NCBI GenBank assembly: GCA_965205865.1
Contig: CBDBHR010000029.1
Span: forward strand, 672,001-736,000
Source: a bacterium
Lineage (GTDB): Bacteria; SAR324; NAC60-12
Length of the DNA: 64,000 nt
Direction of reading: 5' to 3'
A program made the position numbers and the translations under genes. The number at the start of each line of letters is the position of its first letter. The stretch's first letter is position 1. Below are positions 1 to 64,000 of the stretch, in pieces. The notes beneath the pieces are model-generated. The model did no database searches, was not told the DNA's origin, and saw nothing but the letters and a program-made list of their open reading frames with translations.

Positions 1-41
1 GTGAGGTTTAACGATCTCACGGCGTTTATTTTTTGTCAATA

Positions 42-950
42 TCAACCCCCCAGGCAAAGTTTCAAGGTATCGGTGAACATGTTTTCATTGCGTCTATGGT
101 TGTATTTGAAGCATGATTCGCCGATATAAAGATGCGCATACCGACGACTATACCAGTGATGTTGGCCATACCATGCGCGTTTTAAAAGACTCCAAAAACT
201 CTCAATCGTGTTTGTGTGGATATTCCCGTCTACGAATTGCTTTTCATGATCAACAGAATAATGAAATATTTCATCTTTCATTGCTCGGTACCCTGAATAT
301 TGATCCGTCATCAAAACAGCCTTCGCCAGGTCAACGTGCTCCTTCAGCATCTCTTTGAAATTCTTGTTCGATAAGGACTTGTCATCAAAGAGCTCTGCCG
401 CAACTCCCCCCTTACGCTCCGCAATACCTACAACAGGAAGCTTTTTTGTTCCCCTACCACGCTTGTTGTCATCATCCCTGTCTTCCTTCTTGTTCTCCTT
501 CCTGGGCTTTCCTCCGACATAGGTTTCATCCATCTCGACGATTCCTTTGAATAGACGTTGTTGCTCGCCATCTTTTCCCATGGCTTCCCGGATTCGTTTC
601 CCGAATGACCAGGCAGTTTTGACACTCAAATCCAAGTCTCTTCCGAGTTGACGGTTTGAAATTGATTTCTTGGCATTCAAAACGAGAACGATCCCCAGGA
701 ACCATTTTCTCAAGGAAAGTTTGCTGTTATGGAAGATCGTATTGACGGTTGCCGAAAAAGAACGATGGCAGGATTGACATTGAAGCCGGCTTCTTTGGTT
801 CTTTTCTTTGTGTCTCGACACCTTCTGGGAATGACAGTAGGGACACTCTGGTTTATCGCTCCATCGTAGATTTTCAAGATGCTTCAGTGCTTCTTCTTCT
901 GTTGGGAATTTATTGATTATTTCCATGAGACTTGTGCTTTTCATTTTCAA
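42..950 (-). mobile_element. IS1595 family transposase (Zn ribbon + ISXO2-like DDE domain)
   Basis: CPYC..CQSC zinc ribbon, VEMDETYVGG, LMTD and HTNTIESFWSLLKR motifs typical of IS1595; element ends not resolved. Confidence 0.92.
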
Positions 951-1082
951 TCTCCTCTGATAGATTCTTGTTTAATTCATTTGAATCTATCATAGCAGAT
1001 TCCAAGTATATGCCAAGCCTTTTTGTCTATCATTCCGAAAATTTTTAAAGGCTCAAGGAGTCAATTAACCCTCTTATAAACC

Positions 1083-3500
1083 CTATTGAAAATTGTACGG
1101 ATTAATGTCAATGGCAATACGGTCTTCTCTGCGAGGGTTCAGCGGGGTAGGTGAGTGAAGGGCAGATTGCAACAGTAGATGTAAATAATTCACTTGGGGC
1201 GCTTTTAGAATCACCATCCAACGATAACGATTATTAATTCTTTTTATGGGTGCTTCGATAGGCCCTAGAGAGTCGAATCCTATTTTTTTTTCAGTCATCA
1301 GGTTTTGATAAAATAAATGCGCAAGAGTTTGAGCCCGGTCATTTTTTAGACTGCTAAATAGTACGAGTACCATAGCTACAAAAGGAGGTACCTTCAATTG
1401 CTGACGATTATGAAACTCCCTTTGTTGAAACTGCGAAAAGTCGTGATCCCGTGTACACTGCAGGGCATGATGTAAAGGATTATAAGTTTGAATAAGAACT
1501 TCCCCTGGCTTACTGCCCCGCCCTGCCCGTCCCGCGACTTGAGTCAATAGTTGAAATGTCCGTTCTGCAGAGCGAAAATCAGAAAAATTGAGAGACAGGT
1601 CTGCCAGAATGACCCCGACAAATGTGATATTGGCAAAATCATGTCCCTTGGTGACGAGTTGGGTACCGATGATGATGTCCACTTCATGTGATCGAATTTG
1701 ATCCAGCATTTGCCCCAGAGTGTGTTTGCGCCGCAAGGTATCACGATCCATTCTCAATATTCGTGCTTCCGGAAACATAGTTTGCAGTTCCGAAACAATT
1801 TGTTCCGTTCCAACTCCTCGTTTTTTGAGATCATTAACTGCGCAGTGAGGACAATATTGAGGTGGAGACATACTATGGTCACATAGATGACACAGGAGCT
1901 TGTTCACGCTTTGATGATAAACCAGACTGAGACTGCAATGCGGGCATGTGACTACTCCTTCGCAGGAAGCGCATTGTACCATTGTGGCATATCCACGTCG
2001 ATTCAAAAACAGCAGACTTTGTTCTTTATTCAAGAGCCGCACGCGTAATGCGTCAACCATCTGAGTAGAAAAAAAATGACTGCCTTTTTGACGGGGACAA
2101 TGTTTCAGATTTAACAAAACTACTTTTGGTAGCGCTGCCTGATGGATTCGAGACGGGAGAGTGAGGAGAATATTTTTTTTTTTGATGATATTGTAATAAG
2201 ACTCTAACGAGGGAGTAGCCGATCCTAAAACGACGGTGGCACCAGTACGGTATCCTCGAAATATTGCTACATCTCTTCCATTATAGCGTGGAGATTCTTC
2301 CTGTTTGTAAGAACTATCATGTTCTTCGTCGATAATAATTAGCCCGATATTGTTAAGAGGCGCAAAAACAGCGCTTCGCGCGCCAATGACGATCGAAATG
2401 TCTCCTTGCAGAATTTTACACCACTCATCAAATCGTTCCCCTTCATCCATTCCGCTATGTAGAACCGCAATACAATCTCCAAAACGAGCCTGAAATCGAT
2501 CGATCAACTGAGGGGTCAGAGAAATCTCGGGCACCAGTATCAGTGATTGTTTCCCTTTGGCCTGGGCTTTTCTGACAGCATGCAGATAGACTTCCGTTTT
2601 TCCGCTTCCAGTGACGCCGTGTAAGAGAAATGTTTGATATTTTTCCTGTTCGATCGCAATATCAATGCGACTATAGGCTAATTCCTGATCTTCATTGAGA
2701 GCCAGAAACGGTTCCAAAAGAGGAGAAGGAGTTTGCAGAAACCGTCGATACACCCGTTTTTCAAATATTTCAATTATGCCGTCCTCTTTGAGCTTTTTCA
2801 CCGCCTGTGCAGGTGTTGGCACTTGATTTTTCAAGGATGCCAAGGATATTTCAGCATTTTTTTGTAGCAAAAATAGAATTTTTTCTTTTTTTGTCTGCTT
2901 GCGAAGATTTCTCTTTTTTGTGGAATAAGAGATCGTAGTCAACCTTGCCCAACGTTCGAGTTTGGGTTTTATTTTTGTACCTCTGAGTGTTTGAATACGC
3001 TCGACTGATCTTTCTCTGATCCATTGATTCAACTGTTTTCGATCCTTCTCTGTGGCACCTGCTTTCAGCCAGTCTCGCGAACTCCAGACGCTTTGAGCAC
3101 GGACCAGCTTTTGAAGCGGTAAACTGAGATTTTGCAAACCCTCAAGTTGCTTTTTTTCAATGGAACATTGAAATGAAGTGTGGAAGCGAACACCCAAGCC
3201 TCCGGGGATAGCGCAGCTCAATACCTCACCCCAACTGCAAAAATAATACGCTGCTACCCACCGGGTCAATTCCAATATATTCTCAAAAAAAATCGGATCA
3301 TTGTCCAATACGGATTCCACCTGCTTTAAATCGGAAATTTCAGAAGAAGATTTAATTTTGACAATGACTCCACTTTTTTTCCGCGTACCAAAAGGAACTA
3401 ATACTCGAATTCCTGGTTGAGGGGTAATATTTAGTTGTGCGGGCCAATCGTAGTCAAAGTTTTGTCGGAGGGGCAAATTGAATGCAATTTCAACAACCAT
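1083..3500 (-). CDS. priA: Primosomal protein N' (helicase)
   Basis: GVTGSGKTEVY, DEEH, Cys-rich Zn region, QVAGRAGR. Confidence 0.97.
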   Translation of the reverse strand: MVVEIAFNLPLRQNFDYDWPAQLNITPQPGIRVLVPFGTRKKSGVIVKIKSSSEISDLKQVESVLDNDPIFFENILELTRWVAAYYFCSWGEVLSCAIPGGLGVRFHTSFQCSIEKKQLEGLQNLSLPLQKLVRAQSVWSSRDWLKAGATEKDRKQLNQWIRERSVERIQTLRGTKIKPKLERWARLTTISYSTKKRNLRKQTKKEKILFLLQKNAEISLASLKNQVPTPAQAVKKLKEDGIIEIFEKRVYRRFLQTPSPLLEPFLALNEDQELAYSRIDIAIEQEKYQTFLLHGVTGSGKTEVYLHAVRKAQAKGKQSLILVPEISLTPQLIDRFQARFGDCIAVLHSGMDEGERFDEWCKILQGDISIVIGARSAVFAPLNNIGLIIIDEEHDSSYKQEESPRYNGRDVAIFRGYRTGATVVLGSATPSLESYYNIIKKKNILLTLPSRIHQAALPKVVLLNLKHCPRQKGSHFFSTQMVDALRVRLLNKEQSLLFLNRRGYATMVQCASCEGVVTCPHCSLSLVYHQSVNKLLCHLCDHSMSPPQYCPHCAVNDLKKRGVGTEQIVSELQTMFPEARILRMDRDTLRRKHTLGQMLDQIRSHEVDIIIGTQLVTKGHDFANITFVGVILADLSLNFSDFRSAERTFQLLTQVAGRAGRGSKPGEVLIQTYNPLHHALQCTRDHDFSQFQQREFHNRQQLKVPPFVAMVLVLFSSLKNDRAQTLAHLFYQNLMTEKKIGFDSLGPIEAPIKRINNRYRWMVILKAPQVNYLHLLLQSALHSPTPLNPRREDRIAIDINPYNFQ

Positions 3501-3705
3501 ATTTTTTTTAAAGACGACGGAAAATTTTTTAGCGGAGATGTAATTTAAACGTTAGGAATATGATTTGGAAGCATTTTATTTAATAGGATGAATAAGTCAT
3601 TCAACACGGCGATTCGCCCAATTTCAGAGGTCTCTGGTTCATGGAGAACGTATCTTGCGAGGCAGTCAGGATTTTTTTAGTAGAATTAGTTCAAAAAATA
3701 AAAAG

Positions 3706-5685
3706 TCAGGTGCTTAATCCAATCAATTTGTTTTTCAACAAGGCAATTTGATCTCGTAACTCAGCAGCTCTTTCAAAATTAAGAATTTCGGCTGCCTGGC
3801 GCATTTCTGCTTCGTGTGCTTTAATTTGGGAATCCAACTGGCCGGTATTTTGATAGGAAACAGGCGTCTCTGCGACTAAGGGCGCGTCTTCGGCAGAAAC
3901 TAGTGAGTCTTGTATACGTTTGTAAACGGTCTGAGGGGTGATACGGTGTCTTAGGTTATAAGCTTTTTGTTTCTCGCGTCGTTGTTCGGTCAATTGGATT
4001 GCATTTTTCATTGAATCGGTGATGCGATCGGCATACATAATCACTGTTCCATTGACGTTTCGCGATGCACGACCAATCGTTTGAATCAGAGAAGTACTTG
4101 ATCGTAAAAAGCCTTCTTTATCAGCATCGAAAATCCCCACCAAGGATACTTCAGGGAGATCAAGGCCTTCCCGCAAAAGGTTGATTCCGATCAAGACGCT
4201 GAAGGCACCTTTTCTCAAGTTATAAAGAATCTGGGTTCGCTCGATGGCGTCGATATCAGAGTGCATGTAGCGGACTGGAACATTCAGGTCTTCGTAATAT
4301 TCGGTCAAGTCTTCCGCCATCCGCTTGGTCAAGGTAGTGATGAGTACGCGTTCCTTTCTTTCCAGTCGGATACGTAGTTCATGGAGCATGTCATCGACCT
4401 GTCCCATCATTGGGCGGACCTCAACTAGCGGATCCAATAATCCCGTTGGACGAATAACTTGTTCAACCACTGTACTATTCTTTTGTGCCAACTCGTAAGG
4501 ACCCGGAGTTGCCGAAACATAGACGCGTTGTTGAGTTGTCGCTTCAAATTCCTTGAATTTGAAAGGTCGGTTGTCCAAGGCGGAAGGAAGACGGAAGCCA
4601 TATTCAACCAAAGTGGATTTGCGAGTAAAATCCCCCTCATACATGCCTCTCAATTGCGGCATGGTAACATGGCTTTCGTCGATGAAAATCAACGCGTCCT
4701 TGGGAAAATAATCGATCAGTGTCGGAGATGCGGAACCAGGGGGCCGACGCTGGATAATCCGACTATAGTTTTCAATTCCCTTGCAAAAGCCTGTTTCTTC
4801 CATCATTTCCAAATCATATTCAGTTCTTTGTTTCAACCGTTGGAGTTCGACAATTTTTCCTTGTTTGTCAAATTCTTCTAAGCGTTTTTTTAATTCTTGC
4901 CGAATCATTTTCAGGGTCGTGGGCAATCGATTCGCCGGAGTGACATAATGGGAATTGGGAAAAATTGCGATGCGGGATAAAGTATCGATTTTTTTCCCGG
5001 TAAGGGGATCGAATTTCGTCAACTGCTCCACTTCATCACCAAACAATTCGACTCGAATCGCAAAATCCGATTCAGCCATATAAATGTCAATGACATCGCC
5101 CCTCACCCGAAAGGCGCCCCGATGAAAATCGATATCATTGCGTTCGTAGCGCAACTCGATTAATCGTTGCAATAGAGAGTTTCTGGAAAGTTGGTCTCCA
5201 GTTCTAAAAAAAAGCATCATGTCTCCGTATTCTTGCGGAGATCCCAAACCATAAATACAGGAAACGCTGCTAACAATGACGACATCTTCTCTTTCTATAA
5301 GCGAACGGGTTGCGGAAAGGCGAAGCCTCTCCAATTCATCGTTGATGGATGTATCTTTTTCAATATACAAATCACGGCTCGCAACATAAGCTTCTGGTTG
5401 GTAATAGTCATAAAAACTGACGAAATATTCGATCGCATTGTTTGGAAAATAATCCTTGAATTCATTGTAAAGTTGGGCGGCCAGAGTTTTATTATGGGCG
5501 ATAACCAGTGTGGGACGTTGCCAATGTTGAATAATGTTGGCCATAGTGAAAGTTTTTCCGGAACCGGTAATTCCCAGTAATACCTGATGCCTTTTATTTT
5601 GCTTCAGGCTGTCCAACAGAGTTTGGATCGCTTGAGGCTGATCTCCTTTGGGAGCATAATCCGCACTGAGTTCAAACTGAGACAC
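3706..5685 (-). CDS. uvrB: Excinuclease ABC subunit B
   Basis: GITGSGKTFT, YYQPEAY beta-hairpin, GINLLREGLDLPEV, C-terminal UVR motif. Confidence 0.98.
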   Translation of the reverse strand: MSQFELSADYAPKGDQPQAIQTLLDSLKQNKRHQVLLGITGSGKTFTMANIIQHWQRPTLVIAHNKTLAAQLYNEFKDYFPNNAIEYFVSFYDYYQPEAYVASRDLYIEKDTSINDELERLRLSATRSLIEREDVVIVSSVSCIYGLGSPQEYGDMMLFFRTGDQLSRNSLLQRLIELRYERNDIDFHRGAFRVRGDVIDIYMAESDFAIRVELFGDEVEQLTKFDPLTGKKIDTLSRIAIFPNSHYVTPANRLPTTLKMIRQELKKRLEEFDKQGKIVELQRLKQRTEYDLEMMEETGFCKGIENYSRIIQRRPPGSASPTLIDYFPKDALIFIDESHVTMPQLRGMYEGDFTRKSTLVEYGFRLPSALDNRPFKFKEFEATTQQRVYVSATPGPYELAQKNSTVVEQVIRPTGLLDPLVEVRPMMGQVDDMLHELRIRLERKERVLITTLTKRMAEDLTEYYEDLNVPVRYMHSDIDAIERTQILYNLRKGAFSVLIGINLLREGLDLPEVSLVGIFDADKEGFLRSSTSLIQTIGRASRNVNGTVIMYADRITDSMKNAIQLTEQRREKQKAYNLRHRITPQTVYKRIQDSLVSAEDAPLVAETPVSYQNTGQLDSQIKAHEAEMRQAAEILNFERAAELRDQIALLKNKLIGLST

Positions 5686-5746
5686 AAGACCGAAATCCTC
5701 GAAGACAGGTAGTCTGTTTTTTCAGCAGAGATTCTCCAGAATTTCT

Positions 5747-6559
5747 TTATAAATCAATCACCGGGGAAGGCCACTGTACATCTTGATCATCGTAATAAAC
5801 TTTTAGCACATATAGACCATAAGGAGGAGCGGTTTTTCCACTTTTCTGACGATCTTTGCTTTGCAGAATATCAGGAATATCCTCCGGAAATAGACGCTGT
5901 TCTCCCACGGCAACTAAGGTACCGGTGATGATCCGAACCATGTGCTGTAAAAATGAATTCGCCTCAACTTCGATGCGTATGGAAGCATAAGGAGTATGGA
6001 TGGGAGAGACAACCAAGTCTTTAATGGTCTTCACAGGAGAAGGAGCCAAACATTGAGATGCACGAAAGGCAGAAAAGTCATGTTCTCCAATAAAGTGCCT
6101 GGCTGCTTGCCGCATTGCTTTTAAATTCAATGATTTACGGAGCCACCAACTATAATGGGAATTGAATGGAGAAGGGTAGGATTTGTTATGAATAAGATAG
6201 CGATACCGTTTTGCAAAGCAACTACGACGGGCATGAAACGTGGACGAAACAGGTAATACATACTTTACGGCGACGTCAGCAGGAAGAACCGCATTAAGAG
6301 CAGAACACCAACTTTCGGCAGAAAAGTTTGCGTCCGAAAAAAAATGCGCAGTTTGATTGATAGCGTGTACTTTGCTGTCTGTCCGTCCCGCACCAAAAAC
6401 TTTTACAGCACTTCCTGTTAGGGTAAGGATTGCTTTTTCAAGCTCCCCCTCGATTGTATTTTTATCATTTTGGATTTGCCATCCATGATAATTGAATCCA
6501 TCGTACGAGAGGAGTATGAGCCAATTGCGGAGTGAGGGATTATCTTCCAAAAAAACCAA
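5747..6559 (-). CDS. truA: tRNA pseudouridine(38-40) synthase
   Basis: YDG..YHGWQ, GAGRTDSKVHA, HDFSAF, FLQHMVR. Confidence 0.96.
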   Translation of the reverse strand: MVFLEDNPSLRNWLILLSYDGFNYHGWQIQNDKNTIEGELEKAILTLTGSAVKVFGAGRTDSKVHAINQTAHFFSDANFSAESWCSALNAVLPADVAVKYVLPVSSTFHARRSCFAKRYRYLIHNKSYPSPFNSHYSWWLRKSLNLKAMRQAARHFIGEHDFSAFRASQCLAPSPVKTIKDLVVSPIHTPYASIRIEVEANSFLQHMVRIITGTLVAVGEQRLFPEDIPDILQSKDRQKSGKTAPPYGLYVLKVYYDDQDVQWPSPVIDL

Positions 6560-6566
6560 TCATCTT

Positions 6567-6893
6567 TCAATTGACAAGAGCGCGGTCTACCATTTCTCTG
6601 ATTTTTTGAGGACTATTCCCGGTAAACATATCGGTTTGTTCCCCATTTCTAAATAGAATCACAGTAGGGATTCCCCGAATACCAAAACGTGCTGGAATCG
6701 ACTGATTGTGGTCCACATCAACTTTACACACTTTCAAGCGGCCATCATAAGTGTTGGCCAATTCATTGATTGCCGGAGCCAATGCCAAACAGGGACCGCA
6801 CCATTCTGCCCAGAAATCGACTAAGGCCAAACCAGATTTAATTTCTTCATCAAAATTTGCGTCGGTTAGATGAATGACTTTATCAAGTGACAT
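6567..6893 (-). CDS. trxA: Thioredoxin
   Basis: WCGPC active site; start moved to the ATG at 6893 (AGAGG upstream), giving 108 aa. Confidence 0.95.
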   Translation of the reverse strand: MSLDKVIHLTDANFDEEIKSGLALVDFWAEWCGPCLALAPAINELANTYDGRLKVCKVDVDHNQSIPARFGIRGIPTVILFRNGEQTDMFTGNSPQKIREMVDRALVN

Positions 6894-7095
6894 GTTTTTC
6901 CTCTGTTTAAAGGTGGTTGTCATTGTTCCCCGAAAGAGGTTCGGAATCCCGATTCCAACTCCTCTCAATTATTAGTGCTCAAATCGTCGAAGTTTCCGGT
7001 TTCTCAGCAATTACACTTCAATTTGTAAATTCAAAAACCAAAATGAATTAAGAAGAAACGATTTGATCGGGTTCGGTTTTTTCATTTAAGTGGTT

Positions 7096-8043
7096 TTAGG
7101 CTATTAATTCTGCTGCTGATTGACCAAGCTGACCGGAATTCGCAACAGATTTTAGTTTTCTTTCAATGTAAAATTCTGCAGCCCGATAAGAACTGCGAAC
7201 CAAAGGACCGGAAGCAACGTACTCGAATCCCATATGTTCACCGATTTTAGCCAACTCTTCAAATTCATCAGGATGTACGAAGCGGGACTCTCTCAGTTTA
7301 GAAGGAGCGGGTTGTAAATACTGACCAAGCGTTAAAAAATTGACATCTATTTGCCGCAAATCTTCCATGGCCTTAATGATTTCATCCTGGGTTTCTCCCA
7401 ACCCCAGCATCAAAGACGACTTGGTCGAAATCTGAGGATTTTGCTGTTTAATGGTCTGCAACACTTGCAATGATCTTTGGTATCCTGCCCGTGGGTCTCT
7501 TACTTTGGGAGTCAGTCTTTCCACAGTTTCCAAATTGTGAGCCAGAACATGAGGTTGGGCGGCGACCACCGTTTGAATCAAAGTCGGGATTCCACAAAAA
7601 TCAGGAATCAGTATTTCAACCAGCAACCCTGGATTCTTCTGCTTGACAGATCGAATCGACGCCGCGATATGCCGGGCTCCCTGATCTGGAAGATCGTCCC
7701 GGTCCACACTGGTGATTACCACGTAATTCAATCTCATTTGAAAAATAGTCTCTGCTAGCTTTCGAGGTTCTGCCAAATCCAAAGGAAGTGGGGTTTTAGT
7801 CGTTTTCACAGAGCAGAATCTGCATCCTCGCGTGCATGTGTCTCCCATCAACATAAAGGTAGCCGTTCCTCCCTGCCAGCACTCTCCGATATTTGGACAA
7901 CGAGCTTCCTGACAAACAGTGCTCAGTCGGAGCGTCCCGGACTTTTCTTTAATCCAGTTATACTTCTCCCCACGTGGCAGCCGCACTTTGAGCCAAATCG
8001 GTTTTGGTGATCGAGACCTTTGCTTTTTGGAAAAATTGCTCAT
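7096..8043 (-). CDS. lipA: Lipoyl synthase
   Basis: CQEARCPNIGEC and CTRGCRFC motifs, RSSY. Confidence 0.97.
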   Translation of the reverse strand: MSNFSKKQRSRSPKPIWLKVRLPRGEKYNWIKEKSGTLRLSTVCQEARCPNIGECWQGGTATFMLMGDTCTRGCRFCSVKTTKTPLPLDLAEPRKLAETIFQMRLNYVVITSVDRDDLPDQGARHIAASIRSVKQKNPGLLVEILIPDFCGIPTLIQTVVAAQPHVLAHNLETVERLTPKVRDPRAGYQRSLQVLQTIKQQNPQISTKSSLMLGLGETQDEIIKAMEDLRQIDVNFLTLGQYLQPAPSKLRESRFVHPDEFEELAKIGEHMGFEYVASGPLVRSSYRAAEFYIERKLKSVANSGQLGQSAAELIA

Positions 8044-8155
8044 AATGCATTAAAAATCTGGATTTGTTCTATTCCTAATTTCTCATGGATGCTCTGAATT
8101 TTAGGATTAATTGAATTCAATCACAAGGATTTTTTCCGACCTTTGAAGGCGACTG

Positions 8156-8349
8156 ACCTCTACGCCCACTTGGCCGGTTCATCCCCGTTGTCATATGAAG
8201 TTGGTGGCTAAACTTCTTCAAACCAGATGCAGGTTGCTACAACGCGAATGAGAAAGCCTACCAGAAAAGCCCGGACTGAATGTCGATCAATACCGTTGCC
8301 ATCCAGCCCCGAACCGACTTCGGCTTCTACCGGAAGGGGTACGGAGGGT
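8156..8349 (-). ncRNA. ssrS: Probable 6S RNA
   Basis: About 190 nt; the 5' end (CCUCCGUACCCCUU-CCGGU) pairs with the 3' end (ACCGG..AAGUGGGCGUAGAGG), giving a rod-like fold; lies immediately downstream of zapB, a usual ssrS context. Confidence 0.7.
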
Positions 8350-8366
8350 TTGAAAATGAAAGGAGG

Positions 8367-8654
8367 TTACGCAGAAAAATCGGGTTCGCTTGAATCGTCC
8401 TCTCCAGAAGAATTATTTCCTTCAGGAGAAACATCCACTGCGGTTTCTGCTTCTGCTACATTAGTTCCTACAGTTTCTTCAAGTTGTTCAAATTTTCCAA
8501 TCAGGTTGGTCAATTTTTCTTCCCATTGAGAGCGTACTTCTCTCAGTGTGGTATTCTCTTCCGTTAGTTCCTCGATTTCTGCTTTCAGAAGCTCAACCAA
8601 TTCTACAGCATATTGAACTTTATTTTCTAAAGTTTTAAGCAAATCTTCTGACAT
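8367..8654 (-). CDS. zapB: Cell division protein ZapB-like coiled coil
   Basis: LENKVQYAVELVELLKAEIEEL..W..KL..L.GK pattern of ZapB. Confidence 0.75.
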   Translation of the reverse strand: MSEDLLKTLENKVQYAVELVELLKAEIEELTEENTTLREVRSQWEEKLTNLIGKFEQLEETVGTNVAEAETAVDVSPEGNNSSGEDDSSEPDFSA

Positions 8655-8793
8655 GACTCATTTCCCTATGATGAAGTTAGGACTGACAAATTACAGTTTG
8701 GTAGAAGTGAAGTTATATGGAATAGCAATTTTTACGAGAAAAGTAAATCTTAGGTTATCACGGTGCCAAAAGAAATGAACAATCCAAACATTG

Positions 8794-10767
8794 TCAGATG
8801 GCAACCGCCTTGTTTTGTTTATAAAAACGGATTGTTTTTTTGGATTTCTGAGGAAGACACTCCCATTTTTTGAGAATTGCGTCAAGCACCAGTGTGACAC
8901 TCAATCCTGCCTCTTCCTGCTGCTGTTCCTGACTGCCTTGGGGAATGAACTCATCGGGTACGCCAAGGATCAAGGTCAAGGGAGCTAGTCCATGTTCACT
9001 TAATTTCTCCAGAACGGCACTGCCGAATCCTCCGTGGACCGTATTTTCCTCCATGGTCACCAAGAGTTTGCTCTTCCGGCCAAATCGCAGGATCAATTCA
9101 GAATCAAGTGGTTTGACAAAACGGGCGTTGATTACGGCAACGGAATACCCTCGTTTTTCCAGGAGTTTTGATACTTCCAGAGCGGTTTTTACCATTACTC
9201 CCACTGCCCATAAAGCGATATCATGACCTTCTTTCAACACCTGCGCGCGGCCCGCTTCAATGGGCGTGATTTCCGATTCATCCAGTTGATCGCTATTGCC
9301 CCGAGGATAGCGCACTGCGCAAGGACCTGAATCATACTGATAGGCAAAATCCATCATCACTTTCAACTCGGCGCCATTTTTAGGCACCAGGATGGTCATC
9401 CCCGGAATCATTCGCAAAAAGGTGAGATCGTATACCCCTTGATGAGTGGGGCCATCCGAACCAACAAGACCTGCCCGATCGATCATGAAACGAACCGGCA
9501 AATTCTGTATGGCAACATCGTGAATCACATGATCAATCGCACGTTGCAAGAAGGTGGAATAAATTGCCACAAAAGGTTTGAGACCAGTCGTTGCCATCCC
9601 TGCGGCAAAAGTTACGCAATGTCCCTCCGCAATTCCTACATCAAAAATGCGGTCAGGATATTTCGCCAGCAAATGGATCATTCCGGATCCACTGAGCATG
9701 GCAGGGCTGATGCCGACAACTCTCCGATCATGTTCCATCAAGTCTTCAAGTTTTTCTCCAAAGATTTTGGAATAATTCATCGCCTTGGGATTGGAATTTG
9801 CTTTTTTGATAAATTCACCACTTTCTGGGACAAAAGGAGTAACACCATGATATTTGTACGCATCATTTTCTGCAAATGAATAACCCCTGCCTTTTTGAGT
9901 AAGGGCGTGGATGACAATGGGACTTTTTAGTTCTTTGGCATCACCTAAAATCTCGAGCAAATCTGGAATGTTGTGTCCATCGATAGGGCCAAAATAGCGC
10001 CAACCGAGCTGCTCGAACAGCATGCCGGGAATGATGAATGCCTTGAGAGAAGCATTGATTTTATGCATTCCAGCCCGGACAATCTCGGAAAATGGAATCC
10101 TGCCTGCTATTTCCCATGCTTCCTCCCTGAAACGATTGTAGGATTTGGAGGAAATGACGCGGGTGATAACTTTGGACAAGGCTCCGACATTGGGGTCGAT
10201 ACTCATACCATTGTCGCTGAGAATGATGATCAAGTTCTTGCCTAGATAACCATTGTGATTGAGTGCTTCAAACGCCAGCCCCCCTGTCAATCCCCCGTCA
10301 CCTATGACAGCAATGATATGATGGTCTTGTTCACAAAGATCCCGGCCTACCGCCATTCCCAAAGATGCGGAAAGTGATGTAGACGCATGACCTGCACCAA
10401 AATGATCATAAGGACTTTCGGAGCGTGAAAGAAATTTCTTGATTCCATTTTTTTGAGTCAATGTTTCGAATCGCGCATTGCGCCCCGTAAGAATCTTGTG
10501 CGCATAGGCCTGATGCCCCACATCCCATACGATGCGGTCTGCCCGGAAATCAAAAAGTTTGAAGAGCGCAATTGTGATTTCGATGGATCCCAGGGACGAA
10601 GCCAGGTGCCCTCCCGTTTTACTGGTGACGTCGATAATTCGTTGACGGCACTCCTGGGAAAGTTGCATCAACTCTTGCAGAGTGAAATGATGAATTTGAT
10701 GAGGATCAGTAATAGAATCGAGTAAATTTTTTCGCATGATTTTATTGGATTCATTCGAAAGATTCAT
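8794..10767 (-). CDS. dxs: 1-deoxy-D-xylulose-5-phosphate synthase
   Basis: GGHLASSLG, WDVGHQAY, GDGGLTGG TPP motif, DRAGLVGSDGPTHQG; start may be MRKNL. Confidence 0.97.
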   Translation of the reverse strand: MNLSNESNKIMRKNLLDSITDPHQIHHFTLQELMQLSQECRQRIIDVTSKTGGHLASSLGSIEITIALFKLFDFRADRIVWDVGHQAYAHKILTGRNARFETLTQKNGIKKFLSRSESPYDHFGAGHASTSLSASLGMAVGRDLCEQDHHIIAVIGDGGLTGGLAFEALNHNGYLGKNLIIILSDNGMSIDPNVGALSKVITRVISSKSYNRFREEAWEIAGRIPFSEIVRAGMHKINASLKAFIIPGMLFEQLGWRYFGPIDGHNIPDLLEILGDAKELKSPIVIHALTQKGRGYSFAENDAYKYHGVTPFVPESGEFIKKANSNPKAMNYSKIFGEKLEDLMEHDRRVVGISPAMLSGSGMIHLLAKYPDRIFDVGIAEGHCVTFAAGMATTGLKPFVAIYSTFLQRAIDHVIHDVAIQNLPVRFMIDRAGLVGSDGPTHQGVYDLTFLRMIPGMTILVPKNGAELKVMMDFAYQYDSGPCAVRYPRGNSDQLDESEITPIEAGRAQVLKEGHDIALWAVGVMVKTALEVSKLLEKRGYSVAVINARFVKPLDSELILRFGRKSKLLVTMEENTVHGGFGSAVLEKLSEHGLAPLTLILGVPDEFIPQGSQEQQQEEAGLSVTLVLDAILKKWECLPQKSKKTIRFYKQNKAVAI

Positions 10768-11332
10768 GATCGTTTGGAATCATGACAATAACCCTGACTG
10801 CCCTTATACACCTTTCTAAGAGAATGGAAAGTCAATCAATGATGGATTTCATTCACCTGTTTGCCAAGGCGCATACATTACTTTGATGGATAAATTTACA
10901 CCAATGAGATGATATTCTCTTCCAACCCGAAAATAAAAGAGGAAATCGGCTGCCACTTTCCTCTATGGTTTCCCGGGATGGCCTCTTTCCATTCCAAATG
11001 CCGGAACTCGAGTTTGGCACCTTCTAAAATACCGATGCTCTCCCTCTCGAGTGTTGTTACCCTGAAAACCGGGGGAAACGCACCGGAAAACGCCGTCTAT
11101 TTGCAAAATAACAACACTCCAGAGGGTCAATTTTACTGAGAACAGACACCAACACTCCAGAGGGTGATTACCCATGAAAGAGGGTTCTCTTTTTATCCTC
11201 TTGTGAAGAAAATGAGGTCAGCTTCCACATTGGTTTCCATTCAAAAAATGAGAAATCACATGAAGAACTGGTAAAAAAGAGAGGAGGTGATTATACTCAA
11301 ATGCCAATGTCCAACCAATCGGAGCGAAAACT

Positions 11333-12217
11333 ATGACAGAGAAACGAATCATCCGTTTTGACTGGGCTATCAAAACGGTCCTACGCGATAAAGCCAATTT
11401 TGATATTCTGGAAGGGTTTCTGACGGCTCTCCTCAAGGAAGAGATCCGCGTGGTTTCCCTTTTAGAGAGTGAGAGCAATAGCGCGGAGGAACAACAAAAG
11501 TTCAATCGGGTGGACCTACTGGTGAAGGATTCTCGAGACCGTCATTTAATTATTGAAATTCAAAATCAGCAGGAAGCGGATTATTTGGAAAGACTGCTCT
11601 TCGGAACCTCGAAGGTGATTGTCGAAAACCTGCCACTCGGAGAGACCTACGATCAGATCAAAAAAGTCATTTCCATCAGTATTCTATACTTCAACCTGGG
11701 TTTGGGAAAGGATTATGTTTATTATGGAAAGACGGAATTTCGTGGCATCCATAGCAATGATCTCTTAAAAATCCGTGAGAAAGTCAAAGGTCCTGATCAT
11801 CTCACTCATCTTCAAGCAAAAAAGAACCTCTTTCCTGAATACTACTTGATCCGTGTGGAGAGCTTCCAGGATATGATCGAAGCAGACTTGGATGAATGGA
11901 TCTATATGTTAAAACACGAATCCATCAAGTCGGAATTTAAATCGAAGCACATTCGTGAAGCCGGGAAAAAATTAGACCTTTTGAAAATGGGTTCTGAAGA
12001 ACGCAAACGTTATGAAAGGTATCTTATGCATTTGGTTTCGGAACGAGGAATCATCGAGACAGCAAAAGCAGAGGGGAGAGAAGAAGGAATCGAAAAAGGA
12101 ATCGAAAAAGGAATCGAAAAAGGAATCGCTGACATGGCAAGAGAAATGAAACAAAAAGGGATTGATCTAAAAATGATCAGTGAAATTTCCGGATTGTCTC
12201 CGGAGGAGATTGAATAA
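11333..12217 (+). CDS. Rpn family PD-(D/E)XK nuclease / putative transposase, copy 1
   Basis: RFDWAIK, NRVDLLV, IIEIQ, C-terminal EKGI repeats and ISEISGLS.EEI; ends 2 codons earlier than copies 2 and 3. Confidence 0.9.
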   Translation: MTEKRIIRFDWAIKTVLRDKANFDILEGFLTALLKEEIRVVSLLESESNSAEEQQKFNRVDLLVKDSRDRHLIIEIQNQQEADYLERLLFGTSKVIVENLPLGETYDQIKKVISISILYFNLGLGKDYVYYGKTEFRGIHSNDLLKIREKVKGPDHLTHLQAKKNLFPEYYLIRVESFQDMIEADLDEWIYMLKHESIKSEFKSKHIREAGKKLDLLKMGSEERKRYERYLMHLVSERGIIETAKAEGREEGIEKGIEKGIEKGIADMAREMKQKGIDLKMISEISGLSPEEIE

Positions 12218-12280
12218 TTATAAGATCCTCTTACTTCTTTCCTAAAACGAGCTAACCATCAGCTTTAGCCCACCAATCCG

Positions 12281-12500
12281 GTGAATGCGCTGTGGATGGT
12301 TCCCGGGACCCACCAGCAGGACGAGCTCGATATCGTCGCACGGATCCAGGCCAATGGGGGGTCGGATCGTCTCCCGGGGGCCGTCCCGATGCTGTGTCAA
12401 CCGGGCGATGTGGTGATCATGAACCGCCAGGTGTTGCATGGACCCTTTGCCAACACCTCGCCGGTCATGCGGGCGACTTAACAGTTTGGCTTTCACAGTA
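12281..12500 (+). pseudogene. Phytanoyl-CoA dioxygenase-family C-terminal fragment (module 1)
   Basis: LWMVPGTH..PGDVVIMNRQVLHG.FAN.S..RAT*QFGFH; no N-terminus, internal stop. Confidence 0.7.
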
Positions 12501-12756
12501 GAGAAGTCCGCGACCAGGCGTCCCCGCGCCTCACAGTAATGTGGGGTATAAAGCCGGATGGACCAAGAGTGTAGACCTCGTCATTGAGCCCCGAAAGCGA
12601 AGGATCATGTTGGAGGAAAGCCGACAGCCTTCAAGTGTCGGAAGGCAGCAGTCCGAGTGCGCATCAAAGGGCTGGCACAAGGACACCACCGAAAGGTCGA
12701 CCCCGCAGGCTCGAAGAGCGGGGCATGCGCTCATATGAGTAAAGTAAGCAAAAGTC
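12501..12756 (+). mobile_element. Group II intron domain I fragment (module 1)
   Basis: ATTGAGCCCCGAAA, GCCGAC..GGAAGGCAGCA and AGAGCGGGGCATG resemble domain I motifs; no GTGCG start and no domain V. Confidence 0.55.
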
Positions 12757-12863
12757 ACCCCGCAGACTTGACCCCTTTACTGAGCATCCCCCCAGTTGGG
12801 AACATCGGGTGGTAAGCCCAGTCCAAGGAAGCTCAGCGCGGCCTCCCACAAAGGGAGAGATTC

Positions 12864-13802
12864 CTACTGATGGAAGGGGTTGACCAGTCGGGCCAGGAGG
12901 CCTCGTTTGTGTTTCCTTGCGGCGCCGTAACTGCCCTCTCCGCCCCTGAGCCGGGGATCGAGCAGATCGCGCATGGCATCGCCGAACATGTTGAAGGAGT
13001 AGACGACAATCGTCAGGCAAAGCCCCGGCCACAGGGCTAGATGGGGCGCTATCTCCATGTACCTGCGACCTTCTCGGCTGAGCAGACCGCCCCAACTGGG
13101 AACACTGAGGGGCAGACCGAATCCCAGGAAGCTCAAAGAAGCCTCAGAGATAATCACCCCGCCGATGTTGATGGTGAAAATGATGAGGACGGGCGCCACA
13201 ATATTGGGCAGGACATGCTGGATAAATATTCTCTCCTGGGTGCAGCCAATCGCCTTGGCTGCCTGAAAATACACATTCTCTTTGATACCAATCACGGCGC
13301 TGCGGACAATTCTTGAGGCGCTGATGCCCCCGACGACCCCCAGGACCACGATGATCTGCAGGACCCCCCGTCCCACGATGGACATGATGGTCAACAGCAA
13401 GAGCAGTCCCGGAAAAGACATCCAGGCATCGACGAAGCGCTGCACCGCCAAGTCGAATTTACCGCCAATGAATCCTGAGAGACCGCCTATCAGGACACCG
13501 ACCCCCACATTGAGGGTGGTCGCCGCCAGACCGACCATTAAAGAAAGACGCGCCCCATAGATCAGGCGGCTCAGGAAGTCTCGCCCCAGATGGTCCGTCC
13601 CCAGCAGATACTTGGTGGATGCCCCCTGCAGCCTGTCTGCCGGGTGGACTTCCGCAAAGGGATAAGGGGCCAGCACCTCGGCAAAGATCGCCACCAGAAT
13701 AAAGAGCAATACAATCATCCCACTGAAGGCCCCCAGTGGCTTCTCCTTGAAAAGTCTGACAAAGAAATGAGCCAGTCGGCTCCGTCGCCTGGATTCACTC
13801 AT
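12864..13802 (-). CDS. Peptide/nickel ABC transporter permease (DppC/OppC-like)
   Basis: LGTDHLGRD, HVLPN, EASLSFLG.G, PSWG, GDAMRDLLDPR. Confidence 0.93.
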   Translation of the reverse strand: MSESRRRSRLAHFFVRLFKEKPLGAFSGMIVLLFILVAIFAEVLAPYPFAEVHPADRLQGASTKYLLGTDHLGRDFLSRLIYGARLSLMVGLAATTLNVGVGVLIGGLSGFIGGKFDLAVQRFVDAWMSFPGLLLLLTIMSIVGRGVLQIIVVLGVVGGISASRIVRSAVIGIKENVYFQAAKAIGCTQERIFIQHVLPNIVAPVLIIFTINIGGVIISEASLSFLGFGLPLSVPSWGGLLSREGRRYMEIAPHLALWPGLCLTIVVYSFNMFGDAMRDLLDPRLRGGEGSYGAARKHKRGLLARLVNPFHQ

Positions 13803-14793
13803 ACCGCACCCTCGGATCTAAATAAGGATAAATCAGGTCGATCAGGAGATTGATGGCCATCACCCCGGCGGCGAAAAACAGGTTGATTCCGGAGACCACC
13901 GGGTAGTCTCGGTCGTTGAGGGCTGTCAGCATCAGACCGCCCAACCCCGGCAGGTTGAAGATGTTCTCTATGATCACAGAGCCCCCAACCAGGATCGGCA
14001 ACTGCAGGCCAATCAGGGTCACCACCGGGATGAGGGCATTTTTGATGGTATGTCTGATCACCACGACCCGCTCCCTGAGCCCCTTGGACCAGGCCGTTCG
14101 GATGTAATCCTGCCGCAGCACCTCCAGCATCATGGTGCGTGTCATGCGCATGGTGGTTGCCGAAGCAGCCGTCCCCAGAATCACGCTGGGAATGAATAAC
14201 CCCTTGAGACTTCCCAGTGGGTCTTCGGTGAAAGGAATGTATACCAGAGGGGGCGCCCGGTCCCACCAGATTGCCGGGTATATCATGACCATCAGGGCCA
14301 GCCAGAAGTTAGGCGTGGCCAGGCCGATGATGGCGATGGAGCGTCCTGCGTAGTCGGCGGCGGTATCCTGGCGAATCGCCGAGTAGATGCCGACCGGCAG
14401 GGCTATGACGAGCCCGATTACGATGGCCATGACACCGAGCTCAATGGTTACCGGCAATCTACCTATTATCTTTTCCTCTACCGTCCAACTGCCCATCAGT
14501 GATTCGCCAAGGGTGCCCTGGAGGAGACCTTTAAAGTGGGACTCACCGGTAATCCAGTCAGGGGTTGGCAACACTCCTATCCAGCGTCCATACTGCACGT
14601 GGACGGGCACGTCTAATCCCAGCATATGCACAAGAGCTTCACGGTCAAGGAAGACAGCCTGGTAGCTCAGCCTGCCCAACATTGCGTCTATTGTATCGCC
14701 CGGGATGAAACGGGCCGAGAGAAAGACGAGGATGGTCAATATAAACAAGGTGGGGATTATCAGCAATAACCGCCTGATAATATAGGTTCTCAT
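13795..14793 (-). CDS. Peptide/nickel ABC transporter permease (DppB/OppB-like)
   Basis: YIIRRLL, PGD, DYIRTAWSKGL EAA motif, DPRVRY. Confidence 0.93.
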   Translation of the reverse strand: MRTYIIRRLLLIIPTLFILTILVFLSARFIPGDTIDAMLGRLSYQAVFLDREALVHMLGLDVPVHVQYGRWIGVLPTPDWITGESHFKGLLQGTLGESLMGSWTVEEKIIGRLPVTIELGVMAIVIGLVIALPVGIYSAIRQDTAADYAGRSIAIIGLATPNFWLALMVMIYPAIWWDRAPPLVYIPFTEDPLGSLKGLFIPSVILGTAASATTMRMTRTMMLEVLRQDYIRTAWSKGLRERVVVIRHTIKNALIPVVTLIGLQLPILVGGSVIIENIFNLPGLGGLMLTALNDRDYPVVSGINLFFAAGVMAINLLIDLIYPYLDPRVRYE

Positions 14794-14822
14794 GTCACGC
14801 TACTCCTCCTATAATACTCTAG

Positions 14823-15800
14823 CTATGTGTCTGTTAACGCCAGGCTGTAGTACTCAGGTTTCGATCTTACCTCTTTAATGAAATCGGCCACTATCTTTTC
14901 GAAATCCGCATACAATGGCTTCCACCCCCATTCCTCACGAGCCCGGCTATCATCGATATTATTGATACTGCGGTAATAATCCATGACCCATGGGTCCGGC
15001 TTATAGGTAAATTTAGCTTCCGGAATGAACTTCTTTATAGCCAGTTCTACCTCCTTGGCCGTTAGTGATGGGAAGACCCCTACTACGTTATAGCAGACGG
15101 TCTCTATTTGCTCTTTTGGTGCATCATACAGCATTTGCGTGGCCCGCATCGCATCTTCATAGTACAGGACAGGAAGTTTGGTGTCTTCGCTGACAGGACA
15201 TTCAGCAGGCCTGCCCAGGGCCGCACTTTGAATCATCCAGGCAATATATTGCAGTTTCTTACTGATCCTAACACTGGGACCAAAGATGTTGGGGTATCGT
15301 ATGCAGCGAAAGTCAAGGTCAAATTTCTTCCGATAGAATCTGCCAATAAGCTCACCATATACCTTGGTTACACCGTACACGCTAGCAGGCCGTTGTAGTG
15401 TCTCATCGGTGATAGTTTCAGTAGGTATTCCCAGCCCATAGGTCATTATACTGCTGGTAAACACCACCCGCTTTACCCCGAAGAGTCGCGCCGCTTCCAG
15501 GACATTCATTATTCCGGCGACATTCCCTTCATAAACGGCCCAGGGGTTCGCGTAATTTTTGGAGCTCGGTATATTTCCAAGGTGAAATACGCCTTCTACG
15601 TTATTTTCCTTGACAACATTCAACACTTCAGGCCAGACCTTTTGGTCTCCCTGGACAACCTTTACGTTATTCTTGATATCCGCCACGCCCTCTATTTGCG
15701 GAGCGATGTCAAACAATATGAGGTCTTCGCCCCTCTCTACCAGTCTATGTGCCAGGCCAGTACCAACCCAACCTGTTCCGCCGGTAATAAGTATAGACAT
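14823..15800 (-). CDS. NAD-dependent epimerase/dehydratase (extended SDR, threonine dehydrogenase-like)
   Basis: TGGTGWVG Rossmann motif, YGVTK catalytic motif, DFRCIRYP. Confidence 0.88.
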   Translation of the reverse strand: MSILITGGTGWVGTGLAHRLVERGEDLILFDIAPQIEGVADIKNNVKVVQGDQKVWPEVLNVVKENNVEGVFHLGNIPSSKNYANPWAVYEGNVAGIMNVLEAARLFGVKRVVFTSSIMTYGLGIPTETITDETLQRPASVYGVTKVYGELIGRFYRKKFDLDFRCIRYPNIFGPSVRISKKLQYIAWMIQSAALGRPAECPVSEDTKLPVLYYEDAMRATQMLYDAPKEQIETVCYNVVGVFPSLTAKEVELAIKKFIPEAKFTYKPDPWVMDYYRSINNIDDSRAREEWGWKPLYADFEKIVADFIKEVRSKPEYYSLALTDT

Positions 15801-15892
15801 CCTTCTATGCTTCCTTAATTAATATTTCCCTCTTGCTGAAAAAATGGCGTAAATAAGAAACTATCTAACCAACTATTTCACTATTCAATGAG

Positions 15893-15928
15893 AAGGGAGC
15901 TGGGAAGCCTGAGCCCCCCAGCTCCCTT
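15893..15928. terminator. 12-bp perfect hairpin downstream of the substrate-binding protein gene (terminator or mRNA stabiliser)
   Basis: AAGGGAGCTGGG..CCCAGCTCCCTT. Confidence 0.55.
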
Positions 15929-15958
15929 AGACGTTTCAGTTATCCCCGAGACCAGGCA

Positions 15959-17749
15959 CTAATGACCCATGGCTTTCTTCAGCTCACTATCAATCCAGAG
16001 ACGGGCGAAGAGGTTAGCATATCTATTATTAACCCCCAAGTCATATTCACCGTTGAAACCTATAACCCACGGCTGGTACACCAGAAAGTTTGGAACTCTA
16101 GGACCCCACCAGAACCAGTGGTTCTCTAACGCGTACATATTGATCTCTTTAGACAACCTGATTTTCTCTTCCATGTCCAGAGTGGCTCCGGCGGCGTCCA
16201 TCATGGCGTCCAGTTCCGGGATGCTAATCCCCGGGTAGTTCGCTATTGCATCCGTGTAAAGATGTGCCTGGAAAACATTAAGGGGGTCGGTATAATCGAA
16301 GCCCATCGCCAATCCACCGGCCAGACCTTTAAAAAGTTGGTTACGTATATTAGCTATAAAAGTGGCGCTCTCGAGTACCATGACCTCTACATCAACGCCA
16401 ATCTCACGCCAGTACGCAGCGTATAATTCATCATCGCCTGGATCGAGACCGGTCCCGATTTGCAAGACGGTCTTGAATCTAATGCCATCCGCGCCGCGCG
16501 GATATCCAGCCGCATCAAGCAACGCTTCTGCCCCTTCCGGGTCATAGATATAGTATTGCTTGACCTCTTCAGGCCACTCTTCAAATGGGACGAAATAATC
16601 CGTAAGGCCTGTCCCTATAAACCCCTGAGGTATCCAATCTGCAAGACCCTTATAGTAGGTCTGGTTCATTGACTCAAGGTCCAGTGCCATCTGCATCGCG
16701 TGGCGCACCCTGATGTCGTCAAAGGGCGGCTTCGTAGTGTTATAGGCACCAGACGTCTCCGACCGAATCGAAAAAGGCCAGAACACGAGTTCGGGGTTGG
16801 TCTCCTTGAGCCTCTCCGCCGTGTCGATAGATCCTATTTGAGCACCTCCACTATTTTCCAGGAAATCGACCACACCCGTGCGCAGTGCCGCTATTCGTGT
16901 TGCCTCTTCTCTCATAAGCAGAGATATGGTCTCGTCAACATAGGGCAGGCGGTTCTCCGGGTATTTTTCGTCAAAGCCCCAGTAGTCAGGATTCTTGATC
17001 CAGGTGATAGAGACGTCATCGGTAAAGTCAGTCAGCATAAAGGGCCCGGTGCCGACCATGTTCCTCCAGTCCGCAACATCACCGTGTTCCTCGATTACCT
17101 CGGGGGAGTTTATAGCAGCACGGGAGTTGAGGAGGATATCACTCAGTCCAGCGAGGGATGGCTTCTCGAGCTTAAAAACAACCGTCCAATCGTCGGTGGC
17201 CGTTACCGATTCGAATCTCGCTGAGAATCTATGTGCTGGGGTAGGTCCGGCTTCACTGAACTTGCCCAGTCCCATTAGACGCTGCCAGTTATATACGACA
17301 TCATCGGCAGTTAGCTCCCGACCGTTCACCGGTGCCTTATTATGCCAGCGAACGCCCTTCCGGATGTGGAAGATTATCGTTGTGTCGTCGGGCGTTTCCC
17401 AGCTTTCCGCCAGCACCCCTTTCATGTTAGACATAGGTACGAACATGCTCTTGAGGTTAAAGACACTCCTGTCCACTCCCCAGTCCGCGATTGCTAGCCT
17501 CTGTACAACGCCGGAGGTGAGGACAGTCCCGCCAGAGAACCAGGAATCACTAGTCGGAGGTTCGGAGATACGAGCCCAGGTTAATGTCCCGCCATACTCT
17601 GGCGCGCTCACCACCTTGCCGGTGGTGGGGTCGGTCACATACTTCTTCTCCGCAGCAACGGCTGCCAAACCAGTCCAAAGGACGATCAGACCCAGGATGA
17701 GGGCCAGCAGGGTTCCACTGAAGGTTGATTTGCTTCTTATCTTTTTCAT
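15959..17749 (-). CDS. ABC transporter substrate-binding protein, family 5
   Basis: Signal peptide, LAESWE, GVRWH..GRELTADDV, GTGPF, PFDDIRVR; start at MKKIRS. Confidence 0.93.
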   Translation of the reverse strand: MKKIRSKSTFSGTLLALILGLIVLWTGLAAVAAEKKYVTDPTTGKVVSAPEYGGTLTWARISEPPTSDSWFSGGTVLTSGVVQRLAIADWGVDRSVFNLKSMFVPMSNMKGVLAESWETPDDTTIIFHIRKGVRWHNKAPVNGRELTADDVVYNWQRLMGLGKFSEAGPTPAHRFSARFESVTATDDWTVVFKLEKPSLAGLSDILLNSRAAINSPEVIEEHGDVADWRNMVGTGPFMLTDFTDDVSITWIKNPDYWGFDEKYPENRLPYVDETISLLMREEATRIAALRTGVVDFLENSGGAQIGSIDTAERLKETNPELVFWPFSIRSETSGAYNTTKPPFDDIRVRHAMQMALDLESMNQTYYKGLADWIPQGFIGTGLTDYFVPFEEWPEEVKQYYIYDPEGAEALLDAAGYPRGADGIRFKTVLQIGTGLDPGDDELYAAYWREIGVDVEVMVLESATFIANIRNQLFKGLAGGLAMGFDYTDPLNVFQAHLYTDAIANYPGISIPELDAMMDAAGATLDMEEKIRLSKEINMYALENHWFWWGPRVPNFLVYQPWVIGFNGEYDLGVNNRYANLFARLWIDSELKKAMGH

Positions 17750-17917
17750 GATAATTTCCTTTCCCAATACGATTGAATTAAACAGGGATTTCGAAAGTGA
17801 TTTCGTCCCCCTACCCTGGCTTCTCTTAATTTTTTCATGATAATTTCCTTTCCCAATACGATTGAATTAAACAGGGATTTCGAAAGTGATTTCGTCCCCC
17901 TACCCTGGCTTCTCTTA
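17742..17917. repeat. 89-bp tandem duplication covering the RBS and start codon of the substrate-binding protein gene
   Basis: TTTTTCATGATAATTTCC..CTTCTCTTA occurs twice, period 89. Confidence 0.9.
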
Positions 17918-18240
17918 TTTTTGGTCATCTCCATAATTTTTCCTTTCTTGTTATGTAACTATTCAGGTCTCTGAAAAACCCGTTCGATATATTTCGTTAG
18001 AGTAAGGAGCGTATTTGCCGCGTTCCTGCTGCTCTGCGGAGTGCTCTACAAATTCCCCATTGGCCTTCCGTTCCAGGAATTTGGAACGTGGGATTTGGGG
18101 CTTGGAACTGGGAAACTTAAGGATCTCTCCCCCTCGGACTGGGCGCCGCCGTTGAGACGATACCAAAGGGTAGAACTTGTGATTTGTGAATTGGAGTTTG
18201 TGATTGGGAACGTTGAGCTTGTTGCTCGGATCTAATTATA

Positions 18241-18307
18241 CTGGGAGCTGGGAGCTGGGAGCTGGGAGCTGGGAGCTGGGAGCTGGGAGCTGGGAGCTGG
18301 GAGCTGG
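18241..18307 (+). repeat. Heptamer tandem repeat (CTGGGAG)x9
   Basis: Read directly from the sequence. Confidence 0.95.
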
Positions 18308-19340
18308 CTTTTAAGTTTACTTTCATATCCACCTCATTTTCAAGATGCTTTTATACTTGAAACGGTTTAATTTCAGACTTTCATGTCATCCTGAGGAATT
18401 ATTATGATTAAATCAACACAAAAATGCATTTGGCTCTCTTTTTTGTTAACAGCACTGACAAAGTGTAGCAAAAACGTTAGTATCAACGGACAATATTGCT
18501 CTTCTGTCCCTGGAATAATATTTATAATCGCTCTGCAAATGTTTGTCAAGTATTTAAGGCTATCTGTTCTCAGCTAACCATTTTCACTGACAAAAAAACG
18601 GTATATCAATATGATTCAAAAACTGATAGCTGACAGCAGACGGCTAAAAGCCATTTCGAGACAGCAACTATTTAATGATAATATTTTATAACTAGCAATA
18701 AATCAACTCTTTTTCTTAAGACATATCCGATTAGTCATTTAAAGCAATTTTATCTCATATTGATCTAGAAATAGTATAATCGATCTGCAAATGTATCAAG
18801 ATTTTTTAAATATGGCGACTCATTCATTCATGAGTGTCTTCTGATGATCAACGAAAATATTTTTTCATATTGAGATCCAGAAGTCAACATTTTTGGCACT
18901 TTTCCATTCCCCGTTGACCGTTTCTAAAAATCCTCTGGTGAGGATATGGGTTTTTACATGACTTTCGGCTAAATAATATGAGCGAAATTGAAATAAAACC
19001 TTCATCCAAAGATGATTTCTTGAAATCTATCAAAAAAGAAATAGAAAGACAAGCCGAAATTCTTAAAAACCTTAAGCCCAAGGCGTTTTCGTGAGAACTA
19101 TCAAAATTGCCCTTCCGTCGGCCCAAAGCGTATTCGTTGAAACTTATCAAAAGAGAAAACGAAAAACAAGCAGCCTTTCTTAAAATCCTTCAGCCAAAGG
19201 CGATTTCTTGAAAACTATCACAAAAGAAAAAGAAAGACCAGCAGCCATAAAGACGATTTCTTGAAAACTATCACAAAAGAACGATGATGGCAAAATCCTG
19301 GTAGATTTCATGATCCCCTTCAGTATCCTCTCTATATAAC

Positions 19341-19598
19341 AATATTCAGAGGAGGTCAATCGATTTTTTTTTGCTCACCTTGATTCCTCAGTAGCGAGTG
19401 CTTGTCTCATCCTGGAGTTGATCCTCGCTGCTCTCTGTCTCAGTCCTTGAAAATAGCGAAGGCATCCTTGCAGCACAATATAAAAATATTTAGAGGATGT
19501 CAATAGATTTTTTTTGCTCATCTTAACTCCTCAGTGGCGAGTGCTTGTCTCATCCTGGACTTGATCCTCGCTCTTCTCTGTGTCAGTCCTTGAAAATA
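19341..19598. repeat. Diverged direct repeat of about 115 bp, period about 143
   Basis: GCGAGTGCTTGTCTCATCCTGGA.TTGATCCTCGCT..CAGTCCTTGAAAATA occurs twice. Confidence 0.8.
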
Positions 19599-20059
19599 CT
19601 GGGCAATCCTGCCCTTCCCGGAACGAAAAGCATGGGATTCAGGGCGAATCATTTCAAGGACAGATGCCCACTCGGTAGGCGTTTCGATGGTCCACTGAGA
19701 TAACTGGGAAAACTCTTTCCGTTCTGCAATGCTGAGGACTTTCCTCTTTTGGAAAAATACTTCTAACAGTTTTGAAATACATATGAAGTATTCTTTGTTC
19801 TGTACACAGAATCAATGACACAGTCACCGGGATTGCTTGAATTATTTCAAACTGAGAAACTGACTCAGAGTTGTAAATAATTCAGATACTTTTTCTAAGT
19901 ATTTGAAATGATTTATTTTCAATTTATTAAGAATTAAAAAAATGTCAGAACCATTGTTGGAAGAAGGCAAAGTTATTTTTCTCGATGGGTTTGTCTGTTC
20001 GGTTCCTTTTGACCGGAGACTCCCCTTATCTTTCAAGGGATTGCGGGAAAATCTACCAG

Positions 20060-20160
20060 GATGTTGCCTTCAGAGAGCAAGTGGCGATAAAGCTGATGAA
20101 ATCATGGAGGATTTTCCGAATTGGAAGGCAGAGGATATTGAGGCTTGTCTCGCCACTGAA
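20060..20160 (+). pseudogene. DUF433-like fragment
   Basis: DEIMEDFPNWKAEDIEACL resembles the DUF433 C-terminus; the rest of the ORF is not recognisable. Confidence 0.35.
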
Positions 20161-20355
20161 CTTTGTCGGATGTGGATGCGCATTGGGCATCCATCATCAG
20201 TGAGGGGGGATCGGGCAAAAGGTAGATAACAGTGAACAGTGAGAACCCTTAAGCAGTGGCGGAAGCTTTATTCTCATTGACAAATACTCAGGTTGGATTA
20301 CCATTAATCTTGAAAATTCGGTGATAATCAAAGTAATTTCAATGAAAAAAGGCAA

Positions 20356-21498
20356 ATGATTCCACGTATTCAAGAGACAGCAGAGCTCCAATCCCGTCTC
20401 AAGTATTTCAAAGTTACAGCATTGCTGGGCCCCCGGCAATCTGGGAAAACGACTCTGGCCCGGCAATTTCAGGCGGATCATTATTTTGATTTGGAGAACC
20501 CGCAGACCTTGGCGCAATTTCAGAACCCGCAACTGACCTTGGAGCGATGCCAGGGATTGATTGTCATTGATGAAGTGCAACGCAAGCCGGATCTATTTGC
20601 TTTGATTCGTTATCTGGTGGACACAAACTTCAAGCAGCATTATTTGATCTTAGGCAGCGCCAGTCGTGATTTAATTCGCCAGAGTTCAGAAAGTCTGGCA
20701 GGGCGGATATCGTATTATACCCTTTTGGGGTTTCGTAAAGAAGATGTGCAGACTGATGAGTTGGAACAATTATGGTTACGAGGCGGGTTGCCTCCTTCCT
20801 TTTTAGCAGAAGATGAGGCAGTCAGTATGCAATGGAGAGAGGATTACATCCAGACTTTTCTGGAAAGAGATATTCCTGGATTGGGCATCCGGATTGCCGC
20901 GGAAACCTTGCGGCGTTTTTGGCAAATGGTGAGTCATTATCATGGGAACATCCTCAATTTTTCAGAATTGGGACAATCCTTCGGGATTGCGGACACCACG
21001 GTCCGGCATTATACGGATATATTGAAGGGCACTTTCATGATTCGGGTTTTGCCACCTTGGCATGCCAATATTGGGAAGCGTTTGGTCAAAAGACCAAAGT
21101 TGTATTTTAGGGATTCCGGCCTTTTTCATGCGCTGCTCTCCGTTGGCAGCTCCCTTGCCCTCCATACCCATCCTAAGTTGGGCAGTTCCTGGGAAGGGTT
21201 TGCTCTAGATTGTGTGTGGCGGAGTGTGGGTAAATCGGACGAACAGGCATTTTTTTGGGCGACCCATTCGGGGGCGGAAGTGGATTTATTTTGGCAGCAT
21301 GAAGGGAAAGGATGGGCGTGTGAATTCAAATACACCGACGCGCCGACTTTGACAAAGTCCATGATTTCTGCCCTCTCCAGCCTTCAGTTGGAAAAACTCT
21401 GGGTGGTCTATCCCGGAAAAACCCGCTATCCCCTCCACGAGAAGGTGGAGGTGCTCCCCTTGCAGGACATTCCTGCCCGTTGGGTATATAAGACATAG
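20356..21498 (+). CDS. AAA+ ATPase (AAA_14) with DUF4143 domain
   Basis: GPRQSGKT, IDEVQ, SESLAGR, PKLYFRDSG, GAEVDL..CEFK. Confidence 0.9.
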   Translation: MIPRIQETAELQSRLKYFKVTALLGPRQSGKTTLARQFQADHYFDLENPQTLAQFQNPQLTLERCQGLIVIDEVQRKPDLFALIRYLVDTNFKQHYLILGSASRDLIRQSSESLAGRISYYTLLGFRKEDVQTDELEQLWLRGGLPPSFLAEDEAVSMQWREDYIQTFLERDIPGLGIRIAAETLRRFWQMVSHYHGNILNFSELGQSFGIADTTVRHYTDILKGTFMIRVLPPWHANIGKRLVKRPKLYFRDSGLFHALLSVGSSLALHTHPKLGSSWEGFALDCVWRSVGKSDEQAFFWATHSGAEVDLFWQHEGKGWACEFKYTDAPTLTKSMISALSSLQLEKLWVVYPGKTRYPLHEKVEVLPLQDIPARWVYKT

Positions 21499-21525
21499 AG
21501 TCATTCATCATGAATATCGAGGAAA

Positions 21526-21636
21526 GGGGGACATGTACACCGCTGCGCATCCCAACTCTACTGTTTTATGCCTGCTGTTACGTGTCCCCTAATTTTGCGT
21601 ATCCATACTTCTAACTTATTTAAATTTCATTCCTTA
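21526..21636 (+). repeat. GGGGACA-type palindromic element, partial copy A
   Basis: Near-identical to 42696-42801. Confidence 0.8.
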
Positions 21637-21956
21637 GTTATTTAACTGAGATTTCAGTTCAGTGAGAATATTTTGCAATTCACCACCGTCTTTCTGGTTT
21701 AGTTCTTCTAAAGGGCTAACAGGCTGCTTCAGCAAGTCTTGTACCATTTGAATTTGGCTGACCAATCTTTCCTTTCTTCCTCTTTTCTGTCCCCTTCATG
21801 AAAGAGGGTTCTCTTTTTATCCTCTTCTGAAGAAAATGAGGTCAGCTTCCACATTGGTTTCCATTCAAAAAATGAGAAATCACATGAAGAACTGGTAAAA
21901 ACGAGTGGAGGTGATTATACTCAAATGCCAATGTCCAACCAATCGGAGCGAAAACT

Positions 21957-22859
21957 ATGACAGAGAAACGAATCATCCGTTTTGACTGGGCTATCAAAAC
22001 GGTCCTACGCGATAAAGCCAATTTTGATATTCTGGAAGGGTTTCTGACGGCTCTCCTCCAGGAAGAGATCCGCGTGGTTTCCCTTTTAGAGAGTGAGAGC
22101 AATAGCGCGGAGGAACAACAAAAGTTCAATCGGGTGGACCTTCTGGTGAAGGATTCTCAAGACCGTCATTTAATTATTGAAATCCAAAATCAGCAGGAAG
22201 CGGATTATTTGGAAAGACTGCTCTTCGGAACCTCGAAGGTGATTGTCGAAAACCTGCCACTCGGAGAGACCTACGATCAGATCAAAAAAGTCATTTCCAT
22301 CAGTATTCTTTACTTCAACCTGGGTTTGGGAAAGGATTATGTTTATTATGGAAAGACGGAATTTCGTGGCATCCATAGCAATGATCTCTTAAAAATCCGT
22401 GAGAAAGTCAAAGGTCCTGATCATCTCACTCACCTTCAAGCAAAAAAGAACCTCTTTCCTGAATACTACTTGATCCGTGTGGAGAGCTTCCAGGATATGA
22501 TCGAAGCGGACTTAGATGAATGGATCTATATGTTAAAACACGAATCCATCAAGTCGGAATTTAAATCGAAGCACATTCGTGAAACCGGGAAAAAATTAGA
22601 CCTTTTGAAAATGGGTTCTGAAGAACGCAAACGTTATGAAAGGTATCTTATGCATTTGGTTTCGGAACGAGGAATCATCGAAACAGCAAAAGCAGAGGGG
22701 AGAGAAGAAGGAATCGAAAAAGGAATCGAAAAAGGAATCGAAAAAGGAATCGAAAAAGGAATCACTGACATGGCAAGAGAAATGAAACAAAAAGGGATTG
22801 ATCTAAAAATGATCAGTGAAATTTCCGGATTGTCTCCGGAGGAGATTGAAAAATTATAA
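21957..22859 (+). CDS. Rpn family PD-(D/E)XK nuclease, copy 2
   Basis: Near-identical to copy 1; 4 EKGI repeats. Confidence 0.9.
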   Translation: MTEKRIIRFDWAIKTVLRDKANFDILEGFLTALLQEEIRVVSLLESESNSAEEQQKFNRVDLLVKDSQDRHLIIEIQNQQEADYLERLLFGTSKVIVENLPLGETYDQIKKVISISILYFNLGLGKDYVYYGKTEFRGIHSNDLLKIREKVKGPDHLTHLQAKKNLFPEYYLIRVESFQDMIEADLDEWIYMLKHESIKSEFKSKHIRETGKKLDLLKMGSEERKRYERYLMHLVSERGIIETAKAEGREEGIEKGIEKGIEKGIEKGITDMAREMKQKGIDLKMISEISGLSPEEIEKL

Positions 22860-22916
22860 GATCCTCTTACTTCTTTCCTAAAACGAGCAAACCATCAGCT
22901 TTAGCCCACCAATCCG

Positions 22917-23386
22917 GTGAATGCGCTGTGGATGGTTCCCGGGACCCACCAGCAGGACAAGCTCGATATCGTCGCACGGATCCAGGCATGGGGGTCGGAT
23001 CGTCTCCCGGGGGCCGTCCCGATACTGTGTCAACCGGGCAATGTGGTGATCATGAACCGCCAGGTGTTGCATGGACCCTTTGCCAACACCTCGACGGTCA
23101 TGCGGGCGACTTAGCAGTTTGGCTTTCACAGTAGAGAATTCCGCAACCAGGCGTCCCCGCGCCTCACAGAAATGTGGGGTATAAAGCCGGATGGACCAAG
23201 AGTGTAGGCCTCGTCATTGAGCCCCGAAAGCGAAGGATCATGTTGGAGGAAAGCCGACAGCCTTCAAGTGTCGGAAGGCAGCAGTCCGAGTGCGCATCAA
23301 AGGGCTGGCACAAGGACACCACCGAAAGGTCGACCCCGCATCGAAGAGCGGGGCATGCGCTCATATGAGTAAAGTAAGCAAAAGTC
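22917..23386 (+). pseudogene. Dioxygenase fragment plus group II intron domain I fragment (module 2)
   Basis: Near-identical to 12281-12756 with small indels. Confidence 0.65.
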
Positions 23387-23500
23387 GGGACTTGACCCCT
23401 TTATTGGGGATGGCACTCTGTGTGGTGACGCCTGGATGAGAAGGGGGCAAAAAAACTGGACTCATTCCTAATCAAATAATCAAAGGCCTGACCCCATCTC

Positions 23501-23587
23501 TCATGACTCGGGGACTCGGCGGGTCGTTACTGCCTTACCGAGTAAGAGACTTTCACTCTCTATTTCTTGCCAGCTTTCCTGGCGCAC
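23501..23587 (-). mobile_element. 5' fragment (87 nt) of the repeat-targeting group II intron
   Basis: Identical to the GTGCGCCAGGAAAG.. start of the intron ending at 62414; 5' exon is GGGGACAGGTT. Confidence 0.9.
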
Positions 23588-23627
23588 AACCTGTCCCCAT
23601 CTCTCGCCGTCATTGGTATCCCTGAGC

Positions 23628-24437
23628 TTACGCAGTTTCCAGCAAATGCTGGAGAGCGGCTTCTAAGTGAGGCGTATGCTTCGTCAGCACTGGTACGAGG
23701 GTGTCGTCGGTGACCTCGAAGCACAACGGGGTGACGGATATGAGCCCCCTATTGAGAGCCCAGACATCCGTCCCCTCTTCGATGTCGGGATGGTCCTCCG
23801 CGATGGCGGAAAGCTTCTGATAATAGAGTCCATCGTTGCCCTGTTCCGTTCTCAATCTCCAGTATGCAAGAGAAGAGAGTTTGGTGACGACAATACCCCG
23901 GATTTCTCCGCGAGAGACACTGGGGACATTCACATTGAGGGTAATGCCCGCCGGCATTTCACCCTCTGCTATGCGGCGCGCCAACAATTCGGAAACCCTA
24001 CCGGCAAGGTGGAAAAGCGGCTCTCTTTGGTCTTGCGGCCCCTGTTGGCTCAGAGAGATGGCCATTGATGGGATCCTGCGGGTATGAGCCACTCGAGTCG
24101 CCATGGTAGTCCCCGATCCAAGGATACCATGACTGACGTTGGCACCCGTGTTGATGCCGGAGACGACGAGTTCAATATTCCCTTCAGCCAAGGGCCCTAA
24201 CCCCAGGAACACACAATCGCTTGGTGTGCCGCTGACGGCATAGGCACGTGCTCCCTTGATGGAAGCAGTTCGTTCAGCAACAACAATGCCGTTATGAAAG
24301 GATACGGCGGTTCCCACGCCACTCTGCTCTTGGTCCGGGGCAACAATGAGCACTTCCCCGATCCGACTCATCGCTTCGGCGAGAACCCGGATGCCGGGCG
24401 ATTCGATGCCGTCGTCGTTTGTGACCAGAATCTTCAT
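23628..24437 (-). CDS. surE: 5'/3'-nucleotidase SurE
   Basis: ILVTNDDG, APDQEQSG, GTPSDC, SGINTGAN, SGT. Confidence 0.93.
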   Translation of the reverse strand: MKILVTNDDGIESPGIRVLAEAMSRIGEVLIVAPDQEQSGVGTAVSFHNGIVVAERTASIKGARAYAVSGTPSDCVFLGLGPLAEGNIELVVSGINTGANVSHGILGSGTTMATRVAHTRRIPSMAISLSQQGPQDQREPLFHLAGRVSELLARRIAEGEMPAGITLNVNVPSVSRGEIRGIVVTKLSSLAYWRLRTEQGNDGLYYQKLSAIAEDHPDIEEGTDVWALNRGLISVTPLCFEVTDDTLVPVLTKHTPHLEAALQHLLETA

Positions 24438-24515
24438 GGACTTTGTCCCTATTTTGAATTGGAATGGGTCAAAACGGTGCTTCTCAGGGAAACGCTTGTG
24501 AAAACCCCCACACCG

Positions 24516-26726
24516 TCACTCGTCGAGGAGTGCGACCACACCGGTGTCGCCATCCACACGGATCACCTGCCCGTGCTTGATCCTCTTGGTGGCAATCCCG
24601 AGACCGAGCACTGCCGGAATGCCATATTCCCGCGCAACGATCGACCCGTGGGCGAGGATACTGCCCAGATCGGTGACCAGGCCGGCGGCATGGGCAAAGA
24701 GCTGCGTCCAGGCCGGCGTGGTCAACGGAGCAACCAGGATCGATCCCGGCTCTCACTTGTCAAAATCCGCCGGGCCCAGAACCACGCTGGCCTTGGCGGT
24801 CACCTGACCGGAGCTTACCGCAAAACCACGTATGGTAGCACTGGAATCATCATTGAGGATCTGTGCGGTCGTCGCTGCCGCTTGGGCAACAATCCTGTTT
24901 TCCCCCGCCTCTTCAGGAACGACTACCGGCGGGAGATGCTTTCTTCGTGCCTCTCGGAGCTCTCGTCGCTCCGCCGCCAACTCACCCAATCGGGGCAAGG
25001 CTTTGCCCGACTGGCGCGCCTCAATCGCCTGGTTCAACTCGTCGGTGAGCAGGTAGAAGGTGTCTTCGGCATCCAAGAAGGTGCCCACTTCCACCAGGCG
25101 ATGGCCCAGTTCGAAAACCATGGGGCGCAATACCGACCAGCACGAGCCCACCAGGAAGGAGACTTCGTCTTCCCGTAGGCGGGATTCTCGCTTTCCGGCA
25201 TCGTCACCTGAAACGCCAGCTCATCAAGAGGCTGCGAGGCCTCGAATGTGCGAAACGCTTGTCGATCCACCTCCGACAAGTCCGCAACCATTAACGCCAG
25301 GTCATGTTGTTCCTGATCAGGAGCATCCGTGTCGAACGGATGTTTAGGAAGCTCGTCGGCATAGGGCTCTCGCTGCTCGTGCACATGCGGATTGTCCATC
25401 CGGAGGTACGCGTAACCGTTCAGACTCACCATCAGTGCCCCACCGTCGACGAAGGGGCTTTTTTTGCCGCCCGAATGGGGTTTGATCGCCAATCCAGGCC
25501 ATCGGTCAGGTACAACTCGTCAAACAACGGGCAGAGGGGGTCGGGCATGTTTTCGACAATATTGCGGCGCACCAGATGGCGGACCGGTGGTCTCGGGGTC
25601 CAGTCGACCTCGATCGGCTGTACCGGGAGATGGGTGATCGGCCGGGATTGCAGCAAGTGCAGCTTGCCACCGGAGAACGCCCATTCGATATCCTGCGGCA
25701 GGTCATTGTACAGCTGCTCCACTTTAAGGGCCGTTTCCACCAACTCGCTCAGCATGGCATCGGCCAGGGAGGACTGTGCTCGCTCACCCTCGGACACCTC
25801 CTCCAGGCATATCCCCTGCTCGCCGTCGGCCACAATCTTCTGCTCTTTGGGGCCAATCAGGGTTTCCTTTGCGGTCCTGGAGCCCTTATCGATGATGTAG
25901 GTATCGGGAGTGACCTTTCCGCTCACCACCGCTTCGCCAAGACCGAAGCTGGCGTTGATAATCATCTCACCGCGCTCCCCGGTAGCTGGGTTCGCTGTAA
26001 ACAGGATGCCCGACACTTCCGCTGGCACCATCCTCTGGACCACCACGGCCATGGCCACGGAGTCCTGAGCGATCCCGTTCCGGTGCCGGTAACTGATGGC
26101 CTGCGCCGTCCACAGCGAGGCCCAACAATGCTTCACTGCCGCCACAACGGCTTGCGCGCCGGTGACGTTGAGAAAGGTTTCCTGCTGGCCGGCGAAGGAC
26201 AGCCCCGGCAGGTCTTCCGCATTTGCTGAAGAGCGTACCGCGAGCGCGGGTTCGCCTGCCAGCGCACGATAGGCTTCGCTAATTTCAGCACTAATCTCGG
26301 CTGAGAGTTCGGTGTCGGCAAACAGTTGCCGGATGGCGGCGGATGATTGCTCGAAGGAGGCTCTTCCCTCCACGACAGCGGGCTTGGCTAATTCAATGAT
26401 TTGTTCCTGCAGGCCGTTATACTGTGAACGGATGTTTTCTTCATTTTTTATCATCCTGAGGGAACTGAAGGATCTTCTTGACTCCCATGAGATTCTTGCT
26501 TAGGCAGCCACTTTAGCTCAGAATGAAAGGTCTTTTGAAAAGTGAAATTTAAACCCGTTCATAGTATATCAGTGACAAAACGCCGATAAGCCGCTGTGGT
26601 TATCTGAAAACCGCCAGGTACCTGGAAACCGGCGTTTGCCAACTTCGCAAGCGAGCGGCCTTTACCCCCGACGACTTCAAGCGCGTCGTCTTTTGTATCA
26701 AGTGAGGTGATGATGGTTATTTTCAT
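24516..26726 (-). pseudogene. PEP/pyruvate-binding + PEP-utilising mobile domain enzyme (PEP synthase / rifampin phosphotransferase-like), disrupted
   Basis: KGRSLAKL..GFQVP, AVRSSANAED..SFAGQ, DIEWA, LQSRPIT, TTPAWT..HGSIVAREYGIP spread over several frames; interrupted by a MITE. Confidence 0.85.
26420..26566. mobile_element. 147-bp MITE with TA target duplication (IS630/Tc1-type)
   Basis: TIRs TACTGTGAACGG / CCGTTCATAGTA flanked by TA; removal restores the in-frame V-T-D-N-G-L-Q of the host gene. Confidence 0.85.
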
Positions 26727-26812
26727 TTTTCTGATGACTAATTAATTGGAATAAACCCTACCTCTGGTGGGGGACTCCTATAGGTTTGACCGTGCGCAGT
26801 GGTCATATTTTA

Positions 26813-27003
26813 GTCCCGGAGGGACGAAAGGTCATAGCTCAGCCATTGATGGCTGGGGACCGATTTTTATGATGGATCCAGTCCCGGAGGGACGACACTT
26901 AAAGCGCACTGAAGAAAAAGTGTCGTCCCTCTGGGACTAAAAACGTTTTGTGGCCTATCCCAGCCATAAATGGCTGGGATAGGCCCTGTCACCCCTCCGG
27001 GGT
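26813..27003. repeat. Palindromic REP-like element (AGTCCCGGAGGGACG / CAGCCAT..ATGGCTG hairpins)
   Basis: AGTCCCGGAGGGACG twice plus inverted CGTCCCTCTGGGACT; CCCAGCCATAAATGGCTGGG hairpin. Confidence 0.7.
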
Positions 27004-27083
27004 TTTCTCACCTTCACCTGTGTGAGATCGAACCGGACCCCTCGGGGGGACCCAATAAATAGCCTTTGAGGCGTTCACAATAA

Positions 27084-27107
27084 TAAGCCACCGGCTTTAG
27101 CCGGTGG
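27084..27107. mobile_element. IS200/IS605-like end hairpin
   Basis: AAGCCACCGGCTTTAGCCGGTGG; no tnpA nearby. Confidence 0.5.
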
Positions 27108-27112
27108 TCACT

Positions 27113-28068
27113 TTAAATGAAAGGGTTGATCAGCCGGGCGAGGAGGCCTCGTTTGCGTTTCCTGGCGCCGTAACTTCCCTGCCCGCCCTTCAGCCGGGGG
27201 TCGAGCAGATCCCTGAGGGCATCGCCGAACATGTTGAGGCTGTAGACGGTAATCGTCAGGCAAAGCCCCGGCCAGAGCGCCAGCTGGGGGGCTAATTCCA
27301 TGTACTGACGCCCTTCCCGGCTGAGCATCCCGCCCCAGCTGGGAACCTTGAGAGGTAGACCAAATCCGAGGAAGCTCAGCGACGCCTCACTGATAATCAC
27401 CGCCCCGATGTTGATGCTGAAGATGATGAGGACGGGCGCCATAATATTGGGCAGGACATGGCGGATCAGGATTTGGCTCGTGGGGGTACCCACGGCCTTG
27501 GCTGCCAGAAAATAGTCATTCTCTTTGACCCCAATCACGGCGCCCCGGACGACTCGGGAGCCACCGATGCCGCCGGATATCCCCAGGACCACGATGATCT
27601 GGAATAAACCCTGCCCGACGATGGTCATGATGGTTAACAAGAGCAGCAGTCCCGGGAAGGCCATCCAGGCATCGACAAAGCGTTGCGCAGCCAGGTCGAC
27701 TTTCCCCCCAAAGAATCCGGAAGTGCCGCCGATGAGGAGCGCGACCACCACATTCAGCAGGGTCGCGGACAGACCGACCATTAACGAAATGCGAGCCCCG
27801 ACGATCAGGCGGCTCAAGAAGTCCCGCCCCATGTGGTCGGTCCCCAGGAGATACCGGGCTGAGGGGGCATGCAGGATGTCTACTAAGTGCATTTCATAAT
27901 AGGGATAAGGCGCCAGAACATCGGCAAAGAGACTGACAAAAATCAAGAGCAATACGATAACCCCGCAGAACGACCCCAGCGGTTTCTCCTTGAGAAGCCT
28001 GATCAGGAAATACGCCAGCCGGCCCCGTCGCTTGGGCTTCCTTACTACTGATTGTGTTTCTTGGGTGT
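27113..28068 (-). pseudogene. DppC-like permease paralog lacking its native start codon
   Basis: Frame is open to D-T-Q-E-T (paralog begins MNNTQET) but is preceded by TAG; could still be translated from an internal TTG. Confidence 0.7.
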
Positions 28069-28069
28069 C

Positions 28070-28368
28070 CTAGATTGACTTGCAACTGGGTGGCATTCCG
28101 CTCCATTATGAAAATTACAAAGGCACTACTGAGGGGTCGCAAAAGGAGTCTCTATCGATTCCTTCCATTGTCCGACAAACCCAAGCAGAGAATATGGAGG
28201 CTTTCATTGACAAAATCCAAAATGATGAGGCCTTTGTGAAACAATGGATCAAAGTGTCAAAGGACAATATCAACCACTCTCGAAAAGCAACTAAAGAACT
28301 CCTGGATTTGGACGAGATTAATGATATTGCGCTGCCAAAAACGGCCTGATATAAAAGTGTGCCATCGG
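28070..28368 (+). mobile_element. Possible transposase 3' remnant
   Basis: Frameshifted AT-rich ORF tail ending in ..AAGTGTGCCATCGG, which resembles an IS end; it truncates dppC. Confidence 0.35.
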
Positions 28369-28481
28369 CAAAAATTATCAAAAAAAAATTTTCGAAAACT
28401 CAAGAATATATTGCTTGACAAGACAATGCAATTGCATTACCTTATAAAGGGAGGGATGAATATATATATTTTTATCGGGAG

Positions 28482-28817
28482 GTGATTATGGCTCAGTTAT
28501 CTTTATACAGTGACTCTATGCTGACAAATCGGTACCAAACCACAATACCGGATATGGTAAGAAAAGCACTTCATTTAAAAAAACGCGATAAGATCCTTTA
28601 TACTCTTCAAGCTGATGGAACGGTAATGATATCTCGTGCGGATCAGGATGAAAACGATCCTGTTTTGTCTCAGTTCTTATCCTTTCTAGCAAAGGATATC
28701 AGCCAAAACCCTAAAAACGTAAGTTCCCTAGGCTCTGATTTGGTTGAGCGCATCCGGCCCCTCGTCTCTAGCGTTGAAATAGACCTAAATACCCCTCTTT
28801 CTGATGAGGATGATTAA
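28482..28817 (+). CDS. prlF: PrlF (SohA) family antitoxin
   Basis: LTNRYQTTIP..VRKALHL, DPVL..FL.FLA.DI, IDLNTPLS. Confidence 0.9.
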   Translation: MIMAQLSLYSDSMLTNRYQTTIPDMVRKALHLKKRDKILYTLQADGTVMISRADQDENDPVLSQFLSFLAKDISQNPKNVSSLGSDLVERIRPLVSSVEIDLNTPLSDEDD

Positions 28818-28819
28818 GT

Positions 28820-29313
28820 GTGACAAAAGTAAAATCTTTAGTCATCAAGGGGTGGAATATATTTGGCCATGCTTTATTCTTAGACCAAGTGGAATCGCTC
28901 ATCGAGCAAGTGGAATTGCTACGCCAGAAAGATCCTGTCCATTACAAAAAAAAGAATGTGACAAAACGTCTTGCAACCATTTTGAGGCTAGCTTTTGAAA
29001 TCATCCCTCAAGATCCCACTCTTCCGGAGTATCGTCAAGGAATGACGCTCGGAGATCCTCACAAACATTGGTTTCGGGTAAAATTCTTTCAGCAATATCG
29101 GCTTTTTTTCGATATCACTTAGAAAGCAAGGTCATTGTTTATGTTTGGGTGAATGATGAAAGGACGAAACGAGCATTCAACCGGAAAACAGATGCTTATC
29201 GAATATTTAAGAAAATGCTGGAAAAGGGACATCCCCCTAATAATTGGGAACAGCTGATCAAAGAAGCTAAAACCGAAACAACCCGTCTCAAAAAAGCGAT
29301 TGGTGAAAAATGA
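28820..29313 (+). pseudogene. yhaV: YhaV family toxin, frameshifted
   Basis: IPQDPT..YRQG.TLG..HKHWFRVKFFQQYRLFF, then RYHLESKVIVYVWVND..DAY..F.KML.KGHPP in another frame; break in the T7 run at 29103-29109. Confidence 0.88.
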
Positions 29314-29430
29314 GGTCAGCTTCCTCATTGGTTTCCTTTCAAAAAATGAGAAATCACATGAAGAACTGGTAAAAACGAGAGGAGGTGATTATACTCAAAT
29401 GTCAACGTCCAACCAATCGGAGCGAAAACT

Positions 29431-30345
29431 ATGACAGAGAAACGAATCATCCGTTTTGACTGGGCTATCAAAACGGTCCTACGCGATAAAGCCAATTTTG
29501 ATATTTTGGAAGGGTTTCTGACGGCTCTCCTCCAGGAAGAGATCCGCGTGGTTTCCCTTTTAGAGAGTGAGAGCAATAGCGCGGAGGAACAACAAAAGTT
29601 CAATCGGGTGGACCTACTGGTGAAGGATTCTCAAGACCGTCATTTAATTATTGAAATTCAAAATCAGCAGGAAGCGGATTATTTGGAAAGACTGCTCTTC
29701 GGAACCTCGAAGGTGATTGTCGAAAACCTGCCACTCGGAGAGACCTACGATCAGATCAAAAAAGTCATTTCCATCAGTATTCTTTACTTCAACCTGGGTT
29801 TGGGAATGGATTATGTTTATTATGGAAAGACGGAATTTCGTGGCATCCATAGCAATGATCTCTTAAAAATCCGTGAGAAAGTCAAAGGTCCTGATCATCT
29901 CACTCATCTTCAAGCAAAAAAGAACCTCTTTCCTGAATACTACTTGATCCGTGTGGAGAGCTTCCAGGATATGATCGAAGCGGACTTGGATGAATGGATC
30001 TATATGTTAAAACACGAATCCATCAAGTCGGAATTTAAATCGAAGCACATTCATGAAGCCGGGAAAAAATTAGACCTTTTGAAATTGGGTTCTGAAGAAC
30101 GCAAACGTTATGAAAGGTATCTTATGCATTTGGTTTCGGAACGAGGAATCATCGAGACAGCAAAAGCAGAGGGAAGAGAAGAAGGAATCGAAAAAGGAAT
30201 CGAAAAAGGAATCGAAAAAGGAATCGAAAAAGGAATCGAAAAAGGAATCGCTGACATGGCAAGAGAAATGAAACAAAAAGGGATTGATCTAAAAATGATC
30301 AGTGAAATTTCCGGATTGTCTCCGGAGGAAATTGAAAAATTATAA
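29431..30345 (+). CDS. Rpn family PD-(D/E)XK nuclease, copy 3
   Basis: Near-identical to copies 1 and 2; 5 EKGI repeats. Confidence 0.9.
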   Translation: MTEKRIIRFDWAIKTVLRDKANFDILEGFLTALLQEEIRVVSLLESESNSAEEQQKFNRVDLLVKDSQDRHLIIEIQNQQEADYLERLLFGTSKVIVENLPLGETYDQIKKVISISILYFNLGLGMDYVYYGKTEFRGIHSNDLLKIREKVKGPDHLTHLQAKKNLFPEYYLIRVESFQDMIEADLDEWIYMLKHESIKSEFKSKHIHEAGKKLDLLKLGSEERKRYERYLMHLVSERGIIETAKAEGREEGIEKGIEKGIEKGIEKGIEKGIADMAREMKQKGIDLKMISEISGLSPEEIEKL

Positions 30346-30401
30346 ACTCCTCTTATTCTTTCCAAAAACGAGCTAACCATCAGCTTTACCCCACCAATCC
30401 G

Positions 30402-30877
30402 GTGAATGCGCTGTGGGTGGTTCCCGGGACCCACCAGCAGGACAAGCTCGATATCGTCGCACGGACCCAGGCCAATGGGGGGTCGGATCGTCTCCCGTGG
30501 GCCGTCCCGATGCCGTGTCAACCGGGCGATGTGGTGATCATGAACTGCCAGGTGTTGCATGGATCCTTTGCCAACACCTCGCCGGTCATGCAGGCGACTT
30601 AGCAGTTTGGCTTTCACAGTAGAGAAGTCCGCAACCAGGCGTCCCCGCACCTCACAGTAATGTGGGGTATAAAGCCGGATGGACCAAGAGTGTAGGCCTC
30701 GTCATTGAGCCCCAAAAGCGAAGGATCATGTTGGAGGAAAGCCGACAGCATTCAAGTGTCGGAAGGCAGCAGTCCAAGTGCGCATCAAAGGGCTGACACA
30801 AGGACAGCACCGAAAGGTCGACCCCGCAGGATCGAAGAGCGGGGCATGCGCTCATATGAGTAAAGTAAGCAAAAGTC
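30402..30877 (+). pseudogene. Dioxygenase fragment plus group II intron domain I fragment (module 3)
   Basis: Near-identical to 12281-12756. Confidence 0.65.
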
Positions 30878-30978
30878 GGGACTTGACCCCTTTACTGAGC
30901 ATCCCCCCAGTTGGGAACATCGGGTGGTAAGCCCAGTCCAAGGAAGCTCAGCGCGGCCTCCCACAAAGGGAGAGATTC

Positions 30979-31947
30979 CTACTGATGGAAGGGGTTGACC
31001 AGTCGGGCCAGGAGGCCTCGTTTGCGTTTCTTTGCGGCGCCGTAACTGCCCTCACCACCCCGTAGCCGGGGATCGAGCAGGTCCCTGAGGGCATCGCCGA
31101 ACATGTTGAAGGAGTAGACGACAATCGTCAGGCAAAGCCCCGGCCAGAGTGCCAGCCAGGGGGCCTGCTCCATGTACTTGCGCCCTTCCCGGCTGAGCAT
31201 GCCGCCCCAATCAGGAATGGTGGGTGGCAGACCGTATCCGAGGAAGCCCAGAGAAGCCAAAGACATAATCACCCCCCCGATGTTAATGGAGAAGATAATA
31301 ATGACAGGTGCCATAATATTGGGTAGCACATGGTGGTTGAGGATTTTGCTCGTGGGGGTGCCCACGGCTTGGGCTGCCAGAAAATAGTCATTCTCTTTGA
31401 TACCGATCACGGCGCTTCTGATGACTCTCGAGCCGCTGATGCCTCCGGCAACCCCCAGCACTACGATGATCTGGAGGAGACCCTTTCCCACAATGGACAT
31501 GATGGTCAGCAAGAGCAGCAGTCCCGGAAAAGCCATCCAGGCATCGACAAAGCGCTGCACCGCCAGGTCCACTTTACCCCCCAGAAATCCGGAAGTGCCG
31601 CCGATCAGGACAGCGATGAGCACATTGAGCACGGTCGCCGCCAGACCGACAAGCACGGAGATACGCGCCCCGATGATCAGGCGGCTGAGCAAGTCTCGTC
31701 CCGCCTGGTCGGTCCCTAGAAGATACTGGGATGATGGGCCCTGAAGCCTGTCTATCAGGTGCATTTCCTTATAGGGATAAGGCGCCAGCGCATCGGCAAA
31801 GATCGCGACAAAAATCAAGAGCAAGACGATCATCCCGCAGAACGTACCGAGGGGCTTCTCTTTGAGCAGCCTGATCAAGAAATCCGCCAGCCGGAAACGT
31901 CTCTTGGGCTCACGGGTGGGGGAGGGTGTTTCTTGGGTGTTGTTCAT
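30979..31947 (-). CDS. Peptide ABC transporter permease (DppC-like)
   Basis: LGTDQAGRD, HVLPN, GDALRDLLDPR. Confidence 0.92.
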   Translation of the reverse strand: MNNTQETPSPTREPKRRFRLADFLIRLLKEKPLGTFCGMIVLLLIFVAIFADALAPYPYKEMHLIDRLQGPSSQYLLGTDQAGRDLLSRLIIGARISVLVGLAATVLNVLIAVLIGGTSGFLGGKVDLAVQRFVDAWMAFPGLLLLLTIMSIVGKGLLQIIVVLGVAGGISGSRVIRSAVIGIKENDYFLAAQAVGTPTSKILNHHVLPNIMAPVIIIFSINIGGVIMSLASLGFLGYGLPPTIPDWGGMLSREGRKYMEQAPWLALWPGLCLTIVVYSFNMFGDALRDLLDPRLRGGEGSYGAAKKRKRGLLARLVNPFHQ

Positions 31948-32056
31948 GATTTAGGTATTTAGGCTGAAGGCTGAAGACCGAAGATTAGGTATTTAGGCTG
32001 GTTGACCGACAAATCTCACACAATTCTCTTAAATTTAGAACTCAATTCTCGTTATT

Positions 32057-32146
32057 GTCATTCCTGGCTTGCCCAGGAATCCACCGGGCTGGCGTTCCAG
32101 GGGGCTTACCGACTTTTCCTAGATCCCGGATCAAGTCCGGGATGAC
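32057..32146. repeat. GTCATTCC..GGGATGAC palindromic intergenic repeat
   Basis: GTCATTCCTGGCTTGCCCAGGAATCC ... GATCCCGGATCAAGTCCGGGATGAC. Confidence 0.7.
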
Positions 32147-32246
32147 ACAAAAAGGGTTAATTACTTCGTAACACCTGTACTAGTAGGCTGAGGATTGAAG
32201 TTTAGACTGATGCCCTAACAGTCTTCAGTCTTCAGTCTAACCCCCT

Positions 32247-32879
32247 TTATTGATACCGAACCCTGGGGTCCAAGAAAGCATAAAACAGGTCGATGATGAG
32301 ATTGATCCCCAAAACCGCAGTAGCAAAAATCAGGTTTATTGCGGAGACTACCGGATAGTCTCTGCTATCGAGGGCAGCCACAAACATACGGCCTATCCCC
32401 GGCAGAACGAATATCTGCTCCAAGATAACGGAGCCCCCGATCAGGAGGGGGAGCTGCATGCCGATCAGGGTCACGACTGGGATGAGGGCATTCTTGATGG
32501 CGTGCCGCATGACAACCACCCGCTCCCTGAGACCCTTGGCCTAGGCCGTCCTGATGTAGTCCTGCCGGAGCACCTCCAGCATCATGGTGCGCGTCATCCG
32601 CATGGTGGCGGCAGACATGGCTGTCCCCAGAATCACGGCCGGAATGAGGAACATCCCAAGATTCCCCAGCGGGTCTTCCTTGAAGGGAATCAGCTTCACT
32701 GATGGCGACCAGCCCCACCAGAGTGCCGGGTAGAGCATGACCATAATTCCCAGCCAGAAGTTCGGCGTTGCCAGGCCAATGACGGCCGCGGTGCGCCCTG
32801 CATAGTCGGTGGCTGTATCCTGGCGGATCGCCGAGTAGATGCCGACGGGCAGGGCGATGACGAGCCCAATTACGATTGA
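32247..32879 (-). pseudogene. DppB-like permease, 5'-truncated with a nonsense codon
   Basis: DYIRTA*AKG (TAG at 32541-32543 where the paralog has W); homology stops at about 32879. Confidence 0.88.
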
Positions 32880-33187
32880 CAGAAGTCAACATTTTTGTTT
32901 GGCACTGTTCAATTCCCCGTTGACCGTTTCTAAAATTCCTCTGGTGATGATATGATGTTTTACATGACTTTCGGCTAAATAAATATGAGCGAAATTGAAA
33001 TAAAACCTTAGAAAACAAAAGACCAGCAGAAATTCATAAAAACCTTCATAAATTTGCTTTAATTGCTGGTTTCAGGGGAATGCCATCGCTGCTCACAAAA
33101 ATTGCCTGGGAATGCCACTTTTTCCCAGGCAATCGAGTCCTGTAGATCCCGGCAATATATTAGCCAACACTTTGCTTTTCTGCTTCT

Positions 33188-33341
33188 TTAGGAATGAAAT
33201 TTAAATAAGTTAGAAGTATGGATACGCAAATTTGGGGACAGGTAACAGCAGGAAAACAGTAGAGTTGGGATGCCGCTGTACATGTCCCTCAATTTTGCTC
33301 ACAGCATTGGAAGAATTACAGGTTATTTAAGGTTTGTTCCT
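33188..33341 (-). repeat. GGGGACA-type palindromic element, copy B
   Basis: Reverse complement of 42643-42802 with few differences. Confidence 0.85.
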
Positions 33342-33631
33342 CAGGACACGATTGTTTGATAATAATTGAATGGCCACACCTCACGCGACTGTGTTATAAT
33401 TGCTTTCGTGATTACCGATGCTTTGGAATACCTGAAATTCAGGCAGAATGCTGGAATCCACAAAATCAGTTTGAATTGCAGGAGTGAGTAAAAATGAAAC
33501 AGCACGGTAATCTTCGAAAAAGAACGACTGTTTTATATAAATTGAATTTCATATCAGTACCATTGATCTTGATAGGAACCTCAGGAAGCTGAAATCGAAC
33601 CAGATCATGGAATAAGCTCCGTATAACATAT

Positions 33632-35014
33632 ATGAAATATAAAAGTACTCGGGGATATGTTCGGAACCTGTCCTTTGAAAATACTGTTCTCATGGGATTG
33701 GCAGACGACGGAGGTCTGCTCCTTCCAGAGGAAATTCCCTTGGTCCAAAAAAATTTCCGAGAATGGAGCGAGTATTCTTTTCAGGAATTGAGCTTGGCAA
33801 TTCTATCCCATTTTATCGGAGAAGAGATTCCTGGCAATGATTTGAAAGACCTCATACATCGAAGTCATGCCTCATTTGGTCATACTGAAATCACCCCAGT
33901 TATTCCGGTGGGAGATATTTTTATCTTGGAACTTTTTCATGGTCCCACTTACGCGTTCAAAGACATCGCGTTGCAATTTATAGGAAATCTGTTTGATTAT
34001 TTTTTACAGAAAAATCAATACCACGTCACGGTATTGGTAGCAACCTCCGGAGATACCGGAAGTGCTGCCATTTATGGTTTGAGAGGTAAAAAAAACGTCC
34101 ATCTTTTTGTCCTGCATCCGAAAGGTCGCGTCAGTCCAATTCAAGAATACCAAATGACGACGATATTGGATGCCAACATCCATAACTTGGCGATCGAAGG
34201 CACCTTTGATGATGCGCAAACCATTGTCAAGGCGCTCTTCACGGATTTGCAATTCAAGAAAAAATACCAACTCGGCGCAGTCAATTCATTCAACTGGGCG
34301 CGGATATTGGCACAAATTGTCTATTATTTTTATGCATATTTCAGGGTGCAGCCTCGATGTGAAGAACCTGTCGACTTTTCAGTGCCAACCGGGAATTTTG
34401 GAGATGTTCTGGCAGGTTATTATGCAAAAATGATGGGACTGCCCATCAATCGGCTGATTGTGGCCACCAATCAGAATGATATTCTGCATCGTTTTTTCTC
34501 AAATGGGGAATACCACCAGCATTCCGTCATCCCCACTTGGAGTCCTTCCATGGATATTCAAATCTCCAGCAATTTTGAACGATACCTTTACTACTTGAGT
34601 GGTCAGCAACCCGATAGGTTGGGGCAATGGATGCAAACATTTCATCAAACCGGAAAACTGGACATAAAAGGCGAATTATTGGAAAAGGCGCAACAAGAAA
34701 TGTGCTCTGTCAGTGTTTCAGAAGAAGAGACCCTGATAACGATTCGAGAGTATTTCAATAAATACCAATATATTCTCGATCCTCATACAGCCGTGGGAGT
34801 CCGATCGATGGAGGTGAGATCCGGAAAACATCCTCAAATATGTTTGGCAACCGCTCATCCTGCCAAGTTTGCGCACGCAGTCCAAGCTGCTATAGGAATA
34901 GAGCCTTCTTTGCCTCCGGCATTGTCTTGTTTGCAAAACCAGGAAACCCGGTGTCACGTCCTCCCCGCCTCCATAGATGCAGTGAAGGAAAAAATTGTCC
35001 GGATAATGCAATAA
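33632..35014 (+). CDS. thrC: Threonine synthase
   Basis: YKSTRG, ELFHGPTYAFKD, ATSGDTG, VPTGNFG, ATAHPAKF. Confidence 0.97.
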   Translation: MKYKSTRGYVRNLSFENTVLMGLADDGGLLLPEEIPLVQKNFREWSEYSFQELSLAILSHFIGEEIPGNDLKDLIHRSHASFGHTEITPVIPVGDIFILELFHGPTYAFKDIALQFIGNLFDYFLQKNQYHVTVLVATSGDTGSAAIYGLRGKKNVHLFVLHPKGRVSPIQEYQMTTILDANIHNLAIEGTFDDAQTIVKALFTDLQFKKKYQLGAVNSFNWARILAQIVYYFYAYFRVQPRCEEPVDFSVPTGNFGDVLAGYYAKMMGLPINRLIVATNQNDILHRFFSNGEYHQHSVIPTWSPSMDIQISSNFERYLYYLSGQQPDRLGQWMQTFHQTGKLDIKGELLEKAQQEMCSVSVSEEETLITIREYFNKYQYILDPHTAVGVRSMEVRSGKHPQICLATAHPAKFAHAVQAAIGIEPSLPPALSCLQNQETRCHVLPASIDAVKEKIVRIMQ

Positions 35015-35037
35015 TTGTTTGTCGACCACGTGGTTTT

Positions 35038-36024
35038 ATGCAAGAGAAGAACGAGATTTCATATCATAAATTTGAAAAAAAGAGACCACGGTGGACAAAA
35101 AAATTGCGACGTAATCTGGAATATTATTCGTTGCTCGGAGGGATCGCACTGGGCAATCATCTTTCTTTTGAGGTTTTGCAATTCTTAGGTAGGTGTCTGG
35201 GACGAACTGCCTATTATCTGCTCTGGAAAGACCGTGGAATTGTCGAGCAACAGCTTGCTCTCGTTTTTAAGGACATTCCTGCTTGCCAGCGAAAAAGGTG
35301 GACTTATGATTGTTTTCTCCATTTTGGGCAAATGATGTTCGAAGTACTGGGCATGGATCACTTTACACAATCCACCCAGAGGATCAAAGTGGATGGAGAA
35401 GCATTATTACAAGAAGGACACGAGCGGGGAAAAGGAACCATTGTATTGGGCGCCCATTTAGGGAACTGGGAACTATTGACATCTTTTTTTGAGAGAACCG
35501 GGTATTCGGCCAAAGTGGCAGTGACTCCAATTTATGATAAACGCTTGAATGATTTTTTTGTCAAATTACGCCAAAAAGGAGGCATTACTCTGGTTCCGCG
35601 TGGCGCCCCTCAGACTTCTCGCGCAATTTTGGAATGTTTTAAGCAGAATGAGATTTTTTTTGTGCTCATCGATCAGGATACCGATGTCTCCAGTATGTTT
35701 GTTCCCTTTTTTGATATTCCGGCAAAAACTCCGGTAGTTGCTGCCAGTCTGGCTTTGAAAACAGGAGCATTGGTATTGAGTGCGATGGTGATCCGACAAC
35801 CGTATGGACAATTCGAAGTTCAATTGAAACGTGTCGGAATTTTCGAAAAAAAGAAAGCCAATCGAAGCGATCTCTTTGAAGTCACAATGCGATTCAATCA
35901 GCATCTCGAACAAATCATTCGACGTTATCCTTCGCAGTGGGCATGGTTTCATCGTCGCTGGAATCACAGGCCTACAGAAAAAGATCTGCTGTTTTTTCAG
36001 GAAATGAATTCCTTGAAAAAATAA
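35038..36024 (+). CDS. Lipid A lauroyl/lysophospholipid acyltransferase (HtrB/LpxL family)
   Basis: HLGNWE, IDQD, VPFF, PSQWAWFHRRW; start at MQEKN. Confidence 0.9.
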   Translation: MQEKNEISYHKFEKKRPRWTKKLRRNLEYYSLLGGIALGNHLSFEVLQFLGRCLGRTAYYLLWKDRGIVEQQLALVFKDIPACQRKRWTYDCFLHFGQMMFEVLGMDHFTQSTQRIKVDGEALLQEGHERGKGTIVLGAHLGNWELLTSFFERTGYSAKVAVTPIYDKRLNDFFVKLRQKGGITLVPRGAPQTSRAILECFKQNEIFFVLIDQDTDVSSMFVPFFDIPAKTPVVAASLALKTGALVLSAMVIRQPYGQFEVQLKRVGIFEKKKANRSDLFEVTMRFNQHLEQIIRRYPSQWAWFHRRWNHRPTEKDLLFFQEMNSLKK

Positions 36025-36056
36025 TGTACCATCAACAAGGAAAGTGAACGAATCTT

Positions 36057-36824
36057 ATGGATCACAAACGGTTATATGAGATCTTCCAACAGATTCATGA
36101 AAGAACATTGACGCCGGAGAACGCCTTGAAACACGTACAGGCGGCTAGTTACAGTGATTTGGGATTTGCTAAAGTTGATCATGGACGGCAATCGAGAATG
36201 GGTTTTCCTGAAGTGGTTTATGCGGAGCACAAATCCGTGGAGCATCTGGCAAACATTTGTGAAAGCCATCTTGAAATCCATGACCGTTTGCTGGTTACCC
36301 GTCTTTCAGAAGAAAAATTTTTGCAACTGCAGGAAAAAGGGATTCCAGGCCGTTACAATAGTGTGTCCCGCACTTTATCCTTTGTTCCGGAACAAGGCGA
36401 ACAAAAAGGAGATATTCTGATCTTGAGTGCAGGGACTGCTGATTTGCCAGTCGCAGAAGAAGCAAAAGAAACGGCAAGGATAATGGGCAACGCCGTTGAG
36501 TTGATTTCAGACGTGGGTGTTGCCGGACTGCATCGTCTATTGGATCAACTGGAACGACTGCGCCAAGCCAAAGTGATTATTGTGGTTGCAGGAATGGAAG
36601 GAGCATTGGCCAGCGTGGTGGGAGGCCTGGTTCAAATCCCCGTGATTGCCGTACCCACTTCAGTGGGATATGGAATGGGATTGCAAGGCTTTGGGACTTT
36701 GCTTTCGATGCTCAATAGCTGTGCTCCCGGAGTCACGGTTGTCAATATCGACAATGGATTTGGAGCGGCTTTTACAGCCAGTTTGATCAATAATCCCGTT
36801 GCGGATCGTGGTCGAAAGGTGTGA
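36057..36824 (+). CDS. larB: Nickel pincer cofactor biosynthesis protein LarB (PurE-like)
   Basis: FAKVDH.R..R.GFPEV, AGTADLPVAEEA, DVGVAGLHR, AGMEGAL, VVNIDNGFGA. Confidence 0.93.
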   Translation: MDHKRLYEIFQQIHERTLTPENALKHVQAASYSDLGFAKVDHGRQSRMGFPEVVYAEHKSVEHLANICESHLEIHDRLLVTRLSEEKFLQLQEKGIPGRYNSVSRTLSFVPEQGEQKGDILILSAGTADLPVAEEAKETARIMGNAVELISDVGVAGLHRLLDQLERLRQAKVIIVVAGMEGALASVVGGLVQIPVIAVPTSVGYGMGLQGFGTLLSMLNSCAPGVTVVNIDNGFGAAFTASLINNPVADRGRKV

Positions 36825-36845
36825 AGAAAGTGGAAAATAGCATCC

Positions 36846-37643
36846 TTGAAAAGGAAAAACAACGTGCCGATCGCATTGAGTAGAAAGCAACGAATTCATT
36901 ACCGACTCGAGGGAAACAAAGGGCCTTATTTGGTGCTATACTCTCCTTTTTTACAGACCCTCCAAGGATGGTATCGTAGCAACTATGTGAAACACTTGCA
37001 GGATAATTGTCGTTTAATTTTGATCGATCCCCTGGGGCAAGGTCGTAGTGATGCTCCCCAGAAATTCGAGCACTACGTCATAGAATCCAGAGCACGGGAT
37101 ATCCTGGATATCATGGAAGAATTGAAAGTCGAAAAAATGCACTTTCTTGGTTTGGGAATAGGAGCGCAAGTAGGTTTTTTCATGGCAGCTCACTTCCCGA
37201 AACGGGTCCGTTCATTGATTGTTGCAGGTGCGCACCCATATCCCGTTACAACAGAATTGCAGAAAATCCAGGAATGGATTCAACAATTGCGCACTGATGG
37301 CATTGTAGCGCTCCTCAATTCACTGAAATCCCGGCAATCTTTTTCTACCGAGTGGGAATTGGAAGTGTCGCAAGGAATAGCGGGAGCGTATGCAATGTCT
37401 TTGGAGGCAATCTGTCAATGGGATGGCATCGAAGGTCTTTTAGAATCCGTTTCCATTCCGACACTGCTGATTACGGAGACGGGAGAGGAAAAATTTCTGG
37501 CAATACGTGAAGCAGGCCGTATCATGCCTCGTGCACGGTATCTGATTCTGCCCCAATTGAAATATGAAGATGGGCTCTTAGATGCAGCTACAATCGCGCC
37601 TCATCTGATCGAGTTTATTCGAAAACAACACCGTCCTGAATAG
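36846..37643 (+). CDS. Alpha/beta hydrolase fold protein
   Basis: IDPLGQGRSD; the nucleophile elbow reads GLGIG (no Ser), so it may be non-catalytic. Confidence 0.75.
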   Translation: MKRKNNVPIALSRKQRIHYRLEGNKGPYLVLYSPFLQTLQGWYRSNYVKHLQDNCRLILIDPLGQGRSDAPQKFEHYVIESRARDILDIMEELKVEKMHFLGLGIGAQVGFFMAAHFPKRVRSLIVAGAHPYPVTTELQKIQEWIQQLRTDGIVALLNSLKSRQSFSTEWELEVSQGIAGAYAMSLEAICQWDGIEGLLESVSIPTLLITETGEEKFLAIREAGRIMPRARYLILPQLKYEDGLLDAATIAPHLIEFIRKQHRPE

Positions 37644-37794
37644 ACCTGGGAATATTGCAAAAAAGTAGTAATCCCTCATCACCTCTCTCTTGAAACTGAG
37701 CAATATCAACGAGGTTTCCATGAGCTGAAGAAGATCTTCTGTTTTTGCGCATGAATATGCCTGGTAAACAAATACGGATTTCAGCCGATGCCGA

Positions 37795-38592
37795 TTGAGA
37801 ACGGATTATCCGGACCGAGTGAATGTGATGTTCATTGGAATAATCGTTGCGATCCTTCTTGGAAGTGCCATAAGCATAATTTTGGTAAGAGGCATCTACC
37901 GTATGCCTTATGATCAAAAGCTGTGGTCCCCCCCTCTCCAATGCCCTTTCTGCCACAAGAATTTCATTTGGTATGTTCATATTCCAGTGCTGGGATTCTG
38001 GCTTTGCAAGCGTCGTTGTTCTAATTGTCATCAACCTATGTCATCGCAACCCTTCTGGATTGAACTCTTCACCATATTGGGTACCACCACACTCTTTTTG
38101 TCTCAGCGCGCCCCAAGCATCTTGGCCATCGATCTGGTGTTTTTATACTTGTTGATTGCAATTGCATTCATTGATTGGAACGTCATGATCATCGAACCGC
38201 GAGTCATCATTCTTGGAATCGTCCTCCGTTTGGTTTGGCTTGCCTGGTTTGAACGCCACATGTTTTTGTACTTCCTAGGTAGTATGTGCATTGCCGCGGG
38301 TGCGTTTTATTTCATTGGTTTTGTTTATGAAACCCTGCGACGTCAGCAAGGATTGGGGGACGGAGATGCTGCCGTGATCGCAGCAATCGCTCTATGGGTT
38401 GGATGGGAAGCTCTCAGTGTCACGGTTTTGATTGCCGCTTTGAGTGGATTGATGGTAGGAGGAACTTCGTTAATATTGAAAAAACGACCATTGGCGACCA
38501 GCCGAGTACCCTTTGCGCCGTTTTTGTGTCTCAGTGGGGGTCTCGTGTATTTTACCCAAGACTGGATAAATGGGACTCCCTTCCTTTTTTGA
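37795..38592 (+). CDS. pilD: Prepilin peptidase (A24)
   Basis: CPFC..CSNC Zn motif, FIDW, GLGDGD, VPFAPFL. Confidence 0.88.
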   Translation: MRTDYPDRVNVMFIGIIVAILLGSAISIILVRGIYRMPYDQKLWSPPLQCPFCHKNFIWYVHIPVLGFWLCKRRCSNCHQPMSSQPFWIELFTILGTTTLFLSQRAPSILAIDLVFLYLLIAIAFIDWNVMIIEPRVIILGIVLRLVWLAWFERHMFLYFLGSMCIAAGAFYFIGFVYETLRRQQGLGDGDAAVIAAIALWVGWEALSVTVLIAALSGLMVGGTSLILKKRPLATSRVPFAPFLCLSGGLVYFTQDWINGTPFLF

Positions 38593-38601
38593 GGCGTAAT
38601 C

Positions 38602-39882
38602 ATGCTGAATAGAAAATCTGTTTGCTACATTTTCGTTGGCAGGTATGCGATATGGGTTGTGTTCCGAGCACGGGTCGTTCATGCTGAAATCTCTCCTCAA
38701 GCATTGACAGTTAGCCATATCATCAAGAAATGTTCCCGGTGGAAGTGTTCGAAAATCGTCTTATTCTTGGAATTTCCCTGGGTGCTATTAAACGTTCAGG
38801 TGACAATCCCGCTTTCTCGCAAGGATGCCTTTCAATTCAGCCGAAATGTGCTTGGGTTTCATCATAGCACTCCCGACAAATTCTCAAAAATCGGTATTTG
38901 TTTTTTTGAACTAACCGAAAAGAATAGAAAAGGTTTGCTCTCGGCCGCCCTTCCTCCACAAACATTGAAGCTCATTGATGGTTTGAAAAAAAACAAACGC
39001 GTCAAAGTGGAACCCGTCCCTTTGTTGTGTGGCTACTTACCTCAATTGCTGAAAATGGCGTCTGACGTCATTTTTTTCAGGGGAATTCGACAGACAGTTT
39101 TCCTTACCAAAAAGAAGCAATTGCTGGAAAAAATAACGATTCTCCCTGAAGCAAGCGCAAGGGAGGGTGGAACAAAAATTATCGGAGATTTTTTGGATGT
39201 TATTCCTGAGGGGTACAAAACAGTCTATTTGAGTAATCAGGCAGCAGAATCTGAAGACAGAGCCAGCCTTTCCATTCTCACAACCACCCGCCAATGGAAG
39301 GGATTGACAAAAAATAGCAATCCTTCCTTTGAATGGGAAACCCGGGAATTGTCCTGGAAAACCAATTGGAAATGGTTGGCGGCAGCGGGAGGAGTTGGGA
39401 TCATGGGAATTTTATTTTTTTGGTATTTCTCCTTGCAGGAAGCCAACACAAATCTCCAACAACAAATCAGTCGCTCCCTTCAAAAAATCCAAGAAAATCA
39501 AACGAAAATTGGACATTTCAAAGTCTATGCCCAGCAACGTGAACATTTTATCCAGATGAATACAATCTATCAGCATCTCAAAAGTATGTCTGTGGTTGCC
39601 AAGAAAAGTTTAGAACAATTGATTGCCCCCATGGACCGTCGGGTTTGGATTGAGTACTTGAATTATAGCGATCAACAATTGGATTTGAGTTTAATGGCTT
39701 TGGATGCAAATGTAATTCCAGATGTATTGGAGCAGTTGGCAGCGACTCCTGCAACAGAAAAAATACTGCTGAAATCTCAGGAATTAGTGCAAATTGAGCA
39801 GCAGGACGTTGTGAAAATTATTTTGCAAATCGATTTGAAAACAGAAGAAGCAAAACCCATTTTGAGATTTGGTATTGAATAA
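38602..39882 (+). CDS. PilM/PilN-like (GspL-like) assembly protein
   Basis: Single TM, coiled coil and VWIEYL PilN-like domain; lies upstream of pilO. Confidence 0.55.
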   Translation: MLNRKSVCYIFVGRYAIWVVFRARVVHAEISPQALTVSHIIKKCSRWKCSKIVLFLEFPWVLLNVQVTIPLSRKDAFQFSRNVLGFHHSTPDKFSKIGICFFELTEKNRKGLLSAALPPQTLKLIDGLKKNKRVKVEPVPLLCGYLPQLLKMASDVIFFRGIRQTVFLTKKKQLLEKITILPEASAREGGTKIIGDFLDVIPEGYKTVYLSNQAAESEDRASLSILTTTRQWKGLTKNSNPSFEWETRELSWKTNWKWLAAAGGVGIMGILFFWYFSLQEANTNLQQQISRSLQKIQENQTKIGHFKVYAQQREHFIQMNTIYQHLKSMSVVAKKSLEQLIAPMDRRVWIEYLNYSDQQLDLSLMALDANVIPDVLEQLAATPATEKILLKSQELVQIEQQDVVKIILQIDLKTEEAKPILRFGIE

Positions 39883-40432
39883 CTTGTCGAATAGACAATG
39901 GCTCTTCATCGGTTTGATTGGGATATTATTGATATCGTTGATTTACAATATCAAATTGAGTCCGGAATTGGAGCGGCAACAACGATTGAAACAACGCCAT
40001 CATATAGTTTTGACGAAGCTGCAGGAACTCAATCAATATCAAATCTACCAAAGACAGCTACAGGAGGAAACTGCGGGTATCGAGGAGCAAATCAAACTGA
40101 TCGAGCAAGTATTACCAGAACGCCTGGATCTCGCAAATATCACGGCTTATTTACTACAAGCAATCCAAAAAAGCGAACTGCAGTCAATTCGCCAGGTAAT
40201 GACTCCCGAATTTGACCTGGAACATTATGCGGAGCTGAGCATTCACTTGCAAATGGAGGGGTATTATCGACAACTGCTGGAAATGGTCCGACAATTGGAA
40301 AAATTACCATTTTTGGTTAACATACGGAGATTGGAAATAAAAAACAACACGCTTACCAGTGATGACCCTCGATTGCAAATTCAAATCGATCTCAGTATTT
40401 ACCGGCGTCAGCCCAACATAGAATTGTTTTAG
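39869..40432 (+). CDS. pilO: Type IV pilus assembly protein PilO
   Basis: N-terminal TM, coiled coil, LP, YAEL.I...G.Y..L......LP.LVNI. Confidence 0.8.
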   Translation: MVLNNLSNRQWLFIGLIGILLISLIYNIKLSPELERQQRLKQRHHIVLTKLQELNQYQIYQRQLQEETAGIEEQIKLIEQVLPERLDLANITAYLLQAIQKSELQSIRQVMTPEFDLEHYAELSIHLQMEGYYRQLLEMVRQLEKLPFLVNIRRLEIKNNTLTSDDPRLQIQIDLSIYRRQPNIELF

Positions 40433-40465
40433 AAAATCTGCTTTTTTTGTTTCGTCCGAGGAAAG

Positions 40466-41314
40466 TTGATGTTGAGATGGTGGAGCATACTGACCGTGCC
40501 CAGTTGTACATTTTTGTTGTTCAGCAATGTGTGGGGGCAGAATGAAACTCAACCAGCCATTGAGTATAATCCCTTTGGGAGCGTGCTGGCATCGTCAAAA
40601 AAACCCGAATCCGAAACTCCATCTCCGCCTACAGCTCCTGCTCAAAGCACAGATACTTCCCGGAGTATACAAACAGAGCAGAAAAAAGAAGAAATAAAGA
40701 CGTCTCTCCCGGAACTCATAATTTCCCGCAATCTTACTAAAAAGAAAAAGGGAATTAATCCTCAAATGCTGTCCGCGTCCGATCTCATTTCTGAGGGAAA
40801 AAATACACTCCTTCTCCCCCAGGAGCCAATTGCTTCAGAGCAGGTAGCGCAAAAAATACTGTCCCAATTTCGCGTCAAGAAATCGATTGCCGGCACTGAA
40901 TGGTTCTCCCGGAACCAGGCAGCTCTCCAGCAAAACATGGTACTCGAATCCCACACCGTCGAGAGGGAGGTGAAAAAGACGGAATCCGTCCAAACCCTGA
41001 CCGGGAAAATGGCCAATGGACCCGATAAAGAGAGAGAAAAATCGTCTCTAGCCACTCCAGCGGGGTCAGTTTCTGAAGAAACTGAAGACCATCTTGCGGA
41101 AGCATCGCAGAAATCAAATGAATATAAACTCGTATTGAATGGCATTGTTGTGGGCACCGAAGGACGATTTGCGGTGATCCGGCATGAAGAAAGATGGCAT
41201 ATTGTTTCAGAGGGAGATCTTATTGTGGGGAAGCGCATAATTAAGATTGGAAAAAAAGAAGTCATACTACAAGACGGGAGTCAGCAAATAAGTCTCAGTT
41301 TCGAAAATCCGTGA
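40466..41314 (+). CDS. Secreted protein with PilP/GspC-like C-terminal domain
   Basis: Signal peptide, NPF, L.GIV....FAVI....IVSEGD.I. Confidence 0.55.
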   Translation: MMLRWWSILTVPSCTFLLFSNVWGQNETQPAIEYNPFGSVLASSKKPESETPSPPTAPAQSTDTSRSIQTEQKKEEIKTSLPELIISRNLTKKKKGINPQMLSASDLISEGKNTLLLPQEPIASEQVAQKILSQFRVKKSIAGTEWFSRNQAALQQNMVLESHTVEREVKKTESVQTLTGKMANGPDKEREKSSLATPAGSVSEETEDHLAEASQKSNEYKLVLNGIVVGTEGRFAVIRHEERWHIVSEGDLIVGKRIIKIGKKEVILQDGSQQISLSFENP

Positions 41315-41368
41315 GCTGAAAGAATGGAAAGTCAATCAGTTGTACCAAAGGATAAAATTAAATGACGT

Positions 41369-42454
41369 TTGAACAAGTATATACGGCAAGAGTATAAATT
41401 GATGGAACTGCTGGGAACTTTGACTACGCTGGCACGACAACACCTGGGCCCTCTTGTTGAACCTGAAATGTTGAAAGGGGATGGCTCCGACCGTCAAATT
41501 TATCGTTTTCACAAGGGGTCGCAGTCTTGGATTGGAGTGACGAATCCAAATGTTTCCGAGAATCGAGCATTTATTTTTTTGTCCGGGCAACTGGCTCTGA
41601 TTGGCATTCCGGTTCCTCGAATATATGCAGTTGATTGGAAAGAGGATTGTTATTTGCTGGAAGATTTGGGGAATCAGTCGATGGCAGATTTATTGAGACT
41701 GTGGCATGAGGCCGACCCTGCCAATAGCGCCGCTATTCTGGAAGCCTATCAAAAAGTGTTATACTGGTTACCTCGCATCCAGTTTGAAGGGCACCAGGGA
41801 CTGGATTATTCGTTTTGTTGCCGAGAATCAGTTCTGGACCGTTCTGTATTTACATGGGATTTGGAGTACTTCCAACAATTCTTCTGGAAGCAGTATATCC
41901 CGCAATATCCGTCGAGCGACGCCATTTTGAAAGAACTCGGGCATCTTATTGAATATCTGGAGGCAGTGGAACGCCAAGTCTTGGTTGTACGAGATTTTCA
42001 ACCAAGAAATATCATGTGGAAAGAAGAAACCCCTTATTTTATTGATTACCAAATGGCGTGTCGGGGCGCGTTACATTATGATGTCGCTTGCCTCTTGTAT
42101 GCCTCCTCATCCGCACTGGATGAGCAACAGCGCGATACCCTCATCAGTGTCTATCTACAAGAATTGCAACCCTGGCGTCTGTTATCAAAAGCCCAGTTTC
42201 TCCAACATTTCTATCATTTCGCGCTACTCCGGCGTTTGCGTTCTTTAGGAACCTATGGCTATTTGTCTTCCCAGAAAAGTAAATATCACTTTCTGAAAGC
42301 AATTCCTCAAACGATTCGTGAAATCCACGACTTACTACTGCACCAACCCACATTGAATGACTTTTCTCATTTGAAAGCAATGTTTTACGAATGGACACAG
42401 GATTGTAATCTCTCCCAGCCTTCCTTATTCATAAAGAGCTTGTACAAAAAGTAG
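41369..42454 (+). CDS. Aminoglycoside phosphotransferase family protein (AmgK-like)
   Basis: GDGSDRQIYR, LLEDLG, RDFQPRNI, IDYQ, YDVA. Confidence 0.85.
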   Translation: MNKYIRQEYKLMELLGTLTTLARQHLGPLVEPEMLKGDGSDRQIYRFHKGSQSWIGVTNPNVSENRAFIFLSGQLALIGIPVPRIYAVDWKEDCYLLEDLGNQSMADLLRLWHEADPANSAAILEAYQKVLYWLPRIQFEGHQGLDYSFCCRESVLDRSVFTWDLEYFQQFFWKQYIPQYPSSDAILKELGHLIEYLEAVERQVLVVRDFQPRNIMWKEETPYFIDYQMACRGALHYDVACLLYASSSALDEQQRDTLISVYLQELQPWRLLSKAQFLQHFYHFALLRRLRSLGTYGYLSSQKSKYHFLKAIPQTIREIHDLLLHQPTLNDFSHLKAMFYEWTQDCNLSQPSLFIKSLYKK

Positions 42455-42642
42455 GTTTCAGGTTGAAATGCGCTGGCAAAATGATCTCAACCCCTTACCC
42501 CACAATCGTTGCCCTCCGTTCCTGCTCTCTCGCCGCTCAAAAGAAGCTCCTCGGCCCTTGCCTTCCACAATTTTCAAAAAATCAATCGCCTCCCTCCTTG
42601 ATTTATTGGTTTATTTTTTTGCGAATCCTCCATTTTTTTTAT

Positions 42643-42802
42643 TAAGGAACAAACCTTAAATAACCTGTAATTATTCCAATGGTGTGAGCAAAATTGGGGG
42701 ACATGTACAGCGGCATCCCAACTCTACTGTTTTATGCCTGCTGTTACGTGTCCCCTAATTTTGCGTATCCATACTTCTAACTTATTTAAATTTCATTCCT
42801 AA
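42643..42802 (+). repeat. GGGGACA-type palindromic element, copy C (full length)
   Basis: Imperfect arms of about 60 bp, each ending in GCAAAATT.GGGGACA.GTA, around a short spacer. Confidence 0.85.
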
Positions 42803-43255
42803 GGGCTTGAGGCAGCGTAGTAATGCTAAAATTATGCCTTGTTGTTTTAGGGAAGGAGAGGGTTCCCGCTCGATCAATTGAACAAAATCTTGGGAGGATT
42901 CCCGCTCGATCGATTGAACAATACCCCGGGAGGATGTGAAAACGATGGATCCTTCCCGGGAATCTTTTTTCAACGTTATTGAACTGAACGGCTTCTGACT
43001 GTCCCCGGATTTGAGCAGATTTATTGATTTTTTGTTTTTTTTTGCGAATCCCGCATTTATTTTGCCTTGGGGGGTTGACATTGGGTTGTTGTTGTTGTGC
43101 CAGGATCATGCCTTCGCTAAGTTGTTTTAGTGACAGAGAGGGTTCTCGATCGATTGAACAATATCGTGAGAGGAATTGAAAACGATCGATCCTCCCCGGG
43201 AATCTTTTTCAACGTTATTGAACTAAACGGGTTTTTCAGAGACCTGAATAGTTAC

Positions 43256-43893
43256 GGAGTACGATTATTTTTGTTATGTTCTCACCGATGCGCTCACTCC
43301 CTGGCAGGCTCACAAAGAGTATGGCCAGAGGGCGGTCGCTGAGACATGGATTGAGGAAGCAAAAAATCAAACTGCGCTGGCTCAGATTAAAACCGACGAT
43401 TTTTGGGCCAACAGTGCCTTGTTCCAATGCGCGATACTCGCTTACAACACGCTGCGCTGGATGGCCCTTTGTAGTGGTAACGCAATACTGCGCCGTTGGG
43501 AACCGGCCACCATGCGCACCTATCTTGTCCGAATGGCAGGAAAATGGACGAGTGGCGCTCGTCAACAAAAACTGAGAGTTCCGGAAAGAACACTTTACAA
43601 TGCTCAATGGGATGCATGGGTCGCTGTTGGAGAGACCTGGATCCTTTGTTTCACTCCAGTGGAAACGTTTTGCTGAGATGTCGATCCCCAAATCCAGGGA
43701 GAAGTACGTCTTGAATCTTGTGCCCGCGAAAGCGGGTATCAGATCATCACAAAATATGACGATCAAATGGAGGGCGGAAAAACCTTTATGAGCAAGGACT
43801 GATGGAAATTCAACTCTCAAATCCTTTTTTTTAAAAAAACCTCTCAAAGAGTGAGGGGAAACTCAATCAAAATATTCAATTGCAGGATTTAAG
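43256..43893 (+). mobile_element. IS1380 family 3' remnant with right TIR
   Basis: YGQRAVAETWIEEAK..FWANSALFQCAILAYN; ends ATTGCAGGATTTAAG, the near-inverse of CCTAAATCCTGCAAT at 63333. Confidence 0.85.
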
Positions 43894-43932
43894 TCGAATA
43901 TTAACTTGTGCAGTTAGGTATATAGTTCCCGT

Positions 43933-45156
43933 ATGAAGACACAATTGGTTACAACTGTTGAAGAATTGTTCAGTAAAGGCGATCAAGGCTTCTTTATATG
44001 GATATCCAGTGAAGGTAAGGAATGCGAAACTATTTCAAAATTGCATAGTACTCCTCGTTGCGATCAGCTTATTGATATGCAAGACGAACTAAGCGAATTT
44101 ACCGCACTTACCGCACCTGGAATGCTGAAAAGAATTTGTATTGTAGACAATGAAACCGTAGTTTCGAAAAGTAGCGTAAATCGTCCAATATCGGTAGTAC
44201 AAAACGAAGTCATTGCTTTAATTAACGCAGCGAGTGTATTCCAAAGTGTTAGGTTTGAGAGAGCAACTGACGACTTTAATATACAGACTGTTCCAATTTT
44301 GGCGGTTATAAAAGCAAATGGAGTAGTTTATACACTCATGCGCTACAGTCCATTCCCAACTTTAGATGAAATTTTAGTATGCAATCCTAATCGACTATTG
44401 CAAAAAACCTACTTAGAAAAACTTAAAAAACTATTTCACCTCCTATATTCCAAGGGTTTTTACTGGCGTGACCTCGCGCCAAGAAACATATTAGTCGACG
44501 AAACAAATTTAACCCCCACTTTCATCCTCTTGGATTTCGAAAAATCAGGCCTAGTAAACGATATTGAAATGCCCTTAGAGGTTTTCTGGCGGGGTTCTGT
44601 TATTTCTGAAGAATTAGCGAGTGTATGCTATTTGGATGTTATTTTGGAAGTTTTTAGTGATTGTTATCAACCCAGTTCATGGTGCGCAAAAAACGAGAGT
44701 ATTGAACTTAGCTCATTTATGAGAAGAGAAGTTAGAGATATTCTAGTGAACGATAAAAGTCTTGTGAATCGGCATCATTACAATTCTCTGGATAGAAAAT
44801 TAATAGAGATTCGTGGGCCAATCGAGGACAACTTAGGAAAAGTCTACTTCCCTGGGAAATACAGTTTCATATTTGACCATATTTTAGGCCCAATTATTGA
44901 CAGACAAGTAAATGAATTATTTCTAGCTGCGAAAATCGAAGGCCGATTCCTTGAAGAGGTAAAGTTCTTCGACAGATTACTTTATGACTATGGAGTAAAG
45001 GTAACCGACTTTTTTTCGTCTTCAAACAGGAAAATACCAGAAGTAGATTTAGATAGTATCGAACACGACATACAAGAAAGGTCAAGACAAACAAACTGTC
45101 TAAAAATTATTAGAAACTTCCTGGAAAGACGAGTTATTGTCGAATCTGGTGTATGA
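43933..45156 (+). CDS. Protein-kinase-like fold protein (orphan, AT-rich)
   Basis: YWRDLAPRNILV catalytic loop and LLDFE motif. Confidence 0.6.
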   Translation: MKTQLVTTVEELFSKGDQGFFIWISSEGKECETISKLHSTPRCDQLIDMQDELSEFTALTAPGMLKRICIVDNETVVSKSSVNRPISVVQNEVIALINAASVFQSVRFERATDDFNIQTVPILAVIKANGVVYTLMRYSPFPTLDEILVCNPNRLLQKTYLEKLKKLFHLLYSKGFYWRDLAPRNILVDETNLTPTFILLDFEKSGLVNDIEMPLEVFWRGSVISEELASVCYLDVILEVFSDCYQPSSWCAKNESIELSSFMRREVRDILVNDKSLVNRHHYNSLDRKLIEIRGPIEDNLGKVYFPGKYSFIFDHILGPIIDRQVNELFLAAKIEGRFLEEVKFFDRLLYDYGVKVTDFFSSSNRKIPEVDLDSIEHDIQERSRQTNCLKIIRNFLERRVIVESGV

Positions 45157-45335
45157 GGAATTTCAAGCGGCCGCACGGTCTAATTCCTGCGTCTCTACTC
45201 CATCTTTGAATTTCACTCCTGCATAGTAGGAAAATCAAAAAATACACGAGATCATAGCAGCTAGAAATAGGCATGTAAATGGAAATTTAGGGATTCTTTT
45301 TTTATTTTTTGGCAGGTTTCCTGGGTGGATGAAAA

Positions 45336-46107
45336 GGGGTCAGGCCTTTGATTATTTGATTAGCAACGAGTCTAGTTTTTTTGCTCCCTTTTCATTTAAT
45401 CAAAGTCACCGTAAAGAACTGACTTATAGTGGTTTCCAGCCACCTTTCGTCATTCCTCCGGTACAGATCCGGACGTGCGCTGCTAACGTATCCGGCTCCT
45501 GCTTCGAGTCAGACGCTCAAACGTTGCCGTTTGGCGCACCCTGCTTAAACCGCTCTCTGATTTTACCGGCCTCTGAGTTCCGAACACAGGAGGGCAAGCA
45601 GAATTCCTCTCAGCCAAGTCCCTTTGCTCCACAGGCTCCGTTGATTTCCTTTGCAATATTACTCTCTACAAATGATCTCATTGTTCGCCGCTTCATCGCT
45701 ACTACGAACTTGTCCGACTTCCTGAAGACGTAGATATCGGGGTTATTTATTAATTTTCCCGATCCGACTACCAATGGAATGTTGACAGTCATCCTCAGGA
45801 TCTCCCAGGTTCCGGTCAAGAAACTTCCACACATGCACCGGGTCTTTGACTCCGCCAGGCTCAGCCGGGACTCACGCTAAGGCCTTCGGTTGATGTTGCC
45901 TTCCCCACCAGATCACAAGGTCAGCGCCTGAGACTATGATTTCGGAGCTCAATACCGAGCCTGTGTTCTCCCCTGTCAACGCTTAGCGCCTATCCTTGCG
46001 AATAACCACTCATGACTCGGGGACTCGGCGGGTCGTTACTGCCTTACCGAGTAAGAGACTTTCACTCTCTATTTCTTGCCAGCTTTCCTGGCGCACAGCC
46101 TGACCCC
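45336..46107. repeat. GGGGTCAGG inverted-repeat doublet (REPIN-like) interrupted by an intron
   Basis: GGGGTCAGGCCTTTGATT ... AATCAAA|intron|AGCCTGACCCC. Confidence 0.85.
45405..46096 (-). mobile_element. ORF-less group II intron (692 nt), deletion derivative of the intron at 60458-62414
   Basis: GTGCG 5' end, domain V GAGCCGGATACGTTAGCAGCGCACGTCCGGATC, domain VI with bulged A, ..GTGAC 3' end. Confidence 0.93.
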
Positions 46108-46401
46108 CTTTTGACCCCCTTTCTGATGCGGGAAGCGCTCCGGCAGGACCTTATCTGCACGGTCTGGACCACGGGACTGCGGGATCGTTTGATTCCCGAT
46201 TGACAACACATGCTAAAATTACTATTAAAGTCAAACACCTTGCTTCGTTTTGTATCTTTTTTTTCCATCTCGATTGCATCCATATCGGCCCTATACCCTA
46301 TTGCGAGGATGACACTGAAGGCGAATCACCTTTTGATTGTCATGATATCCTGTGATAGAAAATGTGGACTCTTTATTTCGAAATAGCGAAAAATTCTTTA
46401 T

Positions 46402-47619
46402 GTGAAAGTGGAAATCATGAAAGCAGAATTTCAAGGAATGGTAAAAGACCCAGGGAAATATCCGCCATTGACAGAAGTGCGTAAGAATTTTCGCCCCAAC
46501 TGGTACAGACCCCGCCTTGATTCTAAAAAATTTCGAGAGCTCAGTCAGCGCAGTGATCTACAAGCCTGTTTTCAGACATTGGGTCATCTGGGTTTGTGGA
46601 TGGTTACCGGGCTGCTCTCATTCTTCTTTTTTAAGCAAGAGCTTTGGATCGGTTTTGGCGTTGCTCTCTTTCTGCATGGCACCGTTGGTACCTTTTTTCA
46701 GGGTGCTGCCGTACACGAGTTAGGGCATGGCACGGTTTTTCGCACTCGCAGGCTCAATGTTTTTTTCAACAAAATCTTCAGCACCCTCGGATGGATCAAC
46801 ATCTATGACTTCAAAATGAGCCATACCTACCACCACCTCTATACCCTGCATCCTGTGGGAGATCGCGAAGTGGTTTTGCCGCTGAATCCAAAAATGAGCT
46901 TCCTCGACTTCATTCAGATCTTCACTTTCAATTTTACCAGCACCTTTGAAGCCTTCGGTCTCGTCCCTCGAGTTGATTATTTCATCCAAACGGCGCTCAA
47001 CCGCATTCCTCAAGGTAAGTCCGTGGGTGCGGGAGAAGAAGAAGGGAATTGGCTGCAGGCGCTATACGAAGGTGAACCGGAAAAGCGCAGCAAAGCGGTT
47101 CATTGGGCTCGAATAGTGCTTGGATTTCATGCCCTTGTCATTCTTTTTTCAGTGACCATCGGGGAGCCCATCCTCATCCTTCTCATTTCGGGGAGTGCAT
47201 TTACGGCAAACTGGCTGAGAAGCTTCGTCGGTGGTGTGATGCACACCGGATTGATGCAAAATGTTCCCGACATCCGCCTGAGCACTCGGAGTAATACCTT
47301 GGATCCCATTTCCGAATTTCTCTATTGGCATATGAACTGGCACATCGAACACCATATGTATCCAGGGGTTCCCTGTTACAATTTGAAAAAATTGCATGAA
47401 GCCACTAAAGAAGACATGCCCCAACCCCGCACTTTGATAGGCGCGTGGCGAGAAGCGCATGAAATTTGGCGGAAGCAACAGGAAGACCCTGCCTATGAGT
47501 TTGAGACCACTTTGCCAGCGACGGCTCATCACGCAGTGACCCGCACCAGCCAAGCAAAAGAGGTAGATGCCTTGGAATCCGAGTGGGTGAGTAAAATTGC
47601 ACCGCAGGGATTTCAGTAA
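46402..47619 (+). CDS. Fatty acid desaturase family membrane di-iron enzyme
   Basis: Three His boxes: HELGH, HTYHH, HIEHH. Confidence 0.9.
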   Translation: MKVEIMKAEFQGMVKDPGKYPPLTEVRKNFRPNWYRPRLDSKKFRELSQRSDLQACFQTLGHLGLWMVTGLLSFFFFKQELWIGFGVALFLHGTVGTFFQGAAVHELGHGTVFRTRRLNVFFNKIFSTLGWINIYDFKMSHTYHHLYTLHPVGDREVVLPLNPKMSFLDFIQIFTFNFTSTFEAFGLVPRVDYFIQTALNRIPQGKSVGAGEEEGNWLQALYEGEPEKRSKAVHWARIVLGFHALVILFSVTIGEPILILLISGSAFTANWLRSFVGGVMHTGLMQNVPDIRLSTRSNTLDPISEFLYWHMNWHIEHHMYPGVPCYNLKKLHEATKEDMPQPRTLIGAWREAHEIWRKQQEDPAYEFETTLPATAHHAVTRTSQAKEVDALESEWVSKIAPQGFQ

Positions 47620-47794
47620 GATTTCAAAGTGGATGAAGATGATCAGTGACCCAGACTGAATCAAATTTGTCTTGAATCGCTTCCAACGTATTCACAATTT
47701 GATCGATGAAATTGTGGCTATCATCAACGTTCGGTCCTGCTTAGGGATGGATCACCCAAGCAAATTTCAAACCAGGCATCTTCCAATTACTTTT

Positions 47795-48625
47795 TTATAA
47801 ATTAACAGGATCCGGACAGATTCGAAAGCCTTGATCCAGTCCATTCAGAATCTCCATCTGTGGCGGACTCAGGTTGAAATCAAACACATCCGCATTTTCT
47901 TCAATACGTTGAGGACGAACCGACTTGGGAATCACTGTCTGACCACGTTGCAAGGCCCAGCGGATCATTACCTGGGCAGCTGATTTTTTTGTTTCCTCCG
48001 CAATGCGACGGAGGCCGGGTTCATTGAAACGATGACCCCGGGCCAACGGACAGTAACCGGTGAGGTGAATATTTTCTTGATGACAGAAGGAGACGATGGT
48101 TTGCTGTTGCAGGAAAGGATTGAGTTCGATTTGATTAACGACGGGTCGTACATTTCCCTTCTCCAGCAACTCACTCAAGTGTTTCGGAGCAAAATTGCTG
48201 ACGCCAATCGAACGACTGCGGCCTTCCTGCCGGATGCGTTCCAAGGCGCGCCACGTTTGCAAATTGGATCCCCTTGATGGCCAATGAATCAAGAAAAGAT
48301 CCACTAATTCCAATCTCATCTTCTTCAAGCTGTTGTCGAATGCCCTCAGAGCCGCATCGTAATCGTGTTCTGAATTCGACAGTTTGGACGTGAGAAACAC
48401 CTCTTCTCTCTTGAGACCGGAGGCGCGGAAGGCATCTCCAACGTCTTTCTCATTGCCATACATCTGTGCCGTATCGACATGCCGATATCCAGTCTTAAAT
48501 GCGCACAAAGTGGCCTGGAATGTCTCTCTTCCGGATCGGACATCCCAGACACCAAGTCCCAGCAAGGGCATACGATGACCGTCCTGAAGCGTGATATGGC
48601 TACGGATGTGCAGGGATTGATTCAT
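47795..48625 (-). CDS. Aldo/keto reductase
   Basis: GYRHVDTA.MYGNE, LIHWP, SIGVSNF, IPKS. Confidence 0.95.
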   Translation of the reverse strand: MNQSLHIRSHITLQDGHRMPLLGLGVWDVRSGRETFQATLCAFKTGYRHVDTAQMYGNEKDVGDAFRASGLKREEVFLTSKLSNSEHDYDAALRAFDNSLKKMRLELVDLFLIHWPSRGSNLQTWRALERIRQEGRSRSIGVSNFAPKHLSELLEKGNVRPVVNQIELNPFLQQQTIVSFCHQENIHLTGYCPLARGHRFNEPGLRRIAEETKKSAAQVMIRWALQRGQTVIPKSVRPQRIEENADVFDFNLSPPQMEILNGLDQGFRICPDPVNL

Positions 48626-48812
48626 TTTTGATCTCCACTTTTATTTTGCGCTCTTCTCACACTAGATTTTATAGAAATATAACCGATTTGAAAATTAATC
48701 AATAAGAGATAAACAACATACCGTGTTTTTCTGTTGCAAGCATGATTACTTTTCTAAATTGTTCGTTACTTCAAATTTTTCAGGAGTTCTCCATCGTCTC
48801 GACTATAAACTA

Positions 48813-49631
48813 TCAATGAAACTCAATGCCTCCATCTACGTTTATTGCCTGACCAGTGACGTTTTCAGCAGTGGCCAGGTAAACGGCTAGTTGGCCAATG
48901 TCCTCAGGGGTTTGGGGACGACCCAAGGGGGGCTTCGTTTGGATACGTTGCCAGGCTTGCTCTTTTGACTCGTTACCCTCCCTATATCCTTCAGATAAAT
49001 ATTCAAACATTTGAGTACCGATGATCCCTGGACAAATCGCGTTGACACGAATGCCAGCAGGAGCCAGTTCCTTTGCCAGGGCATTGGTGAAACCCACCAC
49101 AGCGAACTTCGAAGCGCAGTAGTGAGCTTGTTTTGGAACCCCCATTTTCCCTGCAATCGAGGCGATGTTGATAATACATCCTCCGTTTTGGGCTTTCATG
49201 ACGGGAATTGCCGCCTGACACGAGAGGAAGACCCCTTTCGTATTGACAGCAAAGGTGAGATCCCATGCCTCTTCACTCAATGCTTCGACGAGTGAAAGAC
49301 TGATCACTCCCGCATTGCATACGAGGATATGCAGATGACCGAGTTGCCGCATGGTCTCTTCAACCATAAGCTTTGTATCCTCTTTCTTAGTGACATCCGC
49401 ATGCAATGCAATTGCGCGTCGGCCCAGGGCAACAATGTCGCTCACAGTCGTTTGGGCAGCCGTCAAACCCCCAAGTGCTGCAGTACCATATTGTTGTACC
49501 GTACTTGATAGCTTCTCAACATCGGCGAGGGCGATATCAACACCGGCCTCCGCCAGCGCGATTGCGATTCCCCGCCCAATTCCTCGTGCCCCTCCCGTTA
49601 CCAAGGCTACTTTTCCTTCAAGGGATAACAT
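48813..49631 (-). CDS. Short-chain dehydrogenase/reductase
   Basis: TGGARGIG, CNAG, YCASK, GQAINVDGG. Confidence 0.95.
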   Translation of the reverse strand: MLSLEGKVALVTGGARGIGRGIAIALAEAGVDIALADVEKLSSTVQQYGTAALGGLTAAQTTVSDIVALGRRAIALHADVTKKEDTKLMVEETMRQLGHLHILVCNAGVISLSLVEALSEEAWDLTFAVNTKGVFLSCQAAIPVMKAQNGGCIINIASIAGKMGVPKQAHYCASKFAVVGFTNALAKELAPAGIRVNAICPGIIGTQMFEYLSEGYREGNESKEQAWQRIQTKPPLGRPQTPEDIGQLAVYLATAENVTGQAINVDGGIEFH

Positions 49632-50035
49632 ATCTCTTTCCTTTCTGCTCGAAGACCCGAGCCATATAATGTAAATTAAAAAACTCCATTAAATACATCA
49701 TCGAGTAAATTTTTATCAAATTTTTTTAAGATTATGAAGCAATAATAGTGTTAGAATAGGACAATGATCAATATAGTATCTCATAACTGCGCAGATGATC
49801 TCATTTCCCTTGCCGGTGCCTACCTGGAGTTGAATGAGAGTATTTGAAGCAAGAAAAGTCACAGAAATTTTAACTGCCTCGACCTTCACGCGGCCTGGCC
49901 TTCGGCTATCACTCGACTAGTTCGAGTATTGTAAAGCAGAAAACATTTTAGTTCATTTTTCTTCGCGGATTGACAGTTATGTATATTCCGACTTTATTCA
50001 GGGAAACGCGCCCGGAAATTTTGAAACCCTTAAAT

Positions 50036-51083
50036 GGGGTCAGGCTTGAAAGTTTGAAACTTCAAGCAAGTATTTGACGTTTCAGTTCCTCTAATTGATT
50101 TTGGAGACCCTCGGATTCCTTCAATCGTTGTCTCAACCGGTGCACTCCAAAGCTAATCGTAGAATCGTCTCGATTGCAAACTTTTCCGACCTTCCGAATC
50201 GTTGCGGACTTCCAATCGAAAGCTAACATGCCAATCATCGCACGGGCTTCACTCAACTTTCGTGACTGCACGGCACTTCTTAATTCCTTCTCCTGCAGTT
50301 GATAAACTTGAGCCACTTGATGAATGATCCGTTCTAAAAGAGGAGGAGAGCAGGGGATGTTTTCGAGCTTCTTCAAAACCGAGGTCACAAAATGATCTTC
50401 TCCAATGATCTCTGAATGGGCAGAGCCTTTTTGAAAATTGACCGGCGAAGCAATGTTTCTCCCACTCCGGATATAATCCTCATAAAGTTTTCTGGCCTCT
50501 CCCCGTTTTGGGGAAAAGTGAGACAATCCCCAATCCGTATGCAACCATTCCAGCCGCCGCTTTCCCAAGTAAGCCAAATGGCTGCACCATGGGAAATCAA
50601 CCAACTCTTTGGCCACACCCGCTCGAATCGGATTGAGATGAATATAACGAATCAAGGCTAACAAATAGTTTTCTTGATCAACTATCAAGGCTTTATAACG
50701 TCCCTGAAATAAGTGGCCCATGCGTTTTTGCCGTTGATTGATCCAACGCGTGTAGCGAAATGAGATATTTTGCATGATCGGAGCAAGAGGGATCGCTCCC
50801 ACTTCAATGGCTAAATGGACATGATTGCTCATTAAACAAAAAGCGTGAATCCGATGATCAAAGCGTTGGTAACCTTCTTGGAGTAAGTGATAAAATTGTC
50901 GATAGTCGGGGGAACTGAAAAAAATGGGTTGCCCTCCATTGCCACGAAGCATCACATGATAAAGCGCACCAGGATAGTAAAGGCGTAGCTTACGGGCCAT
51001 CTTTAGAAACAAGCGAGAAGGAAAGTAAAATCGATTTAAAGAAAAAAATAACACTACTTTTCCAAACTTTCAAGCCTGACCCC
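50036..51083 (-). mobile_element. Y1 transposase element copy 1, bounded by 21-bp perfect inverted repeats (intron site empty)
   Basis: GGGGTCAGGCTTGAAAGTTTG at 50036 and CAAACTTTCAAGCCTGACCCC ending at 51083. Confidence 0.9.
50062..51000 (-). CDS. REP-associated tyrosine (Y1/HUH) transposase with DnaA C-terminal-like HTH
   Basis: YHVMLRGN, CLMSNHVHL (HUH), GHLFQGRY, YIHLNP.RAG; C-terminal EAR..IG...NRD.STI helix-turn-helix; start at MARK. Confidence 0.9.
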   Translation of the reverse strand: MARKLRLYYPGALYHVMLRGNGGQPIFFSSPDYRQFYHLLQEGYQRFDHRIHAFCLMSNHVHLAIEVGAIPLAPIMQNISFRYTRWINQRQKRMGHLFQGRYKALIVDQENYLLALIRYIHLNPIRAGVAKELVDFPWCSHLAYLGKRRLEWLHTDWGLSHFSPKRGEARKLYEDYIRSGRNIASPVNFQKGSAHSEIIGEDHFVTSVLKKLENIPCSPPLLERIIHQVAQVYQLQEKELRSAVQSRKLSEARAMIGMLAFDWKSATIRKVGKVCNRDDSTISFGVHRLRQRLKESEGLQNQLEELKRQILA

Positions 51084-51515
51084 CTTTATAACTGTTATTG
51101 TAATCCTTTCTGAGATCACTGGGGGAGAATGTGGTAAATGCAGATAATCTCCCAGAACAAGCTGTAGGGTATGCTGACCCAGTTCGAGATCAATCTCTAC
51201 TTCTGTCTGTCCCAACCCGAAATGTACAATCTGATTAGTGGCTGGAAGAGATTGATCAAATGATGGCATATCACCTTCAGCCACATCGATGAGAACATGG
51301 TGATGCCCTGTATTGGGAAACTGTATGCCAGCTGGAGCAATTCCCAGCCCCTTCAGTCCAAATCGTATGGTCACTGGTGAGGTGACAACTGCCCCATCCT
51401 CAGGCGACTGGATATAGACCCTTGCATCATCTGGGGCTGGTGACCTCTCCAGTGCTTCGGCAAGTGCAATGGGAACAAAAAGAAGAAGAATCGTGATCCA
51501 TAGTATCGTTCTCAT
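51054..51515 (-). CDS. DUF4399 domain secreted protein
   Basis: Signal peptide, V.IRFGL.G..IAPAG, TGHHHVLID, HFG.GQTE, G.HTLQL..GD..H. Confidence 0.88.
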   Translation of the reverse strand: MRTILWITILLLFVPIALAEALERSPAPDDARVYIQSPEDGAVVTSPVTIRFGLKGLGIAPAGIQFPNTGHHHVLIDVAEGDMPSFDQSLPATNQIVHFGLGQTEVEIDLELGQHTLQLVLGDYLHLPHSPPVISERITITVIKGVRLESLEK

Positions 51516-51647
51516 GGTGGTCCTTTCATATTGAATTGAATAACTCAAATATCTCATCACTCATTTTTACCTGGTTTAGATCAGGATTTAGAAAAGGTAA
51601 GCAAACCCCGAGAAAGAAGCAACGCGAAAGTTCGACCGGAGGCAAGA

Positions 51648-51686
51648 AGGGGGCCCAGGGTGTCATATCCTCAGGCCCCTTTTTTA
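51648..51686. terminator. Possible rho-independent terminator
   Basis: GGGGCC..GGCCCC stem followed by a T run. Confidence 0.45.
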
Positions 51687-51745
51687 TTAGAGCGACTCAC
51701 AATGGCTATCGAATCATTCCGTTATGATCTTCACGAATGATTGCG

Positions 51746-52231
51746 CTAATCCCTGTCTTCACTACCATGAGACTCTCCGGAGCTTTCAGAGCCTTCAGAA
51801 CCTTCGCCACCTCCATGTCCTGTTTCTGTTCCTGTTTCCGGGTGAGCAGTCCATGTGTCAAAAGTTCCTACAGCAGCAAGTTGCACAGGTATCTTTTGTC
51901 CTGGACGAAGATCAGTTCTGGAAGTTGGTCCTAATTCAATCCCATTTGATTGATGCACTTCAACACGAACGTCATAGAGCGTTGTTGTTAAGGTATTTTC
52001 CACGGTACCTTCAAAGGCATTGATCTGGCTGTTATAAACTATGATCAACCTCATGCCATTGACAACATGGTCATACTTTTGACTCAGAGTATATCTTCCT
52101 GTCTGTTCGGCAGCATCACCTCCTTGACCTTCACCACCCGTTTCTGAAACACGTTCTCCTTGAGCACATGCGTTTAATACCAATAATGATCCTAGTAACG
52201 AGATCATTAGTACTTTAAAAACATTTTTCAT
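51746..52231 (-). CDS. Hypothetical lipoprotein
   Basis: Signal peptide with LNAC lipobox; Gly/Glu-rich termini. Confidence 0.7.
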   Translation of the reverse strand: MKNVFKVLMISLLGSLLVLNACAQGERVSETGGEGQGGDAAEQTGRYTLSQKYDHVVNGMRLIIVYNSQINAFEGTVENTLTTTLYDVRVEVHQSNGIELGPTSRTDLRPGQKIPVQLAAVGTFDTWTAHPETGTETGHGGGEGSEGSESSGESHGSEDRD

Positions 52232-52548
52232 AATTTCCTCATTTCAATCAGGATTGATAAACAGGACGTCGACCTTCGACATCCACTGAGGCAAGTATAA
52301 GCAATCCAATGTTTTTTGAGGGTCAACGGAGTGTAAAACTTTTGTAAATTAATTCGATCTGCATCCATCATCAATTTTTGACGGAAGCAATTGCGGAGGG
52401 ATCCGGCAACGTTGGGGTAGCCATCCTAGTCAAACTGTTTGAAATTATCTGAAAGCACCAGGCATGGATTCTCTCCACGGCCTGCCGATTCAATTAGAAA
52501 AAGGATTTTCCAAGTATTAAATGGGGTCAGGCTTGAAATTTTGAAACT

Positions 52549-53487
52549 TCAAGCAAGTATTTGACGTTTCAGTTCCTCTAATTGATTTTGGAGACCCTCG
52601 GATTCCTTCAATCGTTGTCTCAACCGGTGCACTCCAAAGCTAATCGTAGAATCGTCTCGATTGCAAACTTTTCCGACCTTCCGAATCGTTGCGGACTTCC
52701 AATCGAAAGCTAACATGCCAATCATCGCACGGGCTTCACTCAACTTTCGTGACTGCCCGGCACTTCTTAATTCCTTCTCCTGCAGTTGATTAACTTGAGC
52801 CACTTGATGAATGATCCGTTCTAAAAGAGGAGGAGAGCAGGGGATGTTTTCGAGCTTCTTCAAAACCGAGGTCACAAAATGATCTTCTCCAATGATCTCT
52901 GAATGGGCAGAGCCTTTTTGAAAATTGACCGGCGAAGCAATGTTTCTCCCACTCCGGATATAATCCTCATAAAGTTTTCTGGCCTCTCCCCGTTTTGGGG
53001 AAAAGTGAGACAATCCCCAATCCGTATGCAACCATTCCAGCCGCCGCTTTCCCAAGTAAGCCAAATGGCTGCACCATGGGAAATCAACCAACTCTTTGGC
53101 CACGCCCGCTCGAATCGGATTGAGATGAATATAACGAATCAAGGCTAACAAATAGTTTTCTTGATCAACTAACAAGGCTTTATAACGTCCCTGAAATAAG
53201 TGGCCCATGCGTTTTTGCCGTTGATTGATCCAACGCGTGTAGCGAAATGAGATATTTTGCATGATCGGAGCAAGAGGGATCGCTCCCACTTCAATGGCTA
53301 AATGGACATGATTGCTCATTAAACAAAAAGCGTGAATCCGATGATCAAAGCGTTGGTAACCTTCTTGGAGTAAGTGATAAAATTGTCGATAGTCGGGGGA
53401 ACTGAAAAAAATGGGTTGCCCTCCATTGCCACGAAGCATCACATGATAAAGCGCACCAGGATAGTAAAGGCGTGGTTTACGGGCCAT
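52549..53487 (-). CDS. REP-associated tyrosine (Y1/HUH) transposase, copy 2
   Basis: Differs from copy 1 by a few residues. Confidence 0.9.
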   Translation of the reverse strand: MARKPRLYYPGALYHVMLRGNGGQPIFFSSPDYRQFYHLLQEGYQRFDHRIHAFCLMSNHVHLAIEVGAIPLAPIMQNISFRYTRWINQRQKRMGHLFQGRYKALLVDQENYLLALIRYIHLNPIRAGVAKELVDFPWCSHLAYLGKRRLEWLHTDWGLSHFSPKRGEARKLYEDYIRSGRNIASPVNFQKGSAHSEIIGEDHFVTSVLKKLENIPCSPPLLERIIHQVAQVNQLQEKELRSAGQSRKLSEARAMIGMLAFDWKSATIRKVGKVCNRDDSTISFGVHRLRQRLKESEGLQNQLEELKRQILA

Positions 53488-53559
53488 CTTTAGAAACAAG
53501 CGAGAAGGAAAGTAAAATCGATTTAAAGAAAAAAATAACACTACTTTTCCAAACTTTCA

Positions 53560-54248
53560 GTCACCGTAAAGAACTGACTTATAGTGGTTTCCAGCCACCT
53601 TTCGTCATTCCTCCGGTACAGATCCGGACGTGCGCTGCTAACGCATCCGGCTCCTGCTTCGAGTCAGACGCTCAAACGTTGCCGTTTGGCGCACCCTGCT
53701 TAAACCGCTCTCTGATTTTACGGCCTCTGAGTTCCGAACACAGGAGGGCAAGCAGAATTCCTCTCAGCCAAGTCCCTTTGCTCCACAGGCTCCGTTGATT
53801 TCCTTTGCATTGTTACTCTCTGCAAATGATCTCATTGTTCGCCGCTTCATCGCTACTACGAACTTGTCCGACTTCCTGAAGACGTAGATATCGGGGTTAT
53901 TTATTAATTTTCCCGATCCGACTACCAATAGAATGTTGACAGTCGTCTTCAGGATCTCCCAGGTTCCGATCAAGAAACTTCCACACATGCACCGGGTCTT
54001 TGACTCCGCCAGGCTGCCGAGACTCACGCTAACGCCTTCGGTTGATATTGCCTTCCCCACCAGACCACAAGGTCAGCGCCTGAAACTATGATTTCGGAGC
54101 TCAATACCGAGCCTATGTTCTCCCCTGTCAACGCTTAGCGCCTATCCTTGCGAATAACCACTCATGACTCGGGGACTCGGCGGGTCGTTACTGCCTTACC
54201 GAGTAAGAGACTTTCACTCTCTATTTCTTGCCAGCTTTCCTGGCGCAC
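53560..54248 (-). mobile_element. ORF-less group II intron (689 nt)
   Basis: Same ends and same deletion junction as 45405-46096. Confidence 0.93.
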
Positions 54249-54414
54249 AGCCTGACCCCCTTTTTTCCGCTCCAGCGGCTCAGATTCAGCATACTCACAC
54301 GGCCCCGACAACACATCATCACGGTAGTGATCATAGAAAGCTGCTTGATCAATGAACTTGAGATTATTGGCTGAAGACAACATAAATAGGGGAGCAGTTC
54401 GAACATAAAAATCG

Positions 54415-54852
54415 TTGATTCAAAGGATGGCAAACATGCAAAAAACCACTAAAAACAAGAAAACGCTTTCAAAGCAACTTAGAGAAGAGGTGACTCAACT
54501 CATTAAAAAATTTAATCATGAAGAAATTAATTCATCACAATGCTATTATGTCCCTCGTTACCGGGGACCATTTGTATACTTAGATCGATTTGCTTACGGG
54601 CAACAAGAACCCGTAGCTCGCATCAAATATACTGGAAATTGGGACGATTGGGAATTTGCGATATTTAAATGGAGCAGCGAAACGTATGATACTGAGGAGT
54701 TCTTCTTTCCAGGGGCTGAATGCCTGGATGGATCTATCAAAGGGGCTTTGAAAGCAGGAATGCGGGCTTATCCTATCACGGACAAGAGCAATCCAGAAGG
54801 TCTCTTTGCTGAACTGGGACAGTTTCTCAATAGCTTATTACCCAAACGATAG
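54415..54852 (+). CDS. Hypothetical protein
   Basis: Open 145-aa frame with ARIKYTG..DWEFAIFKWS motif; true start probably 54427 or 54436. Confidence 0.7.
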   Translation: MIQRMANMQKTTKNKKTLSKQLREEVTQLIKKFNHEEINSSQCYYVPRYRGPFVYLDRFAYGQQEPVARIKYTGNWDDWEFAIFKWSSETYDTEEFFFPGAECLDGSIKGALKAGMRAYPITDKSNPEGLFAELGQFLNSLLPKR

Positions 54853-55313
54853 CGAAGAGAACTACCAAAAGTGGCGAAGGTATTTTATTAGAATACGTGT
54901 TGTAATAACATTTTCATCAATATGTTGGATTACCAGGTGAATACAAAAGCCCACACCAGGCTGGTCGAATAATCGGGACACCACCCCATTGATGTGGATG
55001 CTGTCGCAATTGCCCAGTTTACCGACAAGGACGTCTTCCAAGAATATCTGTATATTTGGTGGCAATTAAGCAACGCTTGGATTTAGATTTTGATGCGCAG
55101 GAAGTCAATACGGTCTGAAGAATACTCTACTGAAGATGAGGAGAAAAGAAAATGAATATAATAACACCCAGAATCGTTTTGAACGAACTTTGCCAATTAA
55201 AGTTGGCTTGTAAACCCGATGATCGTGAAGCCCCCAATATCATAAACAACGCGCGTCTGCGCGGGGATGGAACGATTGAATCCAAGTTTAGTAATGATCA
55301 GGAGATTGATTCC

Positions 55314-55859
55314 ATGATTCGTCTCACCAAAATTGTTCTTACAATGATTTGCCTTTTATCTTTTGCTCAGCCCTGTAATTCTCAAAGCTTGCAAGTTGTC
55401 GAGTCAACTTTCTGCATCGAGTTGGATGGTCCAGCCTGTATACGTCCTGTTGTTTCGGATTCGACCGAGGTTTCTCTATCAAATCTATATCAAGGCAAGA
55501 TTTATTTTTGGAGCTCGATTCAAACAAATATTAATAGGGATATTATGCATGTCTGGTCTGCTTCTAACCGCACTGATAAGTGGGCTGAACCTGTTCATGT
55601 ATCCTGGTCCGATCACGCCTGGAATTTAACGAACGAAATCATTGGGGTCGCAGAAAATTTTTTAAAGATTATTTACAACAGAGGGGAAACCCAGTTGCAC
55701 AGTGTTCAGGGTATAATTTTGGGTGTGAACAAGTCCCCGCGCTTCCGAACATATAGCAGTATCCAAGCAGCCCCAGGAACCTACAGCGTAGAAGTTCGAA
55801 ATATGAACAACCAAGTTGTGCAGGGTGGAGAGCCAAAAACTTTAACAATCAGTCACTAG
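55314..55859 (+). CDS. Hypothetical secreted protein
   Basis: AGGAG RBS, signal peptide MIRLTKIVLTMICLLSFA, beta-rich C-terminus (FRTYS..PG.Y.VEV). Confidence 0.7.
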   Translation: MIRLTKIVLTMICLLSFAQPCNSQSLQVVESTFCIELDGPACIRPVVSDSTEVSLSNLYQGKIYFWSSIQTNINRDIMHVWSASNRTDKWAEPVHVSWSDHAWNLTNEIIGVAENFLKIIYNRGETQLHSVQGIILGVNKSPRFRTYSSIQAAPGTYSVEVRNMNNQVVQGGEPKTLTISH

Positions 55860-55948
55860 GTCGAAAACAGATTGGCGGTTGGATAGATGTCGGTGGAGAT
55901 CGCCACGATACTCGATACGAAGTGTTTATTGAAGAAAATTTGGTCCCA

Positions 55949-56188
55949 ATTAGGGATAGGGAGGGGTTTTTCTCCCCTCCCTCCCACACCACCTCGCATA
56001 TGGGTCCGTACCGGGCGATTCCCAAAGAGTGTCGGGTCGTAGCCGGACCAGATTTGCAACCACAAATCTGTACGTATATTCGTCCCACAGCGCACCTATT
56101 TTAATCATCTCCACCGGTCGGCTTCATCAATGTAGAGCCTATGGGATAGAGCGTTCTCTTGGGTTCGGGCCTCCACTCTCCAGGAGCT
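55949..56188 (-). mobile_element. 3' half (domains III-VI) of an ORF-less class C-like group II intron
   Basis: Short domain V AATCGCCCGGTACGGACCCATATGCGAGGTGGT (CGC triad); domain VI GGGAGGGG..CCCCTCCCTATCCCTAAT. Confidence 0.8.
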
Positions 56189-57062
56189 GTCGGGTCGGAG
56201 GAGGCGCGTTTCCGCTAGCCTCCGTCCGCCGCCCAAACCGGACATGCAGTTTTCCCGCATCCGGCTTTCACAGAGAAGTCCGTTTGCCGAAGGGACCAAT
56301 CGAAGGAATTAGTGAGATCAGATTTACTAATTTTCATCTTGTAAATCTTGTCCACTAAGGAGTGAACCTTCTTTGCTCCCGTTAGATTGATCCAGTCAGC
56401 CAGTCTCCTCGGGCCATGAGTTCTGGGTCTTTCACTTACCGAACTTTCCACCTCACTGTCCTTACTCATCTGACTTCCTTTCTCATTCCAACCTTCTCTG
56501 CCCATCGCCTTCCCCAGCTCACTCTGCTGCCGATCCCTCGGTCACGTAGCTCTCACTACGCTTCAGGTACTATTCGATGGTCCGACTACTCAACACGCTT
56601 CGGTTCCCATTTCGCTTTCGCTTATAGGGTCCCTTATCCTAGTGCCACCTAAGAACGCCCTGAGTCCTCCTGGGGTCACTCATGATTCTTCCTCACCGTG
56701 TCGTCCGCACACACCTTGGTATTGCAGGGGGGAATCCAACTGCTTTCGCCATCATAGTGCAAGCTCAACCATTCCCTGCTGTTGGCCGACCGGTTCGTCT
56801 CTGGAGTAGCCTCCTTGACTACGACCCGGTGATTCTCCGCAAACCCTTCAGATTCCACCTCACGGTGGACACCCTGTCCTCCGGAAGTTCACTTCGGTGC
56901 ATTTGGCCCTTTCGACCTCCCATTGTGCTTAAAGCGCCCGGGATGGCGCCCTGGTAAACATTCCGGCCAGCGAGGCATTACCCCCGCTTTTGGATATCAG
57001 CCTGGGATCTCAGGCTGAGTGGGACTTGAACCCACCTGAATCATGCGCTGCACAGTGCGCAC
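56189..57062 (-). mobile_element. Second-family group II intron with the RT almost entirely deleted, nested in another intron
   Basis: GTGCGC 5' end, RT N-terminal relic KKVHSLVDKIY, domain V AAAGCCGGATGCGGGAAAACTGCATGTCCGGTTT, ..CCGACCCGAC 3' end. Confidence 0.85.
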
Positions 57063-57456
57063 TACGAACTTGTCCGAATTCCTGAAGACGTAGATATCGG
57101 GGTTATTTATTAATTTTCCCGATCCGACTACCAATGGAATGCTGACAGTCGTCTTCAGGATCTCCCAGGTTCCGGTCAAGAAACTTCCACACATGCACCG
57201 GATCTTCGACTCCGCCAGGCTCGACCGGGACTCACGCTAACGCCTTCGGTTGATGTTGCCTTCCCCACCAGACTACAAGGTCAGCACCTGAAACTATGAT
57301 TTCGGAGCTCAATACCGAGCCTATGTTCTCCCCTGTCAACGCTTAGCGCCTATCCTTACGGATAACCACCCATGACTCGGGGCCTCGGCGGGTCGTTACT
57401 GCCTTACCGAGTAAGAGACTTTCACTCTCTATTTCTTGCCAGCTTTCCTGGCGCAC
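57063..57456 (-). mobile_element. 5' half (domains I-II) of the repeat-targeting intron
   Basis: Near-identical to the 5' 394 nt of the intron at 60458-62414; 5' exon is GGGGTCAGGCT. Confidence 0.92.
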
Positions 57457-57850
57457 AGCCTGACCCCCTTTTTGCAATAATCATCTAAAAAATCCGATTC
57501 TTGAAAAGAATCGCTCAATTTAGGTTATAATATCTCAAATTTCTATTTTATTATGGAACATCTACGATCTCCAGAGCATCTGGAAAACAAGAATTCAATT
57601 CCTCATGAAGTTTTTTACGAGCAACTTTTATGCAATCAAGAGATTCTAAAATGTCTTCAGGTTCTAATAAAACATCTGACGAACCTTGAGTCGAATGTCG
57701 GGCGTCTAAATTTTCCGGTTGATAATGAATTCAAAAGAAATACGGACTACATTGCTCTCAGGTTCCTTTGAAATGCTGTAAAATTTCAAAATAGTTTTTG
57801 TTTTCATTTCTTATTCGCTAGTGTCTATTTTATTTTTTGGCTTAGCTTCA

Positions 57851-58738
57851 GAACCTGTTTGAAAGTCATTTAATTCTCTTTAACATCAAGCAAATCATAG
57901 CGACATAGATCATGTTTTCAGAGTTTTTTGTTTTTCTTTCATAATCGATGTTGAGTCTTCGATACCATCCAAACCAGGAAAAGGTTCTTTCGACGATCCA
58001 CCTTTTCGGTAGGACCTGAAAGCCCGTTCCTTGGAGGTTTAGAGTGATCTCAAGTTCACATTGAAATCGATTCCATAACCATTGGGCTAATTCCCCTCGA
58101 TAACCTCCGTCGGCCCAAATCATCTGAATCGAAAAGAACCAGCTAAACATCGATTCCAAAAGATCGTAAGCACTTTTGGAATCGGAGGCATTGGCATCAG
58201 TGACTTTAACCATGAGAGGAATTCCCGAGATATCGACAGCTACATGCCTTTTATGCCCTTTGATTCGTTTATTTCCATCAAAACCTCGACTATCAGCCAG
58301 TTCCGTGGTTTTGACGGATTGACTATCAATCATTGCAGCACTGGGTTCGGGAGCTCTGCCCATTTCTATTCGGGTTTGCCGATGGAGAAACTGGTGAATC
58401 AGGAACCAAGTGTAGTTCTTGCGCCATTTATTGTAGTGGTAATAAACACTTTGCCAAGGAGGAAAATCTTTGGGAAGCATTCTCCATTGACAACCCGTGG
58501 TCACTACATACAAAATGGCGTTTATGATAACTCGTAGTTCCCATTTACGAAGGTGGGCTCCACGAGTTGAAAGTTCGGGAAGGTACTCTTGAAGTCTTTC
58601 CCATTGTTTATCACTGACATCACTGTTATAACCTGAACGTTCCATGTTCACTCCTTGTTATTAAGGTTTCATTTTTCTCAAAATGAATGTGACATGGAAC
58701 ACTTCCAATAGGAAGCTCAACTTATTTCAAACAGGTTC
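57851..58738 (-). mobile_element. IS5 family (IS1031-like) element; transposase at 57866-58651
   Basis: TIR GAACCTGTTTGAAA, TCA target duplication; GCQWRMLP.DFPPW, IDSQSVK, ADGGY, RWIVERTF.W. Confidence 0.95.
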
Positions 58739-59208
58739 TCAAGTTCTATAGGCTTTTTGCAATAAGGAATTTCTGTGATTCTGCAATTATCGGGGCAATA
58801 ATTCTCATCGTCATTTATATCATCATCACCCCAATTCAATTTGCAATCTGCCGGACAATAATATTTTCCCTTGTAATACCCTCCACTTGTGGGCATGCAA
58901 TATTCTGCCGTCAAATATGATTCCAAGTATTTTTGTAAATCTAAATATGCTTCTTTGTTTAATTCCATTATATTTGAATAATTCTCTAATTCTAATTTAT
59001 ATAATTTTTCCTCATATACCTCTAATTGAGTGGTTTCAAAATTTTTCAAATCTTCCTCGGCATTTGGCCCATATGCTGAAATCATCGCTGAAACAGTCAG
59101 CTTTATAATTTCAGAAATTAAGAATTTTTCTATTTCCTGAGATAAAGCAACAGGACTCGTTGCCAAAATAATTCCTCCAGACAAACAAATTATTATCCAT
59201 TTTTTCAT
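58717..59208 (-). CDS. Hypothetical secreted Cys-rich protein; C-terminus replaced by IS sequence
   Basis: Signal peptide; YCP.DC / YCPDNC; the frame runs into the IS end. Confidence 0.65.
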   Translation of the reverse strand: MKKWIIICLSGGIILATSPVALSQEIEKFLISEIIKLTVSAMISAYGPNAEEDLKNFETTQLEVYEEKLYKLELENYSNIMELNKEAYLDLQKYLESYLTAEYCMPTSGGYYKGKYYCPADCKLNWGDDDINDDENYCPDNCRITEIPYCKKPIELENLFEIS

Positions 59209-59446
59209 TTAATTTCCCTTTCAATTTGATTCCTATTTTTTCGGTATCATACCGGCAATTTTATCCAAATTCTTGTTTATTTCTTGCAATTCCCGATATT
59301 TGGCAATCTCAATTGCCATTGGGAACGCGGTTATGATAATTAACATAATCTGTATATTTAGTTCTCAAATGCACAGAAATTTCGTGAACCATTTTTACTG
59401 CGAATTCATTATCTTTATTTAGGGTCAGGCTTGAAAGTTTGAAACT

Positions 59447-60385
59447 TCAAGCAAGTATTTGACGTTTCAGTTCCTCTAATTGATTTTGGAGACCCTCGGA
59501 TTCCTTCAATCGTTGTCTCAACCGGTGCACTCCAAAGCTAATCGTAGAATCGTCTCGATTGCAAACTTTTCCGACCTCCCGAATCGTTGCGGACTTCCAA
59601 TCGAAAGCTAACATGCCAATCATCGCACGGGCTTCACTCAACTTTCGTGACTGCACGGCACTTCTTAATTCCTTCTCCTCCAGTTGATAAACTTGAGCCA
59701 CTTGATGAATGATCCGTTCTAAAAGAGGAGGAGAACAAGGGATGTTTTCGAGCTTCTTCAAAACCGAGGTCACAAAATGATCTTCTCCAATGATCTCTGA
59801 ATGGGCAGAGCCTTTTTGAAAATTGACCGGCGAAGCAATGTTTCTCCCACTCCGGATATAATCCTCATAAAGTTTTCTGGCCTCTCCCCGTTTTGGGGAA
59901 AAGTGAGACAATCCCCAATCCGTATGCAACCATTCCAGCCGCCGCTTTCCCAAGTAAGCCAAATGGCTGCACCATGGGAAATCAACCAACTCTTTGGCCA
60001 CACCCGCTCGAATCGGATTGAGATGAATATAACGAATCAAGGCTAACAAATAGTTTTCTTGATCAACTAACAAGGCTTTATAACGTCCCTGAAATAAGTG
60101 GCCCATGCGTTTTTGCCGTTGATTGATCCAACGCGTGTAGCGAAATGAGATATTTTGCATGATCGGAGCAAGAGGGATCGCTCCCACTTCAATGGCTAAA
60201 TGGACATGATTGCTCATTAAACAAAAAGCGTTAATCCGATGATCAAAGCGTTGGTAACCTTCTTGGAGTAAGTGATAAAATTGTCGATAGTCGGGGGAAC
60301 TGAAAAAAATGGGTTGCCCTCCATTGCCACGAAGCATCACATGATAAAGCGCACCAGGATAGTAAAGGCGTGGTTTACGGGCCAT
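59447..60385 (-). CDS. REP-associated tyrosine (Y1/HUH) transposase, copy 3
   Basis: Differs from copies 1 and 2 by a few residues. Confidence 0.9.
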   Translation of the reverse strand: MARKPRLYYPGALYHVMLRGNGGQPIFFSSPDYRQFYHLLQEGYQRFDHRINAFCLMSNHVHLAIEVGAIPLAPIMQNISFRYTRWINQRQKRMGHLFQGRYKALLVDQENYLLALIRYIHLNPIRAGVAKELVDFPWCSHLAYLGKRRLEWLHTDWGLSHFSPKRGEARKLYEDYIRSGRNIASPVNFQKGSAHSEIIGEDHFVTSVLKKLENIPCSPPLLERIIHQVAQVYQLEEKELRSAVQSRKLSEARAMIGMLAFDWKSATIREVGKVCNRDDSTISFGVHRLRQRLKESEGLQNQLEELKRQILA

Positions 60386-60457
60386 CTTTAGAAACAAGCG
60401 AGAAGGAAAGTAAAATCGATTTAAAGAAAAAAATAACACTACTTTTCCAAACTTTCA

Positions 60458-62414
60458 GTCACCGTAAAGAACTGACTTATAGTGGTTTCCAGCCACCTTT
60501 CGTCATTCCTCCGGTACAAATCCGGACGTGCGCTGCTAACGCATCCGGCTCCTGCTTCGAGTCAGACGCTCAAACGTTGATTCGGATACGGGTGGGTTGT
60601 CCTTACAGAAGGAATGTGTAGTTTGACCAGTACTTTGAAGCGTTCCCAGTTCATCCTCTTTGCTTTGTGACTCCTCCGTCTTAGTGATTTGAACCACGTC
60701 CGATGGATTTCCCTGCGAAAAGCATTCAAGGAACTCCGGTTGCCGGGGACTCCATAGTAGTTGTACAGACCGTTTAAAACAGACCTGAGCCATTTTCCTT
60801 GTTCATGCGCATTTTCATGACGTTTGCGTTTCGCTTCAAGTTTGATCTCTTTGAGCTTCTTTCGCAACCTTTTGGAAATGGTGAGACGGGTGAGCTTGAA
60901 TTTTCCATCCTTTATCCGAGTGTCACAGACATGAGTGAATCCTGAAAAGTCGAAACTTTCCGGTTTTCCCAGACCTTGTTTTTCCCGGTTATCGGCGGCA
61001 AATCGCCCGAACTCGATGAGGCGTGTTTTCTCTTCATGTAAAGTCAGTCCAAATTGAGAGAGGCGTTCTCTTAGTTGGCGATTAAATTTCTGGCCATCTT
61101 CAGAATATTGAAAACCCACGACAAAATCATCCGCATAGCGAATGATGTAAACTTCCCCCCGAGCTTCCCGCCTTCTCCATTGATTAACCCATAGATCTAA
61201 AACATAGTGCAGGTAGATATTTGAATAGATTGGAGACACTACCGAACCTTGTGGTGTTCCGACCACCGTTTCAGACCACTTCCCCTCTTCGATGACTCCG
61301 GCGCGCAACGTTTTCTCTGCTAAACGCAGAATCCTTTTGTCGGAGATTCGATGCTCGATAAATTTCAGCATCCAATCATGCTGAATTGTGTCGAAAAATC
61401 CTTGAATATCCGCATCTAAGATGTAGCTCACTTTCCGTTGGGTAATGGCCACATACAAAGCGTCTAAGGCTTGATGTTGGCTTCGTCCGGGTCGGAACCC
61501 GTAACTAAACCCAAGGAAATCCTCCTCATAGATCGATTCCAACGTCCAAACAAGGGCTTGTTGTACGATCTTGTCTTCAAGTGCGGCTATTCCGATTGGC
61601 CTTTGACGGCCATCCGGTTTAGGAACCCACACTCGCAGAGAAGGGTGAGGACGATAACGTTCTTGGTGGATCCTCCCGTGCAGATCGTTAATCCGCTCCA
61701 GGAGATTTATGCCATACTCATTCCAGGTCTCCTCGTCCACTCCCGCCGCTGAGTTGCGATTGAGATCAAAGTAAGCTCTCCGCAGTAAGTCAGGGTTGAT
61801 GTGATGAAAGAGATTGTTGAATTGAAGATGGGGGTTCCTCTTCGCCCTTTGGCGCACCCTGCTTAAACCGCTCTCTGATTTTACCGGCCTCTGAGTTCCG
61901 AACACAGGAGGGCAAGCAGAATTCCTCTCAGCCAAGTCCCTTTGCTCCACAGGCTCCGTTGATTTCCTTTGCATTGTTACTCTCTGCAAATGATCTCATT
62001 GTTCGCCGCTTCATCGCTACTACGAACTTGTCCGACTTCCTGAAGACGTAGATATCGGGGTTATTTATTAATTTTCCCGATCCGACTACCAATAGAATGT
62101 TGACAGTCGTCTTCAGGATCTCCCAGGTTCCGATCAAGAAACTTCCACACATGCACCGGGTCTTTGACTCCACCAGGCTCAGCCGAGACTCACGCTAACG
62201 CCTTCGGTTGATATTGCCTTCCCCACCAGACCACAAGGTCAGCGCCTGAAACTATGATTTCGGAGCTCAATACCGAGCCTATGTTCTCCCCTGTCAACGC
62301 TTAGCGCCTATCCTTGCGAATAACCACTCATGACTCGGGGACTCGGCGGGTCGTTACTGCCTTACCGAGTAAGAGACTTTCACTCTCTATTTCTTGCCAG
62401 CTTTCCTGGCGCAC
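60458..62414 (-). mobile_element. Full-length group II intron (1957 nt), bacterial class D-like
   Basis: GTGCG start, AGC-triad domain V, branch-A domain VI, AC end, RT ORF in domain IV. Confidence 0.95.
60562..61989 (-). CDS. ltrA: Group II intron reverse transcriptase/maturase without endonuclease domain
   Basis: AAGVD, PKPDGRQRPIGI, SYGFRPGRS, GTPQG, YADD, X domain G..NYY; ends HPYP with no HNH domain; exact start uncertain. Confidence 0.95.
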   Translation of the reverse strand: MQRVTMQRKSTEPVEQRDLAERNSACPPVFGTQRPVKSESGLSRVRQRAKRNPHLQFNNLFHHINPDLLRRAYFDLNRNSAAGVDEETWNEYGINLLERINDLHGRIHQERYRPHPSLRVWVPKPDGRQRPIGIAALEDKIVQQALVWTLESIYEEDFLGFSYGFRPGRSQHQALDALYVAITQRKVSYILDADIQGFFDTIQHDWMLKFIEHRISDKRILRLAEKTLRAGVIEEGKWSETVVGTPQGSVVSPIYSNIYLHYVLDLWVNQWRRREARGEVYIIRYADDFVVGFQYSEDGQKFNRQLRERLSQFGLTLHEEKTRLIEFGRFAADNREKQGLGKPESFDFSGFTHVCDTRIKDGKFKLTRLTISKRLRKKLKEIKLEAKRKRHENAHEQGKWLRSVLNGLYNYYGVPGNRSSLNAFRREIHRTWFKSLRRRSHKAKRMNWERFKVLVKLHIPSVRTTHPYPNQRLSV

Positions 62415-62527
62415 AGCCTGACCCCCTTTATTTTCTTGCCGAAGGATAGAATTTGTAGGATGCTATAGTGGCAGTATTGAAATAAAAGAAGAAAAAGCGG
62501 CTGTTGGTCTTTGCTGGAGGGAAGATG

Positions 62528-62986
62528 TTATTTCTGTTTATTTAATCGAGATGAAACAAGAAAGGCAATTATTATACCTACGATTCCTCCACTTCCAAGT
62601 AGTCCTCCCGATATCTCTGCGCCGTTAATCGCGGCATACACTCCACCTAAAATTGCAAATGTCCCAAGAACAGCAGCAAATATCTGGGCTCTTTTTATCA
62701 AATTCAACTGTTTATCAGCAAGCTGAATATTAGCAGTCAGTGCCAGCTGTTCTTGTTGTTGCCTATGTTCCTGTTCGTTTTCAAAATGCTTAAAAATAAT
62801 GTCTGCGGCGTCTGGAAATATCTGTTTATATTTTTCTAAAACTTCGGGATCGGGAAGTTGAGAAAGTCGAATTTCTTGTTGAACAGAAAGAGTTTGACGT
62901 ATAGGAGGCTTTGGGGAATTTGGTTTACCAGGTAAATTGCGCCTTGTACCTTTCTTATTCGCTGCCATTTTCATGTTCTTTTTCAA
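62528..62986 (-). CDS. DUF2335-like membrane protein
   Basis: LPDP..L.KY....P.AA..I...FE.EQ.HR plus two TM helices. Confidence 0.8.
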   Translation of the reverse strand: MKKNMKMAANKKGTRRNLPGKPNSPKPPIRQTLSVQQEIRLSQLPDPEVLEKYKQIFPDAADIIFKHFENEQEHRQQQEQLALTANIQLADKQLNLIKRAQIFAAVLGTFAILGGVYAAINGAEISGGLLGSGGIVGIIIAFLVSSRLNKQK

Positions 62987-63167
62987 ATTTTTGGAATGCA
63001 GCCCACAGATCTTGTCTCACCATAACCCAATCGTGCTGAAAACCGTCATTCTGTTCCTGAATAGAAACATCACCGTCTATCTTTATGGGAGAAATTGCAG
63101 AATTCAATGGGTCTATACAAATAATTGAACCAACTCCAGATAATACGTTTTTGATCATTGCTTTCAT
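62955..63167 (-). CDS. Small hypothetical protein coupled to the DUF2335 gene
   Basis: GGAGG RBS; G.GSI and DW..V.QDL..A pattern; overlaps the downstream gene. Confidence 0.6.
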   Translation of the reverse strand: MKAMIKNVLSGVGSIICIDPLNSAISPIKIDGDVSIQEQNDGFQHDWVMVRQDLWAAFQKFEKEHENGSE

Positions 63168-63332
63168 TACGCCTCCCGATTTAACTCTTCCACACTATTC
63201 TGATTTTAAACGAATGTTTATTAACAATTCAAATGTTAAGTAATCTTTTATTTTTTCAAAGCTTAAATTGCAAATTATTTATAAGCTTAAGGATATTTCA
63301 ACTTTGAACTGGTGAAAAAAATCAAACTATCA

Positions 63333-64000
63333 CCTAAATCCTGCAATTAGATGACAATCAAACATGGAAATGGTAATATACTCAAATAGTTAACAGCAGA
63401 ATCAACATTTTAAGAGATCACCATTTCCATGAAAAACAAAGGTAGCGCAAGATCGGCAAGAACGACAGCAAAAAACATCCATATCAGCCAGGGAGGCAGA
63501 GACCTGACCGCGCAAGCAGGCTTGATTCCGGTTGTCAAATTTTTTCACAAAGAAGGGATTGTTTCAAAGACAGAGCAGACCGTAGATCATCGGCGTGGCG
63601 CCACGGGTCTTTATGACGCGGTGGACATGGTCATTTTGTCGGTGGTCGGCATTGTTGGTGGCGCCCGTTCGATTCGTTCGATTGTGACAGTTTGGAACGA
63701 CCGTGTTTTGAGTCGTGTGGCCGGTTGGCTGAGGATTCCGGATGAAACCACATTCGGCCGGATACTGCGTACTTTCACACAGAAAAACATCAATGAGATG
63801 GAGAGCTTGAACCATCGGATTCGAGCCGGTATCTGGCGTAAGGCGCTTCGAAGTGGGACAAGCATCGTTGGGGTGTTACACTGTCTTGTGATTGACGTGG
63901 ACTCCACTGTGAAAACGGCCTACGGCAAGCAGCAAGGAGTGTCTGTCGGATATAATCCCCACAAACGCGGTGCAGCTTCGTATCATCCTCTGCTGGCATT
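63333..64000 (+). mobile_element. IS1380 family element, 5' part (transposase from ATG 63429, runs off the window)
   Basis: Left TIR CCTAAATCCTGCAAT; LTAQAGL, PDETT.GR, IDVDST...YGKQQG...GYNP.KRG..SYHPL. Confidence 0.92.

Follow-up and report, generated by a model that had tools for sequence, protein, structure and literature searches.

A putative endonuclease-less group II intron at the terminal inverted repeats of TIRtron elements

Three element copies and the state of their terminal repeats

In the window analysed here (the whole stretch of 64,000 nucleotides), a 1048-bp element bounded by 21-bp inverted repeats (GGGGTCAGGCTTGAAAGTTTG) was identified in three copies on the minus strand, which on alignment were approximately 99% identical apart from intron insertions. 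The left repeat is intact in copy 1 and is split after its 11th base in both copies 2 and 3 (GGGGTCAGGCT / TGAAAG). The insert of copy 2 is a 689-nt intron without an ORF, and that of copy 3 is a 1957-nt group II intron encoding a reverse transcriptase (RT). An earlier note on this DNA had described the intact repeat and the two splits at the same base, as well as an intron lying in the same orientation as the transposase gene and ending 72 nt before its ATG (60385); both descriptions were confirmed by reading the sequence and the lengths of its parts. The right end of copy 3 was found to be one G short (AGGGTCAGGCT on the plus strand). Sites in all three states (empty, holding the ORF-less intron, holding the full-length intron) are found within 12 kb. 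The features of the three copies, with the evidence used, are as follows.

50036..51083, minus strand: predicted TIRtron copy 1, intact (sequence reading, motif matches, alignment of the three copies)
51063-51083, minus strand: intact left-end repeat of copy 1, the putative empty homing site of the intron
50036-50056: right-end repeat of copy 1, a 21-bp terminal inverted repeat
50062..51000, minus strand: gene of copy 1 for the predicted TIRYT transposase, 312 aa counted from ATG (ORF list, Pfam, NCBIfam)
52523..53559, minus strand: body of copy 2, 3' of the intron, starting with TGAAAGTTTGG (sequence reading, alignment)
52549-53487 and 59447-60385, minus strand: intact paralogues of the transposase gene (ORF list)
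54249..54259, minus strand: 5' exon in copy 2, formed by the 11 outermost nt of its left repeat (GGGGTCAGGCT; motif match, sequence reading)
59421..60457, minus strand: body of copy 3, 3' of the intron (sequence reading, motif matches, alignment)
62415..62425, minus strand: 5' exon in copy 3, formed by the 11 outermost nt of its left repeat (motif match, sequence reading)

All three transposases match Pfam Y1_Tnp (E = 3e-14 to 1e-13, with E = 3e-14 for copy 1), and an HVH triad and the tyrosine of YIHLNP are visible when the DNA of a copy is translated by eye. Pfam Bac_DnaA_C was matched above its cut-off of 31.5 bits in two of the three copies (32.6 bits in copy 1, with 29.1 and 33.2 bits in the others), and the C-terminal domain resembles the DnaA domain IV structure 1j1v (E = 0.0066). 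TIRYT/TIRtron elements are a described family whose terminal inverted repeats share GGGGWSAS; they were reported by Di Nocera et al. 2013 (excerpts of PMC3733652) and form subclass 2.1 of Quentin et al. 2018 (excerpts of PMC6006769). As Y1_Tnp and Bac_DnaA_C are both present, and as the repeat start GGGGTCAG fits that published consensus, the element can be categorized at the sequence level as a TIRtron encoding a TIRYT transposase (Y1/HUH with a DnaA-like C-terminal domain).

The best NCBIfam model for the transposase is REP_Tyr_transpos (NF047646), which at 71.1 bits lies below its cut-off of 80. With this score, and with flanks that are inverted repeats rather than REP hairpins, a strict RAYT associated with REP/REPIN sequences, for which palindromic REPs with a GTAG-type tag would be expected on both sides, was rejected. 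The REP/RAYT-like label of the earlier note is therefore replaced here by TIRYT/TIRtron, which fits the GGGGWSAS repeats and the C-terminal helix-turn-helix. An IS200/IS605 element was ruled out, given the perfect 21-bp inverted repeats and a hairpin that forms at the right end only; folding of the left end of the element yielded no significant hairpin (z = 0.83).

The intron and its predicted pairing with the exon

Besides the inserts of copies 2 and 3, a second ORF-less intron and two 5' fragments were identified in the window.

53560..54248, minus strand: ORF-less group II intron of 689 nt in the left repeat of copy 2 (RF02005, 155.8 bits)
60458..62414, minus strand: full-length group II intron of 1957 nt in copy 3 (RF02005, 164 bits)
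60562..61974, minus strand: RT/maturase of the full-length intron, starting at ATG 61974 or GTG 61857 (start codon uncertain)
45405..46096, minus strand: second ORF-less intron, 692 nt, with the same deletion junction (RF02005, alignment)
57066..57467, minus strand: GGGGTCAGGCT followed by a 391-nt 5' intron fragment (Rfam match, sequence reading)
23500..23598, minus strand: GGGGACAGGTT followed by approximately 88 nt of the intron 5' end and then a GGGGTCAGGCC repeat

The 689-nt intron was read as having the boundaries GTGCG...GGTGAC, with its deletion junction visible in the intron alignment. The host of the 692-nt intron is an 80-bp inverted-repeat element (46097-46107 and 45336-45404) without a transposase gene, and its 3' exon is TTTGATTAAATG and not TIRtron sequence. 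The 391-nt fragment ends where a fragment of a different group II intron starts.

Rfam RF02005 matches all four long intron copies over the full length of the model, at 156-165 bits (gathering score 49). The helices of domain I covary with seven relatives, 95.7% of cells being paired, a value that none of 500 shuffles reached. Domains V/VI of the full-length intron score 28.8 bits with RF00029, below its gathering score of 40, and five of the seven relatives score 41-42.5 bits with this model among the matches listed. Visual inspection shows domain V as a hairpin of 34 nt with GAGC at its start, and an A sits 8 nt from the intron 3' end. The intact RT ORF matches TIGR04416 of NCBIfam (340 bits, cut-off 300), its translation contains YADD, and the closest solved structures are those of group II intron RTs. 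No endonuclease domain was found by Pfam search and by reading of the 475-residue translation, RVT_1 being the sole Pfam domain. On sequence grounds the intron belongs to family RF02005, as a bacterial group II intron that lacks an endonuclease and has a small, IIB-like ribozyme. Without its ORF the ribozyme measures approximately 690 nt, which is inside the 450-700 nt range of IIE/IIF ribozymes (PMC3753933), and the RT is without an endonuclease domain. The class D (RmInt1-like) context suggested by the earlier note was not supported, since the C-terminal motif of that class, LX3AX3PXLF[V/A]HW (excerpts of PMC4615759), is absent from the same translation when read by eye.

Two stretches of domain I were considered for the contact between the intron and its 5' exon.

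62226..62232, minus strand: probable EBS1, GGUCUGG (intron positions 183-189), within the loop that caps a domain I hairpin
62173..62179, minus strand: AGCCUG(G), which forms the 3' side of a helix in domain I, with its partner UCAGGC at 62244-62249

The earlier note had proposed AGCCUG at 62174-62179 as EBS1. The motif is indeed located there; its role as EBS1 was rejected, as it pairs internally with UCAGGC (62249..62244) in a helix of six pairs, five of which are changed on both sides among 12 sequences, with 100% of cells paired. AGCCUG is thus found outside the Id3 loop in which that note had expected it, and another, correctly placed loop still pairs with the exon. In this loop, the position of which was taken from the Rfam alignments, GGUCUGG can form four Watson-Crick and three G-U pairs with the seven exon bases UCAGGCU. 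In six of the seven relatives, the segment that complements the exon bases up to and including -1 is found at intron positions 183-191, and a related MAG carries AGCCUGG in the loop. The loop at 62226-62232 is thus the probable EBS1. Where this loop differs between the window copies and the MAG (A to G, C to U), pairing persists as wobble in three of the four window copies; the intron copy at 46 kb has a mismatch at exon position -2. Both repeats of the MAG read GGGGTCTGGCT, and the loop AGCCUGG there is uncompensated, leaving a U-U mismatch at -5. Comparison of the relatives and reading of the alignment placed no consistent partners for EBS2 or EBS3. The corrected EBS1 is of importance for retargeting or assaying the RF02005 intron.

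Insertion sites and the spread of the intron

Insertion was examined in this single 64-kb window and in three loci of the one related MAG. All five intron 5' ends of the window are preceded by GGGG[T/A]CAGG[C/T]T (four by GGGGTCAGGCT, one by GGGGACAGGTT), as the earlier note had observed. This 11-mer pattern occurs eight times in the window against an expectation of 0.08, and none of 100 shuffles reached eight. In the MAG, the four intron 5' ends likewise follow the motif, three of them GGGGTCTGGCT (one locus being duplicated) and one GGGGGCAGGCT. As read from these junctions, the homing site is ...AAAGGGGGTCAGGCT / T, that is, the outer end of the TIRtron terminal inverted repeat, which supports the earlier proposal of a retromobile group II intron that homes to the terminal inverted repeat of a Y1/HUH transposase element. 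The same site also terminates short gene-less repeats bearing the same terminal motif.

The elements and introns of the window are all oriented alike; none of the three right-end copies of the 21-bp repeat is occupied, and minus-strand sites are occupied in four of five cases. A strand bias of insertion is suggested by these counts, but only suggested (hypergeometric P ~0.07), and GC skew did not decide which strand is leading.

The close proximity of near-identical repeats is a setting in which assemblers can err, and a single locus wrongly expanded into three states could produce this arrangement. This is extremely improbable, as the three-copy alignment holds approximately 13 non-conserved columns scattered between the repeat ends, the flanks are unrelated with different genes between the copies, and a separate MAG has the same site occupied.

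The most probable explanation, in which we place considerable confidence, is that the intron is an endonuclease-less parasite of the TIRtron/terminal-motif repeat family. The intron RNA would find its site mainly through pairing of the EBS1 loop (GGUCUGG, ancestrally AGCCUGG) with UCAGGCU, and would reverse splice into the strand bearing the left end of the element. Copying would then be performed by the RT of the intron, with priming that, given an RT without a nuclease, probably depends on the replication fork. The ORF-less deletion derivative would owe its mobility to RT supplied in trans by full-length copies and may have spread in this manner to at least two kinds of site. The ORF-less form was found with an identical junction both in a TIRtron end and in the 80-bp repeat, which points to independent mobility of the intron, and the ORF-less form of the MAG carries the same G-to-C marker beside the deletion junction.

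Occupied ends could also have spread by gene conversion or unequal crossing-over following a single ancient insertion, rather than by repeated retrohoming. Identity between the copies is approximately 99% and no more than 12 kb separates them, segmental duplication of a composite is seen in the MAG, and occupation of the site in both genomes implies that the insertion is old. However, the same site holds two intron forms whose outer flanks are unrelated, the intron copy in the 80-bp repeat has another 3' exon, the flanks of two truncated copies are different again, and the RT ORF is intact with its YADD, so that spread by DNA recombination is considered unlikely.

It was also suggested in the earlier note that the transposase moves intron and element together as a composite unit, a group II counterpart of an IStron. 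Following insertion, GGGGTCAGGCT remains at the outer boundary (the outer 11 nt are still terminal), and all three transposase ORFs are intact. Furthermore, a promoter-like site for the transposase (a consensus match only) lies downstream of the insertion point, meaning that transposase expression need not depend on splicing. Against such a unit, the two composites of the window hold different intron forms, and the same ORF-less form occurs in a repeat without a transposase gene. The three composites of the MAG share at least approximately 0.4 kb of 5'-flanking DNA (up to approximately 0.8 kb between two loci) and are units of a 2.5-kb segmental duplication. The terminal 11 nt are set 0.7-2 kb apart from the rest of the left end, and intron and element boundaries differ, so that splicing cannot render the insertion harmless as it does in IStrons. 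RmInt1 insertion is also said to block the spread of its host IS (excerpts of PMC5894124). The same composite, with the same intron form, was not found at different sites in the window and the three MAG loci. With the intron also present outside the element and the MAG composites sharing flanks, joint travel was not supported and is regarded as slightly less probable still than spread by recombination.

A broader proposal is that the association of intron and repeat is mechanistic rather than opportunistic. Both partners may act on the lagging-strand template at replication forks, where a strand-specific Y1 element would always offer its left-end repeat in an orientation usable by an endonuclease-less intron, and the single-stranded transposition intermediate of the Y1 element might be a substrate for reverse splicing. 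If intron-bearing ends were then still processed, the pair could spread as a unit, in the manner of a group II IStron. The common orientation of elements and introns in the window and the unoccupied right-end repeats are compatible with this proposal, which is nevertheless considered unlikely; no sign of a functional partnership between intron and transposase was seen in the window and the three MAG loci.

Comparison with known systems

In common with TIRtrons, the element encodes a RAYT-related Y1/HUH protein with a Bac_DnaA_C-like C-terminal helix-turn-helix (published types for TIRYTs being Bac_DnaA_C, HTH_23 or HTH_28), is flanked by terminal inverted repeats and not by REP hairpins, and shares its terminal motif with short gene-less repeats. 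It differs from described TIRtrons in that three near-identical copies are clustered in 12 kb and in that the repeat holds a group II intron; the word "intron" is absent from PMC3733652 and "group II" from PMC6006769. No experimental study of TIRYT transposition was found in the excerpts consulted, and the intact and split ends are candidate substrates with which TIRYT biochemistry could be tested for the first time. The three site states are also convenient material for examining site choice by an endonuclease-less intron and the effect of insertion on a Y1 transposon end.

The closest precedent identified is that of RmInt2 and RmInt1 of Sinorhizobium meliloti, which likewise have an RT without an endonuclease domain, occur in several copies per genome (excerpts of PMC4615759 and PMC5894124), and home to a site in an IS terminal inverted repeat. 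For RmInt2 the target is the inverted repeats of ISRm17, and insertion into one strand, the lagging-strand template, is reported (excerpts of PMC4615759); the one-sided occupancy seen here is consistent with such a bias. In contrast to these introns, the present one lacks the class D C-terminal motif and belongs to Rfam family RF02005, its host is a Y1/HUH TIRtron and not a DDE insertion sequence, the left-end repeat alone is occupied, and an ORF-less derivative has spread. Among the seven nearest plasmid relatives, three appear to lie at transposon ends: one is 14 nt inside a GGGG...ACGCTAAG end adjoining Tn3-type transposase genes, and two are approximately 80-100 nt from IS66-family genes.

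ORF-less introns that derive from one deletion with common break-points, and that multiply beside RT-encoding copies, presumably mobilised in trans, have been described for TeI3/TeI4 of Thermosynechococcus elongatus (excerpts of PMC2882425). The RTs of TeI3/TeI4 have an endonuclease domain and their intron families differ in EBS, whereas a single target motif is used here.

IStrons are fusions of a group I intron with an IS200/IS605- or IS607-type element (PMC4227781). The present locus is similar in uniting a ribozyme with a transposase of the single-strand/HUH-related world. In IStrons, however, the group I ribozyme and the IS form one unit with common ends, and splicing removes the whole element, whereas here the intron is an independent retroelement lying 11 nt inside the end, the spliced product of which would retain the 1048-bp element. 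An IStron-like chimera with common ends was rejected, since the intron begins 11 nt in from the left end of the element and stops 72 nt short of the ATG.

The earlier note knew of no description of this pairing. This holds for the Y1 element, as a literature search found no report of a group II intron paired with one; it does not hold for homing into IS inverted repeats, as RmInt2 in ISRm17 demonstrates (excerpts of PMC4615759). It is already well documented that bacterial group II introns reside at the ends of other mobile elements, and that general picture is unchanged. TIRYT elements join the hosts of group II introns, and the locus adds a new case to a habit known for these introns and does not constitute a new kind of element.

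Host element and intron inserts

Three copies of a 1048-bp element were identified on the minus strand of the window within 50036-62425, which alignment showed to be ~99% identical aside from intron insertions. Each copy carries an intact transposase gene of 312 codons and has perfect inverted repeats of 21 bp at its ends (GGGGTCAGGCTTGAAAGTTTG), with the right end of copy 3 lacking one G. The transposase was found to possess the Pfam domain Y1_Tnp (E about 1e-13 to 3e-14) with Bac_DnaA_C at its C-terminus (32.6, 29.1 and 33.2 bits in the three copies, cut-off 31.5). Its best NCBIfam model was the RAYT equivalog (71.1 bits, below the cut-off of 80), and look-alike clusters with Y1_Tnp/Bac_DnaA_C were the sole confirmation obtained from the protein atlas. 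A hairpin was located at the right end of the element, with no significant hairpin found at the left end.

Tyrosine transposases that resemble RAYTs, carry a helix-turn-helix (such as Bac_DnaA_C) at the C-terminus and are flanked by terminal inverted repeats sharing GGGGWSAS are described in excerpts of Di Nocera et al. 2013 (PMC3733652) and Quentin et al. 2018 (PMC6006769), in which such proteins are named TIRYTs and their elements TIRtrons. The repeat of the present element starts GGGGTCAG, and its arrangement is exactly that set out in those excerpts. Because the transposase domains and GGGGWSAS-type repeats match this published arrangement, the element can be classed by its sequence as a TIRtron. 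Identification as a REP/RAYT unit or as a member of IS200/IS605 was rejected, the TIRYT/TIRtron description being the one that fits. The window also contains short repeats that lack a gene and carry this terminal motif.

The left repeat of copy 1 is uninterrupted; in copies 2 and 3 an insert separates base 11 of this repeat from base 12. This three-state arrangement, in which one repeat is split at the same base by two different inserts, had been described in the earlier note and was found to be correct to the base. Both inserts start with GTGCG, end with GGTGAC, are co-oriented with the transposase gene and end 72 nt upstream of its ATG.

TIRtron genes, intron copies and related repeats in the window
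50062-51000, minus strand: intact transposase gene, copy 1
52549-53487, minus strand: intact transposase gene, copy 2
59447-60385, minus strand: intact transposase gene, copy 3
54248..53560, minus strand: insert of copy 2, 689 nt
62414..60458, minus strand: insert of copy 3, 1957 nt
46096..45405, minus strand: third intron copy, its deletion junction the same as that of the 689-nt form
57456..57066, minus strand: 5' fragment of the intron, ending where a different intron fragment starts
23587..23500, minus strand: 5' fragment of the intron, about 88 nt
46097-46107 and 45336-45404: 80-bp gene-less inverted-repeat element, with a related repeat at 23495

Four copies were found to match the full Rfam model RF02005 (group-II-D1D4-6) at 156-165 bits (gathering score 49). 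The protein of the long copy matched NCBIfam TIGR04416 (group II intron RT/maturase equivalog) at 340 bits against a cut-off of 300; it contains YADD, is closest among solved structures to group II intron RTs, and was found by Pfam to have no domain other than RVT_1. Domains V/VI fell short of the gathering score of RF00029 (28.8 vs 40 bits), with a standard domain V hairpin of 34 nt and a bulged A 8 nt from the intron 3' end recognized by eye. These features identify the inserts, at the level of sequence, as a group II intron and its derivatives, with the 689-nt form being the same intron minus its ORF.

The 44-64 kb region of the window is a mobile-element cluster. A second, different group II intron fragment (56189-57066, minus strand; domains V/VI 43.5 bits on RF00029; weak RF02001 match, 27.5 bits vs a gathering score of 32) adjoins the cut-off first intron at GTGCGC. 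A clean twintron was rejected here, as the first intron fails to resume past the second fragment. More intron-like ends lie at about 55990-56110, and a DDE transposase gene of IS4/IS5 type (DUF4096 and DDE_Tnp_1; 57866-58651, minus strand) is situated between an intron fragment and TIRtron copy 3. A unit of ~115 nt, in which GGGGNCAGGYT is followed by ~88 nt of the intron 5' end and then by a GGGGTCRGGCC repeat, was identified at 23484-23598 and at 2437-2550 of locus L001 of the related MAG OZ242383.1. The unit is 90% identical in the two genomes, its flanks show no alignment, and its break is at an ATGAG common to intron and repeat. It resembles a small chimeric repeat that was copied. A match to the Acido-Lenti-1 small RNA was also observed at 26812-26857 (minus strand, 41.3 bits, gathering score 37).

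Insertion site and the related MAG

The motif GGGGWCAGGYT occurs eight times in the window against 0.08 expected, a count reached in 0 of 100 shuffles, and GGGG[T/A]CAGG[C/T]T precedes all five intron 5' ends. The location of the intron in this repeat is real and well above chance. The 3' exon differs between occupied sites, being TGAAAGTTTGG for the TIRtron and TTTGATTAAATG for the 80-bp repeat; the recognized sequence therefore lies upstream of the insertion point, extending at most one base beyond it.

GGGGTCAGGCT was found seven times, five on the minus strand and two on the plus strand. Four of the five minus-strand sites are followed by an intron, with the left end of copy 1 empty; both plus-strand sites, the right ends of copies 1 and 2, are empty, as is the variant right end of copy 3. 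AAAG precedes the motif at every occupied site, with AAAT or TTTA at right ends. By our own arithmetic this occupancy (4/5 vs 0/3) has a hypergeometric P of about 0.07, so the one-sidedness is only suggestive of a strand bias. GC skew was rejected as a guide to the replication strand, as its sign flips within the window and tracks gene orientation.

At the left end of copy 1, a DUF4399 gene (51054-51560, minus strand) enters the element, from which its last codons and stop codon are derived. A promoter-like site, identified by consensus match only, lies at 51045-51073 (minus strand; TTGAAA, 17 nt, TATTTT, with TG) and starts at the insertion point. The 5' exon ends on the first base of the putative -35 hexamer TTGAAA, and intron insertion turns the hexamer into CTGAAA. 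If this site is real, the transposase transcript would start downstream of the intron, which would need read-through from outside.

A 24-nt stretch of the intron 5' end, scanned against a collection of genome contigs without the source genome, matched only the MAG OZ242383.1, with four matches in three loci at about 90% identity. The same element is present there with the ORF-less intron at an identical position and with an internal deletion in the transposase gene. Both repeats read GGGGTCTGGCT, the change being on both ends with the intron loop unaltered. The three MAG composites (TIRtrons with an intron in the left repeat) have 0.4-0.8 kb of upstream DNA in common and form part of a 2.5-kb repeated segment with a neighbouring gene, identifying them, as judged from these shared flanks, as products of segmental duplication. 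A surrogate upstream end was considered for these duplications and dropped, with no GGGG-type repeat found at the duplication boundary. The spacer gene of this segment contains four tandem 27-nt repeats (locus L003, 4150-4270, minus strand). As the ORF-less junction of the MAG is almost that of the window, with a G-to-C change beside it common to both, the ORF-less lineage probably predates the split of the two genomes.

Exon pairing in domain I

Domain I was examined using an alignment of twelve segments, four from the window, one from the MAG and seven from plasmid-borne relatives, all of these introns matching RF02005 (177-195 bits) and having RTs 54-56% identical to that of the window. The earlier note had placed EBS1, the intron loop pairing with the 5' exon, at AGCCUG (62174-62179). 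This hexamer was found not to be in the Id3 loop; the Rfam alignment puts it in the 3' strand of a helix with UCAGGC (62249..62244) as 5' strand. Five of the six pairs of this helix are changed on both sides, with 100% of cells paired. The whole tested structure has 95.7% of cells paired, a value reached in 0 of 500 shuffles. These EBS1 coordinates should therefore be dropped.

The proposed pairing model for homing nevertheless stood, with another loop pairing with the exon. In six of the seven relatives a stretch complementary to exon bases ending at -1 occupies intron positions 183-191, within the terminal loop that caps the hairpin before this helix, and the seventh (L010) fits this loop by eye with one mismatch. 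The window loop at that position is GUGGUCUGG, in which GGUCUGG (62232..62226) pairs in the same register with exon UCAGGCU through four Watson-Crick and three G-U pairs. The heptamers of the copies were read from sequence alignments.

Loop heptamers and their pairing with the exon
Window copies 2 and 3: GGUCUGG, pairs, three G-U
Window 57-kb copy (57456..57066): AGUCUGG, pairs
Window 46-kb copy (46096..45405): GAUCUGG, mismatch at -2
Related MAG: AGCCUGG, all Watson-Crick with CAGGCU, G-U at -7

AACCUG (intron 286-291) was rejected as an alternative EBS1, since by eye it belongs to the basal helix of domain I, as its 3' strand, with CCAGG (6-10) as partner. ACCCC (about 352-356) was rejected as EBS2, being part of a hairpin stem in domain II with a compensatory change in the MAG. 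No EBS2 or EBS3 position fitted all nine introns compared.

The 3' strand of the AGCCUG helix (62173-62179, AGCCUGG; GGCCUGG in the MAG) repeats the heptamer of the ancestral EBS1 loop, AGCCUGG (MAG, L003 equivalents), and its partner UCAGGC (62244-62249) is identical in sequence to the exon target, so that the intron holds an internal copy of its own IBS1. This likeness is absent from all seven relatives and may reflect chance or an alternative pairing.

Mobility, relatives and precedents

It had been proposed that intron and element travel together, the composite being a co-mobile unit and a group II counterpart of an IStron. No evidence for this was seen in the one window and one MAG examined. 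The two composites of the window differ in intron form, the ORF-less form is found too in a repeat without a transposase gene, and the MAG composites are segmental duplicates. Furthermore, the ribozyme and IS of an IStron have common ends, whereas splicing here would take out the intron alone, leaving the 1048-bp element in any transcript. The IStron analogy should be dropped.

Among the relatives, the intron of L011 (4452-4465, 6379-6402) lies 14 nt inside an end reading GGGG...ACGCTAAG, which we take to be a Tn3-family repeat, beside DUF4158 and DDE_Tnp_Tn3 ORFs. Those of L006 and L010 (around 930-965) are situated about 80-100 nt from IS66-family genes, their exon presumably being an IS66 tip, and those of L005 and L009 (around 935-963) directly follow a CTGT-N8-ACAG palindrome upstream of imuA. 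Transposon ends may thus be a common home of the RF02005 intron family.

The ribozyme is about 690 nt without its ORF, a size fitting that quoted for IIE/IIF introns (PMC3753933), and class E is our guess. Class D was rejected, as the class D motif quoted in an excerpt of Martinez-Rodriguez et al. 2014 (PMC4615759) is absent from the RT.

A literature search returned no paper in which a TIRYT, RAYT or IS200-type end is tied to a group II intron, and the pairing of a group II intron with a TIRtron end is new. Tobes and Pareja reported two of nine Pseudomonas putida intron copies to be REP-associated, and an excerpt on T. elongatus (PMC2882425) describes ORF-less introns with shared break-points that spread beside RT-encoding copies. 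RmInt2, an endonuclease-less intron, is placed by excerpts of PMC4615759 and of Toro et al. 2018 (PMC5894124) in the inverted repeats of ISRm17, a choice stated there to double its targets and guarantee one on the lagging-strand template. The behaviour of the present intron is a known one, that of endonuclease-less introns living in the repeats of other mobile DNA.
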